Shown here: one piece after another, positions 1-64,000 of the stretch | How positions within the stretch are numbered: position 1 is the stretch's first letter | How the letters are laid out: each line of letters opens with the position of its first letter | DNA from: Alistipes sp. | GTDB lineage: Bacteria > Bacteroidota > Bacteroidia > Bacteroidales > Rikenellaceae | DNA: 64,000 bases | Assembly: GCA_045652985.1 (NCBI GenBank) | Contig: JAZOLM010000032.1 | Coordinates: forward strand, 6,916-70,915 | Direction of reading: 5' to 3' | Notes under the pieces: model-generated | Told to the model about the DNA's origin: nothing | The model's input: only the letters and a program-made list of their open reading frames with translations | The model's database searches: none | Made by a program: the position numbers and the translations under genes

Positions 1-343
1 GTGTCATGCCGGCGCACATCACCTTGCCAATAATCGGAATCTCAACATAGCCCTCCTCATCTACGGTTAGCACCTGGAGATTGTTGCTCGATGTGGTCTG
101 CATTGTGCTGCCAGTCAGCGAGTTGTAGCTTGTGGCAGAGTTGAATGGCACCGCAAGCTCGGGCTTTTGGCTGTTGACCACGACAGTAATCTGGTCGAGT
201 GGCTTAATGCGAATGATGTAGTTATCGGGAACTGTCACCTCAGATCCGCTCTCAATATCTTGTAGATAGAGAATCTTCTGCTGTGTTGAACAGGCGCAAA
301 GCACCATTACCATCACCAATGATAATAGCTTTATAGTTCTCAT
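1..343 (-). CDS. Polysaccharide export lipoprotein, Wza/Poly_export family (partial, runs off window start)
   Basis: Manual translation from ATG at 343: MRTIKLLSLVMVMVLCACSTQQKILYLQD...IKPLDQITVVV...LTVDEEGYVEIPIIGKVMCAGMT. Lipoprotein signal plus Poly_export motif. Missing from the ORF track. Confidence 0.85.
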   Translation of the reverse strand, partial: MRTIKLLSLVMVMVLCACSTQQKILYLQDIESGSEVTVPDNYIIRIKPLDQITVVVNSQKPELAVPFNSATSYNSLTGSTMQTTSSNNLQVLTVDEEGYVEIPIIGKVMCAGMT

Positions 344-514
344 TGAATTCAATTTTTATTGTTGCACAATATTTGTTCGTATCACACAAATATGCTTGTA
401 TACGCATAAATCGTGCAAATATACATATTTTATTACAAATATCGCCTCTTTGCCGCATAATTAATGCGATTGTACGATCTTTCGCCCCTTGCGAGAGTCG
501 TGTGAACAGCGGTT

Positions 515-1291
515 TTAGTTGTTATCTAACCACTCCAAAAAGTCGGATGTGCGGCTGCGGCTCACAATGACCTCAGCCTCCGTATGTGGGATAAGTTGGA
601 GTTTAAGGCGCGTGCCCAGATGCTTCGATATGTTCTCGATGGAGTTTATCGACACAATGTAACTGCGTGATATACGGAAGAATATGCGTGGGTCAAGCAT
701 CTCCTGAATGGTGTCGAGCGAGTAGTCGAGTAGGCGGCAAGAGCCATTGCGACTCACGGCATAGGTGCTCTTATCCTCGGAGTAGCAGTAGGCGATATCG
801 TCTACGGGGGTGATGACAATCTTCTCGCCCGCCTTGACGATGAAGCGCTTTTTGTACACCTTGTCCTGAGCGCGTCCAGCCTTTGAGATCATGTCGAGAA
901 GGGTCTCGAGCTTGGAGCTGCTCTTCGCCTCCATCAGCTCGCGGCAGCGCTCCCAAGCGCGCTTCAGCTCCTCCTCGATAATTGGCTTGAGCAGGTAGTC
1001 GACACTCTTTGCTCGGAATGCCTCAATAGCGTAGTTGTCGTAGGCGGTTGTGATGATGACGTGAGCATTTATCGCAACGCGCTTGAAGATCTCAAAGCAG
1101 ATGCCATCCGAAAGTTCGACATCCATAAAAATTACATCGGCGCCCTCGGGGTTCTCCTCGAGCCATCGTGTGGTGGCGGCCACGGAGGTTAGTGTCATCA
1201 CGATTTGACTATCTGGACAGCAGCGCTCGATTAGCTTCTTGAGGTTTATTTGAGCAGGGATTTCGTCCTCTACGATGAGTACCTTAATCAT
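515..1291 (-). CDS. LytTR-family response regulator
   Basis: Receiver domain (VEDE, FMDVEL, TTAY, YLLKP) followed by LytTR domain (FFRISRSYIV, IVSRSR). Confidence 0.95.
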   Translation of the reverse strand: MIKVLIVEDEIPAQINLKKLIERCCPDSQIVMTLTSVAATTRWLEENPEGADVIFMDVELSDGICFEIFKRVAINAHVIITTAYDNYAIEAFRAKSVDYLLKPIIEEELKRAWERCRELMEAKSSSKLETLLDMISKAGRAQDKVYKKRFIVKAGEKIVITPVDDIAYCYSEDKSTYAVSRNGSCRLLDYSLDTIQEMLDPRIFFRISRSYIVSINSIENISKHLGTRLKLQLIPHTEAEVIVSRSRTSDFLEWLDNN

Positions 1292-2673
1292 ACTATTGGG
1301 AGTTTTACAATAAATTCAGTATCAGTCTTTTCTATGATAATATCTCGGTGCGTAATATCTATGCATTGGCGCTCGATGCTCTTTAGTCCGAGGTGTGTCG
1401 ATGGCTGTCCATGGGTGCGTAGTTGCAGTGTGTTGCGCACCACAATCATGTCGCCCTCGGAGGCTATGCGTATGGTCAGTGGTTGCTCGGCAGAGACGAT
1501 GTTGTGCTTAGTGGCATTTTCTACCAAAAGTTGGACTGAACAGGGAACGATTTGTCTGCTCTTTAGCTCTTCGTCAATCTCTATTTCAACAACCATTCCT
1601 AAGGTGAAGCGCTCCTTCAAAAGGTCGATATACATCCCCGTGAACTCCATCTCTTCGCCCACCGTGACAAGCGGCTTTTGGTCGTTCTTGAGCATATAGC
1701 GATAGGTGTTCGCAAGCTTACGGATAAAGGCACTCGCACGCTCGGTCTCATGCTCTTGAACGAGGTAGTCGAGGATGCCCAATGAGTTGAACAGAAAGTG
1801 GGGGTTTATCTGCTGCTTAAGACGTTCATATTGATACTCTGAGCGATGCTTCAGCTCGCGCTCTTCGCGTAGCTCCTTTCGTGTTGATGTTGAGTATCTT
1901 ACAAGGATGCAGGCGGTTACGATAATTAGGTTTAGAAGAAGCGCAACAAGCAGCGTGGCGACGAACTCCAAGCTGTCGAACGTCGTGGCTGTGAAGTAGG
2001 GTATTTTGAGGTGTATTATTGCCGCAGTACATGGGGGGAGGATGATCGTGGATATCGCAAATATCATGAACATCGGGTATCGCCTTGCGATGCTCCATCT
2101 CCATCTCGGTATGTGTATGTATATTAGGATGTTACCCGCTATTAGCGTGAGCATCGCCCAGGTGCTCTCCAATATCGTCAACATTGTCGTTAGCAGCTCG
2201 CCATCGGTGAATACATCGGTGCGCGAGAGTATGATGTAGCCTACTCGTAGGATGAGTATCGAGAGGGCTATGATGACCACGTGTCGTGCCGATGGACGCC
2301 ATGCGTTGTTGTCGGCATGATAGCGCTTCGCTCTGAGGGTGAATGAGTTGATAGCCAATCCCGATGCTGTGGTGATGAGTAGGGTAGATATGGCGGGCGC
2401 TAACATGTTGTTGGAGATCAATATGGCAATTGGGTGCCATAGCCATAGACCCACCAAAAAGCCAAATATCGTGGCTGCGAGGGTGAGTACTGCCATCATC
2501 TCAAAGCGTATGTTGTTGCGTATGGAGATGATCATGACCATGGTTATGGTTAGCACAGTTAGGGGTATGTCATCGTAGTAGTCGATTATGCGGCTTACGA
2601 GGGCAACGGCGAAGTGTAGTAGGGCGAAGAGCACTACCAGCATAGTGTTGTTTATGGAGTTGATTTTTGCCAT
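1288..2673 (-). CDS. LytS-type membrane sensor histidine kinase
   Basis: Many TM helices, then QINPHFLFNSL and LVENATKH motifs. Overlaps the response regulator start. Start at 2673 (MAKINS) preferred over 2691. Confidence 0.92.
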   Translation of the reverse strand: MAKINSINNTMLVVLFALLHFAVALVSRIIDYYDDIPLTVLTITMVMIISIRNNIRFEMMAVLTLAATIFGFLVGLWLWHPIAILISNNMLAPAISTLLITTASGLAINSFTLRAKRYHADNNAWRPSARHVVIIALSILILRVGYIILSRTDVFTDGELLTTMLTILESTWAMLTLIAGNILIYIHIPRWRWSIARRYPMFMIFAISTIILPPCTAAIIHLKIPYFTATTFDSLEFVATLLVALLLNLIIVTACILVRYSTSTRKELREERELKHRSEYQYERLKQQINPHFLFNSLGILDYLVQEHETERASAFIRKLANTYRYMLKNDQKPLVTVGEEMEFTGMYIDLLKERFTLGMVVEIEIDEELKSRQIVPCSVQLLVENATKHNIVSAEQPLTIRIASEGDMIVVRNTLQLRTHGQPSTHLGLKSIERQCIDITHRDIIIEKTDTEFIVKLPIV

Positions 2674-2788
2674 AATCTGCAAAATTAGCAAGAAATTATC
2701 AAAATGCCAAATTTCGAGCCTTTTATGGCGGTGTGCCGCTGGGCGTATCTATGATACGTAGCTCTATCTGCGAACTATTTGTATTGGG

Positions 2789-2858
2789 CTATTCGGATGT
2801 AAAATTTACCATTCGGGTCAAATATCGTGCAGTTCGTCAAGAATTATTACCCTTTGGG
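2789..2858 (+). promoter_or_regulatory. Putative LytTR binding sites (four imperfect 9-bp direct repeats)
   Basis: CTATTCGGA 2789, CCATTCGGG 2809, CAGTTCGTC 2830, CCCTTTGGG 2850; period 20-21 bp; located between the divergent TCS and the PUL. Confidence 0.5.
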
Positions 2859-2995
2859 TAGTTTTAATTTGGATATTATAAATTTTTTTGTAAAATTTGT
2901 AGTGATATAACTGTGTAGTTATGTAAATTTTTTAATAATGCATTTTGAGCATTGTTGAAAGCAGAGTTAAGAAACAATAAACAAATATTACTTTT

Positions 2996-4894
2996 ATGCA
3001 AAAACCTAATCTTTCATTCGGACAGATGTGGAATCTGAGCTTTGGTTTCTTTGGCGTGCAGATTGCCTACGCCTTGCAGAGCGCCAATATCAGCCGCATC
3101 TTTGCAACGTTGGGTGCCGATCCCCATACGTTGAGCATCTTCTGGGTGCTACCTCCGCTTATGGGTATGATTGTCCAGCCTATCGTAGGCTCTATGAGCG
3201 ATAAGACTTGGTGTAAGTGGGGTCGTCGTAAGCCCTATCTCTTCATTGGCGCTATTGTGGCTATCATCGTGATGGCATTGTTGCCAAACTCTGGTAGCTT
3301 CGACATGACAATCAAGGCAGCGCTGGCATTTGGTGCTATTATGCTTATGTTGCTCGATACTTCAATTAACATGGCGATGCAGCCATTTAAGATGTTGGTG
3401 GGCGATATGGTCAACGACGAGCAGAAGACCAAGGCATACTCTATCCAGAGTCTGTTGTGTAATGCTGGCTCGCTTGTGGGTTATCTGTTGCCATTCTGCC
3501 TCACATGGATTGGCGTAAGCAATATTGCTCCTGAGGGCGTTATCCCTCCATCGGTGACATGGTCGTTCTACATTGGCGCTGCTATCCTTATTCTCTGCGT
3601 TCTTTATACTGGCGCGAAGGTTAAGGAGTGGAATCCTGAGGACTACGCTAAGTATAACAACATCAAGAAGGAGGAGCAGGAGGAGAAGACCAATATGTTC
3701 AAGCTCCTTGTCAATGCTCCTAAGAGTTTCTGGCAGATCGGCCTTGTACAGTTCTTCTCATGGTTCGCATTCCTCTTTATGTGGACATACACCACTGGTG
3801 GTATTGCCGAGAACGTCACAGCATGGCAGACTATCGATCCTAATAGCCCCGACTATCAGGATGCAGGTGACTGGACAGGTGTGCTCTTCGCGGTTCAGGC
3901 TGTTGGCTCAATCTTGTGGGCCATGGCGTTGCCACGCTTCAAGAGTGTAAAGATGGCCTACTCGTTAAGCCTTGTGCTTGGTGCGTTGGGCTTCATCTCG
4001 ACATACTTTATCACCGATCAGTATGCACTCTTCGTATCGTTCTTGCTTATCGGCTGCGCATGGGCTGCAATGTTGGCACTCCCATTTGCGATGCTCACAA
4101 GCTCGTTGTCTGGTAAGTCGCTCGGTACCTATATGGGTCTATTCAACTGCACAATCTGTCTTCCACAGATTATCGCAGCGTTGGTCGGTATGTTTGTCAT
4201 GAAGCAGGTGGGTACTGAGAGCTACGTTAACGAGTTGAATTACCCCAAGAGTGTGAAGGTTGAGAATTGCAATATCGTGGCCGAGAACAATAAGGATGCC
4301 GATTCGCCTATATTGTATCCTATGTCGTATGATAAGGAGAACAAGCGCTACGTATGCGAGAATATCGATGCATCTGTTATCGAGGGTAAGTTCCATATCG
4401 AGGCTAACAATAGTGAGGTGAAGTATGGTACTAAGGCTGGCGCTGCCACCTCGCGTATCAGCCCTAACGAGGCCTTCGGTTTGACTGCCACTACGGGCAA
4501 AGCCGAGATTAAGGATATTCATGTCGAGAAGCAGAATGATAATGGCGATAAGGTAGAGATGGATGACGTAGTGTCGGTATACTTCTACCCAGGTTGCGAT
4601 CGCCTCTTCGTTATGGAGAGTTCATGGAATAACGGAGGAAGTATCCTTGCCAAGTGTCCTATATGTGGCTTCAATATCAGTGTGAAAGAGTCTGTGCTGA
4701 ATGAGTATGGTGATGTATTGCCTATGTGTCCTCACTGCGGGGAGCAGCAGACACGAATGGTTAAGAGCCACGACGTGATGGCTATCATGCCTAAGGGAAC
4801 AAGCGGTCAGATTAACATGTTCATCATCGCTGGTATAGCACTCTTGCTTGGCGCAGTTGCCGTATTTGGCATTAATACACGCCGCAAGGAGTAG
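2996..4894 (+). CDS. MFS maltose/maltodextrin transporter (MalT/SLC45-like) with ~200-aa soluble insertion
   Basis: N-terminal LSFGFFGVQIAYALQ, SDKTW..WGRRKPY, GLFNCTICLPQI; extra hydrophilic domain before the last TM helix. Confidence 0.9.
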   Translation: MQKPNLSFGQMWNLSFGFFGVQIAYALQSANISRIFATLGADPHTLSIFWVLPPLMGMIVQPIVGSMSDKTWCKWGRRKPYLFIGAIVAIIVMALLPNSGSFDMTIKAALAFGAIMLMLLDTSINMAMQPFKMLVGDMVNDEQKTKAYSIQSLLCNAGSLVGYLLPFCLTWIGVSNIAPEGVIPPSVTWSFYIGAAILILCVLYTGAKVKEWNPEDYAKYNNIKKEEQEEKTNMFKLLVNAPKSFWQIGLVQFFSWFAFLFMWTYTTGGIAENVTAWQTIDPNSPDYQDAGDWTGVLFAVQAVGSILWAMALPRFKSVKMAYSLSLVLGALGFISTYFITDQYALFVSFLLIGCAWAAMLALPFAMLTSSLSGKSLGTYMGLFNCTICLPQIIAALVGMFVMKQVGTESYVNELNYPKSVKVENCNIVAENNKDADSPILYPMSYDKENKRYVCENIDASVIEGKFHIEANNSEVKYGTKAGAATSRISPNEAFGLTATTGKAEIKDIHVEKQNDNGDKVEMDDVVSVYFYPGCDRLFVMESSWNNGGSILAKCPICGFNISVKESVLNEYGDVLPMCPHCGEQQTRMVKSHDVMAIMPKGTSGQINMFIIAGIALLLGAVAVFGINTRRKE

Positions 4895-4901
4895 TAACAA
4901 C

Positions 4902-4931
4902 CGAGTCGACTCGGAGCTCCGAGTTGACTCG
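4902..4931. other. Near-perfect palindrome between the MFS gene and susC
   Basis: CGAGTCGACTCGGAG|CTCCGAGTTGACTCG, one mismatch, no U-tract. Confidence 0.6.
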
Positions 4932-5003
4932 AGTATAGAGATTTAAGAAACAATCGATACAAATCATACATTAACTAACTTTATTAACTAACACTAAAAC
5001 ACT

Positions 5004-8000
5004 ATGAGAAAATTCTTAACTATGTGTTTGGGTCTTGCCCTCCTCGCGATGGCAGTTCCCGTCCAAGTGTTTGCCCAGAGCAAATACGAGGTGAAGGGTG
5101 TGGTAGTTGATACTACCGGTACACCGGTTATTGGAGCCACTGTTCTTGAGCAGGGTACCACTAATGGTGTAACCACTGATCTCAATGGTCAGTACACACT
5201 TAAGGTTCAGAGCCAAGAGTCTATCATTGTAATCAGCTTTATCGGTTACAAGACTCAGAGCTTGGTGGCTTCATCAACCAATCTTCAGAATGTAGTCCTT
5301 GAGGAGGACTCAGCGATGATTGAGGATGTTGTAGTCATCGGTTATGGTACCGTGAAGAAGAACGACCTTACTGGTTCGGTTTCTACCGTTAAGGCAGACC
5401 AGACCAACAAGGGTCTTGCAACTTCACCAACCGACTTGCTTCGTGGTAAGTCTGCAGGTGTTGTTATCACCTCTGGTGATGGTGCTCCTGGTTCAGCAGC
5501 ACAGATCCGTATCCGTGGTGGTTCATCACTCCATGCATCTAACGAACCATTGGTAGTTGTCGATGGTTTGCCAATCTCTAACTCTGGTATCTCTGGTGTA
5601 GGTAATGCTTTGGCATCTATCAACCCAGCGGATATCGAGTCATTCACCGTATTGAAGGATGCTTCGGCTACAGCTATCTACGGTTCACGTGCATCTAACG
5701 GTGTCATCATCATCACTACTAAGAAGGGTTCGAAGTACGATTCAGCAGTGCCAAAGGTATCGGTTGATTTCACTGCATCGTTGAGCCAGAATGCTAAGTA
5801 TGTTGACGTTATGACCGGCGACGAGATGCGTCAGGCTTTGGAGTGGTACTACGGTACTCAGGATACTGATGCTTACCGCTCAGCAACTAAGTATCTTGAC
5901 GCTAATGGTAACTACGTTAACACCGATTGGCAACGCGAGATCTATCAGCTTGCTCAGTCATATGAGGGTAACGTAGCATTGTCTGGTAACGTTAAGATGG
6001 GTCCTAAGAACAACCTTCCTTATCGTGTCTCTTACGGTTACTTGAACCAGGATGGTACTTTGAAGACATCTAACATGTCTCGTCACACTCTCTCGGTTAA
6101 CCTTAACCCACAGCTTTTGGACAACCACCTTACTATCAGCTTGAACGGTAAGGGTATGATTATGGACAACCGCTTCGCTAACACTGGTGCGGTATCACAG
6201 GCTGTTCAGTTCGATCCTACTAAGCCAGTATTCCTCGCAGACGAGGAGGGTGGCATCAATGGCTACTACACATGGCGTGGTGTTGATGGTAAGCACAACA
6301 CAATGGCTAACCAGAACCCAGTAGCTTTGCTTAACGATAAGGTTGACCTCTCGAACGCTAAGCGTTTCGTAGGTAACGCTCAGATCGACTATAAGATCCA
6401 CGGTTTCGAGGATCTTCGTCTTAACTTGAACCTCGGTGTTGACGTATCGAAGTCAAACGGTACTGTTGACGTAGCTCCTGGTGCTGAGCAGTCACGCCAC
6501 GCTACCGCAGAGGCTGGTTCAGGTTACCACACTGACTACTCGCAGCTTAAGCGTGACCAGACTTTGGAGTTCTACGCTGCTTACGCTCACACTTGGGGTG
6601 ACCACGCATTCGACATCATGGCTGGTTACTCATGGCAGCACTACTACTATCAGAACTACAACGCTCAGTACCGTGTAGCTGATGTGTCTAAGTGGGATGT
6701 TGACTCTAAGGAGCCTTATGTAGCTTTGGATTCAACTGCTACTAACTACTGGATAGCAGAGCCTAAGGTATCTAAGGGTGAGTACTTCCTCATTTCATTC
6801 TTCGGTCGTGCTAACTACTCTTATGCAAACCGTTACTCTATCACTGCTACATTGCGTGCCGATGGTACTTCACGTTTTGCTAACAACAAGTGGGGTATCT
6901 TCCCATCTGTAGCTTTGGCATGGAACGCTAAGAATGAGTCATTCTTGGAGGATGTTGACGCTGTATCAGCATTGAAGGTACGTTTGAGCTACGGTCAGAC
7001 TGGTCAGCAGGATGTTGGTGGCTTGTACGATGCACTTCCTACCTATTATCATAATACACTCGGTTCATACTACCCATTCGGTGGTTATGGTGAGGGTGCT
7101 GGTTTGATCTTCCCTATCAAGCCTGTTGGTTACAACGCCGACCTTAAGTGGGAGACTACAACTACCTACAACGCAGGTGTTGACCTCGGTTTCTTGGATG
7201 GTCGTTTGACTGCAAGTGCTGATTTCTACTATCGTGAGACTAAGGACCTCTTGAACTTTACTCCAGTTCCTGCAGGTGCTAACCTTACAAACTACCTCAA
7301 TGCAAACATCGGTGACTTGAAGAATATCGGTGTTGAGGTCGAGTTGAACGCTATCGCTATCCAGACTAAGGATTGGTACTGGAACATCGGCGCTAACGTA
7401 GCATGGAATAAGAATGAGATTACTCGTTTGACTAACGACGACGAGGCTGAGGGTTACTACGGTGTTGATACTGGTGGTTACTCAGGTGGTGTTGGTGGTA
7501 CTTGCCAGGTACACCAGACAGGCCAGCCTACATACTCATTCTACGTATACCAGCAGATCTACGATGAGAATGGTCGTCCTATCGAGGGCTTGTATGTTGA
7601 CCGCAATGGTGATGGTACTGTAAACGAGCAGGATAAGTATGTTTACAAGAAGGCAGCTCCAGATGTAACTGTTGGTTTCAACACTCAGCTCTCTTGGAAG
7701 AACCTTACTTTGGCTATCGCAGCTCACGCTAACATCGGTAACTACGTTTACGACAACATCTCTTCAAATGGTGAGCTTTTGACCGACCTTTGGACAAACA
7801 ACTTCACTAACAACCGTGTTGTTACTGCTCCTGTTACCAACTTCCGTACTTCAGGTCAGTACTTGTCTGACTACTACGTTCGCAACGCATCATTCTTGAA
7901 GCTTGATAACATCACTTTGAGCTATCGCTTCAACCTTGGTAAGGCTTGCCAGCGTGACCTCACTCTCGACTTGTTCGGTACTGTATCTAACGTTGCTACT

Positions 8001-8105
8001 ATCACTGGTTATAAGGGTATCGACCCTGAGATTGCTGGCGGTATTGACAACAATATGTACCCACGTCCTCGCACCTATATCCTTGGTGTGAAGTTCAATT
8101 TCTAA
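5004..8105 (+). CDS. susC: SusC/RagA TonB-dependent transporter
   Basis: Carboxypeptidase-like N-domain, VLKDASATAIYGSRASNGVIIITTK plug signature, C-terminal YPRPRTYILGVKFNF. Confidence 0.97.
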   Translation: MRKFLTMCLGLALLAMAVPVQVFAQSKYEVKGVVVDTTGTPVIGATVLEQGTTNGVTTDLNGQYTLKVQSQESIIVISFIGYKTQSLVASSTNLQNVVLEEDSAMIEDVVVIGYGTVKKNDLTGSVSTVKADQTNKGLATSPTDLLRGKSAGVVITSGDGAPGSAAQIRIRGGSSLHASNEPLVVVDGLPISNSGISGVGNALASINPADIESFTVLKDASATAIYGSRASNGVIIITTKKGSKYDSAVPKVSVDFTASLSQNAKYVDVMTGDEMRQALEWYYGTQDTDAYRSATKYLDANGNYVNTDWQREIYQLAQSYEGNVALSGNVKMGPKNNLPYRVSYGYLNQDGTLKTSNMSRHTLSVNLNPQLLDNHLTISLNGKGMIMDNRFANTGAVSQAVQFDPTKPVFLADEEGGINGYYTWRGVDGKHNTMANQNPVALLNDKVDLSNAKRFVGNAQIDYKIHGFEDLRLNLNLGVDVSKSNGTVDVAPGAEQSRHATAEAGSGYHTDYSQLKRDQTLEFYAAYAHTWGDHAFDIMAGYSWQHYYYQNYNAQYRVADVSKWDVDSKEPYVALDSTATNYWIAEPKVSKGEYFLISFFGRANYSYANRYSITATLRADGTSRFANNKWGIFPSVALAWNAKNESFLEDVDAVSALKVRLSYGQTGQQDVGGLYDALPTYYHNTLGSYYPFGGYGEGAGLIFPIKPVGYNADLKWETTTTYNAGVDLGFLDGRLTASADFYYRETKDLLNFTPVPAGANLTNYLNANIGDLKNIGVEVELNAIAIQTKDWYWNIGANVAWNKNEITRLTNDDEAEGYYGVDTGGYSGGVGGTCQVHQTGQPTYSFYVYQQIYDENGRPIEGLYVDRNGDGTVNEQDKYVYKKAAPDVTVGFNTQLSWKNLTLAIAAHANIGNYVYDNISSNGELLTDLWTNNFTNNRVVTAPVTNFRTSGQYLSDYYVRNASFLKLDNITLSYRFNLGKACQRDLTLDLFGTVSNVATITGYKGIDPEIAGGIDNNMYPRPRTYILGVKFNF

Positions 8106-8128
8106 TCGCCTAAAATCGAATTAGTATT

Positions 8129-9700
8129 ATGAAAAATATCAAAATTTTAATGATGTCTTTTGTCGCAGTGGCTACACTCGGCTTGAGCTCATGCGTTAAC
8201 GACTTGGAGACTACTCCAATCGATCCTAACGTACAGCTTCCACAGGACGTGTTGAAGGATGAGGCAGCATTCGAGGCTTTGCTTGCAAAGTGCTACCAGG
8301 GTCTTGCTTGCTCATCATCCGATGGCGCTAACGGTGGTCCAGATATTAACGGTGTTGACGGTGGTTTCGGTCAGTACCTTCGTGCTTACTTCAACCTCCA
8401 GTGCTTGACTACTGATGAGGCTACTTGCTGCTGGAATGATACAGGTCTTCCAGATATGCACAACATGAACTGGCAGGCATCTAACCAGTTTATCGTTGCT
8501 ATGTACTACCGTATTTTCTACCAGGTAGGTCTCTGCAACGAGCTTATCCGCCAGGTGAACAATAACCCTGCAGGTGTTGAGTTCCAGAACAAGGGCGCTC
8601 TTATCGCTGAGGCTCGCGCACTTCGTGCCTTGTCTTACTACCACGCTATCGATATGTTCGGTAACGTACCTTTCTCTACTGAGAACGATGCAGTAGGCGC
8701 TACTGGCCCACGTCAGATTAGCCGTGCCGACCTCTTCAACTATGTTGAGAAGGAGTGTAAGGAGCTTATCGCAGGTAACGACCTCGCAGCTGAGGGTACT
8801 AACGTATACGGTCGCTGCGACAAGGGCTTCGTGAAGATGATTCTTGCTAAGTTGTACCTCAACGCTGAGGTTTACATCGGTGAGGACCGCTACGCTGAGT
8901 GTGCTGCTATCTGCGAGGATCTCGTAGGTAAGTACAACCTCCACACAAACTTCGCTGAGTTGTTCTGCGCAGATAACCACCTTCAGACTGCTAATGCTAC
9001 TTTCGGTGCAAGCAACGAGATTATCTTCGCTGTTCCTCACGATGGTATCAACACAACCTCTTACGGTGGTACTAACTTCCTCATCTTCGCTGGTACAGGT
9101 GGCGACATGAACGCGGCTGCTGCTGGTATCTCTTCTGGTTGGGGTGGTTTGTCAGTAACTAAGCAGGTTGCTGAGCGCTACGCTGAGGGCGATGCTCGTG
9201 CTATGTTCTTCACCGACTACGGCACTGAGATCGTTGATATCTTCACCTTCACATCAGGTGGTTACAAGTCACAGAAGTTCACAAACGTTAACCACGATGG
9301 TTCTGCTGCGCAGACTACAGGTTTCGTAGATACCGACTTCCCATTGTTCCGTGTTGCTGATGCTCACCTTATGTTGGCTGAGTGTGCTGCGCGTGGTAAG
9401 GCAGACAATGCTAAGGGTCTTGCATCATTGAACGCAGTTCGTCAGCGTGCAGGTCTTGAAGCAGTAACATCTTTCACAGCTCAGGATGTTCTTGATGAGC
9501 GTTCACGCGAGTTCTTGTGGGAGGGTTGCCGTCGTTCAGACCTTATCCGCTTCGGCCAGTTCACAACTGCTGACTATGTTTGGGAGTACAAGGGTGCAGC
9601 TAAGGAGGGCGCAGCTGTTGCTGACCACCGTAACCTCTTCCCATTGCCACCAGCAGACGTAAACGCTAACAGCAACCTTACGCAGAACGCTGGTTACTAA
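8129..9700 (+). CDS. susD: SusD glycan-binding lipoprotein (starch-type)
   Basis: Lipobox LSSC, EARALRALSYY, ERSREFLWEGCRRSDLIRFG, C-terminal QNAGY. Confidence 0.96.
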   Translation: MKNIKILMMSFVAVATLGLSSCVNDLETTPIDPNVQLPQDVLKDEAAFEALLAKCYQGLACSSSDGANGGPDINGVDGGFGQYLRAYFNLQCLTTDEATCCWNDTGLPDMHNMNWQASNQFIVAMYYRIFYQVGLCNELIRQVNNNPAGVEFQNKGALIAEARALRALSYYHAIDMFGNVPFSTENDAVGATGPRQISRADLFNYVEKECKELIAGNDLAAEGTNVYGRCDKGFVKMILAKLYLNAEVYIGEDRYAECAAICEDLVGKYNLHTNFAELFCADNHLQTANATFGASNEIIFAVPHDGINTTSYGGTNFLIFAGTGGDMNAAAAGISSGWGGLSVTKQVAERYAEGDARAMFFTDYGTEIVDIFTFTSGGYKSQKFTNVNHDGSAAQTTGFVDTDFPLFRVADAHLMLAECAARGKADNAKGLASLNAVRQRAGLEAVTSFTAQDVLDERSREFLWEGCRRSDLIRFGQFTTADYVWEYKGAAKEGAAVADHRNLFPLPPADVNANSNLTQNAGY

Positions 9701-9742
9701 TAGATTTAGTTAGTCCCGTAAAACGAATAAAACTAACAGGAA

Positions 9743-12259
9743 ATGAAAAAGTTATTATATAGCATTTTGGCTCTTGCGGGTGTAGTTGCTACATCGTGTG
9801 TGCAGGAGCATATCGATGTGCAGTACATTCCTGAGAATGCTGTTGCTCCAGTATTGGGCGACATCCAGGGCTGCGCACTCGAGGATGGTGGTGCTGACAT
9901 CGTTGTGGAGTACACCAAGGCTGAGTTTGGTGTAGCTACAGCACAGTCACACACCCTCTACGTATCTAAGTCAGAGGATATGGCCGATATGAAGAAGGCT
10001 AAGGCTACCTTCGGCGACTCTACTATCACAATGACTCAGGCTGACATCAACATCGCTGCTTTGGACTTTGCTGCTGCAGGCGAGGAGGTTGATATGTACT
10101 TCGCAATTGTTGCTAACCTTAACACTGATAAGGGTGCTGCAGTAGCAGGCACTGAGCTTCAGTCAAATGTTGTTAAGGCTACCTTCAAGTCATTCGTTGC
10201 TGACATCTTGCCTACTGAGAAGTTCGATAAGGTATGGGTAATCGGTGACTACTGCGGTTGGGATCACGGCAAGACTCAGTTCCTCTTCGACTACACTGCT
10301 TCAGGCACTACATTCGCTGGTGTTGTAGACTTCGCAGATGCTGAGGGTGTATCTAAGGCTGCTAATGGCTTCAAGCTTACTGGTGTTGCTACTTGGGATG
10401 ACACTTGCAACTGGGGCTTGGAGGATAACACATCTGCTGAGGCTGAGGCTTCATCACTTCAGCTTATCACAGGTGGTGGCTCACAGGATATCAAGGCTTA
10501 CGCTAAGCGTTTCTACGGCTTCGAGTTCGACAAGACTACTTTGGTATTGAAGAAGTCTTGGGGTGCTGATCAGATCGGTATCATCGGCTTGAACGGCGAC
10601 TGGGCGACTGATATCGTTATGGAGTACAATCCTAAGTGGACTCGCTTCTATGCTGATGTTGATATTACTGCTGATGGCACAATGAAGTTCCGTGCTGATG
10701 CAGCTTGGGATCTCAACTGGGGCGCTGCTGCATTTGGCCTTGAGGGTGATGCCGATGGTAATATCAAGGTTACAGCTGGTAAGTATCGTGTATACTTCAA
10801 CCCAGTAGCAGGTATTCTTGAGTTCAACGCAAAGAACTACGGCACTGAGGAGGATACTGGCGCTAATGGTGGTACAACTCCAGAGCCAGAGCCACAGCCA
10901 GGCATCGAGGAGAACCGTTGGGGTGTCGTAGGTACTATCAACAGCTGGGGTGAAACTCCTGACCTCTATATGAACGAGGTAGGCGAGAACCTCTATGCTC
11001 GTATGGGTGTTACCGTTACCGATACTGATATGTTCAAGGTACGTTTCAACAATGGTTGGGACATCAACTATGGTGCTGCTGGCGATGTTGAGCCTTATGC
11101 AGTTACTGTAGGCGAGGAGATGACACTTGTTGCAAATGGTAAGAACCTCTCAGCTCCTGCTGGCACATACGACATCTACTTCAATGTTGCTGATTTCAAG
11201 ATGTGGGTAATGCCTGAGGGTGAGACTCCTGGTGGCGTTGAGGTTAAGACTGTTAAGATCTATGGTGATGTATCAGCTACTGGCTGGACAGCTTGCTACG
11301 CTTGGATTTGGGATGCTAGCGCAAACTACACTGGTGGCAATTGGCCAGGTGAGGCTCTCTCTATGGAGGGCGATTACTATGTATGGAATGTTCCTGCATC
11401 GTTGATGGGTGCTACAGTAAATGTTATCTTCAGCAATGGCGAGGGTGATCAGACTGTAGATCTCACTGGTGTTGTTCTCTCTGACGATGTAGTTATCACT
11501 CTTACTGATAACGCAGGTGGCAAGTGGAACGCAACTATCAACGGTGAGGCTCCTGTTACTCCAGAGCCTCCTGCTGTTAAGGAGTACGGCTTGGTAGGTT
11601 CACTCACAGGTTGGGGTGGCTCACCAGATATCAAGTTCACCGATGCTGGCAACGGCTGCTACACTCTTATGGGTCAGCCATTGACAACCGAGGATGCTTT
11701 CAAGGTACGTCTCTATGGTGTATGGGATGATACAGAGAACTATGGTCTTGCAACTGCAGGTACTGTAAATATCAACGAGGCTATTACACTTATCACAAGT
11801 GGTGGTAGCGGTGATATGAAGGTAGCAGTCTCTGGTACTTACGATCTCTACTTCTACCCAGCAGCCTTTACTCTCTATGTTATGACTGAGGGTACTGCTC
11901 CTGAGGTAACTCCAGCACCAGAGCCAACAGATGATGTTTGGACTATCAAGGGTGACGTTAACGGCACACAGTGGACATCAGACATTGCAACTGAGCTCGT
12001 TGATGGTTTGTACGTTGCTAAGAACGTAACATTCCAGGACTCTTGGAGCCAGGGCGCTAACTTCAAGGTGCTTAAGAATGGCACTTGGATGGGTTCAACT
12101 GCAGGTGGTACTCACAACGTAGGCGATGCTATCGCAGTATCTGAGGCTGGTGATAACATCACTATGAATGTTACACTCGACACTCCTTACGACATCTACA
12201 TTGACGGTGCAAACCTCAATGTCTATGTTGTAGAGGCTGGTACAACACCCGCTATCTAA
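9743..12259 (+). CDS. SusE/SusF-like multi-domain surface starch-binding lipoprotein
   Basis: Lipobox ATSC; repeated Ig-like modules (FKVRF..GWD.NYG, GTYDIYF); CBM26-like YAWIWD...NWPG; P/E-rich linkers; directly after susD. Confidence 0.85.
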   Translation: MKKLLYSILALAGVVATSCVQEHIDVQYIPENAVAPVLGDIQGCALEDGGADIVVEYTKAEFGVATAQSHTLYVSKSEDMADMKKAKATFGDSTITMTQADINIAALDFAAAGEEVDMYFAIVANLNTDKGAAVAGTELQSNVVKATFKSFVADILPTEKFDKVWVIGDYCGWDHGKTQFLFDYTASGTTFAGVVDFADAEGVSKAANGFKLTGVATWDDTCNWGLEDNTSAEAEASSLQLITGGGSQDIKAYAKRFYGFEFDKTTLVLKKSWGADQIGIIGLNGDWATDIVMEYNPKWTRFYADVDITADGTMKFRADAAWDLNWGAAAFGLEGDADGNIKVTAGKYRVYFNPVAGILEFNAKNYGTEEDTGANGGTTPEPEPQPGIEENRWGVVGTINSWGETPDLYMNEVGENLYARMGVTVTDTDMFKVRFNNGWDINYGAAGDVEPYAVTVGEEMTLVANGKNLSAPAGTYDIYFNVADFKMWVMPEGETPGGVEVKTVKIYGDVSATGWTACYAWIWDASANYTGGNWPGEALSMEGDYYVWNVPASLMGATVNVIFSNGEGDQTVDLTGVVLSDDVVITLTDNAGGKWNATINGEAPVTPEPPAVKEYGLVGSLTGWGGSPDIKFTDAGNGCYTLMGQPLTTEDAFKVRLYGVWDDTENYGLATAGTVNINEAITLITSGGSGDMKVAVSGTYDLYFYPAAFTLYVMTEGTAPEVTPAPEPTDDVWTIKGDVNGTQWTSDIATELVDGLYVAKNVTFQDSWSQGANFKVLKNGTWMGSTAGGTHNVGDAIAVSEAGDNITMNVTLDTPYDIYIDGANLNVYVVEAGTTPAI

Positions 12260-12269
12260 TACTTAATTA

Positions 12270-12305
12270 ATACCACGCGTACACACGTGCGCGTGGTATC
12301 CCTTT
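12270..12305 (+). terminator. Hairpin after the susCD-susE/F-like block
   Basis: ATACCACGCGTAC...GTGCGCGTGGTAT stem followed by a short CCCTTT. Confidence 0.55.
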
Positions 12306-12357
12306 GGTCGGGCGGCTTTGATCGGCTTCCCGACCCCTAATTAAAACTACAGAGCGT

Positions 12358-13629
12358 ATGAAGAAGATTCTTTGGGGCATCGTGCCATTGATGATGGTGG
12401 CATTGGTGGCGTGTGGTGGCAATGATGAGCCTATCTTCCCCGACAACCCAAATAAGGAGGAGCCTAAACCAGACCCTGAGCCAGACCCTGAGCCTGTGCC
12501 TGAGGTTGAGACATTCTATAAGGGTACGACAATGTCGTTTGCCAACTACCTCGTAGATTTCGGCTTGGTGTACCGCGAGGGTGGCGAGGTGACAAACCCC
12601 TATAAGTCGGTTAAGGCGCATGGTGCAAATATCGTGCGTCTGCAGCTCGATAGGGTAGCCTTCCCGGAGATTAATGGCGTAACTATAGACTGGCAACAGT
12701 GGGAGCGTGTCCTGGAGGATGCCAAGTGCGCAAAGGCCGAGGGCCTCGATATAATGCTCACACTAAAGCCCGACTACGACAAATACTCCTCTACGGGAGC
12801 GCAGCACAATAACATTCCGGAGGATTGGAAGTCTATGGACGAAGTGACCCTCGGAGGCTCGCTCTATAATTGGGTATACGACACGCTTGTGGCACTGCAT
12901 AACGAGGGTATAGATCCCAAGATTGTGGCGGTGGGCAACGAGGTAAACATCGGCTTTCTGCTCAATGGCTCGCACGATGCAGCACGCTCGGCGCGCCTGT
13001 TGAACTATGGACATAATGCTGTGCGCGACTATGCTCGCGACTGCGACGTGGAGGTATTGTCGGCACTCCATATTGCCAACCCAGCCAAAATAGGGTATGT
13101 CGAGACATACAAGCAGGCGGGATGTACCAACTACGATATCATCGCCTTGTCGTGGTATCCAGGCACAAACATAGGCCACTCTATGGGCTCGTATAGCAAC
13201 TTCGAGACTATGGGTAAGGCTATGCTCGAGAAGCATGGCAAGCGCATTATGATACTTGAGACGGCGCACTCGTTCACTACAGGCACAGTTAGCGGTCAGT
13301 GGATGGGCGACTGGTGCGATAACTCATATAACTACCCCGATTGGAACGACGCCACAAACGCCACAAACTACACCCCTGCAAAGCAGCGTGAGTGGCTTCT
13401 CGCCCTCGCCAAGGATGTTCAGGCTGGTGGTGGCATCGGCGTTATAACATGGGGCACCGAGTCTCTGCCAGACCTTTTGGAGGGTAAGGCGCAGGGTCAC
13501 GGTCTCGGATTGTATACCTATCCTGCGGCATGGGGCTACGGCTCAACATGGGAGAATAACTCCTATTGGGACTTCACCAACGATAACAACCTCCACAAGG
13601 GTATCGACTGGATGATGGATGTTGAGTAA
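12358..13629 (+). CDS. GH53-family glycoside hydrolase lipoprotein (endo-beta-1,4-galactanase-like)
   Basis: Lipobox LVAC, PEPD linker, GANIVRL, VAVGNEVN (acid/base Glu), ILETAH (nucleophile Glu), GSTWEN. Confidence 0.8.
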   Translation: MKKILWGIVPLMMVALVACGGNDEPIFPDNPNKEEPKPDPEPDPEPVPEVETFYKGTTMSFANYLVDFGLVYREGGEVTNPYKSVKAHGANIVRLQLDRVAFPEINGVTIDWQQWERVLEDAKCAKAEGLDIMLTLKPDYDKYSSTGAQHNNIPEDWKSMDEVTLGGSLYNWVYDTLVALHNEGIDPKIVAVGNEVNIGFLLNGSHDAARSARLLNYGHNAVRDYARDCDVEVLSALHIANPAKIGYVETYKQAGCTNYDIIALSWYPGTNIGHSMGSYSNFETMGKAMLEKHGKRIMILETAHSFTTGTVSGQWMGDWCDNSYNYPDWNDATNATNYTPAKQREWLLALAKDVQAGGGIGVITWGTESLPDLLEGKAQGHGLGLYTYPAAWGYGSTWENNSYWDFTNDNNLHKGIDWMMDVE

Positions 13630-13659
13630 TGCAAGAAACAAACTAAAAACACAAACAAT

Positions 13660-15900
13660 ATGAAAACTAAGTTCTTAACAGTAGCCGCTCTGGCTATGTC
13701 GATGCTTCTTTCGTCGTGTGGCTCGGAGCAGAAGAAAAAGGGCGACAACCAGCAGGGCGACGCAATAGAGCAGAGCGTTAGTTGTGAGGCGCAGGGCAAC
13801 GCAGTAGAGCAGAGCGATAGCTGTGAGGCGCAGAGCAACAAGGATCTTGCAAAGACATTCGAGTTGGGCAACAAGGATCTTGTGATGCCTATGTATGTTA
13901 AGGTGGGCACAACAACCCACTACCTCACCGACTACTACCCACAGTGGGTGGGCGCTGACAAGGTGACTACCGACGATGAGCGCCTAACGTTGACACCTCT
14001 CAAGGATGACTGGTCAGAGTTCTCGGTGACCACACCAGCCAAGAACTTCGTCTCGACCATCGACGTATGGCATGGCGAGTCGAAGCTATCTATCGTCGTG
14101 CTTGGTGGTGAGCGCAACAAGGATAACTTCATGTCTGCCTTCAGCACGGATAAGGTGTGCGCAAACAAGAGTGTTGGCGAGGCTGTCGTAATGTGGCAGA
14201 ACCAGCGTGTTGAGAGTGTGGAGGTGGATGATGATCGTATCTACTACACTCTTCCCGAGAATGCATACGACTATAAGCGCTCTTATGTGCGTATCTTTGC
14301 CGCTAAGGAGGATGGTCGTTTCAACGATGTCCTAATTCCACTCGACGAGGGTTATAAGATATCTTATGCAAACAAGCTTATGCGCCAGGATAAGCACTCA
14401 CAGGTGTTGTACTCGTTGATGATCGACCGCTTCAACAATGGTAACAAGTCTAACGACTGGAAGCTTAACTCTCCAGAGGTGTTGGACAAGGTTGACTACC
14501 AGGGAGGCGATATCGCAGGTATCACTGAGAAGATTAACGATGGCTTCTTCACTCGCCTCGGTATCTCAACAATCTGGATTTCGCCTATCACGCAGAATCC
14601 ATACGATGCGTGGGGTCAGAACGTAAACCCCGATACCAAGTTCTCGGGCTACCATGGCTACTGGCCTATCTATAGCACCGTAGTAGACAAGCGCTTCGGT
14701 ACCGACGAGGAGCTCCGCACTATGCTTGCTACGGCTCACGATAATGGTCATAATGTCATCCTCGACTATGTGGCTAACCACCTCCACATCAACTCTCCAG
14801 TATTGCAGGAGCACCCCGACTGGACTACGGATCTCTACTTGCCCGATGGTCGTAAGAATATCGGTCAGTGGGATGGCGAGACACGCCTTACCACATGGTT
14901 CGATGAGCATATCCCAACTCTCGACCTTGAGCGTGTTGAGGTGTGCGACCCTATGACCGACTCGGCTCTCTACTGGGTGCGTAACTTCGATTTCGATGGC
15001 TACCGCCACGACGCTTGTAAGCATATTCCACTCGACTACTGGCGTATGCTAACCCATAAGATGAAGTCTGAGATGCCTAACCGTGATGTATGGCAGATTG
15101 GTGAGACTTATGGCGATCCCGAGCTTATTGGCTCATACGTTAAGTCGGGTATGATCGACGCACAATTCGACTTCAACGTATATCACGACTCTCGTGATAT
15201 CATCATCGACGAGTCACGCTCGATGCTCGACCTTGTACGCACCATCGAGACATCCGAGGCGGCGTATGGCTCGCACCACACCATGGGTAACATCACCGGT
15301 AACCACGATAAGCCACGCTTCATCTCGTTGGCAGGTGGCGATATGGCCTTGGGCTGGTACGACGACAAGGCTGAGGGCTGGCACCGTGAGGTCGGCGTAG
15401 GCGATATGGATAAGGGCTATGCTCGTATGAAGTTGCTCAAGGCTATCATCTCTACCATTCCTGGTGTCCCTTGCGTATATCAGGGTGATGAGTATGGTGT
15501 TCCTGGTGCTAACGACCCCGATAATCGCGATATGATGACCTTCAAGGCTGAGAACGAGTATCAGGAGCGTGAGTTGCAGGCTACAAGCGAGCTCTTCAAC
15601 CTCCGCCGCTCATCTATGGCGTTGATGTATGGTAACTTCAAGACCTTGTATGCCGACGACGATATCTGGGTATTTATGCGCCACTATATGGACGATGTAG
15701 CTATTGTGGCTATCAACATCCGTGGCGAGGATAGAGTATGTAACTTGACACTCGACAACTTCCTTTTCCAGGTCATCCCATCAAATATGACCACCGCTTT
15801 GTCGTCAAACGGCACAGCTAAGATTCACCGTCACCAGGATTTTGGTGTGAAGATGGATGTTCCAGCATATGGCTATGCAATATATATGAACAGAAAGTAG
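13660..15900 (+). CDS. GH13 alpha-amylase-family lipoprotein
   Basis: Lipobox LSSC; DRFNNG, YHGYW, GYRHDACKH, GETY and GNHD catalytic motifs. Confidence 0.92.
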   Translation: MKTKFLTVAALAMSMLLSSCGSEQKKKGDNQQGDAIEQSVSCEAQGNAVEQSDSCEAQSNKDLAKTFELGNKDLVMPMYVKVGTTTHYLTDYYPQWVGADKVTTDDERLTLTPLKDDWSEFSVTTPAKNFVSTIDVWHGESKLSIVVLGGERNKDNFMSAFSTDKVCANKSVGEAVVMWQNQRVESVEVDDDRIYYTLPENAYDYKRSYVRIFAAKEDGRFNDVLIPLDEGYKISYANKLMRQDKHSQVLYSLMIDRFNNGNKSNDWKLNSPEVLDKVDYQGGDIAGITEKINDGFFTRLGISTIWISPITQNPYDAWGQNVNPDTKFSGYHGYWPIYSTVVDKRFGTDEELRTMLATAHDNGHNVILDYVANHLHINSPVLQEHPDWTTDLYLPDGRKNIGQWDGETRLTTWFDEHIPTLDLERVEVCDPMTDSALYWVRNFDFDGYRHDACKHIPLDYWRMLTHKMKSEMPNRDVWQIGETYGDPELIGSYVKSGMIDAQFDFNVYHDSRDIIIDESRSMLDLVRTIETSEAAYGSHHTMGNITGNHDKPRFISLAGGDMALGWYDDKAEGWHREVGVGDMDKGYARMKLLKAIISTIPGVPCVYQGDEYGVPGANDPDNRDMMTFKAENEYQERELQATSELFNLRRSSMALMYGNFKTLYADDDIWVFMRHYMDDVAIVAINIRGEDRVCNLTLDNFLFQVIPSNMTTALSSNGTAKIHRHQDFGVKMDVPAYGYAIYMNRK
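13751..13839 (+). repeat. 39-bp tandem repeat (about 2.3 copies) in the GH13 linker
   Basis: Encodes QGDAIEQSVSCEA / QGNAVEQSDSCEA. Confidence 0.8.
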
Positions 15901-15926
15901 AATACGAATAACCAGGATATAAAATT

Positions 15927-17438
15927 ATGAAGAGATTATTTATGTTTGTAGCCCTCGCTGCTATGTTAGTGGCTTGTGGCGGTAATCAGAAAGAGAAGAA
16001 GCAGGAGCAGATTCAGGAGCAGACTCAGGAGCAGGCTCAGGCAGAGCCTCAGACAGAGCCTCAGGCAGAGTCACAGGATGAGCCTCAGGATGAGCCTATG
16101 GCAGAGTCACAGGTGGCTTATGAGTTTGACAAGTTCAACTCTGTAGTCTACGAGTTGAACATCCGTCAGGCAACAGTGGAGGGTACCTTCGCAGCTGCTG
16201 AGAAGTACTTGCCTGAGTTGAAGAACATGGGCGTTGACATCGTATGGCTTATGCCTGTGAGCCCTATCGGTGTTGAGGAGCGCAAGGGTACACTTGGCTC
16301 ATACTACTCAATTATCGACTATAAGGCTATCAACCCTGAGTTCGGTACTATGGAGGACTTCCAGAGCTTCCTTAACACAGCTCATGACCTCGGTCTTAAG
16401 GTCATCATCGACTGGGTGGCTAACCACACATCTCGCGATGCTAAGTGGTGGAACGAGGGCAAGCAGGATTGGTACGTTATGGACTACAACACTGGCAAGC
16501 CTATCGTAGAGTACGACTGGACAGATATCGCAAAGCTTAACTATAAGAATGTCGAGATGCGTGCAGCAATGCTTGATGCACTTAAGTTCTGGATTGAGAT
16601 GGGTGTTGATGGCTACCGTTGCGACGTTGCTATGAACGTTCCTGGCGACTTCTGGGCAGATGCATGGGCTGAGGTTCGCAAGATTAACCCTGATGTATAC
16701 CTCTTGGCTGAGGGCGAGGAGTCATGGTTGCATGAGAGCGGATTCGAGGCTACATATGCTTGGGAGCTCCACCACATTTTCAACGCTATGGCTAAGGGCG
16801 GCAGCGAGACTAAGAACGTAGCTGGCGATGGTACTATCAAGACCGACGCTAAGTATGTTAAGGATTTGAAGGAGTACCTCGAGCGTGACGACGTTAAGTA
16901 TCCAGCACCAGCAATGCGTCTTATGTTCACCTCTAACCACGATGAGAACTCATGGGCAGGTACTGAGTTCGAGCGTATGGGTGATGCTCACAAGGCATTC
17001 GCAGCCCTCACATTCGTATTGCCTAAGTCACAGCCACTCATCTACACAGGTCAGGAGATTGCTCTAAACCGCCGTTTGGAGTTCTTCGAGAAGGACTCTA
17101 TCGTAGAGCTCGTTGACTTGGAGTATGGCAAGGAGTATCGCGAGTTCTACAAGGGTCTCTGCGCCTTCCGCCACGCTAACAAGGTACTTGCTGCTGGCGA
17201 GAATGTAGCACCTATCGTATATGTTGATGGCGCACCTGAGACAGTATTGGCATTCACACGTGAGAAGGATGGCAACAAGGTACTCTGTATGTTCAACTTC
17301 TCAGCAGAGCCTGCTAAGGTGACTATCACCGAGTCAGCTGCTGACGACTATATGTGTACTTGCGGCGAGGCTAGGAGCTTCAAGGCTGGTGACGAGGTTG
17401 AGCTCGCAGCATGGGGCTTTATGCTTCTTTCAAAGTAA
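15927..17438 (+). CDS. GH13 alpha-amylase-family lipoprotein
   Basis: Lipobox LVAC; Q/E/P linker from 12-bp repeats; DWVANH, GYRCDVA, LAEG, SNHDEN. Confidence 0.93.
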   Translation: MKRLFMFVALAAMLVACGGNQKEKKQEQIQEQTQEQAQAEPQTEPQAESQDEPQDEPMAESQVAYEFDKFNSVVYELNIRQATVEGTFAAAEKYLPELKNMGVDIVWLMPVSPIGVEERKGTLGSYYSIIDYKAINPEFGTMEDFQSFLNTAHDLGLKVIIDWVANHTSRDAKWWNEGKQDWYVMDYNTGKPIVEYDWTDIAKLNYKNVEMRAAMLDALKFWIEMGVDGYRCDVAMNVPGDFWADAWAEVRKINPDVYLLAEGEESWLHESGFEATYAWELHHIFNAMAKGGSETKNVAGDGTIKTDAKYVKDLKEYLERDDVKYPAPAMRLMFTSNHDENSWAGTEFERMGDAHKAFAALTFVLPKSQPLIYTGQEIALNRRLEFFEKDSIVELVDLEYGKEYREFYKGLCAFRHANKVLAAGENVAPIVYVDGAPETVLAFTREKDGNKVLCMFNFSAEPAKVTITESAADDYMCTCGEARSFKAGDEVELAAWGFMLLSK

Positions 17439-17500
17439 GATATAATATGCGGTACGCTATCCTTATGTAGGGTGGCGTACTGCATCTATATGAATATCAG

Positions 17501-18787
17501 ATGATGTATAAGAATCCAGAGTGGAGCTACTCTGCGGTGCTCTACGAGATGAACATACGCCAGCTTACTGCCGAGGGTACGTTTCGTGCCGCCATCGAGC
17601 GCTTGCCATTCTTGCGCTCGGTAGGTGTCGATGCGCTGTGGCTAATGCCAATATATCCTATTGGCATCGAGGGTCGTAAGGGAACGCTTGGCTCCTACTA
17701 CTCAATTCGCGACTATAAGGCGGTAAACGAGGAGTTCGGTACGGAGGATGACTTCCGCGCCTTTGTTGCCGCGGCACATGCCTTGGGTATGAAGGTTCTG
17801 TTGGATTGGGTGGCTAACCATACGGCGCGCGATGCACGCTGGATTACTCAGAAACCGGCAGATTGGTATGAGCGCGATGAACAGGGTGTGGCAAAGGTGC
17901 CCTGGGACTGGACCGACACGGCGAAGCTGAACTACGCTAACCACGACGTGTGGTGCGGACATATCGATGCCATGCGCTACTGGGTCGAGGAGTTTGGTGT
18001 CGATGGCTTCCGTTGCGATATGGCGATGCTCGTGCCTATCGAGTTCTGGCAGGAGGCATCCGAGGAGCTACACCGCATTAAGCCCGATATCTTCATGTTG
18101 GCGGAGGCCGAGGAGGATAACCTCTTCGATAGGGCCTTCAATATGAGCTACCAGTGGGAGATACACCATATCATGGTCGATATAGCCAAGGGAGCTCGTC
18201 GTGTATGGGACTTGCGTGGTGCGATACACAGCCAGCGCGCGCGTTACCCACGCGAGGCTATGCGCATGAGCTTCACCTCGAACCACGACGAGAACTCGTG
18301 GAGTGGCTCGGAGCAGTCGCGCTTTGGCGCCGCCTTGGAGGTGATGACGGCAATGACCTTCCTCATGCCCTCGACAATGCCCCTTATCTATACGGGTCAG
18401 GAGGTGGGCTACGACCACTCGTTCGAGTTCTTCGAGAGGGATGCTATCCCCGCGGAGAACTACGTGGAAAACCGCACCTCGGAGCTATATCGCCGTTTGT
18501 CTGCCTTGAAGCATAGCTCGCAGGCATTGGCTGCAGGCGAGCGTGGCGGCGAGATGATTGAGATTGAGAATAACGCCAAGGATTGCATGATGACCTTCGT
18601 GCGAGAGGTGGAGGACAGCCGTGTGGTGGCTATTATGAACCTATCGCCCTATACGATACATGCCGATTTTAATACTGGTATATATGCTGGTAGCTACCTT
18701 GATGCAATGACTGGCGAGAGGGTAGTGCTCGATACACACGTTGAGCGCGATATCGCCCCTTGGTGCTATCAGATATTGGTTAAATAG
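17501..18787 (+). CDS. GH13 alpha-amylase family, no signal peptide; paralog of the upstream gene
   Basis: DWVANH, GFRCDMA, LAEA, SNHDENSW. Confidence 0.93.
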   Translation: MMYKNPEWSYSAVLYEMNIRQLTAEGTFRAAIERLPFLRSVGVDALWLMPIYPIGIEGRKGTLGSYYSIRDYKAVNEEFGTEDDFRAFVAAAHALGMKVLLDWVANHTARDARWITQKPADWYERDEQGVAKVPWDWTDTAKLNYANHDVWCGHIDAMRYWVEEFGVDGFRCDMAMLVPIEFWQEASEELHRIKPDIFMLAEAEEDNLFDRAFNMSYQWEIHHIMVDIAKGARRVWDLRGAIHSQRARYPREAMRMSFTSNHDENSWSGSEQSRFGAALEVMTAMTFLMPSTMPLIYTGQEVGYDHSFEFFERDAIPAENYVENRTSELYRRLSALKHSSQALAAGERGGEMIEIENNAKDCMMTFVREVEDSRVVAIMNLSPYTIHADFNTGIYAGSYLDAMTGERVVLDTHVERDIAPWCYQILVK

Positions 18788-18801
18788 ATTAAAACTAAGA
18801 T

Positions 18802-20667
18802 ATGAAAAGAGTATTTTCTATCGTAATGCTTGTGGCTGTTGCCTTTACTGCAACGGCTGCTAAGCCAAAACTTAAGGTAGAGCACGTAGAGCCACTATCG
18901 TGGTGGGTGGGCATGAACACCCCTCTGCAGCTCATGGTAAATGGCGAGGGCGTCGCTGCGTATGATGTGGCTATTCTGCCTGAGGGTCAGGGTGTGGAGG
19001 TGACAGCTATCCATAAGGCTGATAGCCCCAACTACCTATTTGTGGATGTCGCGATTGCCGATGATGCCAAGGCAGGTGAGTATACCTTGCGCTTTACATC
19101 TGGTCGTACGAAGTGCGATGTGAAGTATATGATTGAGGAGCGCCGTGAGGGCTCGCGCGAGCGTGAGAGCTTCACAAATGCCGACTTCGTATACCTCATT
19201 ATGCCCGACCGCTTTGCTAATGGCGATGCGTCGAACGATAATACAAAGGATACTGCCGAGAAGGCGGACCGCACAAAGCCATGGCTTCGCCATGGCGGTG
19301 ACCTTCAGGGTATGATTGACCACCTCGACTATATTGCCGACCTTGGTGCTACAGCCATTTGGTCTACACCGCTCCTCCTTGATGATGAGAATGGTGCATC
19401 GTATCACGGCTACTCATGTAGTGACTACTACCTCATCGACCCACGTTTTGGTACTAATGAGTTGTATAAGAAGTATGTCGATGAGTGCCATAAGCGTGGC
19501 TTGAAGGTGATTATGGATATCGTGCCTAACCATAGCTCGACAACACACTGGTGGTACGACGATCAGCCCTTCAAGGATTGGACGCACCAGTGGGATGAGT
19601 ATACACAGTCGAACTGGACATTCTCTACGAATATGGACTTCAACGCTTCGGTGGCGGACCTCTATCAGATGGAGAGTGGTTGGTTCGATCGCTCGATGGC
19701 CGACATGAACCTCGACAACCCATTCTTGCTCAACTACTTCAAGCAGTGGGCGGTATGGTGGGTCGAGTACTCCGATTTGGATGGCTTCCGTGTGGATACC
19801 TACCCCTATAACGAGAAGGGTCCTATGAGCGAGTGGTGCAAGGCAGTCATGGCGGAGTATCCCAACTTCAATATCGTTGGTGAGGTGTGGACATCGTCTA
19901 TCCCACAGCTCGCCTACTGGCAGGGTGGCAACTATAATAAGGATGGCTTCAACTCTAATTTGAAGTCTATCATGGACTTCCCATTGCATGACGCTCTGCG
20001 CGCTGCTATGACCGAGAGTGGCAACCATGCCGGCTGGGGTCAGGGTATGACACGCGTCTACGATGTATTGTCGCACGACTTCGTCTACCACGACCTTTCG
20101 AACATGATGATCATGGCTGCTAACCACGATACCGATCGTATTGGTGATGTCTGCGAGGGCGATGTGCGCAAGATGAAGATCGTTCATACCTTGCTATGCA
20201 CCATGCGTGGTATGCCACAGATGTTGTATGGCGACGAGCTAATGTTCCGCTCTACGGATCGCTCTAAGGGACACCCAACCCTGCGTGTGGACTTCCCTGG
20301 TGGCTGGGAGGGTGATAGCGTCAACCTCTTCAACCGAGAGGAGCAGAGTGGCGATCAGAAGGAGCTCTTCGACTATACGCGTCACCTTATGAACTGGCGT
20401 AAGTCGAAGGAGGTTATCCACTCGGGTAAGACCTTGCACTTCATTGACCGTGATAATACATATGCCTTCTTCCGCTATAACGATACGGATGTTGTCTTTG
20501 TGTATGTGAATAATAGCGATAGCGAGCGTATCGTGCCATGGTCACGCTATAGCGAGATTACTTCAAACCTCACTGTAGGTAAGGATGTTATCACAGGCGA
20601 AGAGGTTACGATGGATAGGGTAGTTGTAGCACCGCAGACCGCGCTCGTTATAGAGTTTGAGCGATAG
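18802..20667 (+). CDS. SusA-like neopullulanase/cyclomaltodextrinase (GH13)
   Basis: Signal peptide; VEPLSWWVGM N-domain; GFRVDTY, GEVW, ANHD. Confidence 0.92.
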   Translation: MKRVFSIVMLVAVAFTATAAKPKLKVEHVEPLSWWVGMNTPLQLMVNGEGVAAYDVAILPEGQGVEVTAIHKADSPNYLFVDVAIADDAKAGEYTLRFTSGRTKCDVKYMIEERREGSRERESFTNADFVYLIMPDRFANGDASNDNTKDTAEKADRTKPWLRHGGDLQGMIDHLDYIADLGATAIWSTPLLLDDENGASYHGYSCSDYYLIDPRFGTNELYKKYVDECHKRGLKVIMDIVPNHSSTTHWWYDDQPFKDWTHQWDEYTQSNWTFSTNMDFNASVADLYQMESGWFDRSMADMNLDNPFLLNYFKQWAVWWVEYSDLDGFRVDTYPYNEKGPMSEWCKAVMAEYPNFNIVGEVWTSSIPQLAYWQGGNYNKDGFNSNLKSIMDFPLHDALRAAMTESGNHAGWGQGMTRVYDVLSHDFVYHDLSNMMIMAANHDTDRIGDVCEGDVRKMKIVHTLLCTMRGMPQMLYGDELMFRSTDRSKGHPTLRVDFPGGWEGDSVNLFNREEQSGDQKELFDYTRHLMNWRKSKEVIHSGKTLHFIDRDNTYAFFRYNDTDVVFVYVNNSDSERIVPWSRYSEITSNLTVGKDVITGEEVTMDRVVVAPQTALVIEFER

Positions 20668-20688
20668 TCGCCATAGCGCCTCTTATTT

Positions 20689-20727
20689 AGGCATTGCATT
20701 ACTATGTTGGTATTGCAATGCCTTTTT
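20689..20727 (+). terminator. Rho-independent terminator ending the PUL
   Basis: AGGCATTGCA...TGCAATGCCT followed by TTTT. Confidence 0.8.
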
Positions 20728-20789
20728 ATTTGTTTTTTATGGAAAAATGATATATATTTGTGCATACAAACCTAAAACACTTGTTGGGT

Positions 20790-21233
20790 ATGAAGAAACT
20801 AACTTTGATGATTGTAGCCCTTTTTGCCGTTGGAACACTCTCGGCGCAGGAGACGCATAGTGCCATTACTGATGCGGAGATAGCTCATGATAAGGCCATC
20901 ACGGAGCAGAAGACGGCAGTGGAGGATGCTCGTAATGAGGAGCGTCGTATTATTGATGCCGCAAATAAGCGCTTTAGTTTGGTTAAGGATGAGTATGACG
21001 ATGCGATCGAGGAGTATAAGAGTGTTATTGAGGCGCAGAAGCGTCGTGTCGAGTTGGCGCGTGAGAAGCGTGATGAGGTGAAGAATAGATATAAGCAGGA
21101 GAAGATACGCCGCAAGCAGGAGATAGCTGCCGCCAAGGCGCGTACCAAGGGCGTAATAGAGGAGCATAAGAGCAACGTGGCGCAGTCTAAGGCCGAGATT
21201 GCTCGCCTAAAGAGCGAGTCGCCAAAGCGATAG
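20790..21233 (+). CDS. Secreted coiled-coil hypothetical protein
   Basis: Signal peptide MKKLTLMIVALFAVGTLSA; E/K/R/A-rich helix; TATATTTG -7 box upstream. Confidence 0.8.
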   Translation: MKKLTLMIVALFAVGTLSAQETHSAITDAEIAHDKAITEQKTAVEDARNEERRIIDAANKRFSLVKDEYDDAIEEYKSVIEAQKRRVELAREKRDEVKNRYKQEKIRRKQEIAAAKARTKGVIEEHKSNVAQSKAEIARLKSESPKR

Positions 21234-21453
21234 TAGTGCCCCGTAGGGTGCATTTGCAAGATGATATGCGAGGTGTCCGAACTCTTTTTCAGGGCACCTC
21301 GCCTATTTTATAATCAGATATATCCATAAAAATGTGTTGCGAGTATAGGATTTCCTAAAAAAAAGTGTACCTTTGTAGGGGTAAAGTGTCGTTGTATTTC
21401 AGCGATTTAACCATAATAGTAAACAAAATACAAACATTTATTAATAAACTTTT

Positions 21454-24264
21454 ATGAAACGATTTTTTATGAACATTAAGTCTGTTGTGACTCTCATGGC
21501 CACAACCGCACTTATTGCCTTCTCATCAGTATCGTGTCAGTATGACGATACGGCTATCTGGGAGGAGATTGATGGCATCAAGCAGGAGCTCGCCGATTTG
21601 CGCCTTCAGCTTGAGGAGGAGCTTAACGCCATTAAGAACTTGGTAAATGGTCAGGTTACTGTAACCGAGGTTAAGCAGCAGAACGATGGTAGCAAGATTA
21701 TCGTCTTGTCTGACGGTACAAAGGTTACCGTATATCCTAAGGGTACAGACGTGCCAGAGAATATCGTAACTGTAGTCTCTGAGGATGGCGTTATGTACTG
21801 GGCTATGTACGACGGTATTGGTAATGTGCAGCCTATCTTGGTTAGTGGCAAGAAGGTGCCTGTTGCTGACGTAGCACCACAGACACAGATTGTCGATGGC
21901 GCTATCCAGGTGTCGTTCGATGGCGGTCAGACATGGATTACAACAGGCTACAACGAGTCTGTTGCCGATAGCATCATCGTAGACATCGAGGTTGTTTACT
22001 CTGATTGGCAGACCGATGCTGAGGGTAATCCTTTAGCTCTCTACTGCGAGATCACCATGGCTGATGGCTCTATCGTGAAGGTGGGTATGCAGAATGGTAA
22101 GATGGTGCTTCCATTCGATATGCTCTTCGTGCCTTACGGCTCGGATATGCCATTCACTCTCGAGGTTGCCGACGCTGCTGACTACATCCACACCACACCT
22201 CGTGGTTGGGAGTGCGATGTTGAGCACAATGTTAAGATGGGCACCATGACTCTTAATTTCCATGCTCCTACCTATGAGGAGGTTGCATCTGGTGAGGCTG
22301 TTGCTGAGGGCGTTGCTAAGCTTATGGTTGTATTCAACAATGGCTCATCGGCTATCGCATCTATCAAGCTCTCTACAAGCCCTGCTGAGGTATTCTTCAC
22401 CTTCGATGGCGTATATGTAGAGGCTGGTTATGGTACAAACTACTTGCTTTGCGGTATCATCGGCTCTAAGAACTTCAACCTCGATACATACGTTACAAAC
22501 TGTAACAAGATTCTTGCTGACGGTAGCACCATGTCTGGTATCTACCAGGTAGTATTCATGGAGACACAGTCTACATTTATCCCTTATAGCGAGCTTCGTT
22601 CATCAAGCCTCAAGGCTGGCGACGAGTATATCTTCTGGTATGTAGCACCTCGCAATAATGAGGAGGGTGGTCTCTATGTTGATGCTAACGAGTTCGTTGC
22701 TGAGACCTATGTTCACAGCTCGGCTTCATTCGAGGTGACCAGCACTTCGTTCTTCGATGTTGATGTTAAGTTCGACGTTACGGGCTCTGCAGGCTATATG
22801 CTCGGCTTCGAGAAGGCTGAGAATTTCGATGCTGCAGCCTTGGCAACATACTACACCGAGAGCTACGACTACCTCAACGCTTTACGCAGCGACGTAAACT
22901 ACAAAGGTTCATTCCTTGAGCTTATGGAGTCTTCAGAGAAGCTTGAGAACGGCACAGAGTATGTCGTATACTACATCGCAGCTAACAACAAGCGCGTAAT
23001 CCTTGAGGATAACATCCTCTACTGGCCATTCACTACTGCAGACTTCGTTGAGGGTGGCGAGCTTGAGGTCGCTATCGTTGGCGAGCCAGTTGTTGAGTAC
23101 AAGGATATCTACCTCGATCTTAACTCTAACGGTGAGCATATCATGCTTATCTACAACGCTATGCCTTCATACATGGCTACTGCATACCCTGATGACTCAT
23201 ACATCGTAAATATGCTCCTTAACGAGGGCGTTCGCACAATCACCGACGGCGCAGTATCTGCTCACTATAAGGGCACTGAGCCAGGTGAGGATGTAACACT
23301 CTTCGCCGTAGCTATCGACAAGGAGGGTAAGATTGGTAAGCCATTGAAGCAGGAGTTTAAGACTAAGGACTTCGTATATAATGACCTTGCTGTGACCCTA
23401 TCGCTTCGTGACTATAAGATTGACAACACCCTTATCAACGTAGCTTGCGAAGGCTCGTCACACTTTAAGTATGTATACTGCTCGCTCAGCGATAGCAAGT
23501 GGAAGGAGGTATATGGCGGCACAGCTAAGAAGGCCGGTGAGTATATCATCATGAACCCTAACTCATCAGATGTTCACGACACTAACAATGAGCCTCTTAC
23601 TGAGGAGGGTAACATCTTCCTTACTGGTCTTAATACCGATACAGAGTATGTTTTGGTTTGTGTAGCCGTAGATGAGAATGGCGTTGTATCTAAGCCTGCT
23701 ACATGCTATTTCGAGCCTATCGCTAACATCGGTATTATGGTTAAGCGCACAGATGCTAACTGGGCAGATGGTAAGCCTACAATCACCCTTGGTGATACTG
23801 GTGAGGTTGAGTTCTTCAACTTCTCATGGTATACAACTCCTCAGAAGGGCTATGTGGCATACTCTATGGCCGATCACCCAGATAACCTTCAGAACGACTA
23901 CTTTGGCACTAACGTAAATACTCCTGAGAAGCTTATCGCATACATCGTTGCTGGTTGTGATAACGGTCAGCGTGAGTGTGGCCACAAGTGCGAGTACTCT
24001 GAGGATGGTTACTCATATGTATGGCAGGAGATGGAGGATCTCAATGGCGATGGTCGTATCGATTGGGACGAGTGGGTAGAGCATCGCATTGATAATCTTC
24101 CAGGTGTATATAACTCATACTTCTATGGTACTAAGGGTCAGCACCGTATCTACGTTACTTGGGTAGGTGAGGATGGAAACTTCCACGAGCCATTCGTATA
24201 CAACCCAACTACCGACGAGGAGGAGGAACTCAATGCTGATAACTTCCCTGCTTACTTCGAGTAA
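21454..24264 (+). CDS. Large surface lipoprotein (DUF4988-like N-terminus, FN3-like repeats)
   Basis: Lipobox VSC-QYDDTAIWEEI coiled coil; repeated 'GTEYV...A' beta-sandwich motifs. Confidence 0.75.
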   Translation: MKRFFMNIKSVVTLMATTALIAFSSVSCQYDDTAIWEEIDGIKQELADLRLQLEEELNAIKNLVNGQVTVTEVKQQNDGSKIIVLSDGTKVTVYPKGTDVPENIVTVVSEDGVMYWAMYDGIGNVQPILVSGKKVPVADVAPQTQIVDGAIQVSFDGGQTWITTGYNESVADSIIVDIEVVYSDWQTDAEGNPLALYCEITMADGSIVKVGMQNGKMVLPFDMLFVPYGSDMPFTLEVADAADYIHTTPRGWECDVEHNVKMGTMTLNFHAPTYEEVASGEAVAEGVAKLMVVFNNGSSAIASIKLSTSPAEVFFTFDGVYVEAGYGTNYLLCGIIGSKNFNLDTYVTNCNKILADGSTMSGIYQVVFMETQSTFIPYSELRSSSLKAGDEYIFWYVAPRNNEEGGLYVDANEFVAETYVHSSASFEVTSTSFFDVDVKFDVTGSAGYMLGFEKAENFDAAALATYYTESYDYLNALRSDVNYKGSFLELMESSEKLENGTEYVVYYIAANNKRVILEDNILYWPFTTADFVEGGELEVAIVGEPVVEYKDIYLDLNSNGEHIMLIYNAMPSYMATAYPDDSYIVNMLLNEGVRTITDGAVSAHYKGTEPGEDVTLFAVAIDKEGKIGKPLKQEFKTKDFVYNDLAVTLSLRDYKIDNTLINVACEGSSHFKYVYCSLSDSKWKEVYGGTAKKAGEYIIMNPNSSDVHDTNNEPLTEEGNIFLTGLNTDTEYVLVCVAVDENGVVSKPATCYFEPIANIGIMVKRTDANWADGKPTITLGDTGEVEFFNFSWYTTPQKGYVAYSMADHPDNLQNDYFGTNVNTPEKLIAYIVAGCDNGQRECGHKCEYSEDGYSYVWQEMEDLNGDGRIDWDEWVEHRIDNLPGVYNSYFYGTKGQHRIYVTWVGEDGNFHEPFVYNPTTDEEEELNADNFPAYFE

Positions 24265-24286
24265 TCCGTAGGTAACGCGAATATGC

Positions 24287-24320
24287 AAATTGCCCGAGTG
24301 AGATCTCACTCGGGCAATTT
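24287..24320. terminator. Perfect 34-bp palindrome, likely bidirectional terminator
   Basis: AAATTGCCCGAGTGAGA|TCTCACTCGGGCAATTT between convergent genes. Confidence 0.75.
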
Positions 24321-24358
24321 ATTTTGTGTTGACGTTGTGCTGTGTGTCGAGGTCGCCT

Positions 24359-24649
24359 TTATCTCACGATAATCACATTGACTAACTGCATGCCGGCAAG
24401 CTCGTTAATGCGCTGCGCATACTCGTCGCGACGATAGAAGATCTCCTGGCGAAGTACGCTCGATGCCATGCGGATGTAGAGCACCTTATTGACGTAGTTG
24501 ATGTCGGTCGTGAGGTTGGCAACATGATCGCCTACGACCATGCGCCAGTAGTCGGGGAGGTGTCCCTCGGCGAGCTTGGCGGCAACAAAGGGGCGCTGGA
24601 AGAACTCGCTGAGCAGCTCACCTATGGGTTGTGTCTTGGTGCGTCTCAT
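24359..24649 (-). CDS. DUF721/DciA-family protein
   Basis: W..VVG..VANLT, LYIRMASSVLRQEI; coupled to recF. Confidence 0.85.
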   Translation of the reverse strand: MRRTKTQPIGELLSEFFQRPFVAAKLAEGHLPDYWRMVVGDHVANLTTDINYVNKVLYIRMASSVLRQEIFYRRDEYAQRINELAGMQLVNVIIVR

Positions 24650-25731
24650 TGCTGCGTGCCGTTGTTTATGGTGAATAGTTTATAGTCGACCTCCGCCTCG
24701 CCCAAGGTGCGCTCAAGGCGATGTTTGTTACAGTCGGTGATGAATATCTGCCCGAAGATGTCGCCATTCACCAGCCTTAGCAACTGCGCTACGCGGCGCA
24801 TATCGAGCTTATCGAAGAGGTCGTCCAAAAGTAGCATGGGGCGCTCGTTGCCGTGCTCCGCAAGAAGGGTGTACTCTGCAAGCTTGAGCGCCACAAGGAA
24901 GGACTTTTGCTGTCCCTGCGAGCCATACTTGCGGATAGGGTAGTCGCCGATGGATATTGTTAGCTCATCGCGGTGTACGCCCACGGTGGTATGCTCATTG
25001 ACGAAGTCCTTTTGGCGTGAGGCGAGAAGCAGCTCGTCGAGCGATGCGCGCTGCAGCTCCGAGCGGTACTCCATGCCTACGCTTTCGCGATCCTCCGAGA
25101 GCATGGCGTAGTACTTCGCCACAAGGGGCTTCATCCTCTCTATCACCTCGCTGCGGCGGCGGAAGATGATGTCCGCCTGCACGGCGAGCATAGAGTCGTA
25201 GATGAGGAGGATATCCTCCGCGGGGTTGCACTTGAGCAGCGTGTTGCGCTCCTGCAGCGCCGTGTTGTACTTCACAAGCGCCGTGAGATAGCCCCTGTCC
25301 ATCTGCGAGATAAGCCTATTGAGGTAGCGGCGGCGCTCCTCGGCTGAGTCGCTGATAAGGGCGGTGTCGGCGGGCGATACCATCACAATGGGTATGCGAC
25401 CCACATGCTCTGAGAGCTTGTCATACTCCTTGCCATTGTACTTGAGCACCTTGCCCGTGCGACGCGAGTAGGAGCATATGGTCTGCACTGGGCGCTCCTC
25501 GTCGCTATGAAAGGCTCCATCGACCATGAAGAACTCCTCGCCGTGCGTTATGCTCTGTGCATCGGTGATGGTGTACATCGACTTGGCAAGCGCAAGGTAG
25601 TGTATGGCATCCAAGATGTTGGTCTTGCCAGCGCCATTGTCACCAACAAAGCAGTTGATGCCGGGCGATAGCGAGAGCTTCTCGTCGCGGATGTTTTTGA
25701 AGCCTATGATGGATAGTGTGTCAAGGGTCAT
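24646..25731 (-). CDS. recF: DNA replication/repair protein RecF
   Basis: Walker A GDNGAGKTN; GSQGQQK; LLLDD. Confidence 0.97.
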   Translation of the reverse strand: MTLDTLSIIGFKNIRDEKLSLSPGINCFVGDNGAGKTNILDAIHYLALAKSMYTITDAQSITHGEEFFMVDGAFHSDEERPVQTICSYSRRTGKVLKYNGKEYDKLSEHVGRIPIVMVSPADTALISDSAEERRRYLNRLISQMDRGYLTALVKYNTALQERNTLLKCNPAEDILLIYDSMLAVQADIIFRRRSEVIERMKPLVAKYYAMLSEDRESVGMEYRSELQRASLDELLLASRQKDFVNEHTTVGVHRDELTISIGDYPIRKYGSQGQQKSFLVALKLAEYTLLAEHGNERPMLLLDDLFDKLDMRRVAQLLRLVNGDIFGQIFITDCNKHRLERTLGEAEVDYKLFTINNGTQQ

Positions 25732-25735
25732 ACTC

Positions 25736-26254
25736 CTAATATAACTTTTTTAGTTCGGACATCAATTTCTCGACATCGCCACTTTGGTATTCATATGTCA
25801 TAAGGCGAACCATACCGTTGCTGTTGACAACGTAACAGCGTGGCACATACATGGTTGCATATTTGTAGTATATCTCAGCATCCTCGTCGGCAGCAATCTT
25901 AAATCCGAGCTTGTGCTCATCCCTAAAGGCGACAATCTCCTCGGTTGTGCCACCGCGCGAAATGGCGATAATGTTATGCTCTTCGTCGTCCTCGTTGAGC
26001 CACTCCTGCAGGTCGCCCATCAACTTCTGGCAGTCGGGGCAGGTGTGCGAGAAGAGGATGAGTAGTGTGGGTTCATTGCAGGGCATGGCTAACCACTCGC
26101 CATCGATCGACTCAATGGTAAACTCGGGCGCCTCATCGCCCACCCTCACGATCGATGTCTCCTCGTATGTCGGCAGCTCATCGGCGATAATCTCGCACGA
26201 CACATTCGTTAGCAACACACTAAACAACAGAGCTATATAGCTAAAGTACTTCAT
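25736..26254 (-). CDS. TlpA/AhpC-TSA redoxin lipoprotein
   Basis: VGDEAPEFT, CPDC, VPRCYVV. Confidence 0.85.
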   Translation of the reverse strand: MKYFSYIALLFSVLLTNVSCEIIADELPTYEETSIVRVGDEAPEFTIESIDGEWLAMPCNEPTLLILFSHTCPDCQKLMGDLQEWLNEDDEEHNIIAISRGGTTEEIVAFRDEHKLGFKIAADEDAEIYYKYATMYVPRCYVVNSNGMVRLMTYEYQSGDVEKLMSELKKLY

Positions 26255-26459
26255 ATAATCTCACACCACCATTTGCCGGTATTCGTTGTGCGAAGATAGC
26301 AATTTTTTCTCGCTTCTGCAACAAAACCATCCACTAAGCATTTTTTTTAGTCCATATGTTTCTCAATTCAAACTTTTTATTGTATCTTTGTAGGTTGAAT
26401 AGCGCATTTGATGACGCTATGTAAGTGCGAAATATAAATAATTAAAAACATAAGTAACT

Positions 26460-27122
26460 ATGACAAAAAAAGTTAACACCCCTGAGACTGACGTTATTGT
26501 TGACGCAAAGGGTAAGTTGGAGCTTCTCTTTGAGAAGTATGGTAAGGTTATTCTTGGTGCATTGGTAGTTGTTGGCGTAGCTGTTGGAGGCTACTTCATC
26601 TACAAGAACCATGCAGATGCTAAGGAGCAGGAGCGTATCGCTAAGTCAAAGAAGGATGCAACAGCTTTGGTTATTAGCGAGTCTGCAGATGAGGCTAAGG
26701 CTTTTGTTGAGAATAAGGAGTACGATGGCACTGAGGGTGAGAACTTCGCTAACTATTTGGCTGCTGCGCGCTTCGTGAAGGAGGGTGACTATGATGCAGC
26801 TGCACAGTTCATCGCAAACTACCAGGATATCGACGGTGGTGAGCTCCCATACCTCACTAACATGATCAATGCTGAGGCTTGTGGTATTCGTGGTGATATC
26901 GCTGTTGAGAAGGGTGACTATGAGACAGCTGTTGCTGAGTTCAAGAATGCCTTGACTAAGAGCGAGGATAAGTTCACCTTCGTATACTTCAACCAGAAGT
27001 TGGCTCGCCTCTACGCTAAGATGGACAAGGCACAGGAGGCTATGGATTGCTACAACGCAATTTTCGAGAAGTATCCTGAGTTGGAGAGCTATCCAGCAGA
27101 ATACAGTTCTCTATTACTGTAA
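26460..27122 (+). CDS. YfgM-like TPR membrane protein
   Basis: Single N-terminal TM helix followed by TPR helices; sits upstream of the ribH-like gene. Confidence 0.75.
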   Translation: MTKKVNTPETDVIVDAKGKLELLFEKYGKVILGALVVVGVAVGGYFIYKNHADAKEQERIAKSKKDATALVISESADEAKAFVENKEYDGTEGENFANYLAAARFVKEGDYDAAAQFIANYQDIDGGELPYLTNMINAEACGIRGDIAVEKGDYETAVAEFKNALTKSEDKFTFVYFNQKLARLYAKMDKAQEAMDCYNAIFEKYPELESYPAEYSSLLL

Positions 27123-27144
27123 CCTAACGTAACAACGATTACAC

Positions 27145-27564
27145 ATGGGCGATACAATCAATATGTCGGCTGCAAACATGAAGTTTGGTGTAATCATTGT
27201 ACGTGGCTATGAGGAGTTTATCGACGACAACCTGATGCCCCTTATCGAGAGGTTTGCGACGTTGGGATGTCAGCCAGAGAATATCTTGGTGCGCACCGTG
27301 CCCACACTGCACGATGTGGCAATCACAACGCAGTTCTTTGCTCAGTATACCGATGTCGACGGCGTGGTTATCCTCGCACCCGAGAATAGGGTGATGGGCA
27401 CTCTGTCGTTGATGAATGGCATAATGCAGATCCAGATAAACTGGAATATGGTGGTCTCTATCGGAGGTGCCGAGCGTGCTGACGACATTGTTGAGATGAT
27501 CGCCCTCCAGACCGAGATGGAGATGGAGGCGCCCGACACTGTGGCGCGTGGCAACTTCTCGTAA
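27145..27564 (+). CDS. Degenerate lumazine-synthase (RibH)-like protein
   Basis: MKFGVI, ENILVRTVP and DVDGVVIL match RibH strands, but catalytic motifs are missing. Confidence 0.65.
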   Translation: MGDTINMSAANMKFGVIIVRGYEEFIDDNLMPLIERFATLGCQPENILVRTVPTLHDVAITTQFFAQYTDVDGVVILAPENRVMGTLSLMNGIMQIQINWNMVVSIGGAERADDIVEMIALQTEMEMEAPDTVARGNFS

Positions 27565-27677
27565 TAGCCGTTATATCAATATCATGGGGTGTTCATTACG
27601 AATGTCCCCATTTTTGTTTTTACCATAATTTGATTATCTTTGCACTCATAATCACAATTAACTATTAACTATTAACC

Positions 27678-29234
27678 ATGAGAAGTAATATTAAACTATT
27701 TGTTGTGGCTGTAGCCGCGATGCTCGGCTTCGCTGCATGCGAGAGCAATCTGGGTGGCACAGCCCCATCGCTTGAGCTCACTGCCGTGGACTCTACGGCA
27801 AACTCTATCACCTTTGTAGTCAACGCCGCAGCCGATGAGTGCGCCTATATGCTCTACGACGGCGAGAATATCAGCGCTGATAAGATCTTCGCGGAGGGCA
27901 CATCTATCGAGAGTGGCGTCATCACAATCAACGACCTTGCGGCTAATACCAAGTACTATGTTGCTGTCGCAGCGCGCAATGGTAATAACACTACCATGAA
28001 GACGCTGATGATGCAGACTATGGAGTCTGGCGACAATGGCGGTGGCAACAACGGCAACGAAGACGATAATGGAGGGAATGGAGGCAACGACGATAACTTC
28101 GAGCTCCCAGAGATTGAGGGCGTGGAGAATATCGTCATCACCAAGACTAAGGATGGTCGTTGGTATGAGCCATATAACTACTATGTAACCTTCGTGCGCG
28201 ACAATGGTGACCGTATCATCTTGGACTTCTATACCCTTGATGAGACCATGAGTACCTACTTCCCATATGGTCAGTATACCTTTGCTACGAACTACCATCC
28301 ATTTACCATCCACAGCGAGACTTCGGGTTATATCCCTGCTGGCAAGAGCGCCGATGGTGAGGGTTATCTCTTCACCGATGGCTATGTAACTGTCGATGTT
28401 GTCAATGGCTACTATGCAATATATATGATGCTCACCTACGAGGAGGAGGGCGTGTCAAAGACTATCCAGGGCTACTACAACGGCATCCTCTCTGGTGCCT
28501 CAGTACCTGCGGGTGACGACAATGGCTCCGAGGAGCTTATCGAGGTGTTGGAGGTAGGCTCTACATCGTTCCAGTTTAGAATTAATGCTGAGGAGGGTCA
28601 GTATTGGCGCTGCTCGGTGGTCGATAAGCGCACCTACGATCAGTATCAGTCTAACCCTGGTGCATGGGTTGTCACCTATGGTTTCATGCTTGAGGGTCCT
28701 CTAACCTTCAACTGGGAGAATGGTAAGATATGTGAGCACGTTCCAGGCCTTCAGATGAATGTTACATCTTCTACCGACTACCTCATCTTGGCGGCGTTGA
28801 TGGACTATAGCGAGGGTCAGGAGAATAGCCTCCTCGGTGGTGTTGAGATTGTGCAGGTGCATACCGAGGCTGAGGCTGAGGGTACAGGTAATGTAGAGGT
28901 AAATATCAAGGAGGTTAATAAGAATGACATTGTTTTTGACTGCATCTTTGACGACAACGTATGGTGCTGCTATGTGGCAATGATGGAGACCTCGAACCTC
29001 CAGGAAATCAAGGATGGTAAGTATGCCATAGCTGGTTATAGTAGCTATGAGGAGTGTATGCTATCGCTCATCCCTGGTCTTAGCCACGACTTTATGCGTC
29101 AGTTCCTCGAGTCGCAGTACGACTACAAGTGGGACTACCTCAACTATGGCACCTCATATACCATGTGTATCAAGGTTGAGGATATGGATGGCGGTGTGTC
29201 GTTCATCGAGCTTGAGCCATTCTCTACAAAGTAG
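27678..29234 (+). CDS. Lipoprotein with FN3-like domains
   Basis: Lipobox FAAC; LAANTKYYVAVAA FN3 motif; N/G/D linker. Confidence 0.8.
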   Translation: MRSNIKLFVVAVAAMLGFAACESNLGGTAPSLELTAVDSTANSITFVVNAAADECAYMLYDGENISADKIFAEGTSIESGVITINDLAANTKYYVAVAARNGNNTTMKTLMMQTMESGDNGGGNNGNEDDNGGNGGNDDNFELPEIEGVENIVITKTKDGRWYEPYNYYVTFVRDNGDRIILDFYTLDETMSTYFPYGQYTFATNYHPFTIHSETSGYIPAGKSADGEGYLFTDGYVTVDVVNGYYAIYMMLTYEEEGVSKTIQGYYNGILSGASVPAGDDNGSEELIEVLEVGSTSFQFRINAEEGQYWRCSVVDKRTYDQYQSNPGAWVVTYGFMLEGPLTFNWENGKICEHVPGLQMNVTSSTDYLILAALMDYSEGQENSLLGGVEIVQVHTEAEAEGTGNVEVNIKEVNKNDIVFDCIFDDNVWCCYVAMMETSNLQEIKDGKYAIAGYSSYEECMLSLIPGLSHDFMRQFLESQYDYKWDYLNYGTSYTMCIKVEDMDGGVSFIELEPFSTK

Positions 29235-29407
29235 GATACCTATACATTATATATAATGGAGACTCCGCCTGGGGTCTCTATTTTTTTTGTGTGAGTATCT
29301 TTTGAACAATAAAAAAGAAAATTCGGTTGATTTTTATTGGAAGACTAAAAAAAATATCGTATATTTGTTTTCGAAAATAAAACTATTAATCATTAATCAT
29401 TACAACT

Positions 29408-29887
29408 ATGAAAAAGTTTTTACTCGTATTGGTAGCATCTATCTTTGCTACAGGTGCAATGGCACAGGATTGGTCAGTCGGTGGTCGTGTGGGTTCAGGT
29501 TTCCAGGCTGTTGGTCAGTATGAATATAACGGCAACGACTATATTGAGGCACGCTTCGGTGCTGCATGGCTTGGTGGCGTAACTGCAGACCTTACAGTTC
29601 TTCACAACTGGCACATCCTCGATATGGATTGGACTCCTAAGGCTGGTAAGTGGTTCTTCGACGCTGGTGTTGGTCTTAACGTCGGTGGTGCTAGCCACTA
29701 TGCTTATGTCGGTGTTGCAGGTATGGCTCGTCTTGGTCTCACATTCAAGAAGGCTCCTGTTAGCCTCTCTGTAGACTACACTCCAGTGATCGCTCCTGAC
29801 TTCGTATATGGTGGCGGTCATACTGCCGCTGGTTTCCGTGGTCTCGGATTTGCGAATGTGGGTATTACATGTACTTACAACTTCTAA
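29408..29887 (+). CDS. Small outer-membrane beta-barrel protein
   Basis: Signal peptide, amphipathic strands, C-terminal TYNF. Confidence 0.85.
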   Translation: MKKFLLVLVASIFATGAMAQDWSVGGRVGSGFQAVGQYEYNGNDYIEARFGAAWLGGVTADLTVLHNWHILDMDWTPKAGKWFFDAGVGLNVGGASHYAYVGVAGMARLGLTFKKAPVSLSVDYTPVIAPDFVYGGGHTAAGFRGLGFANVGITCTYNF

Positions 29888-29930
29888 TTTCTCGAGATAA
29901 GGCAGACATCTACTGCCGCTAACAAAAATA

Positions 29931-29978
29931 AATACGAATGGGCAGTACGCCAAAGTACAGCCCATCCGTATTTTTTTT
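29931..29978 (+). terminator. Rho-independent terminator
   Basis: AATACGAATGGGCAGTAC...GTACAGCCCATCCGTATT stem followed by a T-run. Confidence 0.8.
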
Positions 29979-30222
29979 GCCGAGCGTTGTATCTGCAGCC
30001 TTCTATCGAGAAATTACCCTCCCGCTGATTGATGTCGTGATAGCGCCATGCCTCGGTATTGGAATTAATTCGAAAGAATGAGAGGTAGTCTGGTTGGTTG
30101 GTTATTTCCCCTATGATTTTGACCAACCAACCACCCATCCAACAAGATAGCCGAGGCTCTTGGCTATAAGGACCGCTCGACTATATGTAAGATACTTAAG
30201 AGGGCGAGTTTGTAGTGAGATA

Positions 30223-30570
30223 TGTTGATGTTGAATTGTTGAAAATACCTATTGTTTTCAACAATTCAACAACACCACGTAATAGTATATCAATATGAGT
30301 AATTATAGATATCAGCTTGAGATATATAGAGGGCGTAGTACTCGTCATACTTGTCCTCAGTGTGGTCGCAAACAATCGTTTACACGTAACATTGATACAT
30401 ATAATAATATATATATCTATATCTATATATAGATGTATATATCAATGATAGAGTATATATATTGATATGTGTATTACATATACAATACTTTACTGATAAC
30501 CCTTGGACGAGGGATGTTGTTGTTGAAAAGTTGAAAATGATAGGGAAATTCAACATTTCAACATCAACAA
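30223..30570. repeat. Two ~50-bp inverted clusters of TGTTGAAAA/TTTTCAACA boxes around an AT-rich core (origin-like)
   Basis: Cluster 30223-30274 and the reverse complement of 30515-30570 align; (TA)n-rich core at about 30395-30490. Confidence 0.7.
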
Positions 30571-30638
30571 CCACCAAGCCCCACGACCATATCCCCGAGT
30601 GGGTGTGGGAGTATAGCCGTTCGCACGGCATAAACTAA

Positions 30639-30680
30639 GACTACCGCAGGTAGTACTATGTGTACTATCCTACGGTAGTC
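30639..30680 (-). terminator. Hairpin downstream of folA
   Basis: GACTACCGCAGGTAGTAC...GTACTATCCTACGGTAGTC. Confidence 0.55.
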
Positions 30681-30702
30681 CCTTATCTATCAATATGTCG
30701 AC

Positions 30703-31188
30703 CTATCTCGCCCTGTCGTAGGTGAGGAAGGCAAAGGGCGATTCGTACTCCTCGCCCCTCTCGTGGCGCTCCTCGGCAACCAACGTCCACTTCGAATAGT
30801 CAATCTCGGGGAACGAGGTGTCGCCCTCGTAATCGCGCTCCACGCGTGTGATATACATCCTATCGGCAATATCCAAGGCGATACCATAAATCTGCGCGCC
30901 ACCCATGATGAAGATCTCCTCGTCGTCACCAGCCATGCGTATAGCCTCCTCCAGGGAGTGTGCCGTGAGTGCCCCCTCGAACGCCACGTCGGAGCGTGTG
31001 ATGACGATATTGGTGCGCTTGGGCAGCGGCTTAGAGCCCAGCGACTCGAAGGTCTTACGACCCATAATCACGGCGTGACCCGATGTCGTGGTGCGGAAGA
31101 AACGCATATCCTCCTTAATGTGCCACAGTAGTGAGTTCTTATCTCCGATGGTGCCATTCTGTGCGATGGCAACGATGATACTTACCAT
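30703..31188 (-). CDS. folA: Dihydrofolate reductase
   Basis: IVAIAQNGTIG, MGRKTFES, PLPKRTN, IMGGAQIY. Confidence 0.97.
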   Translation of the reverse strand: MVSIIVAIAQNGTIGDKNSLLWHIKEDMRFFRTTTSGHAVIMGRKTFESLGSKPLPKRTNIVITRSDVAFEGALTAHSLEEAIRMAGDDEEIFIMGGAQIYGIALDIADRMYITRVERDYEGDTSFPEIDYSKWTLVAEERHERGEEYESPFAFLTYDRAR

Positions 31189-31200
31189 ATCTATATTATG

Positions 31201-32094
31201 CTAAAATGATAACGGTGCTTTGATTGCTGGGTGTGGGTCGTAGCCCTCGAGGGTGAAGTCCTCATATTTGTAGTCGAAGATGGACTTAACATCGGGATTT
31301 AGGTGCATCGTTGGTAGCTTGCGAGGTGTGCGCTGTAGCTGCTCTGCCGCCTGCTCCATATGGTTTAGGTAGAGGTGTGCATCACCCAACGTATGGATAA
31401 ACTCACCCGCCTCGAGACCGCACTCCTTGGCTATCATCATCGTAAGCAGAGCATACGATGCTATATTGAATGGCACACCGAGGAAGGTGTCGCCACTGCG
31501 CTGATAGAGCTGGCACGACAATTTACCCTCGGCAACGAAGAACTGAAACATCGTGTGGCAGGGTGGTAGTGCCATGTCGCCCACATCGGCAACATTCCAT
31601 GCCGAGACGATCATGCGGCGTGACGTAGGGTTGCTCTTGAGTGTCTCGATGACAGATGCTATCTGGTCGATAGCCTCGCCATTATTACCGCCCCAGCTAC
31701 GCCACTGGTGACCATAAACGTGGTTTAGGTCGCCAAATTTGTAGCCCTCGATAGGCGATTCTATGCCCGCAGCAGCGAGGAACGTATCCATATCCACAGG
31801 CAGCACGCCATGCTTCACGCACAGCTCGTTATAGTAGCGGAAGGCGTCGCTATCCCAGATATGAACGCCATTCTCCACAAGGTACTTGATATTGGTCTCG
31901 CCCCTGAGGAACCACAACAACTCATGGATAACGCCCTTGAGGAATACCTTCTTGGTCGTTAGCAGAGGGAAGCCCTCGGCGAGGTTGAAGCGCATCTGGT
32001 AGCCGAAGATACCCTTGGTGCCTGTGCCAGTGCGGTCGCCACGAACAACACCCTCGCGGCATATCTTATCTAATAGGTCAAGATACTGTTTCAT
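31201..32094 (-). CDS. thyA: Thymidylate synthase
   Basis: DRTGTGT, ALPPCH, YQRS.D..LGVPFN. Confidence 0.98.
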
Positions 32095-32836
32095 CTATTA
32101 CAAAGGTTTTAAGTTGTGGGTCGCCGCTCTCATCAATCACGCCATATATAGCCTCCTTGCCCGACCAGTCGCTGAGGAAGAGCGCATCGAAACCCTCGTC
32201 GTGATGGATGTATGGATAGTGCATATGTCCGTAGAAGTAGGTGCTCACCCTCTTGTTAGCGGCGTGGTGCTCACGCGCATAGTCCACAAGGAACTTTAGC
32301 GACTCGGGCGATGGCTCGAAGCCTTTATGCGACTTGCGCGACTTGCCGCTCCACCATCTGCCGAAGCGTAGTGCGAGGTCGGGGTGTATGAGCCAGCTGA
32401 AGAGGAAGCGTGCCACCGACGAGCGGAAGAAGCCATTCATGGCGCGTAGCATTGGCTTGCCCTTGATATTGAGGTTGTCGCCATGTGCCAAATGAAGCAC
32501 TCGACCCTCAATCTCCACCACCTGTGGCTTGCGGAATATCTTAACGCCACACTCCTGCTCGAAGTAGTCATAGCACCACATATCGTGGTTGCCGGTGATG
32601 AAGACCACATCGACACCCTTGCGCGTCAGCTCCGCTAAGCGTGCAAGGACCCTCACGTGCCCCTTGGGTGCTACACGGCGATACTCGAACCAAAAGTCGA
32701 AGATGTCTCCTAAGAGGTATATCGCCTTTGCATCCGTGGCTACCATGTCGAGCCAACGGCAGAAGGCATCTTCCGCACGCTTCGAGTGTTGCTCACCGCC
32801 GGCGCCAAGGTGTATGTCCGAGACAATATAGTACAT
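32078..32836 (-). CDS. lpxH: UDP-2,3-diacylglucosamine hydrolase (LpxH-like metallophosphoesterase)
   Basis: SDIHLG, GDIFDFW, GNHD, HGD, GHMH. Confidence 0.85.
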
Positions 32837-32849
32837 CGTAGAATAGGCT

Positions 32850-34019
32850 TTATAGGAGCTCTTTAATCACTCTCTCAAGTTCTGCAGTGTTCAATGGCGC
32901 ATAGCTCACATTGCCATCACGATCGATGATATAGGCGTATGGCACCACCTGGATGTTGTAGACGTCGAATACCTTTGGGTTGTCGCCGCCAAATACAGAT
33001 GCCCATGGGTGCTGCTGCTTCTGTACCATATCTATCCATGCGATACGGTCCATGTCAGCAGATACGAAGTATGCCTCCAAGCCAGCGTCGTGGTAGCGCT
33101 TGTATAGCTCCTTGAATTGACTAACGAAGATATTGCTCATCGAGTCCTGCGATGACCAGAAGCATAGCAGCGTTACCTTACCGCGTAGGTCGGATAGGTT
33201 GTGTGTCACGCGATTGATGTCCGTGAGCGATATGTCGGGGTATAGAGCCTCTGGGGCATTATCAATCATCTTCGCAATCTCTATCTGCTGCTCGAGCATA
33301 GCGATATATGGCGATGATGGATAGCTCTTTGCAAGTGCCTGACAGATGCCCTCAAGGTGCATATAGTTTACGCCGTTAGATGCTAAATCAGGAAACTCTC
33401 TTTCGAAGAGATCCAACTGAGAGGCATATATCGCTGCAAGTTTATCGGCATTTTTTACGACAAACTCAATCTGCATGCGGAGTGCTGTCATGGCTATCTC
33501 TGTCGCAGCCCTCCACTCGCCAAACTCCAACTTTTTTGTGTATTTATTGTAGTAGTCGAAGTATGAGTTGTGAAACTCGCGTAGTAGCTGCGACTCCTCA
33601 GAGCCCTCCACCTCATAGTTTAGACCAATATCTCCAGCCGAACGTAGCACGATATTGTCGCCCGGCGCAATTATGAGTGGAAGGTGGAGATCCTCACCCT
33701 CTGTCTCAATGCAGTAGTAGCGTGGCGACGCCCCCTTCTCGATCTTAAACTCAAATTTAAAATCACCATTAGCCGTTAGCTCATGGGAGCCAATCTCTTG
33801 GACTTGGCTGAAGTCGTCAGTGATCGATACCAATGTTATGCTATTTACGCCGCTGCCAACAAAGCGACCGCTAACAGTCGTTGTAGCCATGCCCTGGCTA
33901 TCTGCTGACGAACTACCTGCGGCAGCCTCAGTGTCACTTGTCTTGTTGCTCTTATCGTTGTGGTTACATGCGGTGATGGCGAGTGACATCACGGCAATTA
34001 TCCAAAATAGTCTCTTCAT
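32850..34019 (-). CDS. TlpA-like thioredoxin-fold lipoprotein lacking CxxC
   Basis: Lipobox ITAC; LSDLRGKVTLLCFWSSQD; VPYAYIIDRDG. Confidence 0.8.
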   Translation of the reverse strand: MKRLFWIIAVMSLAITACNHNDKSNKTSDTEAAAGSSSADSQGMATTTVSGRFVGSGVNSITLVSITDDFSQVQEIGSHELTANGDFKFEFKIEKGASPRYYCIETEGEDLHLPLIIAPGDNIVLRSAGDIGLNYEVEGSEESQLLREFHNSYFDYYNKYTKKLEFGEWRAATEIAMTALRMQIEFVVKNADKLAAIYASQLDLFEREFPDLASNGVNYMHLEGICQALAKSYPSSPYIAMLEQQIEIAKMIDNAPEALYPDISLTDINRVTHNLSDLRGKVTLLCFWSSQDSMSNIFVSQFKELYKRYHDAGLEAYFVSADMDRIAWIDMVQKQQHPWASVFGGDNPKVFDVYNIQVVPYAYIIDRDGNVSYAPLNTAELERVIKELL

Positions 34020-34054
34020 TCTAAATTATTGTTTTATTACTTTGTTGCGCCTAT

Positions 34055-34732
34055 CTATTTGTGGTTGTTGTGTCGCGCAACACCCTTCGTATTCTTCGCC
34101 TGTTTGCGGTTATTGTTGGGGTGCTGTGACTGAGCCTTACGCTGGGGCTTGCGCTGACCCTGCGCAGAGGCGTGATAGTCGCTGCGCATATTGCTAATTG
34201 CCGAAAGGTCGATCTCGGCATCCCCGCCCGACATGATGCGTATATCTCGTATTATAGCCTCGTTGTTGGGGTGCTCGTTGTTGAACTCAAAGCTCTTGGA
34301 GCGCATATAGCGGGCGATGTCAACGATCCTACCTGTTGTGTGGCGGCTGCTCTTGCCCTTGACTATCGAGCGTACGAACTCCTGGGTGTATTTGCCATAG
34401 TGCTTAAAGGTGATGCGAGACTGAGGATAGCTCAATTTTTGAGGCGTAATCATCAGATCTTGGCGTGATGGTTGTGCGTATGGCGAGTCGACATCCAACT
34501 GAAAGTCCGACATTATGAATAGATGGTCCCAGAGCTTATGTTTGAAATCCTCTGTGTCGCGGAGCATAGGGTTGAGGTTGCCCATGACGGCAATCACAGC
34601 CTTAGCTTGGCGCGTACGCTCCTGTCTATCTTCGATGAGCAGCAGCGAGTCGACCATCTCCTGAATATGGCGACCATACTCTGGAAGGTACAACTTGCGA
34701 CGCTTGTAATTATAATTTTTTCTCATTTCCAT
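34055..34732 (-). CDS. DUF4290-family protein
   Basis: LPEYGRHIQEMVD and HKLWDHLFIMSDF motifs. Confidence 0.88.
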   Translation of the reverse strand: MEMRKNYNYKRRKLYLPEYGRHIQEMVDSLLLIEDRQERTRQAKAVIAVMGNLNPMLRDTEDFKHKLWDHLFIMSDFQLDVDSPYAQPSRQDLMITPQKLSYPQSRITFKHYGKYTQEFVRSIVKGKSSRHTTGRIVDIARYMRSKSFEFNNEHPNNEAIIRDIRIMSGGDAEIDLSAISNMRSDYHASAQGQRKPQRKAQSQHPNNNRKQAKNTKGVARHNNHK

Positions 34733-34959
34733 ATACTTATCGAATATGACGATAAACTATAAATTGGTGACAATGGTCAATATACGTGTTGTTCAAGGCT
34801 CAAATGAGTGGTGCATGGTTGCACCAATGCTTAAAAGATAGAATCTTTACCTCGTAATTATTTCCCTATCTGCTACTCATGTAGTTGTCGGGGAGTTGAG
34901 CCCGGATAAACTCTGTTTATCCCTACAAAGTAAATGCAATTTTTTCACATAAGCAAACT

Positions 34960-36102
34960 ATGATTACAATTTTACTTCTATTTCACTCTAAAAGTATTCG
35001 CAACTCCTTGGTTGAGAGGCTTAAGTTTGAGAACTTCGCTACTGTCGAGGCTGACAATGAGGAGTCAGCGCAGCAGATATGTAGCACAACGCCGTGTGAT
35101 GCTGCGATTGTCGGCAGCGACATATCGCTAGATAGCATCGACCTACCGAAGATCGTAATCGGTCAAGAGCCAAATATGGAGACGGCGCTTGCCGCTGTGC
35201 GCAGTGGCGCTATCGACTACCTAAGCACACCCATCGACATGAATCGCCTCATGTGGCGGCTGCGCAGTATCGATATTATGAGTGACGAAGAGCCCATAAA
35301 AATAGCTACCGTGCAGCGCTCAGGTAGTAGACGCACGAATTGTGCCACAACACAGCCCATTATCGGCTGCTCCAAGGCCATTGAGCACGTTAGAGAGATG
35401 ATTAGTCGTGTAGCGCCATCCGATGCGAGGGTTCTGGTGTTGGGCGAGAATGGCACAGGCAAGGAGCTTGTAGCTCGATGGTTGCACCTCAAGAGCCATC
35501 GCGCCCATGCACCCTTCGTTGAGGTCAACTGTGCCGCTATACCATCCGAGCTTATCGAGAGCGAGCTCTTCGGGCATGAGAAGGGGTCGTTCACCTCGGC
35601 AGTGAAGCAGCGAAAGGGGAAGTTCGAGCTTGCCGATGGGGGCACACTCTTTATGGATGAGATTGGCGATATGTCGTTGGCTGCTCAGGCGAAGGTGCTC
35701 AGAGCCTTGCAGGAGAATAAGATAACGCGCGTAGGTGGTGATAGGGATATCCCGGTAAATGTCCGTGTTGTGGCGGCAACGAACAAGGATATACACAACG
35801 AGATAGCCTTAGGGCACTTCCGTGAGGACCTGTATCATCGCCTAAGTGTCATCGAGATAGATGTGCCGCCCTTGCGTGAGAGGCAGGGGGATATAAGCCT
35901 CCTTGTCGACCACTTCATCACGGAGATATGTACGCGCCGTGAGATGGATATCAAGCATATCGATGATGATGCTATAGACATCCTTTCGCATTGTCGCTGG
36001 ACGGGTAACATCCGCGAGTTGCACAACGTTGTTGAGCGACTTATAATCCTTAGCGATGAGCGTATTACGGCGGATAACGTGCGCCTCTATTGCCACGCTT
36101 AG
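34960..36102 (+). CDS. NtrC/NtrX-like AAA+ regulator with degenerate receiver and no C-terminal HTH
   Basis: GENGTGKE, ESELFGHEKGSFTSA, FMDEIG, WTGNIREL. Confidence 0.9.
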   Translation: MITILLLFHSKSIRNSLVERLKFENFATVEADNEESAQQICSTTPCDAAIVGSDISLDSIDLPKIVIGQEPNMETALAAVRSGAIDYLSTPIDMNRLMWRLRSIDIMSDEEPIKIATVQRSGSRRTNCATTQPIIGCSKAIEHVREMISRVAPSDARVLVLGENGTGKELVARWLHLKSHRAHAPFVEVNCAAIPSELIESELFGHEKGSFTSAVKQRKGKFELADGGTLFMDEIGDMSLAAQAKVLRALQENKITRVGGDRDIPVNVRVVAATNKDIHNEIALGHFREDLYHRLSVIEIDVPPLRERQGDISLLVDHFITEICTRREMDIKHIDDDAIDILSHCRWTGNIRELHNVVERLIILSDERITADNVRLYCHA

Positions 36103-36758
36103 TCGGTGATGGCGGCGCTTAGCTCCTCGATGGTTGTTGCTACGTGTGTGGCACCTGCAGCGTACAATTCATCGGCAAAGCGGAAGCCCCAAGCCACGCC
36201 CACAGAGGCGATGCCTGCAGCGGCGGCGGTGTGAATGTCTATGCCCGAGTCGCCGACCATTATTGCCTGCGAGGGGTCGACATCGGCAATGCGTAGTATG
36301 TTGTGGATAATCTCGGGGTTGGGCTTCAGAGGTGCTCCAGGACGATTACCCTCGATGGCGATGAACTCCACGTCGCCGAAAAACTTGGCGATAAGTCGTT
36401 CGGTGCCATGCTGAAACTTATTTGAAGCAACGGCTACCTTCACACCCTCGGCGTTGAGCCTATGTAGCAGCTCGGGGATGCCTGTGTAGGGGGTGGTGTA
36501 GCGATCGATGTTCTCTACGTAGTAGTGGCGGAATTGCGTTACGCACTCCTCTACATAGTTCTCATCCACAGCAAGATGCGCGGGTAGTGCGCGCTCCACC
36601 AGGCGTTTGATGCCTCCGCCCACCATTGCTCTATACTCTGCGTCGGTGTGTTCGGGTAGGTTACGACTGCGCATGACATAGTCCACCGATGCTGCTAAGT
36701 CGCCAATCGTATTTAGCAGCGTGCCATCAAGGTCGAATATCACTAATGAATATTTCAT
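36099..36758 (-). CDS. HAD hydrolase (phosphoglycolate phosphatase-like)
   Basis: FDLDGTL, ASNK, KPNP, VGDSGID; start MKYSL at 36758. Confidence 0.92.
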   Translation of the reverse strand: MKYSLVIFDLDGTLLNTIGDLAASVDYVMRSRNLPEHTDAEYRAMVGGGIKRLVERALPAHLAVDENYVEECVTQFRHYYVENIDRYTTPYTGIPELLHRLNAEGVKVAVASNKFQHGTERLIAKFFGDVEFIAIEGNRPGAPLKPNPEIIHNILRIADVDPSQAIMVGDSGIDIHTAAAAGIASVGVAWGFRFADELYAAGATHVATTIEELSAAITD

Positions 36759-36801
36759 GGCGCAAATATACAAAAATAATTTTTTTTGCTACCTTTGCAT
36801 C

Positions 36802-37692
36802 ATGATACGTTTATCATTAGTAATACCCACATATAACCGCTCGGAGCAGATCGTGAAGACGCTTGAAAGTGTTGTTAAACAGCGCTTTGATGCGTTGCAA
36901 TGGGAGTGCATCATCGTCGATAATAACTCCAAGGACGATACGCGCAAGAGGGTGGAGGAGATAATCGCGAAGCATGAAAGGCTAAATCTGCGATACCTCT
37001 TCGAGACGAAGCAGGGGTTGTCGCATGCTCGTAATTGCGGTATAGCGCATAGTCGTGGCGATATCATCGCCTTTGTGGATGATGATGAGACTATCGTCGA
37101 GGAGTTCGTCAGAGAGTATGTCGCCCTCTTCGACTCGCACCCCGAGGCGATGGCTGCTGGTGGTCGTATTGTGCCTGAGTATATCTCGGGCGAGCCAAAG
37201 TGGATGTCCCACTATGTCGCCCTGCCGATAGCCAACCCGCTCGACTATGGCGACTATGTTCGAAAGTTTCCGCGAGGCAAGCACCCTGGTGGTGGTAATA
37301 TGGCGGTGCGTCGTGAGGTGATAGAGCGCATTGGAGCCTTTGACACTGAGCTGGGGCGCACGGGCGAGAGGCTTATAGGTGGCGAGGAGTGCGACTTCTT
37401 CGAGCGTATGTATGCTAATAATATGCCTATATACTATGTGCCACGAGCAGCGATATATCACCGTATAGGTAGCGATAAGCTCACCGACGACTACACCTCG
37501 CGACTATTCCATCAGGTGGGTGTGTCGCAGCGTATTCGCGCTAAGCGTGCTGGTAGGCTATCGAGAGCCTATGTTGCCGAGGTCGCTAAGTGGGGCGTCA
37601 CACTACTCCTATGCTTAATACATACTCCGGCTCGTTCGCGCTATCTGATAAGACTGCGCCGTGGTATATCCAAGGGTCTCTTTGGCAGATAG
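36802..37692 (+). CDS. Glycosyltransferase family 2
   Basis: VIPTYNR, VDNNS, GLSHARN, FVDDD; start MIRLS at 36802 with TACCTTTG upstream. Confidence 0.92.
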   Translation: MIRLSLVIPTYNRSEQIVKTLESVVKQRFDALQWECIIVDNNSKDDTRKRVEEIIAKHERLNLRYLFETKQGLSHARNCGIAHSRGDIIAFVDDDETIVEEFVREYVALFDSHPEAMAAGGRIVPEYISGEPKWMSHYVALPIANPLDYGDYVRKFPRGKHPGGGNMAVRREVIERIGAFDTELGRTGERLIGGEECDFFERMYANNMPIYYVPRAAIYHRIGSDKLTDDYTSRLFHQVGVSQRIRAKRAGRLSRAYVAEVAKWGVTLLLCLIHTPARSRYLIRLRRGISKGLFGR

Positions 37693-37775
37693 TAGAGAAT
37701 TACTGCTCTATTATACATATTTACTCCGTATAGTAGTAGTTATTGCATAAATTTTATTATATTTGCAAATCCAAT

Positions 37776-37847
37776 GGCTCTTTAGTTCAAGGGATAGAAC
37801 GAAGGTTTCCTAAACCTTAAATCCGGGTTCGAGTCCCGGAGGGGCTA
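37776..37847 (+). tRNA. tRNA-Arg (anticodon CCT), CCA not encoded
   Basis: Cloverleaf: anticodon arm AAGGT-TTCCTAA-ACCTT, T arm CCGGG-TTCGAGT-CCCGG; TATATTTG -7 box just upstream. Confidence 0.95.
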
Positions 37848-37987
37848 CTATTAAAATCCCTACCGTGCTGATCATCACTGAGTTATTGTTTGCTGCATTG
37901 TGAAATGATAATTTTTTGGCACGATGATAGATTGTTATGAACTTCATGCTCTATATATGTGTAGTGATTAAGTAAATCTTTATTTCG

Positions 37988-38614
37988 ATGGCAAAGTTCT
38001 GTTCTGAGTGTGGTGAGAGTACCACAGAGCTAATGAGGCGTTGTCCTCGTTGTGGCGCTACGCTTATGACCTCTTCCAGTGGGGGAGTGATGGTGCGTGC
38101 GACTCTTATGGCTATTGGCGTGCTGATTATGCTTAGCACCTTCTTGGGTTGGTATAATATACGACTGAGCATCGATAACGGTTTTCTCGATGCTGTTTGT
38201 GCCCCTATATCGCGTACATTGTTTAGTTATTCGGGCATAAGCACGACATATGGTCTTCTTGCCTTTGGCTTTGCTCTTGCCTTGATTGTATTTACGGCGT
38301 GTCATCGTCGCTATCTGGCAGCCTTAGCGGCATTGGGATGTGTGGTTGTTGGATTCCTTGCGGTGACATCGTTGCCAGAGGTGTCAGAGTTGATGAAGCC
38401 AGCAAATCCTGGTGGTGGATACCTTATGGAGAACTTTGAGGGTCCATTGCAGGGCACGTTGCCTCTTGGTGGTCTTGAGTTGATAGGTGAGGTTATTATC
38501 GACTACCTGAGCGTTGGGCTACTCCAAGGCGCTAAGATTATGCTAATGCTCTCTGTTGGTGCGCTCTTCCTCTCGGTTTACGATTATGTGCGCTCGCTGA
38601 TGAATATGAAATAA
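37988..38614 (+). CDS. Zinc-ribbon membrane protein
   Basis: CSECG...CPRCG at the N-terminus followed by about 4 TM helices. Confidence 0.75.
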   Translation: MAKFCSECGESTTELMRRCPRCGATLMTSSSGGVMVRATLMAIGVLIMLSTFLGWYNIRLSIDNGFLDAVCAPISRTLFSYSGISTTYGLLAFGFALALIVFTACHRRYLAALAALGCVVVGFLAVTSLPEVSELMKPANPGGGYLMENFEGPLQGTLPLGGLELIGEVIIDYLSVGLLQGAKIMLMLSVGALFLSVYDYVRSLMNMK

Positions 38615-38667
38615 TAGGGCGATTGGCGCGTTACTATATAGAATAAATAACTAAACTAACTTATATT

Positions 38668-39363
38668 ATGGCAATTTACACTTCAAGCAAGACTGCAACG
38701 CAGTCACTTACTGCAACGCTCTTCAAGAGCCTCTATATGCAGATGTCTGCTGCATTGACCATCACGGGTCTTGTAGCCTACTTCCTATCACAGTCACAGG
38801 CATATATCGAGATGCTTATTGGCTCACCAGCTATGGTTTGGATTATCCTCCTTGCTCAGTTGGGCGTCGTTATTTGGCTCTCGGCACGTCTGCACGCTAT
38901 GTCGATGACAACGGCAACGGTGCTCTTTATCCTCTACTCGGTCCTTACGGGTGTTAGCTTCGGTACACTCTTCTTGGTATACGATATGAGTGATATTATC
39001 GCTACGTTCTTCGTTACTGCGGGTACCTTCTTCGCTACCAGCCTTGTAGGTTATGTAACAAAGATGGATCTCTCTAAGATGGGTAGTATTCTTATGATGT
39101 TACTCATAGGTCTTATCATCGCTACTCTTGTAAACTTCTTCATCGGCTCTCATGGCCTATATATGGTTTGCACATACCTCGGCGTAATCATCTTCGTAGG
39201 TCTTACAGCATGGGATACTCAGCGTATTAAGAATATGTTTATGGAGCACGGTACAGCTGATGAGAATGGTCAGAAGCTCGCTCTTATGGGTGCGTTGATG
39301 CTCTACTTGGACTTCATCAACCTATTTATCTATTTGTTGCGTCTTATTGGTGGTCGCGACTAA
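38668..39363 (+). CDS. Bax inhibitor-1/YccA family membrane protein
   Basis: 7 TM helices; TAWDTQRIK; ALMLYLDFINLF. Confidence 0.93.
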   Translation: MAIYTSSKTATQSLTATLFKSLYMQMSAALTITGLVAYFLSQSQAYIEMLIGSPAMVWIILLAQLGVVIWLSARLHAMSMTTATVLFILYSVLTGVSFGTLFLVYDMSDIIATFFVTAGTFFATSLVGYVTKMDLSKMGSILMMLLIGLIIATLVNFFIGSHGLYMVCTYLGVIIFVGLTAWDTQRIKNMFMEHGTADENGQKLALMGALMLYLDFINLFIYLLRLIGGRD

Positions 39364-39376
39364 AGGTATTTAGCTA

Positions 39377-39462
39377 GAAGCTGTCTAACAAACCGAAAAT
39401 TAGCTCTTGTTATACAACTTCTGACAAAATGGGGGTGTCCACAAAACTTGTTGGACACCCCC
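39377..39462 (+). mobile_element. Internally deleted MITE-like element plus conserved hairpin
   Basis: GAAGCTGTCTAACAA...TTGTTATACAACTTC, then GGGGTGTCCACAAAACTTGTTGGACACCCC; same ends as 55730-55963. Confidence 0.7.
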
Positions 39463-39487
39463 TCTCTTGTTATATCTATCGCTACTA

Positions 39488-41170
39488 CTACTTTGTTAGT
39501 GCCTGCGATACGTTGATTATGTAGTCGCCCATGCGCTCGATCTCCGAGAGGGTATCGAGGTAGTAGACACTCGACTGGTAGTTGGCATCGCCACGCTCCA
39601 TCTTGAGCACCTCTGCCTCGCGCATATTGTTGCGCATCTCGTTAATCTCAATCTCGGCATCTACGGCGCGACGCTCTGCCATCTGGTCAACCTTCTCGGC
39701 CTTGAGGTTCTCGATCATCACCGCGTAGGCATTGTCTACGGCTGTAAGCATGCGGTTGAGGTTCTCGATCTGCTCCTCAGTAAAGCTCTTCTCGTGGCTA
39801 TTGCGGCGTGCGAGGATACGACCGATGCTCTCGCCCGAGTCACCAAGGCTCTCCAACTCGCCGATGATGCGATACATACGCTTCGACTCTACGCGTGTCT
39901 CGTCCGAGATGCTATCCTCAGGCATGGCGTTGAGGAACTGCGCAATCTCATACTCTATGCGGTCCGAGATCTCCTCGTACTTCACAAGGCGCTGGCGCGA
40001 TGCCTCGAAATCCTTCTCGTTCTTTGCTGCGATAGCCTTGCGTATGGTCTCGATGCTGCGGCGTGATATCTCCGCGAAGTGTACCACCTCGTTGCGCGCC
40101 TGCTCAATAGAGAGCTCGGCAGTCTCGAGCTGACCTGCGTGGATATACTTCAGCTTAACGCCATCCTCCTCCGCGCTCTTCTTATCCTTGACAATTGCAC
40201 TTGCTGCCTTAACGAGGTACTTGACAAACCATATGAGGATAAAGGTATTGAAGAGGTTGAAGAGCGTGTGAAGCATTGAGATACCGTAGAGCGATGCTGT
40301 GCCATCCACCATTGCGCCATCTGCAGGGTTAGGAAGACCCATCCAGGTGATCGTAAGACCGACGAATGCCAAGAATGGCTTGAAGAGGATGAGTGCCCAG
40401 ATGACGCCGAATACGTTGAAGAGGGTGTGGGACATTGCGGCACGCTTGGCATTCACATTACCTACGGCAGCTGCAATGTTGGCGGTGATTGTAGTACCGA
40501 TATTCTCACCAAGCACCATCGCTGCACCCATCTCGAATGGTATCCAGCCCATGTTAACCATGATGAGTGTGATGGCCATGGTTGCCGATGAGGACTGCAA
40601 CACGAGGGTTAGGATAGTACCGAAAAGAAGGAAAATGAGCACCGAGCCGAAGCCATAGTTTGTCCAGCCCTGGATGAAGGCTAACGACTCCTCGTTGAGG
40701 TCGGGCACCGAGCTCTTCATGAGCGAGAGACCGAGGAAGAGGAGCGAGAAGCCGATGATAAGCTCGCTGATATGGCGGCGCTTATCTCTCTTCGAGAGGC
40801 TTAGGATGAAGCCCACGGCCATGAGTGGCACTGCAAATATCGAGATATCAGACTTGAAGCCGAGGAGTGACACCATCCATGCTGTAACCGTAGTACCAAT
40901 GTTGGCACCCATGATTACGCCCACGGCCTGTGTTAGTGTTAGAAGACCGGCATTAACGAAGCCTACGGTCATTACGGTTGTTGCCGACGAAGACTGGATA
41001 ACAGAGGTGATACCCAAGCCCGAAAGTACGCCCTTGAAGGGCGTTGAGGTCATCGATGTAAGCAGCCCTCGCATCTTGCTACCTGCCGCTTTCTGAAGAC
41101 CGTTGCTCATGAGGTTCATTCCGTAGAGGAACATACCGAGAGCACCCAAAAGTTGAAGAATCATCATCAT
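39488..41170 (-). CDS. Na+/Pi cotransporter (NptA/YjbB) with PhoU domain
   Basis: QSSSATT twice, GANIGTT and GENIGTT, C-terminal PhoU helices. Confidence 0.95.
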   Translation of the reverse strand: MMMILQLLGALGMFLYGMNLMSNGLQKAAGSKMRGLLTSMTSTPFKGVLSGLGITSVIQSSSATTVMTVGFVNAGLLTLTQAVGVIMGANIGTTVTAWMVSLLGFKSDISIFAVPLMAVGFILSLSKRDKRRHISELIIGFSLLFLGLSLMKSSVPDLNEESLAFIQGWTNYGFGSVLIFLLFGTILTLVLQSSSATMAITLIMVNMGWIPFEMGAAMVLGENIGTTITANIAAAVGNVNAKRAAMSHTLFNVFGVIWALILFKPFLAFVGLTITWMGLPNPADGAMVDGTASLYGISMLHTLFNLFNTFILIWFVKYLVKAASAIVKDKKSAEEDGVKLKYIHAGQLETAELSIEQARNEVVHFAEISRRSIETIRKAIAAKNEKDFEASRQRLVKYEEISDRIEYEIAQFLNAMPEDSISDETRVESKRMYRIIGELESLGDSGESIGRILARRNSHEKSFTEEQIENLNRMLTAVDNAYAVMIENLKAEKVDQMAERRAVDAEIEINEMRNNMREAEVLKMERGDANYQSSVYYLDTLSEIERMGDYIINVSQALTK

Positions 41171-41341
41171 AGCTTATAATGTTTTGTTGTTCTTTGTCTC
41201 AGTGTTCTTTGTTTTCTGAGGCAAATATATAAAGACAATATAAGCCGTGCAATAGGCAAAATAAAATGTAACAAAATCTTAACACCGACGCAAAACCTAT
41301 GCAACAATAGCGCTGCTTGAAGTGGTGGTGTGGGCGGATTG

Positions 41342-43735
41342 TTAATTCTCTCCGCCGCTACCAATACGGCTGCGATCCTCGGCCGAGCCACTCTCCACCG
41401 ACTTGGCGCGGAACTGCTTGCCGGAGTTGAAGTTGTAGCTTATCGAGAAGTTTATCATGGGGCGTGACCATGGCTGGTCTATGGTCATCGTGCGCTTGAA
41501 CGATGCCTCCTCTATGGTGATATGCTGCGTTGTGGGCACAATGTTGTTCACGCCGAGCTTGAGTGTAAGCTTGTTATTCAACAGACGCTTCTTGATGCTT
41601 AGGTCCATATTTCCCGTATCATCTATGGTGGTGTTACCCGCTGTCATGCCATGCATATATCTGCCACTAAGCTCGATAAAGAAGTTCTTAGGTAGGGTGA
41701 ATGACATTTGTCCACTAGCGAATGCCATGAAGTTGTGACGCACAGGCTCATCGACATATATACGCTGTCCCATGTACATACCCATAAGGTTGAAGTTCGC
41801 CGACCACCACTTGGTAAACTGGAATGGGAGGTTTACCGATGCGTAGTAGCTGTTCAGTGTGGGGTAGTTGATGCTCTGCAGTATCAGCAACTCGGGGTTT
41901 TGGCTATCCACAAGAGTCGTCTGCTGTATGGCATTCTGCTTAATCTGCACGCCGAGGGTGATGGTGTACTTGTACTTAAGCACGGCCGTAACGGATACCG
42001 AGTTGTCGTACGAGGGCTTGAGGTTGGGGTTGCCTCGCTGTATCATATACTCCGAAATCTTGGTCTCGTCGGGTGATAGAGCCCAGAACGAGGGGCGTGA
42101 TATTGTTCGGGCATACTGCGCAATGATTGAGTATGCGCCATCCTTGGTCAGGGCATACGATATGTTGGCATTGGGGAAGAGGTCGAAGTAGTTTTGTGTG
42201 ACATCGCCCGCCTTATCACGAAAGTAGGTGTACTCGCCACGCAGACCTCCCACCAGGCTTACGCGACCGAGATTTGCTGATGCTATGACATATGCTGCAC
42301 CTATATTCTCCGTGTAGCCTATGTCGTAGCTCTTATCCATGTTGGGTGCCCATGTCTCCTGGGCCATATACTCGTAGTTGGCGAGGTTGCTGTTGTTATT
42401 GTAGGTGTACTTGACACCAGCCTTGAGCATAACTTTGGGTGATAGAACCTTCTCGAGGGCAACGGTGGCGGTACCGAGCTGGTTGCGGCTAAGTGTGTTG
42501 CTACGATATGTCGAGTCACGCTGGATGAGCGTTATTGGGTTAACCTCACGGTCGACGTAGTCATTGTAGTTGGGACTCTTAGAGTCGGTGTAGTCACCGA
42601 TAACCTTTAGCGTAGAGCCCTTGTCATCGAGCTTATATATGTAGTTGAGCGTGGCTGTTATCATCTGGTGATAAAAGTCGTTAGCATAGCTACCATCGGT
42701 GCGTGTGGTTATGCCCGATAGCTGATAGTCGGTCCATGTCTTGGTGGTGCCATCGCCGCCATAGTGGTTGAACTGCACCTCGCCACCCACCGAGTGGCGG
42801 TCGTTGATGTCGTAGACAACGCCAATGTTCGCACCGCCCCACATATTGCTGTTGTCCAACGATGTTGCGGCATCGATGATGCTTCCCGAGGTGTAGTTGG
42901 TATGCTCGGCCGTATTGGTGTAGTTGCCATTGGCACCTGCCCACACGCGACCATAGGCATTGACCTTGCCACGGTTGTAGTTGAGTGATACCGAGGGCAT
43001 GACGTTGTATGCACCTTTCGCCCCCTGTGCCACGAGCGATGCCGAGCCCATGAGTCCCGAGTCAATGCGCTTCTTGGTTGTAATCTTGATGATACCGCCC
43101 GATGACGATGCGTCGTAGTCGGCACCCGACTGTGGTACCACCTCAATCTTCTGAATATCGTCAGAGCGTAGTGAGCGTAGGTAGGCTATGAGCTGCGTGT
43201 TGTCCATCTTCACCTCGCGGTCGTTGAGATATATCTTCGAGCCCGAGGCGCCATTGATAGAGATCTTGTCATCCTGGATCCACACACCAGGGGCAGTCTT
43301 GAGTAGCTCCTCGCCATCCTTGCCCATGGCTATGGGCGAGTTGGCAACATCCACCACAAAGCGATCTGCCTCGCGACGTATGAGCTGACCCGTCACCACC
43401 ACCTCGTCAATCTTCTCGCTATCCTCCTCGAGGGTTATGTCGCCGAGGTTGAGATTGCCGCTGAGTGCTATATCCTGCTGCAGCGTCTTGTAGCCTACGT
43501 AGCTGATGTTTAGCGTGTACTCTCCACTGCTGAGGTGTAGCGTGAACTCTCCTTCGCCGTCAGAGGTGTTGCCCGTAACCTGTGTGCCATTGTTGGTGAC
43601 CACCACTGTAGCATAGGCAATGGCTCGCTGCTCCTTGTCGACGATGCGTCCCGATAGTTGATGCTTTTGTGCCGATGCCTCGTTAGTGCCGAAGAGGATG
43701 AATGGCGCTATGAGCATGTGTAGGATATCTTTCAT
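41342..43735 (-). CDS. TonB-dependent receptor-like outer-membrane beta-barrel
   Basis: Carboxypeptidase-like N-domain, plug (IQKIEVV, GGIIKITTK), GNPNLKP, ISYNF. Confidence 0.9.
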   Translation of the reverse strand: MKDILHMLIAPFILFGTNEASAQKHQLSGRIVDKEQRAIAYATVVVTNNGTQVTGNTSDGEGEFTLHLSSGEYTLNISYVGYKTLQQDIALSGNLNLGDITLEEDSEKIDEVVVTGQLIRREADRFVVDVANSPIAMGKDGEELLKTAPGVWIQDDKISINGASGSKIYLNDREVKMDNTQLIAYLRSLRSDDIQKIEVVPQSGADYDASSSGGIIKITTKKRIDSGLMGSASLVAQGAKGAYNVMPSVSLNYNRGKVNAYGRVWAGANGNYTNTAEHTNYTSGSIIDAATSLDNSNMWGGANIGVVYDINDRHSVGGEVQFNHYGGDGTTKTWTDYQLSGITTRTDGSYANDFYHQMITATLNYIYKLDDKGSTLKVIGDYTDSKSPNYNDYVDREVNPITLIQRDSTYRSNTLSRNQLGTATVALEKVLSPKVMLKAGVKYTYNNNSNLANYEYMAQETWAPNMDKSYDIGYTENIGAAYVIASANLGRVSLVGGLRGEYTYFRDKAGDVTQNYFDLFPNANISYALTKDGAYSIIAQYARTISRPSFWALSPDETKISEYMIQRGNPNLKPSYDNSVSVTAVLKYKYTITLGVQIKQNAIQQTTLVDSQNPELLILQSINYPTLNSYYASVNLPFQFTKWWSANFNLMGMYMGQRIYVDEPVRHNFMAFASGQMSFTLPKNFFIELSGRYMHGMTAGNTTIDDTGNMDLSIKKRLLNNKLTLKLGVNNIVPTTQHITIEEASFKRTMTIDQPWSRPMINFSISYNFNSGKQFRAKSVESGSAEDRSRIGSGGEN

Positions 43736-44277
43736 AAATCTTTTTTGTTTATCTATTTTACTAAGAGTGTTTGTAACCTTCTTTGTTTCAGTTTTATACT
43801 ACAAATTTACCCTCCCCCTATGAATTTTCCAAATTTTAGTATGCTTTTTTTTCGTTGCTCTTCTACTATTAAACGTATAGCAAGGCATAATGTAACATGC
43901 GAAGTGTAATTTTTTTTTCGGAATACCCACTTAAGATTATGTGAAAGGTATAAATTTTTTTTGTAATCATAATTTTTGTTTATTCGTTTGTGTTTTTGCC
44001 ATTGCAAAGTTAGCTCCTTATGATGCGGTAGCCAAATTTTAGCCTCTCGAATTTTTCCACAACACACCTTAAACCATGTTGGTTATCAACACTTTACAGA
44101 TGTGGAATTTGCGAATTTTTCAAGGTGTTGATTACCAATAAGTTACAATAATACTTTTACTATATAATTTATTAATATCTGAATATCAGTTGCTTAGTCA
44201 TAGATATTACATCATTATTGAACAAGGCGCATAAAAAAGGAGTCAACCGATTGCAAGGAGGATACCTCCATTTGGCA

Positions 44278-44408
44278 AAGTATAACAAGAGCTGATATTA
44301 GGCTAACGCTCCTTTTCATTGCTTCGGCTCAAAAAAGCGCAGTTTGCTGAGTGTAAATGGCATTTTGAGAGCGAGCGTAACGACAAATTAGTCTTGTTAG
44401 ACAGCTTC
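44278..44408 (-). mobile_element. Diverged MITE-like copy (same family as 55730 and 39377)
   Basis: Reverse complement reads GAAGCTGTCTAACAAGACTAATTTGTCGTTACGCT...ATTTAC...AAACTGCG...GAGCCGAAGCAA...AGCTCTTGTTATAC. Confidence 0.75.
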
Positions 44409-44475
44409 ATGTAGCGGAGTGGTCCACTTCGATAGATATTGCACATAGCAACATCAATCCGAAAATCTTTTTCAT
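44407..44475 (-). pseudogene. Truncated secreted-protein gene or 22-aa peptide
   Basis: MKKIFGLMLLCAISIEVDHSAT*; AT-rich initiation region upstream; stop codon overlaps the MITE end. Confidence 0.45.
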
Positions 44476-44534
44476 AATACTTTGAATTTAAGTTAAACAA
44501 TAAGTGTCAAGCCAAGACGGCAACCGTATAACTC

Positions 44535-44730
44535 AAAAAGAGAAGCGTGGGTATAGCTTACTCACGGAAGGGACGACCAAGCACCTGTACGAACATAAGC
44601 ACAACCCACGCCATAGGGCGTGAGCATTCAGTGTGCCTATTGCTTGTTCGTAGTGTAATTTTGGTCGTTTTACCGTGAACGCAATAGCCTAAATGCCATC
44701 AAAACAAACTGCGTATTCCGCAATCCCGAT
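44535..44730 (-). ncRNA. Candidate structured leader RNA / attenuator
   Basis: TACCTTTG box at 44740-44733; long interrupted hairpin 44562-44678; overlapping alternative hairpin plus U-rich tail. Confidence 0.55.
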
Positions 44731-44867
44731 TACAAAGGTAAGAAAAAGTTTGGAGATTAGAAAATTTTGTAGTACTTTTATAATGACTTTATACGATGTA
44801 ATCCAAACACTAAATTCAAAAATTACATCACCACCTCTTCCTTGAAAGAGAATAAACCCAGCGGTAG

Positions 44868-44915
44868 TGAAGTGACCCCAAAAGTTTAGACAAAAAAACT
44901 TTTGGGGTCACTTCA
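44868..44915. repeat. Perfect 20-bp inverted repeat resembling IS3-family termini
   Basis: TGAAGTGACCCCAAAAGTTT-agacaaaa-AAACTTTTGGGGTCACTTCA. Confidence 0.75.
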
Positions 44916-44925
44916 AATGCGTTGT

Positions 44926-45150
44926 GGGTATCCTTTTTAATACCCGTACAACTGGATGAGCGCCTTTGTGATGGTTGAGCTACACCCATGTCGCGGGTAT
45001 TATTTTTAATACCCGTGTGAAGGTAGTGTGTAAATAGTCAGATGTCGACACTAATCAACGTGGGTATCTTTTTTAATACCCGTGTGCAGGTAGTGTGTGT
45101 AAGTGGTCAAATGTCAATACCAATTAACGCGGGTATTAAAAATGATACCC
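44926..45150. repeat. Left arm of interspaced palindrome array (4 copies of GGGTAT-N8-ATACCC)
   Basis: Copies at 44926, 44995, 45062, 45131; periods 69, 67, 69 bp. Confidence 0.95.
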
Positions 45151-45175
45151 GTACGCGGTGAGAGTTGTAATAGGT

Positions 45176-45406
45176 TTACTCAATGCTGATATTGGATAGC
45201 GCTCTGCCAAGCTCTCTGATATATCTTTCAATCTCCATGCGACGCTCGAGCGTTGGGCGCTTCACACCATTAACATATTGCTGCATCAATGTCTCGTTGA
45301 TGCCAATGGCTCGCGCAACCTGTCGCACATTTAGTTCAGGAAATCTGTTGAATAGCTCTCCAATATGATTTCTCTCCATTGTGAATTTTGTGGTGTGCTT
45401 ATCCAT
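45176..45406 (-). CDS. Stand-alone XRE-like HTH protein, 76 aa (resembles C-terminal HTH of Bacteroidales HicB-like antitoxins)
   Basis: ELNVRQVARAIGINETLMQQYVNGVKRPT..R..EIERYIRELGRAL; start MDKH at 45406 lies just downstream of the predicted promoter. Confidence 0.88.
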   Translation of the reverse strand: MDKHTTKFTMERNHIGELFNRFPELNVRQVARAIGINETLMQQYVNGVKRPTLERRMEIERYIRELGRALSNISIE

Positions 45407-45422
45407 AGTGTAGATTTTTATA

Positions 45423-45454
45423 CAAATGTAGGTATTATTTTTAATACCCACAAA
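45423..45454 (-). promoter_or_regulatory. Bacteroidetes sigma-A promoter of the HTH gene with palindromic operator in its spacer
   Basis: Minus strand: TTTG (45454-45451), 20 nt, TACATTTG (45430-45423); palindrome copy occupies 45430-45449. Confidence 0.8.
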
Positions 45455-46725
45455 TCCATAAATATATTATTTGTCTTGGGAGAACTATCCCGCCACGTGG
45501 GTATTAAAAAAGATGCCCATCACACATGGGACGATTATTAGATGGAGTGCGCTATCGCATGGTGGCGATTTGATTGTATGATGAAGTGCCCAGCAGCGCG
45601 GGTATTATAAAAGATACCCACAATGTGTGGGGCAAGCTATTGCCTTTGGAGTTGGAGAGGGATTGTTGCGCGGGTATTAAAAATAATACCCGCAACATAT
45701 GGGGACTATTAGATCGATCGAGCTTACGGGTATTAAGAGCGATGCCTGCAAATTTATTAGCGAAATTCCTTTCTTGATGGGGGGGGCTTCGCTGCTATAT
45801 GGGTATTAAAAATAATACCCGCATTGCTTTGGAAAATAATATACTCCATTTTTCAACTCCACTGCCACGTGGGTATTAAAAAAGATACCCATCACACATG
45901 GGACGATTATTAGATGGAGTGCGCTACCTAACGGGTATTATAAAAGATACCCGCAACACATGGGGGGGAGCTATGTTATTATTTGATGGTGAGTCATGCA
46001 CATGGGTATTAAAAAAGATACCCGCAAATTAGGGATACTAGTTTTGTCATTGGGGAGGGGAACTGTTGCTCGGGTATTAAAAATAATACCCACATCACAA
46101 GAAGAAAGCAAGGGTCTTGCTTGCAACACTCTATCTTAGCGCGGGTATTAAAAAAGATACCCACAAATTAAGGAGCGAAATGCCTTTCTTAAGGGGAAAC
46201 CATCACTGCTATCCGGGTATTAAAAAAGATACCCGCAAAATAAGTGGTGAAATTCCTTTCTTGATGGGGGACTTCGCTACTATCTGGGTATTAAAAAAGA
46301 CACCCACAAATTAAGGAGCGAAATGCCTTTCTTAAGGGAAAAGCTTCACTGCTATCCGGGTATTAAAAATAATACCCGCAACACATGGGGGAAGCTATGT
46401 TATTATTTGATGGTGTGCCATGCACATGGGTATTAAAAAAGATACCCGCAAAATAGGGATACTAGTTTTGTCATTGGGGAGGGGAACTGTAGCTCGGGTA
46501 TTAAAAATAATACCCACATCACAAGAATAGAACAAGGGTCTTACTTGCAACACTCTATCTATGCACGGGTATTAAAAAAGATACCCGCAAAATAGGGATA
46601 CTAGTTTTGTCATTGGGGAGGGGAACTGTTGCTCGGGTATTAAAAATAATACCCACATCACAAGAAGAAAACAAGGGTCTTGCTTGCAACACTCTATCTA
46701 TGCACGGGTATTAAAAAAGATACCC
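45430..46725. repeat. Right arm of interspaced palindrome array (19 copies of GGGTAT-N8-ATACCC)
   Basis: Copies at 45430, 45499, 45600, 45672, 45728, 45801, 45871, 45933, 46004, 46072, 46143, 46215, 46286, 46358, 46428, 46496, 46567, 46635, 46706; period mostly 68-73 bp. Confidence 0.97.
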
Positions 46726-47191
46726 GCTAATTAAGTGGTGAAATTCCTTTTTATAGTGTGAGCTAGTGCCAACAAAACAATCTTCTCGGATGCTTCAAGC
46801 CTCACTCCCAATACGATTTATTGTTCTTGCCCGACTTTTGTCGGATAGTTACAGTTTTTTGAAGTTATGGTGGGTGGTCAAAAGTGAACTTTGCAATCAC
46901 GGCGCGGGGAGAACAAGTTTACTTGTTACGCCTCGCCGTAGCAAAGTGGAGGCATTACGTAGTTTTGCCTCAAAAGTAGTGTGTCTGCGAAATAGGATTA
47001 ACGGATAGGAACGGTTGGAGTAATAGGTGCGCGTTTTGCTTGATAGGAGCGATAGCAATATACTCGCGCGCAAGCAATCATATTGCTCCTACGATATAAG
47101 ATATAAACCTCTCGCGAAGCGCACCACACTTTTCGGTTTTCACCTCTCCCTTTTCACCTTAAATCAACACCATCCTCCATTAGTAGATGCC

Positions 47192-47228
47192 AAAAACAAT
47201 AGGGGCGCTGCCCATGGCAACGCCCCTA
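47192..47228 (-). terminator. Terminator of the carboxyltransferase gene
   Basis: TAGGGGCG..CGCCCCTA stem followed by TTGTTTTT on the minus strand. Confidence 0.8.
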
Positions 47229-47248
47229 CATATATATATGTTATCCCT

Positions 47249-49591
47249 TTACTTGATAACTACAAGTGGCTGGTCAGCCTGAACGGTATCGCCCTCAGCA
47301 ACCAAGAAACCGAGAATCTTACCAGCATAGTCTGCCGAGATAGAGTTCTCCATCTTCATTGCCTCGAGGATCATAATCTCCTGACCCAAAGCTACGGTAT
47401 CACCCACCTTTGCCTTAATCTCGATAACACGACCTGGAAGTGGAGCGTTCACGGTGTTGCCATCAGCAGCAGTAACCTTCTGCTCAGCAGCAGCGTCGCC
47501 AGCGTCCTCCATAGAGTCGGCAACCTCGATAAGGATAGCATCAGCAGCTACGGTCTCACCCTCAGCTACCAAGATCTGCTTGATGAAGCCGCCGTGGTCG
47601 GTGGTGATTGAGTTCTCCATCTTCATAGCCTCGAGGATCATAACCTCGTCGCCAGCGTTCACCTTATCGCCAACCTTAACCTTGAGCTCGATGACGCGAC
47701 CTGGAAGTGGTGCGCATACGGTCTTGCCAGTCACAGGGCGCTTGCCACCAGCACCGGCACCTGCCTTAGCGCTCTCGATCTCGATGATGATGCCCTCAGC
47801 CTGTACGGTATCTCCCTCCTTAACGATGATCTGCTTAACCTTACCAGCGTAGTCTGAGGTGATAGAGTTCTCCATCTTCATAGCCTCGAGGATGGCAACC
47901 TCCTGACCAACAGCTACCGTATCGCCAACCTTAACCTTAAGCTCGATGACGCGACCTGGAAGTGGTGCGCAGATGGTGTCGCCAGTGATAGGCTGAAGCT
48001 CCTTAACCTCCTCCTTCTGGAGTGATGGGTCAGCAGCAACCTTCTCAGCATAAGCTGCCTCCTTAACGCCTGTGAGGTATGCCTTAGCTACGAGTGGGAA
48101 CAACTCGAGCAAGAGCTCCTCCTTCTCGTTCTCGGCGAGCAATACGCCGCCTGCCTTCTCCAATACTGGGTTAGGCTGCTTCTGATACTTCGATGTATCG
48201 TATGGACGCTCCTCTCTAAAGCCACAAATCTTCTCGCGGAAGTCCTCTGAAATCTTCACTGGAGTGCGACCATAGTCACCCTTAACAAGGCCTACGAACT
48301 GTGCTGACTTGTTAGTATACATAGCGCGACCAGCCTTCTCGTCCATAGCGCAGTTTACTGCCTGAGCACCCACGATCTGTGATGTTGGGGTTACGAGAGG
48401 TGGAAGACCTGCTGCGAGACGTACAGGAGGGATAAGCTCCATAGCGCGTGGGAGGATATCCTCAGCGCCGAGCTGCTTGAGCTGTGCTACCATGTTTGAG
48501 TACATACCACCAGGGATCTCTGCATCCTGAACGAGCTTGTTAGGAGCTGGGAAGCCGAAGTATGCCTCGATAGCCTGTGATGCTACGAGAAGCTCATCCC
48601 AGTTCTCAGCCTGTGCAGCTGCAACGCAACGGTCGAGCAATGCGTCAACCTCAGCAGGAGTCTCGTCTACGAGTGGGTTGAATGGCTTTGGAAGTGGCTT
48701 CTCTGCGCCGAATACTGAGATCTCGAGCTCCTTGCGGATATCCTTCAACTGCTCGTTGATCTTAGCCACAGCCTCCATGTTTGCGCCGAGCTCAATGCCG
48801 AGCTTCTTACAGAAGAGGTATACCAACTCTACTGCAGGAGCACCGGTACCACCACCAAACCACCAGCAGTTGGTATCAACGATGTCGACACCAGCTACGA
48901 TAGCTGCGTATACCGAACCAAGACCATAACCTGGGGTACAGTGTGTGTGGAAGTCAACGGTTACGCCGAGCTCGCTCTTAAGAAGCTTGATAAGACCTGC
49001 CACGCGTGCTGGTGGGATCAAACCTGACATATCCTTGATGGTGATCATGTCGGCACCAAGCTCTGCCATCTGGCGTGCCTTGTCGAGGAAGTAGGCGTCG
49101 GTAAATACCTTCTCGTGCTCCTCGCCGTCGTTGTACTTAGGATCTACGGTGTAACATACAGCGCAGTCAGCGATACCGCCATACTGCTTGATATACTTGA
49201 TAGTAGACTTAACGTTGTCAACGTCGTTCAAGGCGTCGAAGATACGCATGATACCCAAGCCGCTCTCGATAGCATTGCGTGAGAAGCCATCGATAATCTC
49301 ATCGGTATATGGAGCGTAGCCAAAGAGGTTACGACCGCGCGAGAGAGCTGTTAGCTTCGAAACGTCGCCCACCGCCTTCTTGATGGTCTCAAGACGAGTC
49401 CATGGGTTCTCGTTAAGGTAGCGCATAACAGAGTCGGGCACTGCACCGCCCCATACCTCCATAGCGTAGAAGCCTGCATCCTTATAGTAAGGAAGGCAAC
49501 GGTCTACCTGCTGCTGGGTCATACGTGTTGCGAATGACGACTGCTGGCCGTCGCGCAACGTTAGGTCGCGAATTTTTAGCGTCTTTGCCAT
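47249..49591 (-). CDS. Oxaloacetate decarboxylase alpha / pyruvate carboxylase B-like carboxyltransferase with three biotinyl domains
   Basis: LRDGQQS, EVWGGA, IKDMSG, HTH, IPGGMYSN, LVTPTSQIVG; three EAMKMEN motifs. Confidence 0.93.
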   Translation of the reverse strand: MAKTLKIRDLTLRDGQQSSFATRMTQQQVDRCLPYYKDAGFYAMEVWGGAVPDSVMRYLNENPWTRLETIKKAVGDVSKLTALSRGRNLFGYAPYTDEIIDGFSRNAIESGLGIMRIFDALNDVDNVKSTIKYIKQYGGIADCAVCYTVDPKYNDGEEHEKVFTDAYFLDKARQMAELGADMITIKDMSGLIPPARVAGLIKLLKSELGVTVDFHTHCTPGYGLGSVYAAIVAGVDIVDTNCWWFGGGTGAPAVELVYLFCKKLGIELGANMEAVAKINEQLKDIRKELEISVFGAEKPLPKPFNPLVDETPAEVDALLDRCVAAAQAENWDELLVASQAIEAYFGFPAPNKLVQDAEIPGGMYSNMVAQLKQLGAEDILPRAMELIPPVRLAAGLPPLVTPTSQIVGAQAVNCAMDEKAGRAMYTNKSAQFVGLVKGDYGRTPVKISEDFREKICGFREERPYDTSKYQKQPNPVLEKAGGVLLAENEKEELLLELFPLVAKAYLTGVKEAAYAEKVAADPSLQKEEVKELQPITGDTICAPLPGRVIELKVKVGDTVAVGQEVAILEAMKMENSITSDYAGKVKQIIVKEGDTVQAEGIIIEIESAKAGAGAGGKRPVTGKTVCAPLPGRVIELKVKVGDKVNAGDEVMILEAMKMENSITTDHGGFIKQILVAEGETVAADAILIEVADSMEDAGDAAAEQKVTAADGNTVNAPLPGRVIEIKAKVGDTVALGQEIMILEAMKMENSISADYAGKILGFLVAEGDTVQADQPLVVIK

Positions 49592-49756
49592 ATTTCACTT
49601 AGGTTTTATTTAGTTAGTTTTAAGTTGTTCATTCATCACAGATAGTCTATCTCACATCTTTGACTAACAAATTTAAGCAAAATATTTCTACCCAACAAAT
49701 ATTTTTGTAGAAAAAGTGTTAAATGAGGCGTTTATTGGACTCTATACTATAGAGAG

Positions 49757-49790
49757 AGGAGGCCGACCTCGAATAACTGGTCAGCCTCCT
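49757..49790 (-). terminator. Hairpin downstream of the small ORF
   Basis: AGGAGGCCGACC...GGTCAGCCTCCT. Confidence 0.6.
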
Positions 49791-49812
49791 TGGCTATTTA
49801 GCGAATGCCGCT

Positions 49813-49950
49813 TTAGTACTTGATATCTATGTCGGGCTTGCTGCCTGGAGTTCGCTTGCGCCAGAAGCGTATACGGTTAGGCGTCATGCGAAACTTACAT
49901 ATGGAGAAGCCTCCTGTAAGCAATGACCATACTCTCTTAAGCAACTTCAT
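49813..49950 (-). CDS. Putative 45-aa basic small protein
   Basis: MKLLKRVWSLLTGGFSICKFRMTPNRIRFWRKRTPGSKPDIDIKY*; 40 bp after the DPP-IV stop and before a hairpin. Confidence 0.5.
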   Translation of the reverse strand: MKLLKRVWSLLTGGFSICKFRMTPNRIRFWRKRTPGSKPDIDIKY

Positions 49951-49990
49951 ATCCTATCAATAATTTTTTTACTAATTTATAGAACATCTC

Positions 49991-52117
49991 TTAAAGGTTC
50001 TGCAATGTGTAGTCTACCATCTTCTGACGCACGTTGGCACCATCATCTGGGCGCATCGAGTGGTTCTGGTCGGGGTAGACCATCATGTCATACTGCTTGC
50101 CAGCGGCGTTGAGCGCGCGACACATCTCCATGGCGTTCTGGAAGTGTACGTTGTCGTCTGCCGTGCCGTGGATGATTAGAAGACGTGTCTTGTCGCTGAG
50201 GCGCTCTGCGTGTGTGATAGGCGAGTTATCGTCGTAGCCCGCAGGGTTCTCCTGAGGTATGCCGTTATAGATCTCGGTGTAGATGGTGTCGTAGAAGCGC
50301 CATGATGTCACAGGTGCCACGGCGATAGCCATCTTGAAGATGCCATCACCCTTGAGTGCGCAGTTGAGGGCCATGAAGCCACCGAACGACCAGCCATAGA
50401 TGCCGATACGCTCGCTGTCGATGAAGCTCTGCGTGCTGAGGTGCTTAGCGAAGGAGATCTGATCCTCCACCTCGCAGTGACCAAGATTGGCGTATGTCAC
50501 CTTCTTGAACTCCTCGCCACGGAAGCCCGTACCGCGAGCATCGCAGCACGCTACGATATAGCCGTTACGCGCCAATGTCTCCTCCCAATCGCCAGTCCAG
50601 CGGTTGGCAATCTCCTGAGAGCCAGGACCTGAGTACTGGGTGATGAGCACAGGGTACTGCTTAGAGGCATCGTATCCCTCGGGGTAGATGAGGTAGTACT
50701 GAAGCTCGTCGCCACGCTCGGTGGTGAAGGTGTAGTAGTTACGCTGGTAGGCAGGAGTATTAGTTGACTTCTCGCCATTCATAAGCGTACGCACCATCTT
50801 GCCCTTGGCGTTATATACGCCAGATGTAGGGTAGCAGTCTGTTGCCGAGTGCTCTGCAGCGAAGAACTTCATGTCCGCAGATGGGTATACTCGCCAGTAG
50901 CCCTCCGTAGAGAGGATGCACCTCTTATCCTTGCCGTTGATATTCACAGCGTATAGATGGCGCTCGATAGGAGAGTGCTCGGTTGACATATAATATATGG
51001 TGCGCATATCGGGTGTAATGCCAATGATGTCTGTTACCTCCCACTCGCCCGAGGTGATTGCGTGAAGGCGTCCCTTGTCGATTGAGTGTAGGTAGAGGTG
51101 GAACCAACCCGCTGAGGTCTCCTCGCGAACGACGAAGCGCTCGCCATCGATAAAGGTGATGCTCTCCTCGTTAGGACGCTCCACGTAACGCTCATCCTGC
51201 TCATCGTAGATAACGCGCTGTGTGCCGTCGCCCTCCACCAAGACTACCTCGAAGTGGTTCTGAAGACGGTTGACGCGGTAGTAGAAGAGATCTCCTGCAG
51301 GGGTGTAGCCGATGCGTGGGATATACTGATCCGCCTCCTCGCCTACAGGAATCTGACGTGTCTCACCGCTCTCAATGTTGTAAACATGAAGCGTTACGAT
51401 AGAGTTCTTGTCGCCAGCCTTAGGATACTTGAAGCTGTATGCCTTATTGTAGAGTGTTGCATCGAAGCGCATCATCTCGAACTCAGGCACTGCACTCTCG
51501 TCGAACTTGAGATATGCAATCTCGCGGCTATCGGGTGAGAAGACATATGCCTGTGTGAAGCCATACTCCTCCTCGTATACCCAGTCGGTAGTACCGTTGA
51601 TGATGTGGTTCCACTCGCCATCGTTGGTGATGCTATATAGCTTGTCCAAGAAGAGGTCGTAGAGGAATAGGTCGTTGTTGTACGACATGGCGAGGAACTT
51701 AGAGTCGGGCGAGAATGTCACATCGCGAATATCCTCGATACGTGCTGTCTGCTGATCTGGGCAGGTGACGTAGTATGTCGAGGTGTATGAGTGGCGATAG
51801 ATATCCTGGCGTGGCCATGTGTCGACATACATCTCATATAGGGCGAGCTCTCCGTTTGGGGACTTCTCATATGAGATGATAGGGTGGTCGGCGGTGAATA
51901 CTACCTCTCCATCGGTCACCTTGTCGTAGTCAAAGAGTACGACTTTGTTGCCGATAATCTCCATATACTTGTGTGTGCCGTCAACAGGCGTTAGGCTACC
52001 TGGTGCAACGTAGTTGTAATGCTCGGCACGCTCTCTTGCCATATCAATGTAGCTCACCTGCGCAGTCGCTGTGGCAACGATGCCCAAAAGGGCTATAAGG
52101 GTCAATAGTCTTCTCAT
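49991..52117 (-). CDS. Dipeptidyl peptidase IV (S9B)
   Basis: DWVYEEE, GWSFGG, DDNVH, NHS catalytic triad motifs; signal peptide. Confidence 0.95.
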   Translation of the reverse strand: MRRLLTLIALLGIVATATAQVSYIDMARERAEHYNYVAPGSLTPVDGTHKYMEIIGNKVVLFDYDKVTDGEVVFTADHPIISYEKSPNGELALYEMYVDTWPRQDIYRHSYTSTYYVTCPDQQTARIEDIRDVTFSPDSKFLAMSYNNDLFLYDLFLDKLYSITNDGEWNHIINGTTDWVYEEEYGFTQAYVFSPDSREIAYLKFDESAVPEFEMMRFDATLYNKAYSFKYPKAGDKNSIVTLHVYNIESGETRQIPVGEEADQYIPRIGYTPAGDLFYYRVNRLQNHFEVVLVEGDGTQRVIYDEQDERYVERPNEESITFIDGERFVVREETSAGWFHLYLHSIDKGRLHAITSGEWEVTDIIGITPDMRTIYYMSTEHSPIERHLYAVNINGKDKRCILSTEGYWRVYPSADMKFFAAEHSATDCYPTSGVYNAKGKMVRTLMNGEKSTNTPAYQRNYYTFTTERGDELQYYLIYPEGYDASKQYPVLITQYSGPGSQEIANRWTGDWEETLARNGYIVACCDARGTGFRGEEFKKVTYANLGHCEVEDQISFAKHLSTQSFIDSERIGIYGWSFGGFMALNCALKGDGIFKMAIAVAPVTSWRFYDTIYTEIYNGIPQENPAGYDDNSPITHAERLSDKTRLLIIHGTADDNVHFQNAMEMCRALNAAGKQYDMMVYPDQNHSMRPDDGANVRQKMVDYTLQNL

Positions 52118-52152
52118 AGGTTTATCGTTTCTTAGTTGTTTGTCGTCAATAA

Positions 52153-52833
52153 TTAAATGTCGTCAATCGAAAAGTCGTAGCTTAGGCGCTTGCCCGTGGT
52201 GAATTTCGAGTTGTCGAGCTTCGAGTTGAACTGGTCAACCGTAACACGAATATTCTCCTCATAGGGAGGCATCAGTAGGTCGAAGTTCAGGGCGTAGTTG
52301 ATGGCGGTCTCGATGATGGATACGAGTGCCTCGTAGTCTATCTTACGGCTGCCAAATGCCATTGGACGCACCAACGTTTGGCGCTTGCCCTCCACCCAGA
52401 AGCACTTCTCGCGGTTGATGAAGATGCGACCAATGAGGTAGCCCTCATCGGCATTACGATTGTACTTCAGTGAGTCGGATAGGAAGTTGTAAATGTTGAT
52501 AACGCCGCAGTAGGAGTTATCCTTCGACTGCTGCACGTAGTTGTTCTGCCAGATGATGTGGTTAGAGTCGAACTCAAAGACATCGGTATGCATCTGGAAG
52601 AGGAGGATGTCGCTTGCCACCTGCAACTGCGCCTCGAACTTACCGCGATCGCGGTACTCGATACGCACACGGCGGTCGAGTTTGCCATCGAGCTCATCGT
52701 CTATCTCCGACGCCATCTCGAAGAGTGTCTCCTTGAGGTCGTTGAAGGTAGAGAATGTGTTGTCAAAAATCTGTTGTTTGAGAGTGGACTTCTTGACAAT
52801 AGAGTCCAGTATCTTCTCGCGTAATGTGCCCAT
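52153..52833 (-). CDS. Hypothetical protein
   Basis: Long ORF with native codon usage, co-oriented within an operon; no motif recognised. Confidence 0.8.
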   Translation of the reverse strand: MGTLREKILDSIVKKSTLKQQIFDNTFSTFNDLKETLFEMASEIDDELDGKLDRRVRIEYRDRGKFEAQLQVASDILLFQMHTDVFEFDSNHIIWQNNYVQQSKDNSYCGVINIYNFLSDSLKYNRNADEGYLIGRIFINREKCFWVEGKRQTLVRPMAFGSRKIDYEALVSIIETAINYALNFDLLMPPYEENIRVTVDQFNSKLDNSKFTTGKRLSYDFSIDDI

Positions 52834-52859
52834 ATATGGTTATTATAATATTTATTTCT

Positions 52860-53990
52860 TTATCGTAGGCGTACTGTCTGACCGACGTTGAGTGGGTCGT
52901 TAGGACGTATGCGGTTCATCTTTGATAGCTGGTTGAGGCGTATTCCATATATCTGCGATAGCATATGCAGGGTCTCGCCCTCGGTCACCTTGTGCAGAAG
53001 GTCGCCTCCCTGCCAGCGTGCAGACTTACGCTCAACATATACTAAATCGCCACTCCTTAAGACCTGCTTGCCATCAACATCGTTGTAGCGGCGTAGCATC
53101 GTCTCCGAGATCTCGAATAGCTTGGCTATTGAGGCGTATGTATCGCCACTCTTGGCAACAATATAGTGTGTGCCGTTGGTGAAGTATACGCTGTAGCCAT
53201 AGTGTGAGTTGATGGTTATTCGGTATGAGTTGGGGTCGATGCCATTATCGGCATATGCCTTTGTCATGCGGTCGTGAAGGCTCTCCGACGCTGTTGTGGC
53301 TTTCGTTGCACCCTGCTCTGCGCCCTTCTCAGCATCCTCTGATATCTTGTTGATGGTTATTGGATCTATGCCATAGGTCGCTGCTAAATGGTCGTTATAG
53401 CGCTGCAGACCATCCTCCTCGTCGAGTAGATAGATGAATGTCTCCTCGATTACTCCAATGAGCTTCTCGGCATACTGTGGGTCTGTAGCATAGCCCGCCT
53501 CCTTAAGACCCTTTGCCCAACTCTTATAGTCGGTAATCTCGTATGCGAAGAGAGGGTCGTACCATGGACGAGAGCTCAAAAACTCAGCATGGTCGATGTA
53601 TGACTCCTCGACGCTCTCGTAGACGCGGAAGCAGTCATCAGGAAGGTCGTCTCTCCATATGCGTGTTGCGCCCGTCCACTCGCTCTTGCACTTTATGCCG
53701 AAGTGGTTGTTGGTGAGGATGGCCAAAGAGCCGTTGCCATATCCCGACTCGAGGATCGCCTGTCCCAATGTTATGCTGGCAGGGATGCCATACATTTCGC
53801 GATTCTCAATAGCTTGGTTACACCACTTGTGTATATACTCTTGTCGGGTGATCTTCACATGGTTGTCGATGAGCTCCTGCTCCTCCGCGGTGATGGTTGT
53901 TGGGCTCTGGGCATGGGTACTTAGATGCGAAAATGTTAGCATAAAAGTGAGAAATAATGACCCAAATGTTGTAATGCCGATATTTTTCAT
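52860..53990 (-). CDS. GH73 glucosaminidase with two LysM domains
   Basis: GIPASITLGQAILES, NNHFGIKC, GYATDP; C-terminal LysM repeats. Confidence 0.93.
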   Translation of the reverse strand: MKNIGITTFGSLFLTFMLTFSHLSTHAQSPTTITAEEQELIDNHVKITRQEYIHKWCNQAIENREMYGIPASITLGQAILESGYGNGSLAILTNNHFGIKCKSEWTGATRIWRDDLPDDCFRVYESVEESYIDHAEFLSSRPWYDPLFAYEITDYKSWAKGLKEAGYATDPQYAEKLIGVIEETFIYLLDEEDGLQRYNDHLAATYGIDPITINKISEDAEKGAEQGATKATTASESLHDRMTKAYADNGIDPNSYRITINSHYGYSVYFTNGTHYIVAKSGDTYASIAKLFEISETMLRRYNDVDGKQVLRSGDLVYVERKSARWQGGDLLHKVTEGETLHMLSQIYGIRLNQLSKMNRIRPNDPLNVGQTVRLR

Positions 53991-54082
53991 TATATTTGTG
54001 TATTATTTTGCGCGTTATTGAGGTTATAAACCTCTGCAAAGATAATATTTTATACGGACATAACCAACAAAAAACTACTACG

Positions 54083-54688
54083 ATGTTTACAGAAAATGCA
54101 AACACCATCTTTATCCGTTCGATTGAAGATTACCACAAATGGGATAATGTTGACCAGCCAATGGTAAACCCATATGAGGCGGGTTCGTTGGATGCCCTCC
54201 TCTACGAGAAGAATTGGGTAGATGCAGTGCAGTGGCATCTCGAGGATATCATCCGTGATCCACAGATCGACCCTGTCAAGGCACTTGAGATTAAGCGTCG
54301 CATCGACCGCTCTAACCAGGTGCGTACCGACATGGTTGAGTACATCGATTCATATATGCTCGATAAGTACAAGGAGGTGAAGCCTCTTGCCGATGCTCGT
54401 CTTAATACCGAGACTCCTGCATGGGCTATCGATAGACTCTCAATCCTTGCGCTCAAGATCTACCATATGCACTCGGAGGTTGTGCGTACGGATGTTGATG
54501 AGGCGCACCGTGAGGCTTGTCAGAAGAGGCTCGACGTGCTTCTTCAGCAGCGTGTGGATCTCTCAACGGCCATTGAGGAGCTAATCGAGGATATTGAGGC
54601 AGGTCGTAAGTATATGAAGACATACAAGCAGATGAAGATGTACAACGACCCTTCACTCAACCCTGTACTCTATGGAAATAAAAAGTAA
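54083..54688 (+). CDS. DUF4254-family protein
   Basis: WHLEDIIRD, KRRIDRSNQ, ETPAWAIDRLSIL, KMYNDP; start MFTEN at 54083. Confidence 0.9.
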   Translation: MFTENANTIFIRSIEDYHKWDNVDQPMVNPYEAGSLDALLYEKNWVDAVQWHLEDIIRDPQIDPVKALEIKRRIDRSNQVRTDMVEYIDSYMLDKYKEVKPLADARLNTETPAWAIDRLSILALKIYHMHSEVVRTDVDEAHREACQKRLDVLLQQRVDLSTAIEELIEDIEAGRKYMKTYKQMKMYNDPSLNPVLYGNKK

Positions 54689-55703
54689 GAAACATAAGTA
54701 TAATCATCTTCTTTTAATCCGTTTTTCGGCGCTTGGCGATGTTGCGATGTTGCCTCACGCTGTGCGTGCGTTAAAGGCTGAGTACCCCGATGTTAGGGTT
54801 ACAATCCTCACGCGTGAGTTTTTAGCTCCGCTCTTCGATGGCTTGGATGTAGACTTCCTATTTGTCGATTTCGAAGGCAAGCATAAGGGCATGGCAGGAT
54901 TGTGGCGCTTAGCGGGTGAGGTCAAGCAGCTTGGCGTAGATGCTATCGCTGATATGCACGGCGTACACCGCTCGCGCATACTGCGTCGTATGTGCTTCAT
55001 GCGTGCGCTGATTCCGAATAGCGGTATCCACAAGGGACGCATCGAGAAGTGGTTCCGCATGGGCTATAGCCGCCATAGTGCAGTGCCACTAAAGCATACC
55101 GTATTGCGCTATTGTGGTGTCTTGCGTCGTTTGGGCTTTACCTTCCCAGCCCCTAAGCCAGCCCCTAAGCCTCGCTTGAATAACCCTATGGGTGAGAAGC
55201 AGGGTACGTGGGTAGGCTTCGCGCCCTTCTCTGCGCATAAGGGCAAGACCTATCCCGAGGATATGAGCGAGGAGCTTATCGCGATGATGTCTCAGCGCTA
55301 CGATAGGGTATTTATCCATAGCGGCGGTGGCAGTGAGGCTGCCTTTGCTGAGCGTATGGAGGCTAAGTATAAGAATGTCACGGCGCTTTGGTCGCGTCTT
55401 AGGTTAGCTGAGGAGCGTGATCTCATCTCGCACCTCGACTGCGTGGTTACCATGGACTCGTTTGTTATGCACATAGCCTCACTCGTCGCTACTCCAACGG
55501 TCTCTATTTGGGGCGCTACGCACCCTGAGCTTGGATATAAGGGCTATGGTAGTAGCGATATTGGCGTTCTGCAGGAGGAGATGCCATGCCGCCCATGTTC
55601 GGTATATGGTAAGAAGCCTTGCAAGACGGGCACATACAAATGTCTTCGTGCCATCACACCAGAGATGGTAGTTGCTAAGGTTGACGAGATATTGGGTAAA
55701 TAG
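54672..55703 (+). CDS. Glycosyltransferase family 9 (heptosyltransferase-like)
   Basis: RFSALGDV, MDSFVMHIA, WGATHP, CRPCS. Confidence 0.93.
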   Translation: MEIKSKKHKYNHLLLIRFSALGDVAMLPHAVRALKAEYPDVRVTILTREFLAPLFDGLDVDFLFVDFEGKHKGMAGLWRLAGEVKQLGVDAIADMHGVHRSRILRRMCFMRALIPNSGIHKGRIEKWFRMGYSRHSAVPLKHTVLRYCGVLRRLGFTFPAPKPAPKPRLNNPMGEKQGTWVGFAPFSAHKGKTYPEDMSEELIAMMSQRYDRVFIHSGGGSEAAFAERMEAKYKNVTALWSRLRLAEERDLISHLDCVVTMDSFVMHIASLVATPTVSIWGATHPELGYKGYGSSDIGVLQEEMPCRPCSVYGKKPCKTGTYKCLRAITPEMVVAKVDEILGK

Positions 55704-55729
55704 ACCACTTTGCACATAATATAAAATAG

Positions 55730-55963
55730 GAAACTGTCTAACAAGGCTACTTTGTCGTTACGCTTGCCTCGAAAATCCTCATTTACGCCTAGTAAACTGC
55801 GGTTTTCGAGCCTACGCAGCGTTGCGATTAAGGCGAGAACAGAAATATGTTTACATGTTTTAGTCGAGCCGAAGCAACGAAAAGGAACTTAAGCCTAAAA
55901 TTAGCTCTTGTTATACAACTTCTGACAAAACAGGGGTGTCCACAAAACTTGTTGGACACCCCC
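55730..55963 (+). mobile_element. MITE-like structured repeat plus conserved hairpin
   Basis: Imperfect TIRs GAAACTGTCTAACAA / TTGTTATACAACTTC (ends 55922); internal TCCTCATTTAC..GTAAACTGCGG hairpin; same downstream hairpin as at 39431. Confidence 0.75.
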
Positions 55964-55986
55964 TTGTTGTTGTGTAGGTCGATGCT

Positions 55987-56559
55987 TTACTTCGCCTCGT
56001 TAATAACCTTGCAAAGACGCTCGAAGACCTCATCCATGGTGCCAAGACCATTTACCTCCGAGTATTTGTTCTGCTTGGTGTAGTGGTCGGCAACGATGGC
56101 TGTCTGCGCGCGATATACCTCAATGCGGTTGCGGATGACAGCCTCCGAAGCATGGTCGGCTCGTCCCGAGTCCTTGCCACGAAGCAAGATGCGTCTTACG
56201 AGCTCCTCTTCAGGTACATCCATATAGATCATAACATCCACCTTTGAGTTGATCTCAGCAAGAAGAGTGTCGAAGATCTCGGCCTGTGCTGTGGTGCGTG
56301 GGAAGCCGTCGAAGATACAACCCTTGTCGCTGTGCGTACGCATGTAGTCGCGAACCATCTCGACAACGATAGCATCGGGAGCAAGCTCACCGCGAGAGAT
56401 ATAACCCTCCATACTCTTACCAAGCTCGGTGCCACGAGCAATCTCCGAACGAATAACCTCGCCCGTAGAGATGTGGTAGAGGTCGAAGTGCTCGGCAAGG
56501 CGTGCTGCCTGTGTGCCCTTGCCGCAGCCTGGTGCTCCAAATAGAATGATATTAAGCAT
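55987..56559 (-). CDS. adk: Adenylate kinase (short LID type)
   Basis: GAPGCGKGT, HISTG, FDGFPRT; start MLNII at 56559. Confidence 0.96.
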   Translation of the reverse strand: MLNIILFGAPGCGKGTQAARLAEHFDLYHISTGEVIRSEIARGTELGKSMEGYISRGELAPDAIVVEMVRDYMRTHSDKGCIFDGFPRTTAQAEIFDTLLAEINSKVDVMIYMDVPEEELVRRILLRGKDSGRADHASEAVIRNRIEVYRAQTAIVADHYTKQNKYSEVNGLGTMDEVFERLCKVINEAK

Positions 56560-56687
56560 ATCTAAGTTTTTGGTTAATGTTTTAGTTATAGTGGGAAGTG
56601 CTATCCCTAAAAAAAAATTTCCCACAAAGGTATGTTTTTTTTTGCAACTTTCCAATCTTGAACGTACTTTTGCAAAAAATTATTTGC

Positions 56688-57716
56688 ATGAAAACGACAA
56701 AGAGTACAGAGATTGCCTCATTGGGCGAGTTCGGACTTATAGAGCGCCTTGCTCAGCGCCTCGGCAAGCGTAACGATACAACGCTTATGGCAGCGGGCGA
56801 TGATGCCGCTGTTATAGACCTCGGCGATGAGGTTATGCTCCTCACCACAGATATGATGACCGAGGGCATAGACTTCGACCTTAGCTACTTTCCACTAAAG
56901 CACCTCGGCTACAAGGCTGTTGTCCGCTGCATAAACGACATCCTCGCCATGAACGGCACACCCCAGCAGGTGGTGGTGGCACTCGGCATATCATCGAAGA
57001 TCTCTGTCGAGGCACTCGATGCCCTCTATGAGGGTATGGAGGTGGCAGCCAAGGAGTATGACGTCGACATCGTCGGTGGCGATACCACAGCATCGATGAA
57101 TGGTCTTATCATCACCCTCTCGGGCGTAGGACGTGCTAAGAAGAGCGAGGTGGTCTACCGCGCAGGAGCTAAGGAGCACGACCTGATATGCATTACCTCA
57201 AACCTCGGTGCTGCCTATATGGGTCTTCACCTGTTGGAGCGCGAGAAGCGCGTATTGAAGGATGTCGAAAATCCCGAGCCTAAGTTCGCAGGCTATGAGT
57301 ATCTCTTGGAGCGCTACCTCAAGCCTCGTGCACGCGTAAATGTCCTCAAGGCGTTGAGGGAGGAGGGCATTGAGCCAACATCGATGATCGACCTTTCGGA
57401 TGGTCTTGCCTCGGACCTTAGGCAGATATGCCGCTCCTCGAAATGTGGCGCGCGCATCTATCTCGAGCGTATTCCTATTGCTCGCCAGACATCCGACCTT
57501 GCCGAGGAGATGCACATAGATCCTGTTATCGCAGCCCTCAATGGTGGTGAGGACCACGAACTCCTCTTCACCGTGCCTCTAGAGATGCGCGAGAAGATAG
57601 GTGCCCTTGGCCTTGTTGACATCATCGGACATATCACACGCGAGGAGGCGGGTGTCATCCTTGTTACCCCTGACGGAGAGGGTATTGCCCTCAAAGCACA
57701 AGCCTTCGACAGATAA
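56688..57716 (+). CDS. thiL: Thiamine-monophosphate kinase
   Basis: GEFGLI, GDDAA, GGDT, DLSDGL, GGEDHEL. Confidence 0.95.
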   Translation: MKTTKSTEIASLGEFGLIERLAQRLGKRNDTTLMAAGDDAAVIDLGDEVMLLTTDMMTEGIDFDLSYFPLKHLGYKAVVRCINDILAMNGTPQQVVVALGISSKISVEALDALYEGMEVAAKEYDVDIVGGDTTASMNGLIITLSGVGRAKKSEVVYRAGAKEHDLICITSNLGAAYMGLHLLEREKRVLKDVENPEPKFAGYEYLLERYLKPRARVNVLKALREEGIEPTSMIDLSDGLASDLRQICRSSKCGARIYLERIPIARQTSDLAEEMHIDPVIAALNGGEDHELLFTVPLEMREKIGALGLVDIIGHITREEAGVILVTPDGEGIALKAQAFDR

Positions 57717-57975
57717 TTTGTTGTGATAGCGGCGCTACTGCGACGCTTCAGTCAAAAGCCCGAATGGGAAATACGCTTAGTATATCCCATCCGGGCTTTC
57801 TCCTGTCATCGCCACATTAGCACCACTCTGACAACAAATTCCCTCTTGCTAATCTGTGTTGTGATAAGGGGTCATCCTCGACCTCTCAATCATTGGGCTG
57901 AATAGGAAATACGTTTAGTATGTCCTATCCAGCCCAATTTCATGTCGAGGCCAAGCCTAACCCCTTCTGACAAGA
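57715..57975. repeat. Two tandem diverged structured repeats
   Basis: Units 57715-57840 and about 57859-57973 share TTGTGATA...GAATRGGAAATACGYTTAGTAT.TCCYATCC...TCTGACAA. Confidence 0.7.
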
Positions 57976-58065
57976 AATTAGGTCGTGGTGCTTATGAACG
58001 TAAATCCACTACCGTCTATAAATAAATTAGGTCGTGGTGCTCCCGAAAGGTTATTCAATAGAAGC

Positions 58066-58155
58066 TAAGGAGTTTAGTGAACTTAGAGAAATTAGTGAAT
58101 TTAGCTCAGTTAACTTAATCTCCTTAAATTCCCTAACTTCCTTAAATTCCCTAAC
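58066..58155. repeat. Inverted pair of 9-bp tandem repeat tracts
   Basis: TAAGGAGTT TAGTGAACT TAGAGAAAT TAGTGAATT versus CTTAATCTC CTTAAATTC CCTAACTTC CTTAAATTC. Confidence 0.75.
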
Positions 58156-58174
58156 TAATAACCTTTCAGCTCCT

Positions 58175-58936
58175 CTACTTCTTCACTTTCGTGCGCATCT
58201 TCATCACACCATCAATAAAGCACAATGGGTGTGTCGGTGCGCCAGGTAGCCAAAGGTCTACATGATACTTATCCAAGAACGTGCGATCTATCGCAGGGCT
58301 ATCGGCATACAAGCCGCCCGAGATAGCCTCCGAGCCGCAGACAATCAATACCTTAGGCTCAGGGATGGCGTGGTAGCATATGTCGAGTGCCTCAGCCATA
58401 TTCTGGCTAATAGGACCTGTGAGCACAAGACCGTCGGCATGGCGTGGTGAGGCGGTGAAGCCTACGCCATAGCGTCCGAAGTCGAAGTTTACGTTGCCCG
58501 TAGCGCCGAGCTCCATCTCGATAGAGGCGTCGCCACCTGCCGATACCTCGCGAAGCTGAAGCGCAAGACCGAAGAACTTCGAAAGTTCTGGGCGTAGTGC
58601 CGAGTAGTCGAACTTTGGCGCTGTGTCGCCGACCTTGACGATAAGGTCCTCGCGGCGTGTGGCTGCAAGGCGGTGCTCGTTGGTGAACTTAATGCTCTTG
58701 GGTGCGCACTTCTGGCACTCGCCGCAGAAGAGACACTTACCCATGTCGAGGGTCAGTGGCTCGGTGGTGATAGCCTGTGTGGGGCATATCTTAGCGGCGC
58801 GCTCAAGGGCGGTCTTATCGTCCGAGTCACTAAGTATGGGGAAGCCGCGGAACTCCTCGGTGAGGGTTACGCTATTCAAATCGGGAATATACTGCCAGCC
58901 GTGGCTGCGAAGTATCTTAGCTTTTCCAAAAATCAT
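58175..58936 (-). CDS. Ehr small subunit (ferredoxin-like domain fused to NuoB/HyfI-like domain)
   Basis: CLFCGEC, SPRHADG, TGP, PEPK; start MIFGK at 58936. Confidence 0.88.
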   Translation of the reverse strand: MIFGKAKILRSHGWQYIPDLNSVTLTEEFRGFPILSDSDDKTALERAAKICPTQAITTEPLTLDMGKCLFCGECQKCAPKSIKFTNEHRLAATRREDLIVKVGDTAPKFDYSALRPELSKFFGLALQLREVSAGGDASIEMELGATGNVNFDFGRYGVGFTASPRHADGLVLTGPISQNMAEALDICYHAIPEPKVLIVCGSEAISGGLYADSPAIDRTFLDKYHVDLWLPGAPTHPLCFIDGVMKMRTKVKK

Positions 58937-58949
58937 AGTCTGAAATCTA

Positions 58950-60464
58950 TTATAGGTCGTGACCGCAGTACGATAGGTTAAAACTCTTGTTATTGATAGG
59001 GAAGTCCGAGATGCCCTCCGAGCGTACGGCGATGGCAAGGCCGAGCCAGTTATGAACACTTGGATCCTTAATCTTATACTTAGCAATCTCGCCCTCGGCG
59101 TTTGTTAGTGCTACATGGCATATCTCGCCGCGCCAGCCCTCAACAAGTGAGAACGATAGCGCCTCGGGTGCGAGTGTAGGCTCGTAGTTAGGAGCTGCGA
59201 CATCGCCCTTTGGAGCATAGCCCTCAAGCATCTGAAGAACGTAGTCGGCACTCTGCAGCACCTCGTCCATACGCGTCATAAGGCGCGACATAACATCTCC
59301 ATCGTGCTGTGTTACAGGCTCGTGCTTGAGCGTAGCGTAGTGACCCCATGGGTGTGAGGTGCGAATATCGCGCATAGCACCACTCGAGCGTGCTGCCATA
59401 CCCACGCCACCTATGCGATACATCTCAGCCTTTGGCACAAGACCGCACTGCTCGAAACGTGATAGTAGGGTAGGTGCCTCGAGGATATCCTCCCTAACCT
59501 CGTTATAGCGACGACGAACATCGGTTACATTCTTGCGTATGGTCTCAATCTTAGCCTCTGTAAGAGGGTGGTTGCTACCCATAGGGCGTATCATGCTCTT
59601 GCCAAAGCGGTTGCCACACCATGCCTGTGTGGTGTTGATGGTCACCGTACGCAGTGCCTCGCACGCCACCTGATAGAGCTGGAAGCCAATATCGGTAGCC
59701 AATGCTCCTGTGTCGGCAAGGTGCATGGCTATGCGCTCCAACTCGAGGGCAATGGCGCGCTCGCGCTGCAACGAGTCGCTCACCTTCGTGCCTGCAAGGC
59801 GCTCAACGACCTCGGCATATGCTGTTGTGTGACCCACAGCGGTATCGCCAGCGATAGACTCGGCGATAACCGACTGGCGTAGGCGGTTTTGGTTGCGTAC
59901 CATCTCATCCTCAACGCCGCGGTGCTGGTAGCCGAGCGCAATCTCAAGGTGTAGCACCTCCTCGCCCATACATATGAAGCGGAAGGCACCTGGCTCGATG
60001 ATACCTGCATGGATAGGACCCACGTTAACCTCGTGCAGGTCAGCGCCCTCAATAGTATAGAAGGGGTATGAGTCCATCGTAGACTGCTTGTTGCGACGGT
60101 TGTGCGAGAAGCGCAAAGGCTTCATCCATGGGTGGTGCGTGAACTCGACGCCATAGAGCTCGTTAATCTCGCGTTCGAAGGGGTGGAACTGAGGGTGTAG
60201 GGCTGTCAACGAAGCCAAACCCTCGGCGTAGTAGTCGGGGACAAATGAGGTGATGAGCACCTCGCCGCTCTCATCGTCGAGGATGATCATATAGAACTTA
60301 AGCCCCTTCTCAATCTCCGTTGCGAAGTAGTGCGCCACATGATAGCGGTGCTCCGTCATGCGCTCCTTAAGGTCGTTGTATAGCTCAACATACTCGACAA
60401 CGGGAATCTCGGCAATAGCCACTGCCGAATCCCTGTTTGTGGTAACTTTATATAGGTTGTTCAT
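58950..60464 (-). CDS. Ehr large subunit (HyfG/NuoCD-like, no NiFe CxxC motifs)
   Basis: VGPIHAGIIEPG, HRGVE, EGWRGE, C-terminal NKSFNLSYCGHDL. Confidence 0.92.
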   Translation of the reverse strand: MNNLYKVTTNRDSAVAIAEIPVVEYVELYNDLKERMTEHRYHVAHYFATEIEKGLKFYMIILDDESGEVLITSFVPDYYAEGLASLTALHPQFHPFEREINELYGVEFTHHPWMKPLRFSHNRRNKQSTMDSYPFYTIEGADLHEVNVGPIHAGIIEPGAFRFICMGEEVLHLEIALGYQHRGVEDEMVRNQNRLRQSVIAESIAGDTAVGHTTAYAEVVERLAGTKVSDSLQRERAIALELERIAMHLADTGALATDIGFQLYQVACEALRTVTINTTQAWCGNRFGKSMIRPMGSNHPLTEAKIETIRKNVTDVRRRYNEVREDILEAPTLLSRFEQCGLVPKAEMYRIGGVGMAARSSGAMRDIRTSHPWGHYATLKHEPVTQHDGDVMSRLMTRMDEVLQSADYVLQMLEGYAPKGDVAAPNYEPTLAPEALSFSLVEGWRGEICHVALTNAEGEIAKYKIKDPSVHNWLGLAIAVRSEGISDFPINNKSFNLSYCGHDL

Positions 60465-60468
60465 GGCG

Positions 60469-61881
60469 TTAGCTTAGTTTTACGATTGTGTCAATAGCAT
60501 TCTTTAGGATCTCAGGCTGCCATACACCAATGACTATGGCTCCAAGAAGTAGTATAGAGGCTATATATGAAAGACGTCTGTTGACCTCCGAGAGGTGTAG
60601 CGTATCCTGGTTAGCATGGTAGCTAAGGCGCAGTGTGCGACCCCAAATAGAGTATATCACAACGCACATAAGGATGAGCATTAGGGCGAGCAACCACCAG
60701 CTGCCGACGCTGACAATCTCCGAGAAGATCATAACCTCCGAGAGGAAGAGTGGCGATGGTGGGAATGCCAAGAGCACAAGCGTGCCGATGATGATGCCTA
60801 TGGCGCCAACCTTGTTGATGTTCATGTAGTTACCAATACGGTTGATGCTATAGCTATCGTAGATATGGCGCATGACACCAACATGGAAGAACATAGAGCT
60901 CTTGACGAAGGTGTGGCTGACGACGTGGAACACTGCAGCCCAGAGTGCAACACCGCCAATACCCATGCCTATGCAGACAATACCCATATTCTCCACCGTA
61001 GAGTATGACAAGAATCGTTTGTAGTTATTCGTGCGGCGTAGAAACATAGCACCCACGGCGAGCGAGAGAATACCGATGAGAATTAGGACGTGGCGTGCCC
61101 ATACGAAGACCTCGCCTGTTGCGGCGTAGAGGTGATATATTCGCATTATGGATACGAAACCTGCATTGACAAGTGCCGTAGATATAAATGCTGAGGCTGG
61201 AGCAGGCGCTGCGTAGTTGGCGTCGATGCCTACGGTGTAGAGAGGGAAGATCTCCATCTTACAGCTATAGCCCACAACGATAAGCAGGAAGGCAACCTTC
61301 AAGTAGAGTGGGTTACCATTGACAATTGCCAACTTGAGCGATGCGTAGTCCAACGAGCCGTGTGTCGCCACGGTCGAGAGTAGCAAGATACCCATGTATG
61401 CGATGGCGATACCCGTAGAGCATACGAAGAGGTACTTCCAGGTAGCCTCCAACGACTGGCGGAACTCGCGGTGGTAGATGATACCTGCCGAGCATACTGT
61501 CGTAGCCTCCAAGAATACCCATGTCATAGCGACGTTGTCCGAATAGTATACGCAGGTGATGGCTACGGCCAAGAGCATTAGGATGGTGTAGTATGCTCTG
61601 TATGAGCGTGTAGAGATACCATCAGCCTTGAGGTACTGTGACGAGTGGATGAGGGCGAAGCCCAAGACACAAGTCATCAAGATGTGGAACATTACAGCCA
61701 TCGTATCGGCGCGGAACACCTCCAAAAGCTGTGTGTCGAAGCGCTTGAAGTAGAAGAGTGCTGCGATGCTTGCCACCTGCACCAAGAAGAAGAGTGCGGC
61801 AACAATGTTTGTGGCGCGCTCGCTACGCAAGAATAGCGGAAGCACGGCGAGAAGCAGTGATATAATTAGGTATGCAAGCAT
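60469..61881 (-). CDS. HyfF-like antiporter-type membrane subunit
   Basis: WVFLEATT, EATWKY, APAPASA, YSTVENMG. Confidence 0.9.
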   Translation of the reverse strand: MLAYLIISLLLAVLPLFLRSERATNIVAALFFLVQVASIAALFYFKRFDTQLLEVFRADTMAVMFHILMTCVLGFALIHSSQYLKADGISTRSYRAYYTILMLLAVAITCVYYSDNVAMTWVFLEATTVCSAGIIYHREFRQSLEATWKYLFVCSTGIAIAYMGILLLSTVATHGSLDYASLKLAIVNGNPLYLKVAFLLIVVGYSCKMEIFPLYTVGIDANYAAPAPASAFISTALVNAGFVSIMRIYHLYAATGEVFVWARHVLILIGILSLAVGAMFLRRTNNYKRFLSYSTVENMGIVCIGMGIGGVALWAAVFHVVSHTFVKSSMFFHVGVMRHIYDSYSINRIGNYMNINKVGAIGIIIGTLVLLAFPPSPLFLSEVMIFSEIVSVGSWWLLALMLILMCVVIYSIWGRTLRLSYHANQDTLHLSEVNRRLSYIASILLLGAIVIGVWQPEILKNAIDTIVKLS

Positions 61882-61885
61882 GGCG

Positions 61886-62512
61886 TTAATCTTTAATTTG
61901 GGTTAGAGCATCAGACTCGTCTGTGTGCATGTCGTTATCCATACGGCGTAGGAAGATGCCGAGCATGAGGATTGAGACAAGGATATCGAGCATGATAGCA
62001 AGGTTGATAAGTATTGGGAACTCAACACCGATAGCCATTGAGAATAGGAATACTCCATTCTCGATGATGAGGAAGCCCACAAGGTGCGAGAAGATACGCT
62101 TACGCATCACGATGAGGATAAGTCCCGAGAGCAGAGCGTATAGGGCAACACCAAAGAAGATGATGTTGGCATACTCATCTGCCATCTGATAGGTGATGGC
62201 GCAGCTTGCCGCAAGTGCTCCTATCGACATTACGAGTGAGCCGAACTGCGACGATGAGGTGTGTATGCGTCTAATCTTCGTTTTGCCGATTACGCGTGTG
62301 AGGATAGCTGGTATCACAATAGCCTTAAAGATAAGCGTCTCGACAATGATGAAGCTCATCTCAACGGGGTGAAAGCTATGTAGGCGTGCCATCGCAATGC
62401 CGAAGAGCAGCACACCCTGTACGGTTAGTATTGTGGTGTGATTGCGGAAGCGATCGGCAATAGATAGGTATATGAGCGTCAGCACATATAAGATAATAAG
62501 CGAGAGTGTCAT
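61886..62512 (-). CDS. HyfE-like membrane subunit
   Basis: FKAIVIP, GFLIIENG; operon position. Confidence 0.88.
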   Translation of the reverse strand: MTLSLIILYVLTLIYLSIADRFRNHTTILTVQGVLLFGIAMARLHSFHPVEMSFIIVETLIFKAIVIPAILTRVIGKTKIRRIHTSSSQFGSLVMSIGALAASCAITYQMADEYANIIFFGVALYALLSGLILIVMRKRIFSHLVGFLIIENGVFLFSMAIGVEFPILINLAIMLDILVSILMLGIFLRRMDNDMHTDESDALTQIKD

Positions 62513-62528
62513 ATTCTATACTATTTTA

Positions 62529-63446
62529 TTATATTTCGATGTTAAGGTTGAGCAAGAAGCCTGTGAGAAGCACGAGTGCTGACAGGGCAACTATGGTGAT
62601 AATATAGGTTGTGTTGCGCGATAGCTTGTTGCGGGCGCGGAACGACTCGATAACGCCTATCGTGATGCCTGTGCCAAGCACTGCCAATGGAACGGCAAAC
62701 TGCCAGTGGAAGCAGAAGGCAACGGCAACGGCATTGGCCGCAATCATCGCGAAGATGGCATTCTTCAACCAGCCGGTAATCTGTATCATCGCAAGGTCGA
62801 TGCCCGAGTAGTCAAGGCACATAACCTCGTGGATCATTGTCAGCTCGAGGTGGGTCTTTGGGTCATCCACCGGAATACGACCAGCCTCAATGATCATGAT
62901 GATGAGGAAGACGTACGACACCAAGAGCATCACAATGGTGAGGTTGGTGTTCAGTGCCTGAGCCGTAGAGAAGATGTCGGCAAACGATGAGTAGCCGCAG
63001 AAGAGTGCCAATGTGGCAAGACCCATCATCAATGCTGGCTCAACCAACGCACCATACAACGCCTCGCGGGCAGCACCCATACCCTCAAACGAACTACCTG
63101 TGTCGAGGGCGGCAAGCACGATGGCTACGCGTGTAAGTCCAAGCAGATATGCCACAAGGATAATATCGCCGCGGAACGAGAGCATGGGCTCCAAGTCGGC
63201 AATAGGGATAAATAGGAAGGCGAGCATCGTAGCTCCGAGGTATACACATGGCGCAATCTTGAAGAGGATGCTTGTTGTGGGTGAATATACTGAGCCCTTA
63301 CGCATTAAGAGTCGTACGTTGTAGACGTGCTGGAAGAAGCGTATGCCCTTGCGACCAGCCATCACAGCACGCGTACGATTGATAACTCCCGTGATAAATA
63401 GCGCCACGAGAATCATAAGTAGTGTATTTAGTAGCTTTATCAACAT
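62529..63446 (-). CDS. HyfC/NuoH-like membrane subunit
   Basis: ALDTGSSFEGMGAARE; GRIPVDDPKTHLELTMIHE. Confidence 0.92.
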   Translation of the reverse strand: MLIKLLNTLLMILVALFITGVINRTRAVMAGRKGIRFFQHVYNVRLLMRKGSVYSPTTSILFKIAPCVYLGATMLAFLFIPIADLEPMLSFRGDIILVAYLLGLTRVAIVLAALDTGSSFEGMGAAREALYGALVEPALMMGLATLALFCGYSSFADIFSTAQALNTNLTIVMLLVSYVFLIIMIIEAGRIPVDDPKTHLELTMIHEVMCLDYSGIDLAMIQITGWLKNAIFAMIAANAVAVAFCFHWQFAVPLAVLGTGITIGVIESFRARNKLSRNTTYIITIVALSALVLLTGFLLNLNIEI

Positions 63447-63472
63447 AGTCGTAGTATCTTATAGTTGGTTCG

Positions 63473-64000
63473 CTAAAGAATATTAAATAGTGTTAGTAGT
63501 AGTACCGCAACGAAGAATACGAGGGCGAAGGTGATGTAGTTGTTGATGCGACCTGTACGTAGGTGCATAACATATGCGTTGAGGCGGTGCATCATCTTTA
63601 CCCACCATTGAGCGAGGAGCGAATCTACGCGATCCTTATGCTGAATACGATATCCATGTGGCGATGGGAATATCTCGGACTTATCTACCGAGCGACCATC
63701 AACCGTATCCTTCATCAGCGGCTTGACAATGCTCTCGAGACCCTCCGAGAATGACTCGCCGGTGTACTGCATACGCTCGTTAGGCGCTGTGAAACCGCAA
63801 CCCCAGGTAGGACCCTCGCTAATGGTGCGATTGCGCTGCGCACGGCGCTTGAGAATGTAGAGCAGTGAAACGATGATGATAAGAGCCCAGCCGATGTAGC
63901 ATAGCGTCGATAGCGTTGGGTTGAAGTACTCAACAGCAATCGTATTATCATCACCCGTGATAGCCTCCGAAATCATGGTTATAGGGCGTATGGCGATCTG
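63473..64000 (-). CDS. HyfB-like antiporter subunit (C-terminal part, runs off window end)
   Basis: TWGCGF...RMQYT motif and TGRINNY C-terminus. Confidence 0.85.
   Translation of the reverse strand, partial: QIAIRPITMISEAITGDDNTIAVEYFNPTLSTLCYIGWALIIIVSLLYILKRRAQRNRTISEGPTWGCGFTAPNERMQYTGESFSEGLESIVKPLMKDTVDGRSVDKSEIFPSPHGYRIQHKDRVDSLLAQWWVKMMHRLNAYVMHLRTGRINNYITFALVFFVAVLLLTLFNIL

Follow-up and report, generated by a model that had tools for sequence, protein, structure and literature searches.

HipB and other XRE repressors bind, as dimers of a helix-turn-helix (HTH) protein, to palindromes with an AT-rich centre that overlap their own promoter. To our knowledge, such repressors have few operators at one promoter, and not tens of operators in two-sided arrays together with genome-wide copies. 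The DUF4160/DUF2442 pair DhiTA has been described as a type II toxin-antitoxin (TA) pair, and both DhiA and DhiTA act in Dickeya as repressors of their own promoter, according to the cited part of PMC8198452. Palindromic repeats are also found in REPtrons, which are described in the cited sections of PMC3733652 and PMC3337134 as a RAYT gene plus REP/REPIN repeats; for CGTC REPs a dedicated enzyme is lacking in the cited portions of the REP literature. In the part of PMC1797815 used here, NIMEs are reported as not observed outside Neisseria, and the partner hypothesised for dRS3 is a phage recombinase rather than a cognate repressor. For the origin and upkeep of REP-/NIME-type palindromic repeats we present a named candidate protein.

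The locus studied here lies in a window of 64,000 nucleotides from Alistipes sp., by which we mean the whole stretch of DNA that was analysed. Our analysis suggests that an operator has likely turned into an amplifying repeat, with an orphaned antitoxin repressor and co-diversifying sites that behave as a dispersed repeat family. No description of a lone HTH gene with an operator array was found in the open-access literature (main texts).

The palindrome array

The pattern GGGTAT-N8-ATACCC was found 22 times in the window with at most one mismatch (19 exact copies, three with one mismatch), compared with 0.15 matches expected by chance and a maximum of two in 100 shuffles. Together with a degenerate copy with two arm mismatches at 45728 (45728-45747), this confirms the 23 copies that the first-pass annotation had counted around a 76-aa HTH gene. 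Four of them form a downstream array (44926..45150), three with a core orientation opposite to that of the main upstream array. The other 19 lie 5′ of the gene (45430-46725), including one in its promoter; without the promoter copy the upstream array has 18 copies (45499..46725, including the degenerate one) and a period of mostly 68-73 bp. Over the whole array, start-to-start spacings are 67-73 bp, except for 56, 62 and 101 bp and a 299-bp gap that contains the HTH gene. The site is better described as an 8-4-8 palindrome, GGGTATTA-A4-[TA/AG]ATACCC, with an A-tract at its centre and a pyrimidine/purine preference in its flanks.

The repeat had been said to be conserved while the spacers vary. 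The cores are indeed kept near-invariant, and spacers that are not duplicates of each other are close to shuffled identity (median 0.51 vs 0.48). The statement on the spacers needs correction, since 14 of the 21 have a sister copy (13 groups at ≥75% identity) and the distal half of the array is block-duplicated (45963..46737), with a 212-nt block at 45963 and 46387 (93% identical) and a part of it again at 46526. None of the spacers matched the remainder of the host genome.

A relative locus (L012) carries the same proximal units as the window array in another copy number. Contigs with pieces of gene and array were present in all four public DNA runs (four studies); none spans the whole stretch, and in several of them array units are missing or swapped with respect to the window. 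The array is therefore strain-variable and not the assembly artefact that had been named as a possible refutation, and arrays gain and lose units between strains. It is noteworthy that assemblies break at such arrays, which might also be mistaken for CRISPR arrays.

Three unrelated dispersed repeat modules were seen around the array, at 44270-44420, 44860-44915 and 46970-47160, with 16, 5 and 19 further matches in the genome, respectively. The module at 44860-44915 is an inverted repeat, which we take to resemble IS or MITE ends, and repeat modules inside 46880-47160 are also plentiful in relatives.

The lone HTH gene and its promoter

The lone XRE-like HTH gene (P0001, 76 aa) is encoded at 45176..45406 on the minus strand. 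Its product resembles the C-terminal domain of DUF2442-HTH antitoxin-like proteins, with 54% identity across 67 aa to the DUF2442-HTH protein of locus L125. Searches against Pfam and NCBIfam gave no match above the cut-off, with HTH_3/HTH_26 below it. The structure model has four helices (mean pLDDT 86.8) and found no match in Foldseek at E 0.001 or better; the top rows were XRE/HipB-like and included HipB structures, none of them significant. The predicted start of the recognition helix lies at 45275..45298 (minus strand; residues 37-44, NETLMQQY; model helix 38-46). A homodimer model scored 0.73 against 0.00 for the best control, with 100% of contacts shared between runs and a pLDDT of 88, a result that may reflect likeness to solved dimers; the mark was attained by 20 of 30 solved homodimers and one of 23 monomers. 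From this model, the lone HTH is predicted to dimerise via its C-terminal helix.

Among ten relatives dN/dS was 0.05-0.18 where computable (0.25 for one near-identical pair; L012 was used in place of the window's own gene), and the lone HTH gene is therefore under purifying selection. The closest named relative of P0001 (99% identity) belongs to a metagenome assembly of Alistipes, and every one of the 21 loci in the homologue scan carries Alistipes or Tidjanibacter in its title.

The Bacteroidetes -7 and -33 elements are TAnnTTTG and TTG/TTTG (promoter consensus from the cited part of PMC7366714). On the minus strand, one palindrome copy (45430..45449) fills the 20-nt spacer between a match to the -33 box (TTTG, 45451..45454) and a match to the -7 box (TACATTTG, 45423..45430), the first T of which is the last base of the palindrome. 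This copy is a likely autorepression operator, and its placement makes autorepression of the HTH gene at the window locus probable. A scan for sigma-70 promoters, the wrong promoter type here, stayed at chance level. Only six of the 64 lone HTH loci passed a strict filter for promoter-embedded copies (four more were found by eye), and five have sites downstream only, although 1.5 kb of upstream sequence is present; for these reasons autorepression is regarded as neither family-wide nor part of the conserved core. At L204, L205 and L206 we observed a lone HTH class that begins a few bases past the stop codon of a host gene and has its array downstream only.

Lone HTHs and palindromes across relatives

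At least two sites were present near 61 of 62 distinct lone HTH domains, and at least three near 57 of them, whereas the same finder detected no or one site at 22 of 22 TA loci. Identical domains were counted once for the 62, and L042, L057, L058, L060, L166 and the truncated L128 (under 85 bits) were left out; L205 and L206, just under 85 bits, are outside the 62 but inside the 64-locus sets. No member of the lone HTH clade was detected outside Rikenellaceae among 301 Bacteroidales genomes, other families having only longer DUF2442-/HicB-type proteins. A repeated palindrome, of a different kind, occurred at one of 28 such loci of other families.

Specifically, helix NETLMQQY pairs with half-site GGGTATTA, NETL[FL]RNY with RGGTATCG, NPALMRQY/SEVLMRQY with GGGTTACA, SEKLLQHY with GGGTAGCA, NESLMNHY with GGGTACGA, NYSLMQQY with RGGTACTC, NRTLMQHY with GGGTAACT and NDKLMHQY with GGGTAGGT or GGGTATAC. 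Read from these sequence pairings, the palindrome changes with the helix across lone HTH classes. Where helix position 3 is K or R (7/7 rows from three separate branches), half-site base 6 is G, and a single clade for the K/R rows was rejected (p-AU 0.005, helix columns dropped). The K/R helix group was chosen after the first tree was seen, and the K/R-G covariation amounts to three independent pairs, all concordant (p 0.25), a number that cannot give significance. S at helix position 3 goes with C in 7/7 lone rows but not in two TA rows, and the contrast for NETLMQQY gave no independent support for a helix-site code.

Two to three paralogs are present in nine genomes (20 loci, window genome included), and each array is led by its own palindrome variant with few strays. 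This comparison within genomes is the strongest control, since a repeat merely landing near a gene would not sort by paralog. The first-pass annotation had proposed a two-part system of one DNA-binding protein plus an array of its sites, to be checked by array flanking of homologs and by covariation with the recognition helix; both are borne out among the relatives, the latter also within genomes, and support an HTH with an array of its own putative sites. The co-diversified helix/site classes might serve as a small readable protein-DNA code and as candidate orthogonal repressor-operator pairs for Bacteroidales.

The second lone HTH paralog of the window genome (L003, G000:C47:5025-6109; 60% identity) has its own 12-copy variant array with a period of 55-58 bp, and the variant is found twice more on contig C71 and once on C2. 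In one assembly, identical HTH copies at two contig starts (L030 and L031) differ in their downstream arrays and neighbours; either the gene was duplicated recently or the assembly was split at the array.

Dispersed copies and relocation of the module

Within three mismatches, 59 palindrome copies are present in the host genome, and 37 of these lie outside the window locus; the 59 form 14 clusters spread over 11 contigs. A genome-wide dispersed repeat unrelated to the gene had been put forward as a refutation of the two-part system; the repeat is dispersed, and it is not unrelated to the gene. In a sample of the family, the exact pattern had at least 13 copies in 8 of 151 genomes, one copy in two and none in 141. 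Counts within the single genus g28 range from 0 to 148 per genome: all 11 genomes with a lone HTH have at least seven sites, and none of 14 site-free genomes has a lone HTH. No lone HTH was found in 13 of the 20 genomes of this genus with at least 20 sites (metagenome assemblies, which break at arrays), and the spread of the repeat may not need the HTH. In genome G085 the dispersed palindromes are of a class that differs from that of its HTH.

Most dispersed copies are found next to the 3′ ends of genes; of 44, 16 are in convergent, 25 in tandem and three in divergent positions. In two high-copy genomes (G169 and G178), the palindrome is one module of bigger short-repeat mosaics in the 20 regions read. 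These regions (L208-L227) are intergenic mosaics of 300-550 bp made of short tandem and palindromic modules, with the operator palindrome at their borders; they recur at many loci, are BIME/NIME-like and look mobile as units. Many other short intergenic repeat families occur in the host genome, the largest having a 16-mer in 59 copies. Dispersed copies in the host genome often adjoin variable surface or Lcl-domain genes, and at L004, L006, L008 and L010 the neighbouring genes encode Ser/Thr kinases and Lcl_C (DUF1566) proteins of an expanded family, as checked with Pfam for L006 and L010.

At the window locus the module has pyc on one side and a gene for an outer-membrane receptor on the other, and the 3′ ends of pyc had no palindrome site in the five relatives searched. 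Between pheT and htpG the module is present in six relatives and the position is empty in the host genome; this gap (contig C44) is filled by a mosaic of other repeat families. The chromosomal position of the module thus differs from relative to relative. Clustering of neighbourhoods sorted the 64 lone loci into 33 groups, an upper limit given that groups are split where flanks are short. Seven of 21 relative loci (L014, L015, L019, L022, L026, L028 and L029) carry locus-unique genes between sites beside the HTH. In L014 (330-4040) the array is split by an insert with a tyrosine integrase gene, one end of which abuts a palindrome copy, and the palindrome may serve as an integration target there. 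A search for a mobilising enzyme gave no match to Y1/RAYT (PF01797) in 5/5 genomes and none to IS110/Piv in the host genome, and all six tyrosine-recombinase matches of the host genome are on contigs without palindrome sites.

Several of these observations would fit a neutral or selfish REP-like repeat, in which the operator was swept into mosaic intergenic repeats and spread by some host or mobile enzyme, while the HTH merely autoregulates and the neighbouring arrays are local overgrowth of its single operator. The 3′ positions of the dispersed copies, their embedding in mosaics of other repeats, the abundance of other repeat families in the host genome and the high-copy genomes in which no HTH was found all speak for this reading, as do longer paired arms in some dispersed copies (p ~0.04 in two sets). 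However, it leaves unexplained that the five downstream-only arrays match the helix of the local HTH and that each paralog's array does so, as well as the near-invariant cores beside non-duplicate spacers at shuffled identity. We consider it unlikely, and it is the alternative that survives best.

Probable descent from DUF4160/DUF2442 toxin-antitoxin operons

The longer relatives closest to P0001 are DUF2442-HTH proteins: of 19 matches, 15 carry PF10387 or neighbour it in the list (14 annotated). Their genes sit downstream of DUF4160 genes, as confirmed with Pfam for L125 and L126; a match to DhiT is weak and below the cut-off. HicB-type proteins are more distant from P0001. This corrects the resemblance to HicB-like antitoxins seen at first, the closest full-length proteins being of DUF2442-HTH (DhiA-like) type.

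At 17 of 22 DUF2442-HTH loci we found a single 8-4-8 palindrome whose last base is the T of TAnnTTTG and which usually has TTG/TTTG directly in front of it, and the proximal copy of the window (45430-45449) is placed in the same way. In four of these operons (L038, L039, L125 and L126) the palindrome is identical in sequence to that of the window array, and in the tree the same four fall into a 65-row clade with the lone HTHs (support 96/92, with a long-branch warning). Based on the palindrome shared at the -7 box of TA operons and window gene, together with the tree grouping, the palindrome is likely the operator of the lone HTH's family and the lone gene the DNA-binding remnant of a DUF2442-HTH antitoxin. 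That the palindrome is the binding site of P0001 itself is highly probable. Beside the window HTH there is no DUF4160 ORF, and tblastn with a DUF4160 protein was empty across the host genome (83% complete). The DUF2442 domain (PF10387) is absent from P0001 and had no match in the five array-bearing genomes searched.

Other loci show further arrangements. Intact DUF4160/DUF2442-HTH operons with the same operator as the window array lie in a prophage-like Rikenellaceae region (L038, L126, L127 and L129, the last from IMG/VR). Stacked or split DUF4160/DUF2442/HTH arrangements were seen at L040, L042, L051 and L058, and the operon of L042 has a stand-alone HTH ORF in third place, which may represent a step on the way to the lone gene.

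The shared operator raises the alternative of anti-addiction or cross-repression, in which the lone HTH would silence same-operator DUF4160/DUF2442 operons on incoming prophages, or the arrays would titrate their repressor. Besides the prophage-like operons, three of 26 viral pattern matches (L135, L145 and L155) combine the operator with such an operon, the other 23 being single hits without one, and the half-site GGTATCG of a second class is present in the TA operon L239. Cross-repression of same-operator prophage TA operons is thus possible for one or two HTH classes. As a general function it is rather improbable, since the arrays would absorb the very repressor needed for silencing, for most lone classes the 22 TA loci and four from other families contain no matching operator, and the array-bearing genomes searched gave no DUF2442 match.

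Proposed mechanism

We propose that loss of the toxin and the DUF2442 domain would have left an orphan HTH that still dimerises via its C-terminal helix, and that the dimer would bind the double-stranded 8-4-8 site and repress its own promoter at the window locus. Arrays would expand and contract by slippage or recombination between identical cores with the use of host functions, and HTH binding would preserve the cores while the spacers drift. A change in helix specificity would let the adjacent array turn over to the new sequence, and recombination between cores would also relocate the HTH gene and trap accessory genes. The system might then work in the manner of a REPtron or a NIME array, but with a cognate protein that coats the repeats and does not cut them. 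Recognition of double-stranded DNA is favoured over that of a hairpin because the bases flanking the palindrome at -1/+1 are independent (CG 66, CA 64, TA 28, TG 22) and because pairing between the arms of array sites does not exceed that of shuffled arms (p 0.26 and 0.32).

Taken as a whole, a dimer that binds and autorepresses, cores preserved by binding during unit turnover, and recombination that moves the gene and traps accessory genes form the reading that we favour with modest confidence. For the part that HTH binding maintains the arrays, we put the chances slightly above even. That the HTH itself promotes the genome-wide spread of the palindrome is doubtful. Only tentatively can the locus be seen as a self-propagating gene-plus-site element without a catalytic protein, in which putative HTH binding would make the operator duplicate and recombine, so that the HTH multiplies its own sites, moves within them, captures accessory genes between them and escapes resident paralogs by helix change. 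If the proposal is true, the origin of a REP/NIME-type repeat family could be traced to a transcription-factor operator. On this view all three stages can be seen here: one TA operator as the ancestor, arrays on both sides of the orphan HTH as the intermediate, and as many as 148 dispersed copies as the end state.

Another reading sees the HTH as an ordinary host regulator whose dispersed sites control genes, with the array buffering the HTH level as a decoy. Decoy titration is a published principle (PMC8599769, in the part cited), and the promoter-embedded copy, the purifying selection on the lone HTH gene and the dispersed copies beside variable surface or Lcl-domain genes would agree with such a regulon. 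It is nonetheless very unlikely, considering that none of 126 dispersed sites abuts a TAnnTTTG box, that only three of 44 lie between divergent genes and that copy number varies from 0 to 148 inside one genus.

A transcribed array cut at its hairpins into ~70-nt RNAs, as the first-pass annotation had suggested, would be a Cas-less CRISPR-like or guide array. It would suit the regular period and the capacity of each site for hairpin formation (-11.2 kcal/mol for a single site with its flanks), and is extremely improbable because the palindrome flanks do not covary, most spacers (14/21) are local duplicates without a match in phage and plasmid collections, the repeat tracks a DNA-recognition helix, no Rfam family reached gathering level and no Cas1 was found in the host genome (83% complete).

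Comparison with described systems

Several named systems resemble the locus in part. A CRISPR array was rejected, as most spacers are duplicated and not unique. The array had no match in phage and plasmid collections (which may hold few phages of the host group), Cas1 had none in the host genome (83% complete), and Rfam gave three weak matches far below gathering scores and no CRISPR repeat family. A partition centromere (parS/parC-like) was likewise rejected. The histogram of spacings looked suggestive of helical phasing, but the formal test was unsupportive (resultant ~0.2, no 10.5 bp peak across 330 spacings), which also argues against the centromere-like phased scaffold considered earlier. 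By inspection, no NTPase gene lies beside the HTH in 23 mapped loci.

With HipB and other XRE repressors the locus would share an HTH dimer, here predicted, whose palindromic site is AT-rich at the centre and overlaps the promoter of the HTH gene itself. With DhiTA-like operons it shares the likeness of P0001 to the C-terminal domain of Bacteroidales DUF2442-HTH proteins and the same promoter palindrome, whose position at the window locus corresponds to an autoregulatory operator; the operator sequence of DhiTA operons is not named in the cited part of PMC8198452. In contrast to these operons, the window system has neither toxin nor DUF2442 domain, and local amplification of its operators reaches 2-25 fold, with dispersed copies in addition. 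The resemblance to Neisseria dRS3/NIMEs, as described in the cited part of PMC1797815, lies in 20-bp 6-8-6 inverted repeats with spacers of ~50 bp and up, arrays that vary between strains and adjoin variable surface-protein genes, and a proposed role in recombination. Arm sequence and phylum are different, the relatives of the window being Rikenellaceae. As in REPtrons, going by the cited sections, a small gene is flanked by palindrome copies that are also dispersed at gene ends, several paralogs occur per genome with one repeat class each, and repeats persist where the gene is missing.

The window system is a member of neither REPtrons nor NIME arrays, because its protein is not a HUH nuclease and sequence and host differ, nor is it a TA module, because it has no toxin and no DUF2442 domain. 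Specifically, in place of the HUH/Y1 nuclease of REPtrons it encodes a non-catalytic HTH, and the GTAG or CGTC tag is absent from its palindrome consensus. Recognition looks double-stranded here, with arm pairing seen weakly and in dispersed copies only, and, different from REPtrons, the repeat appears traceable to a promoter operator.
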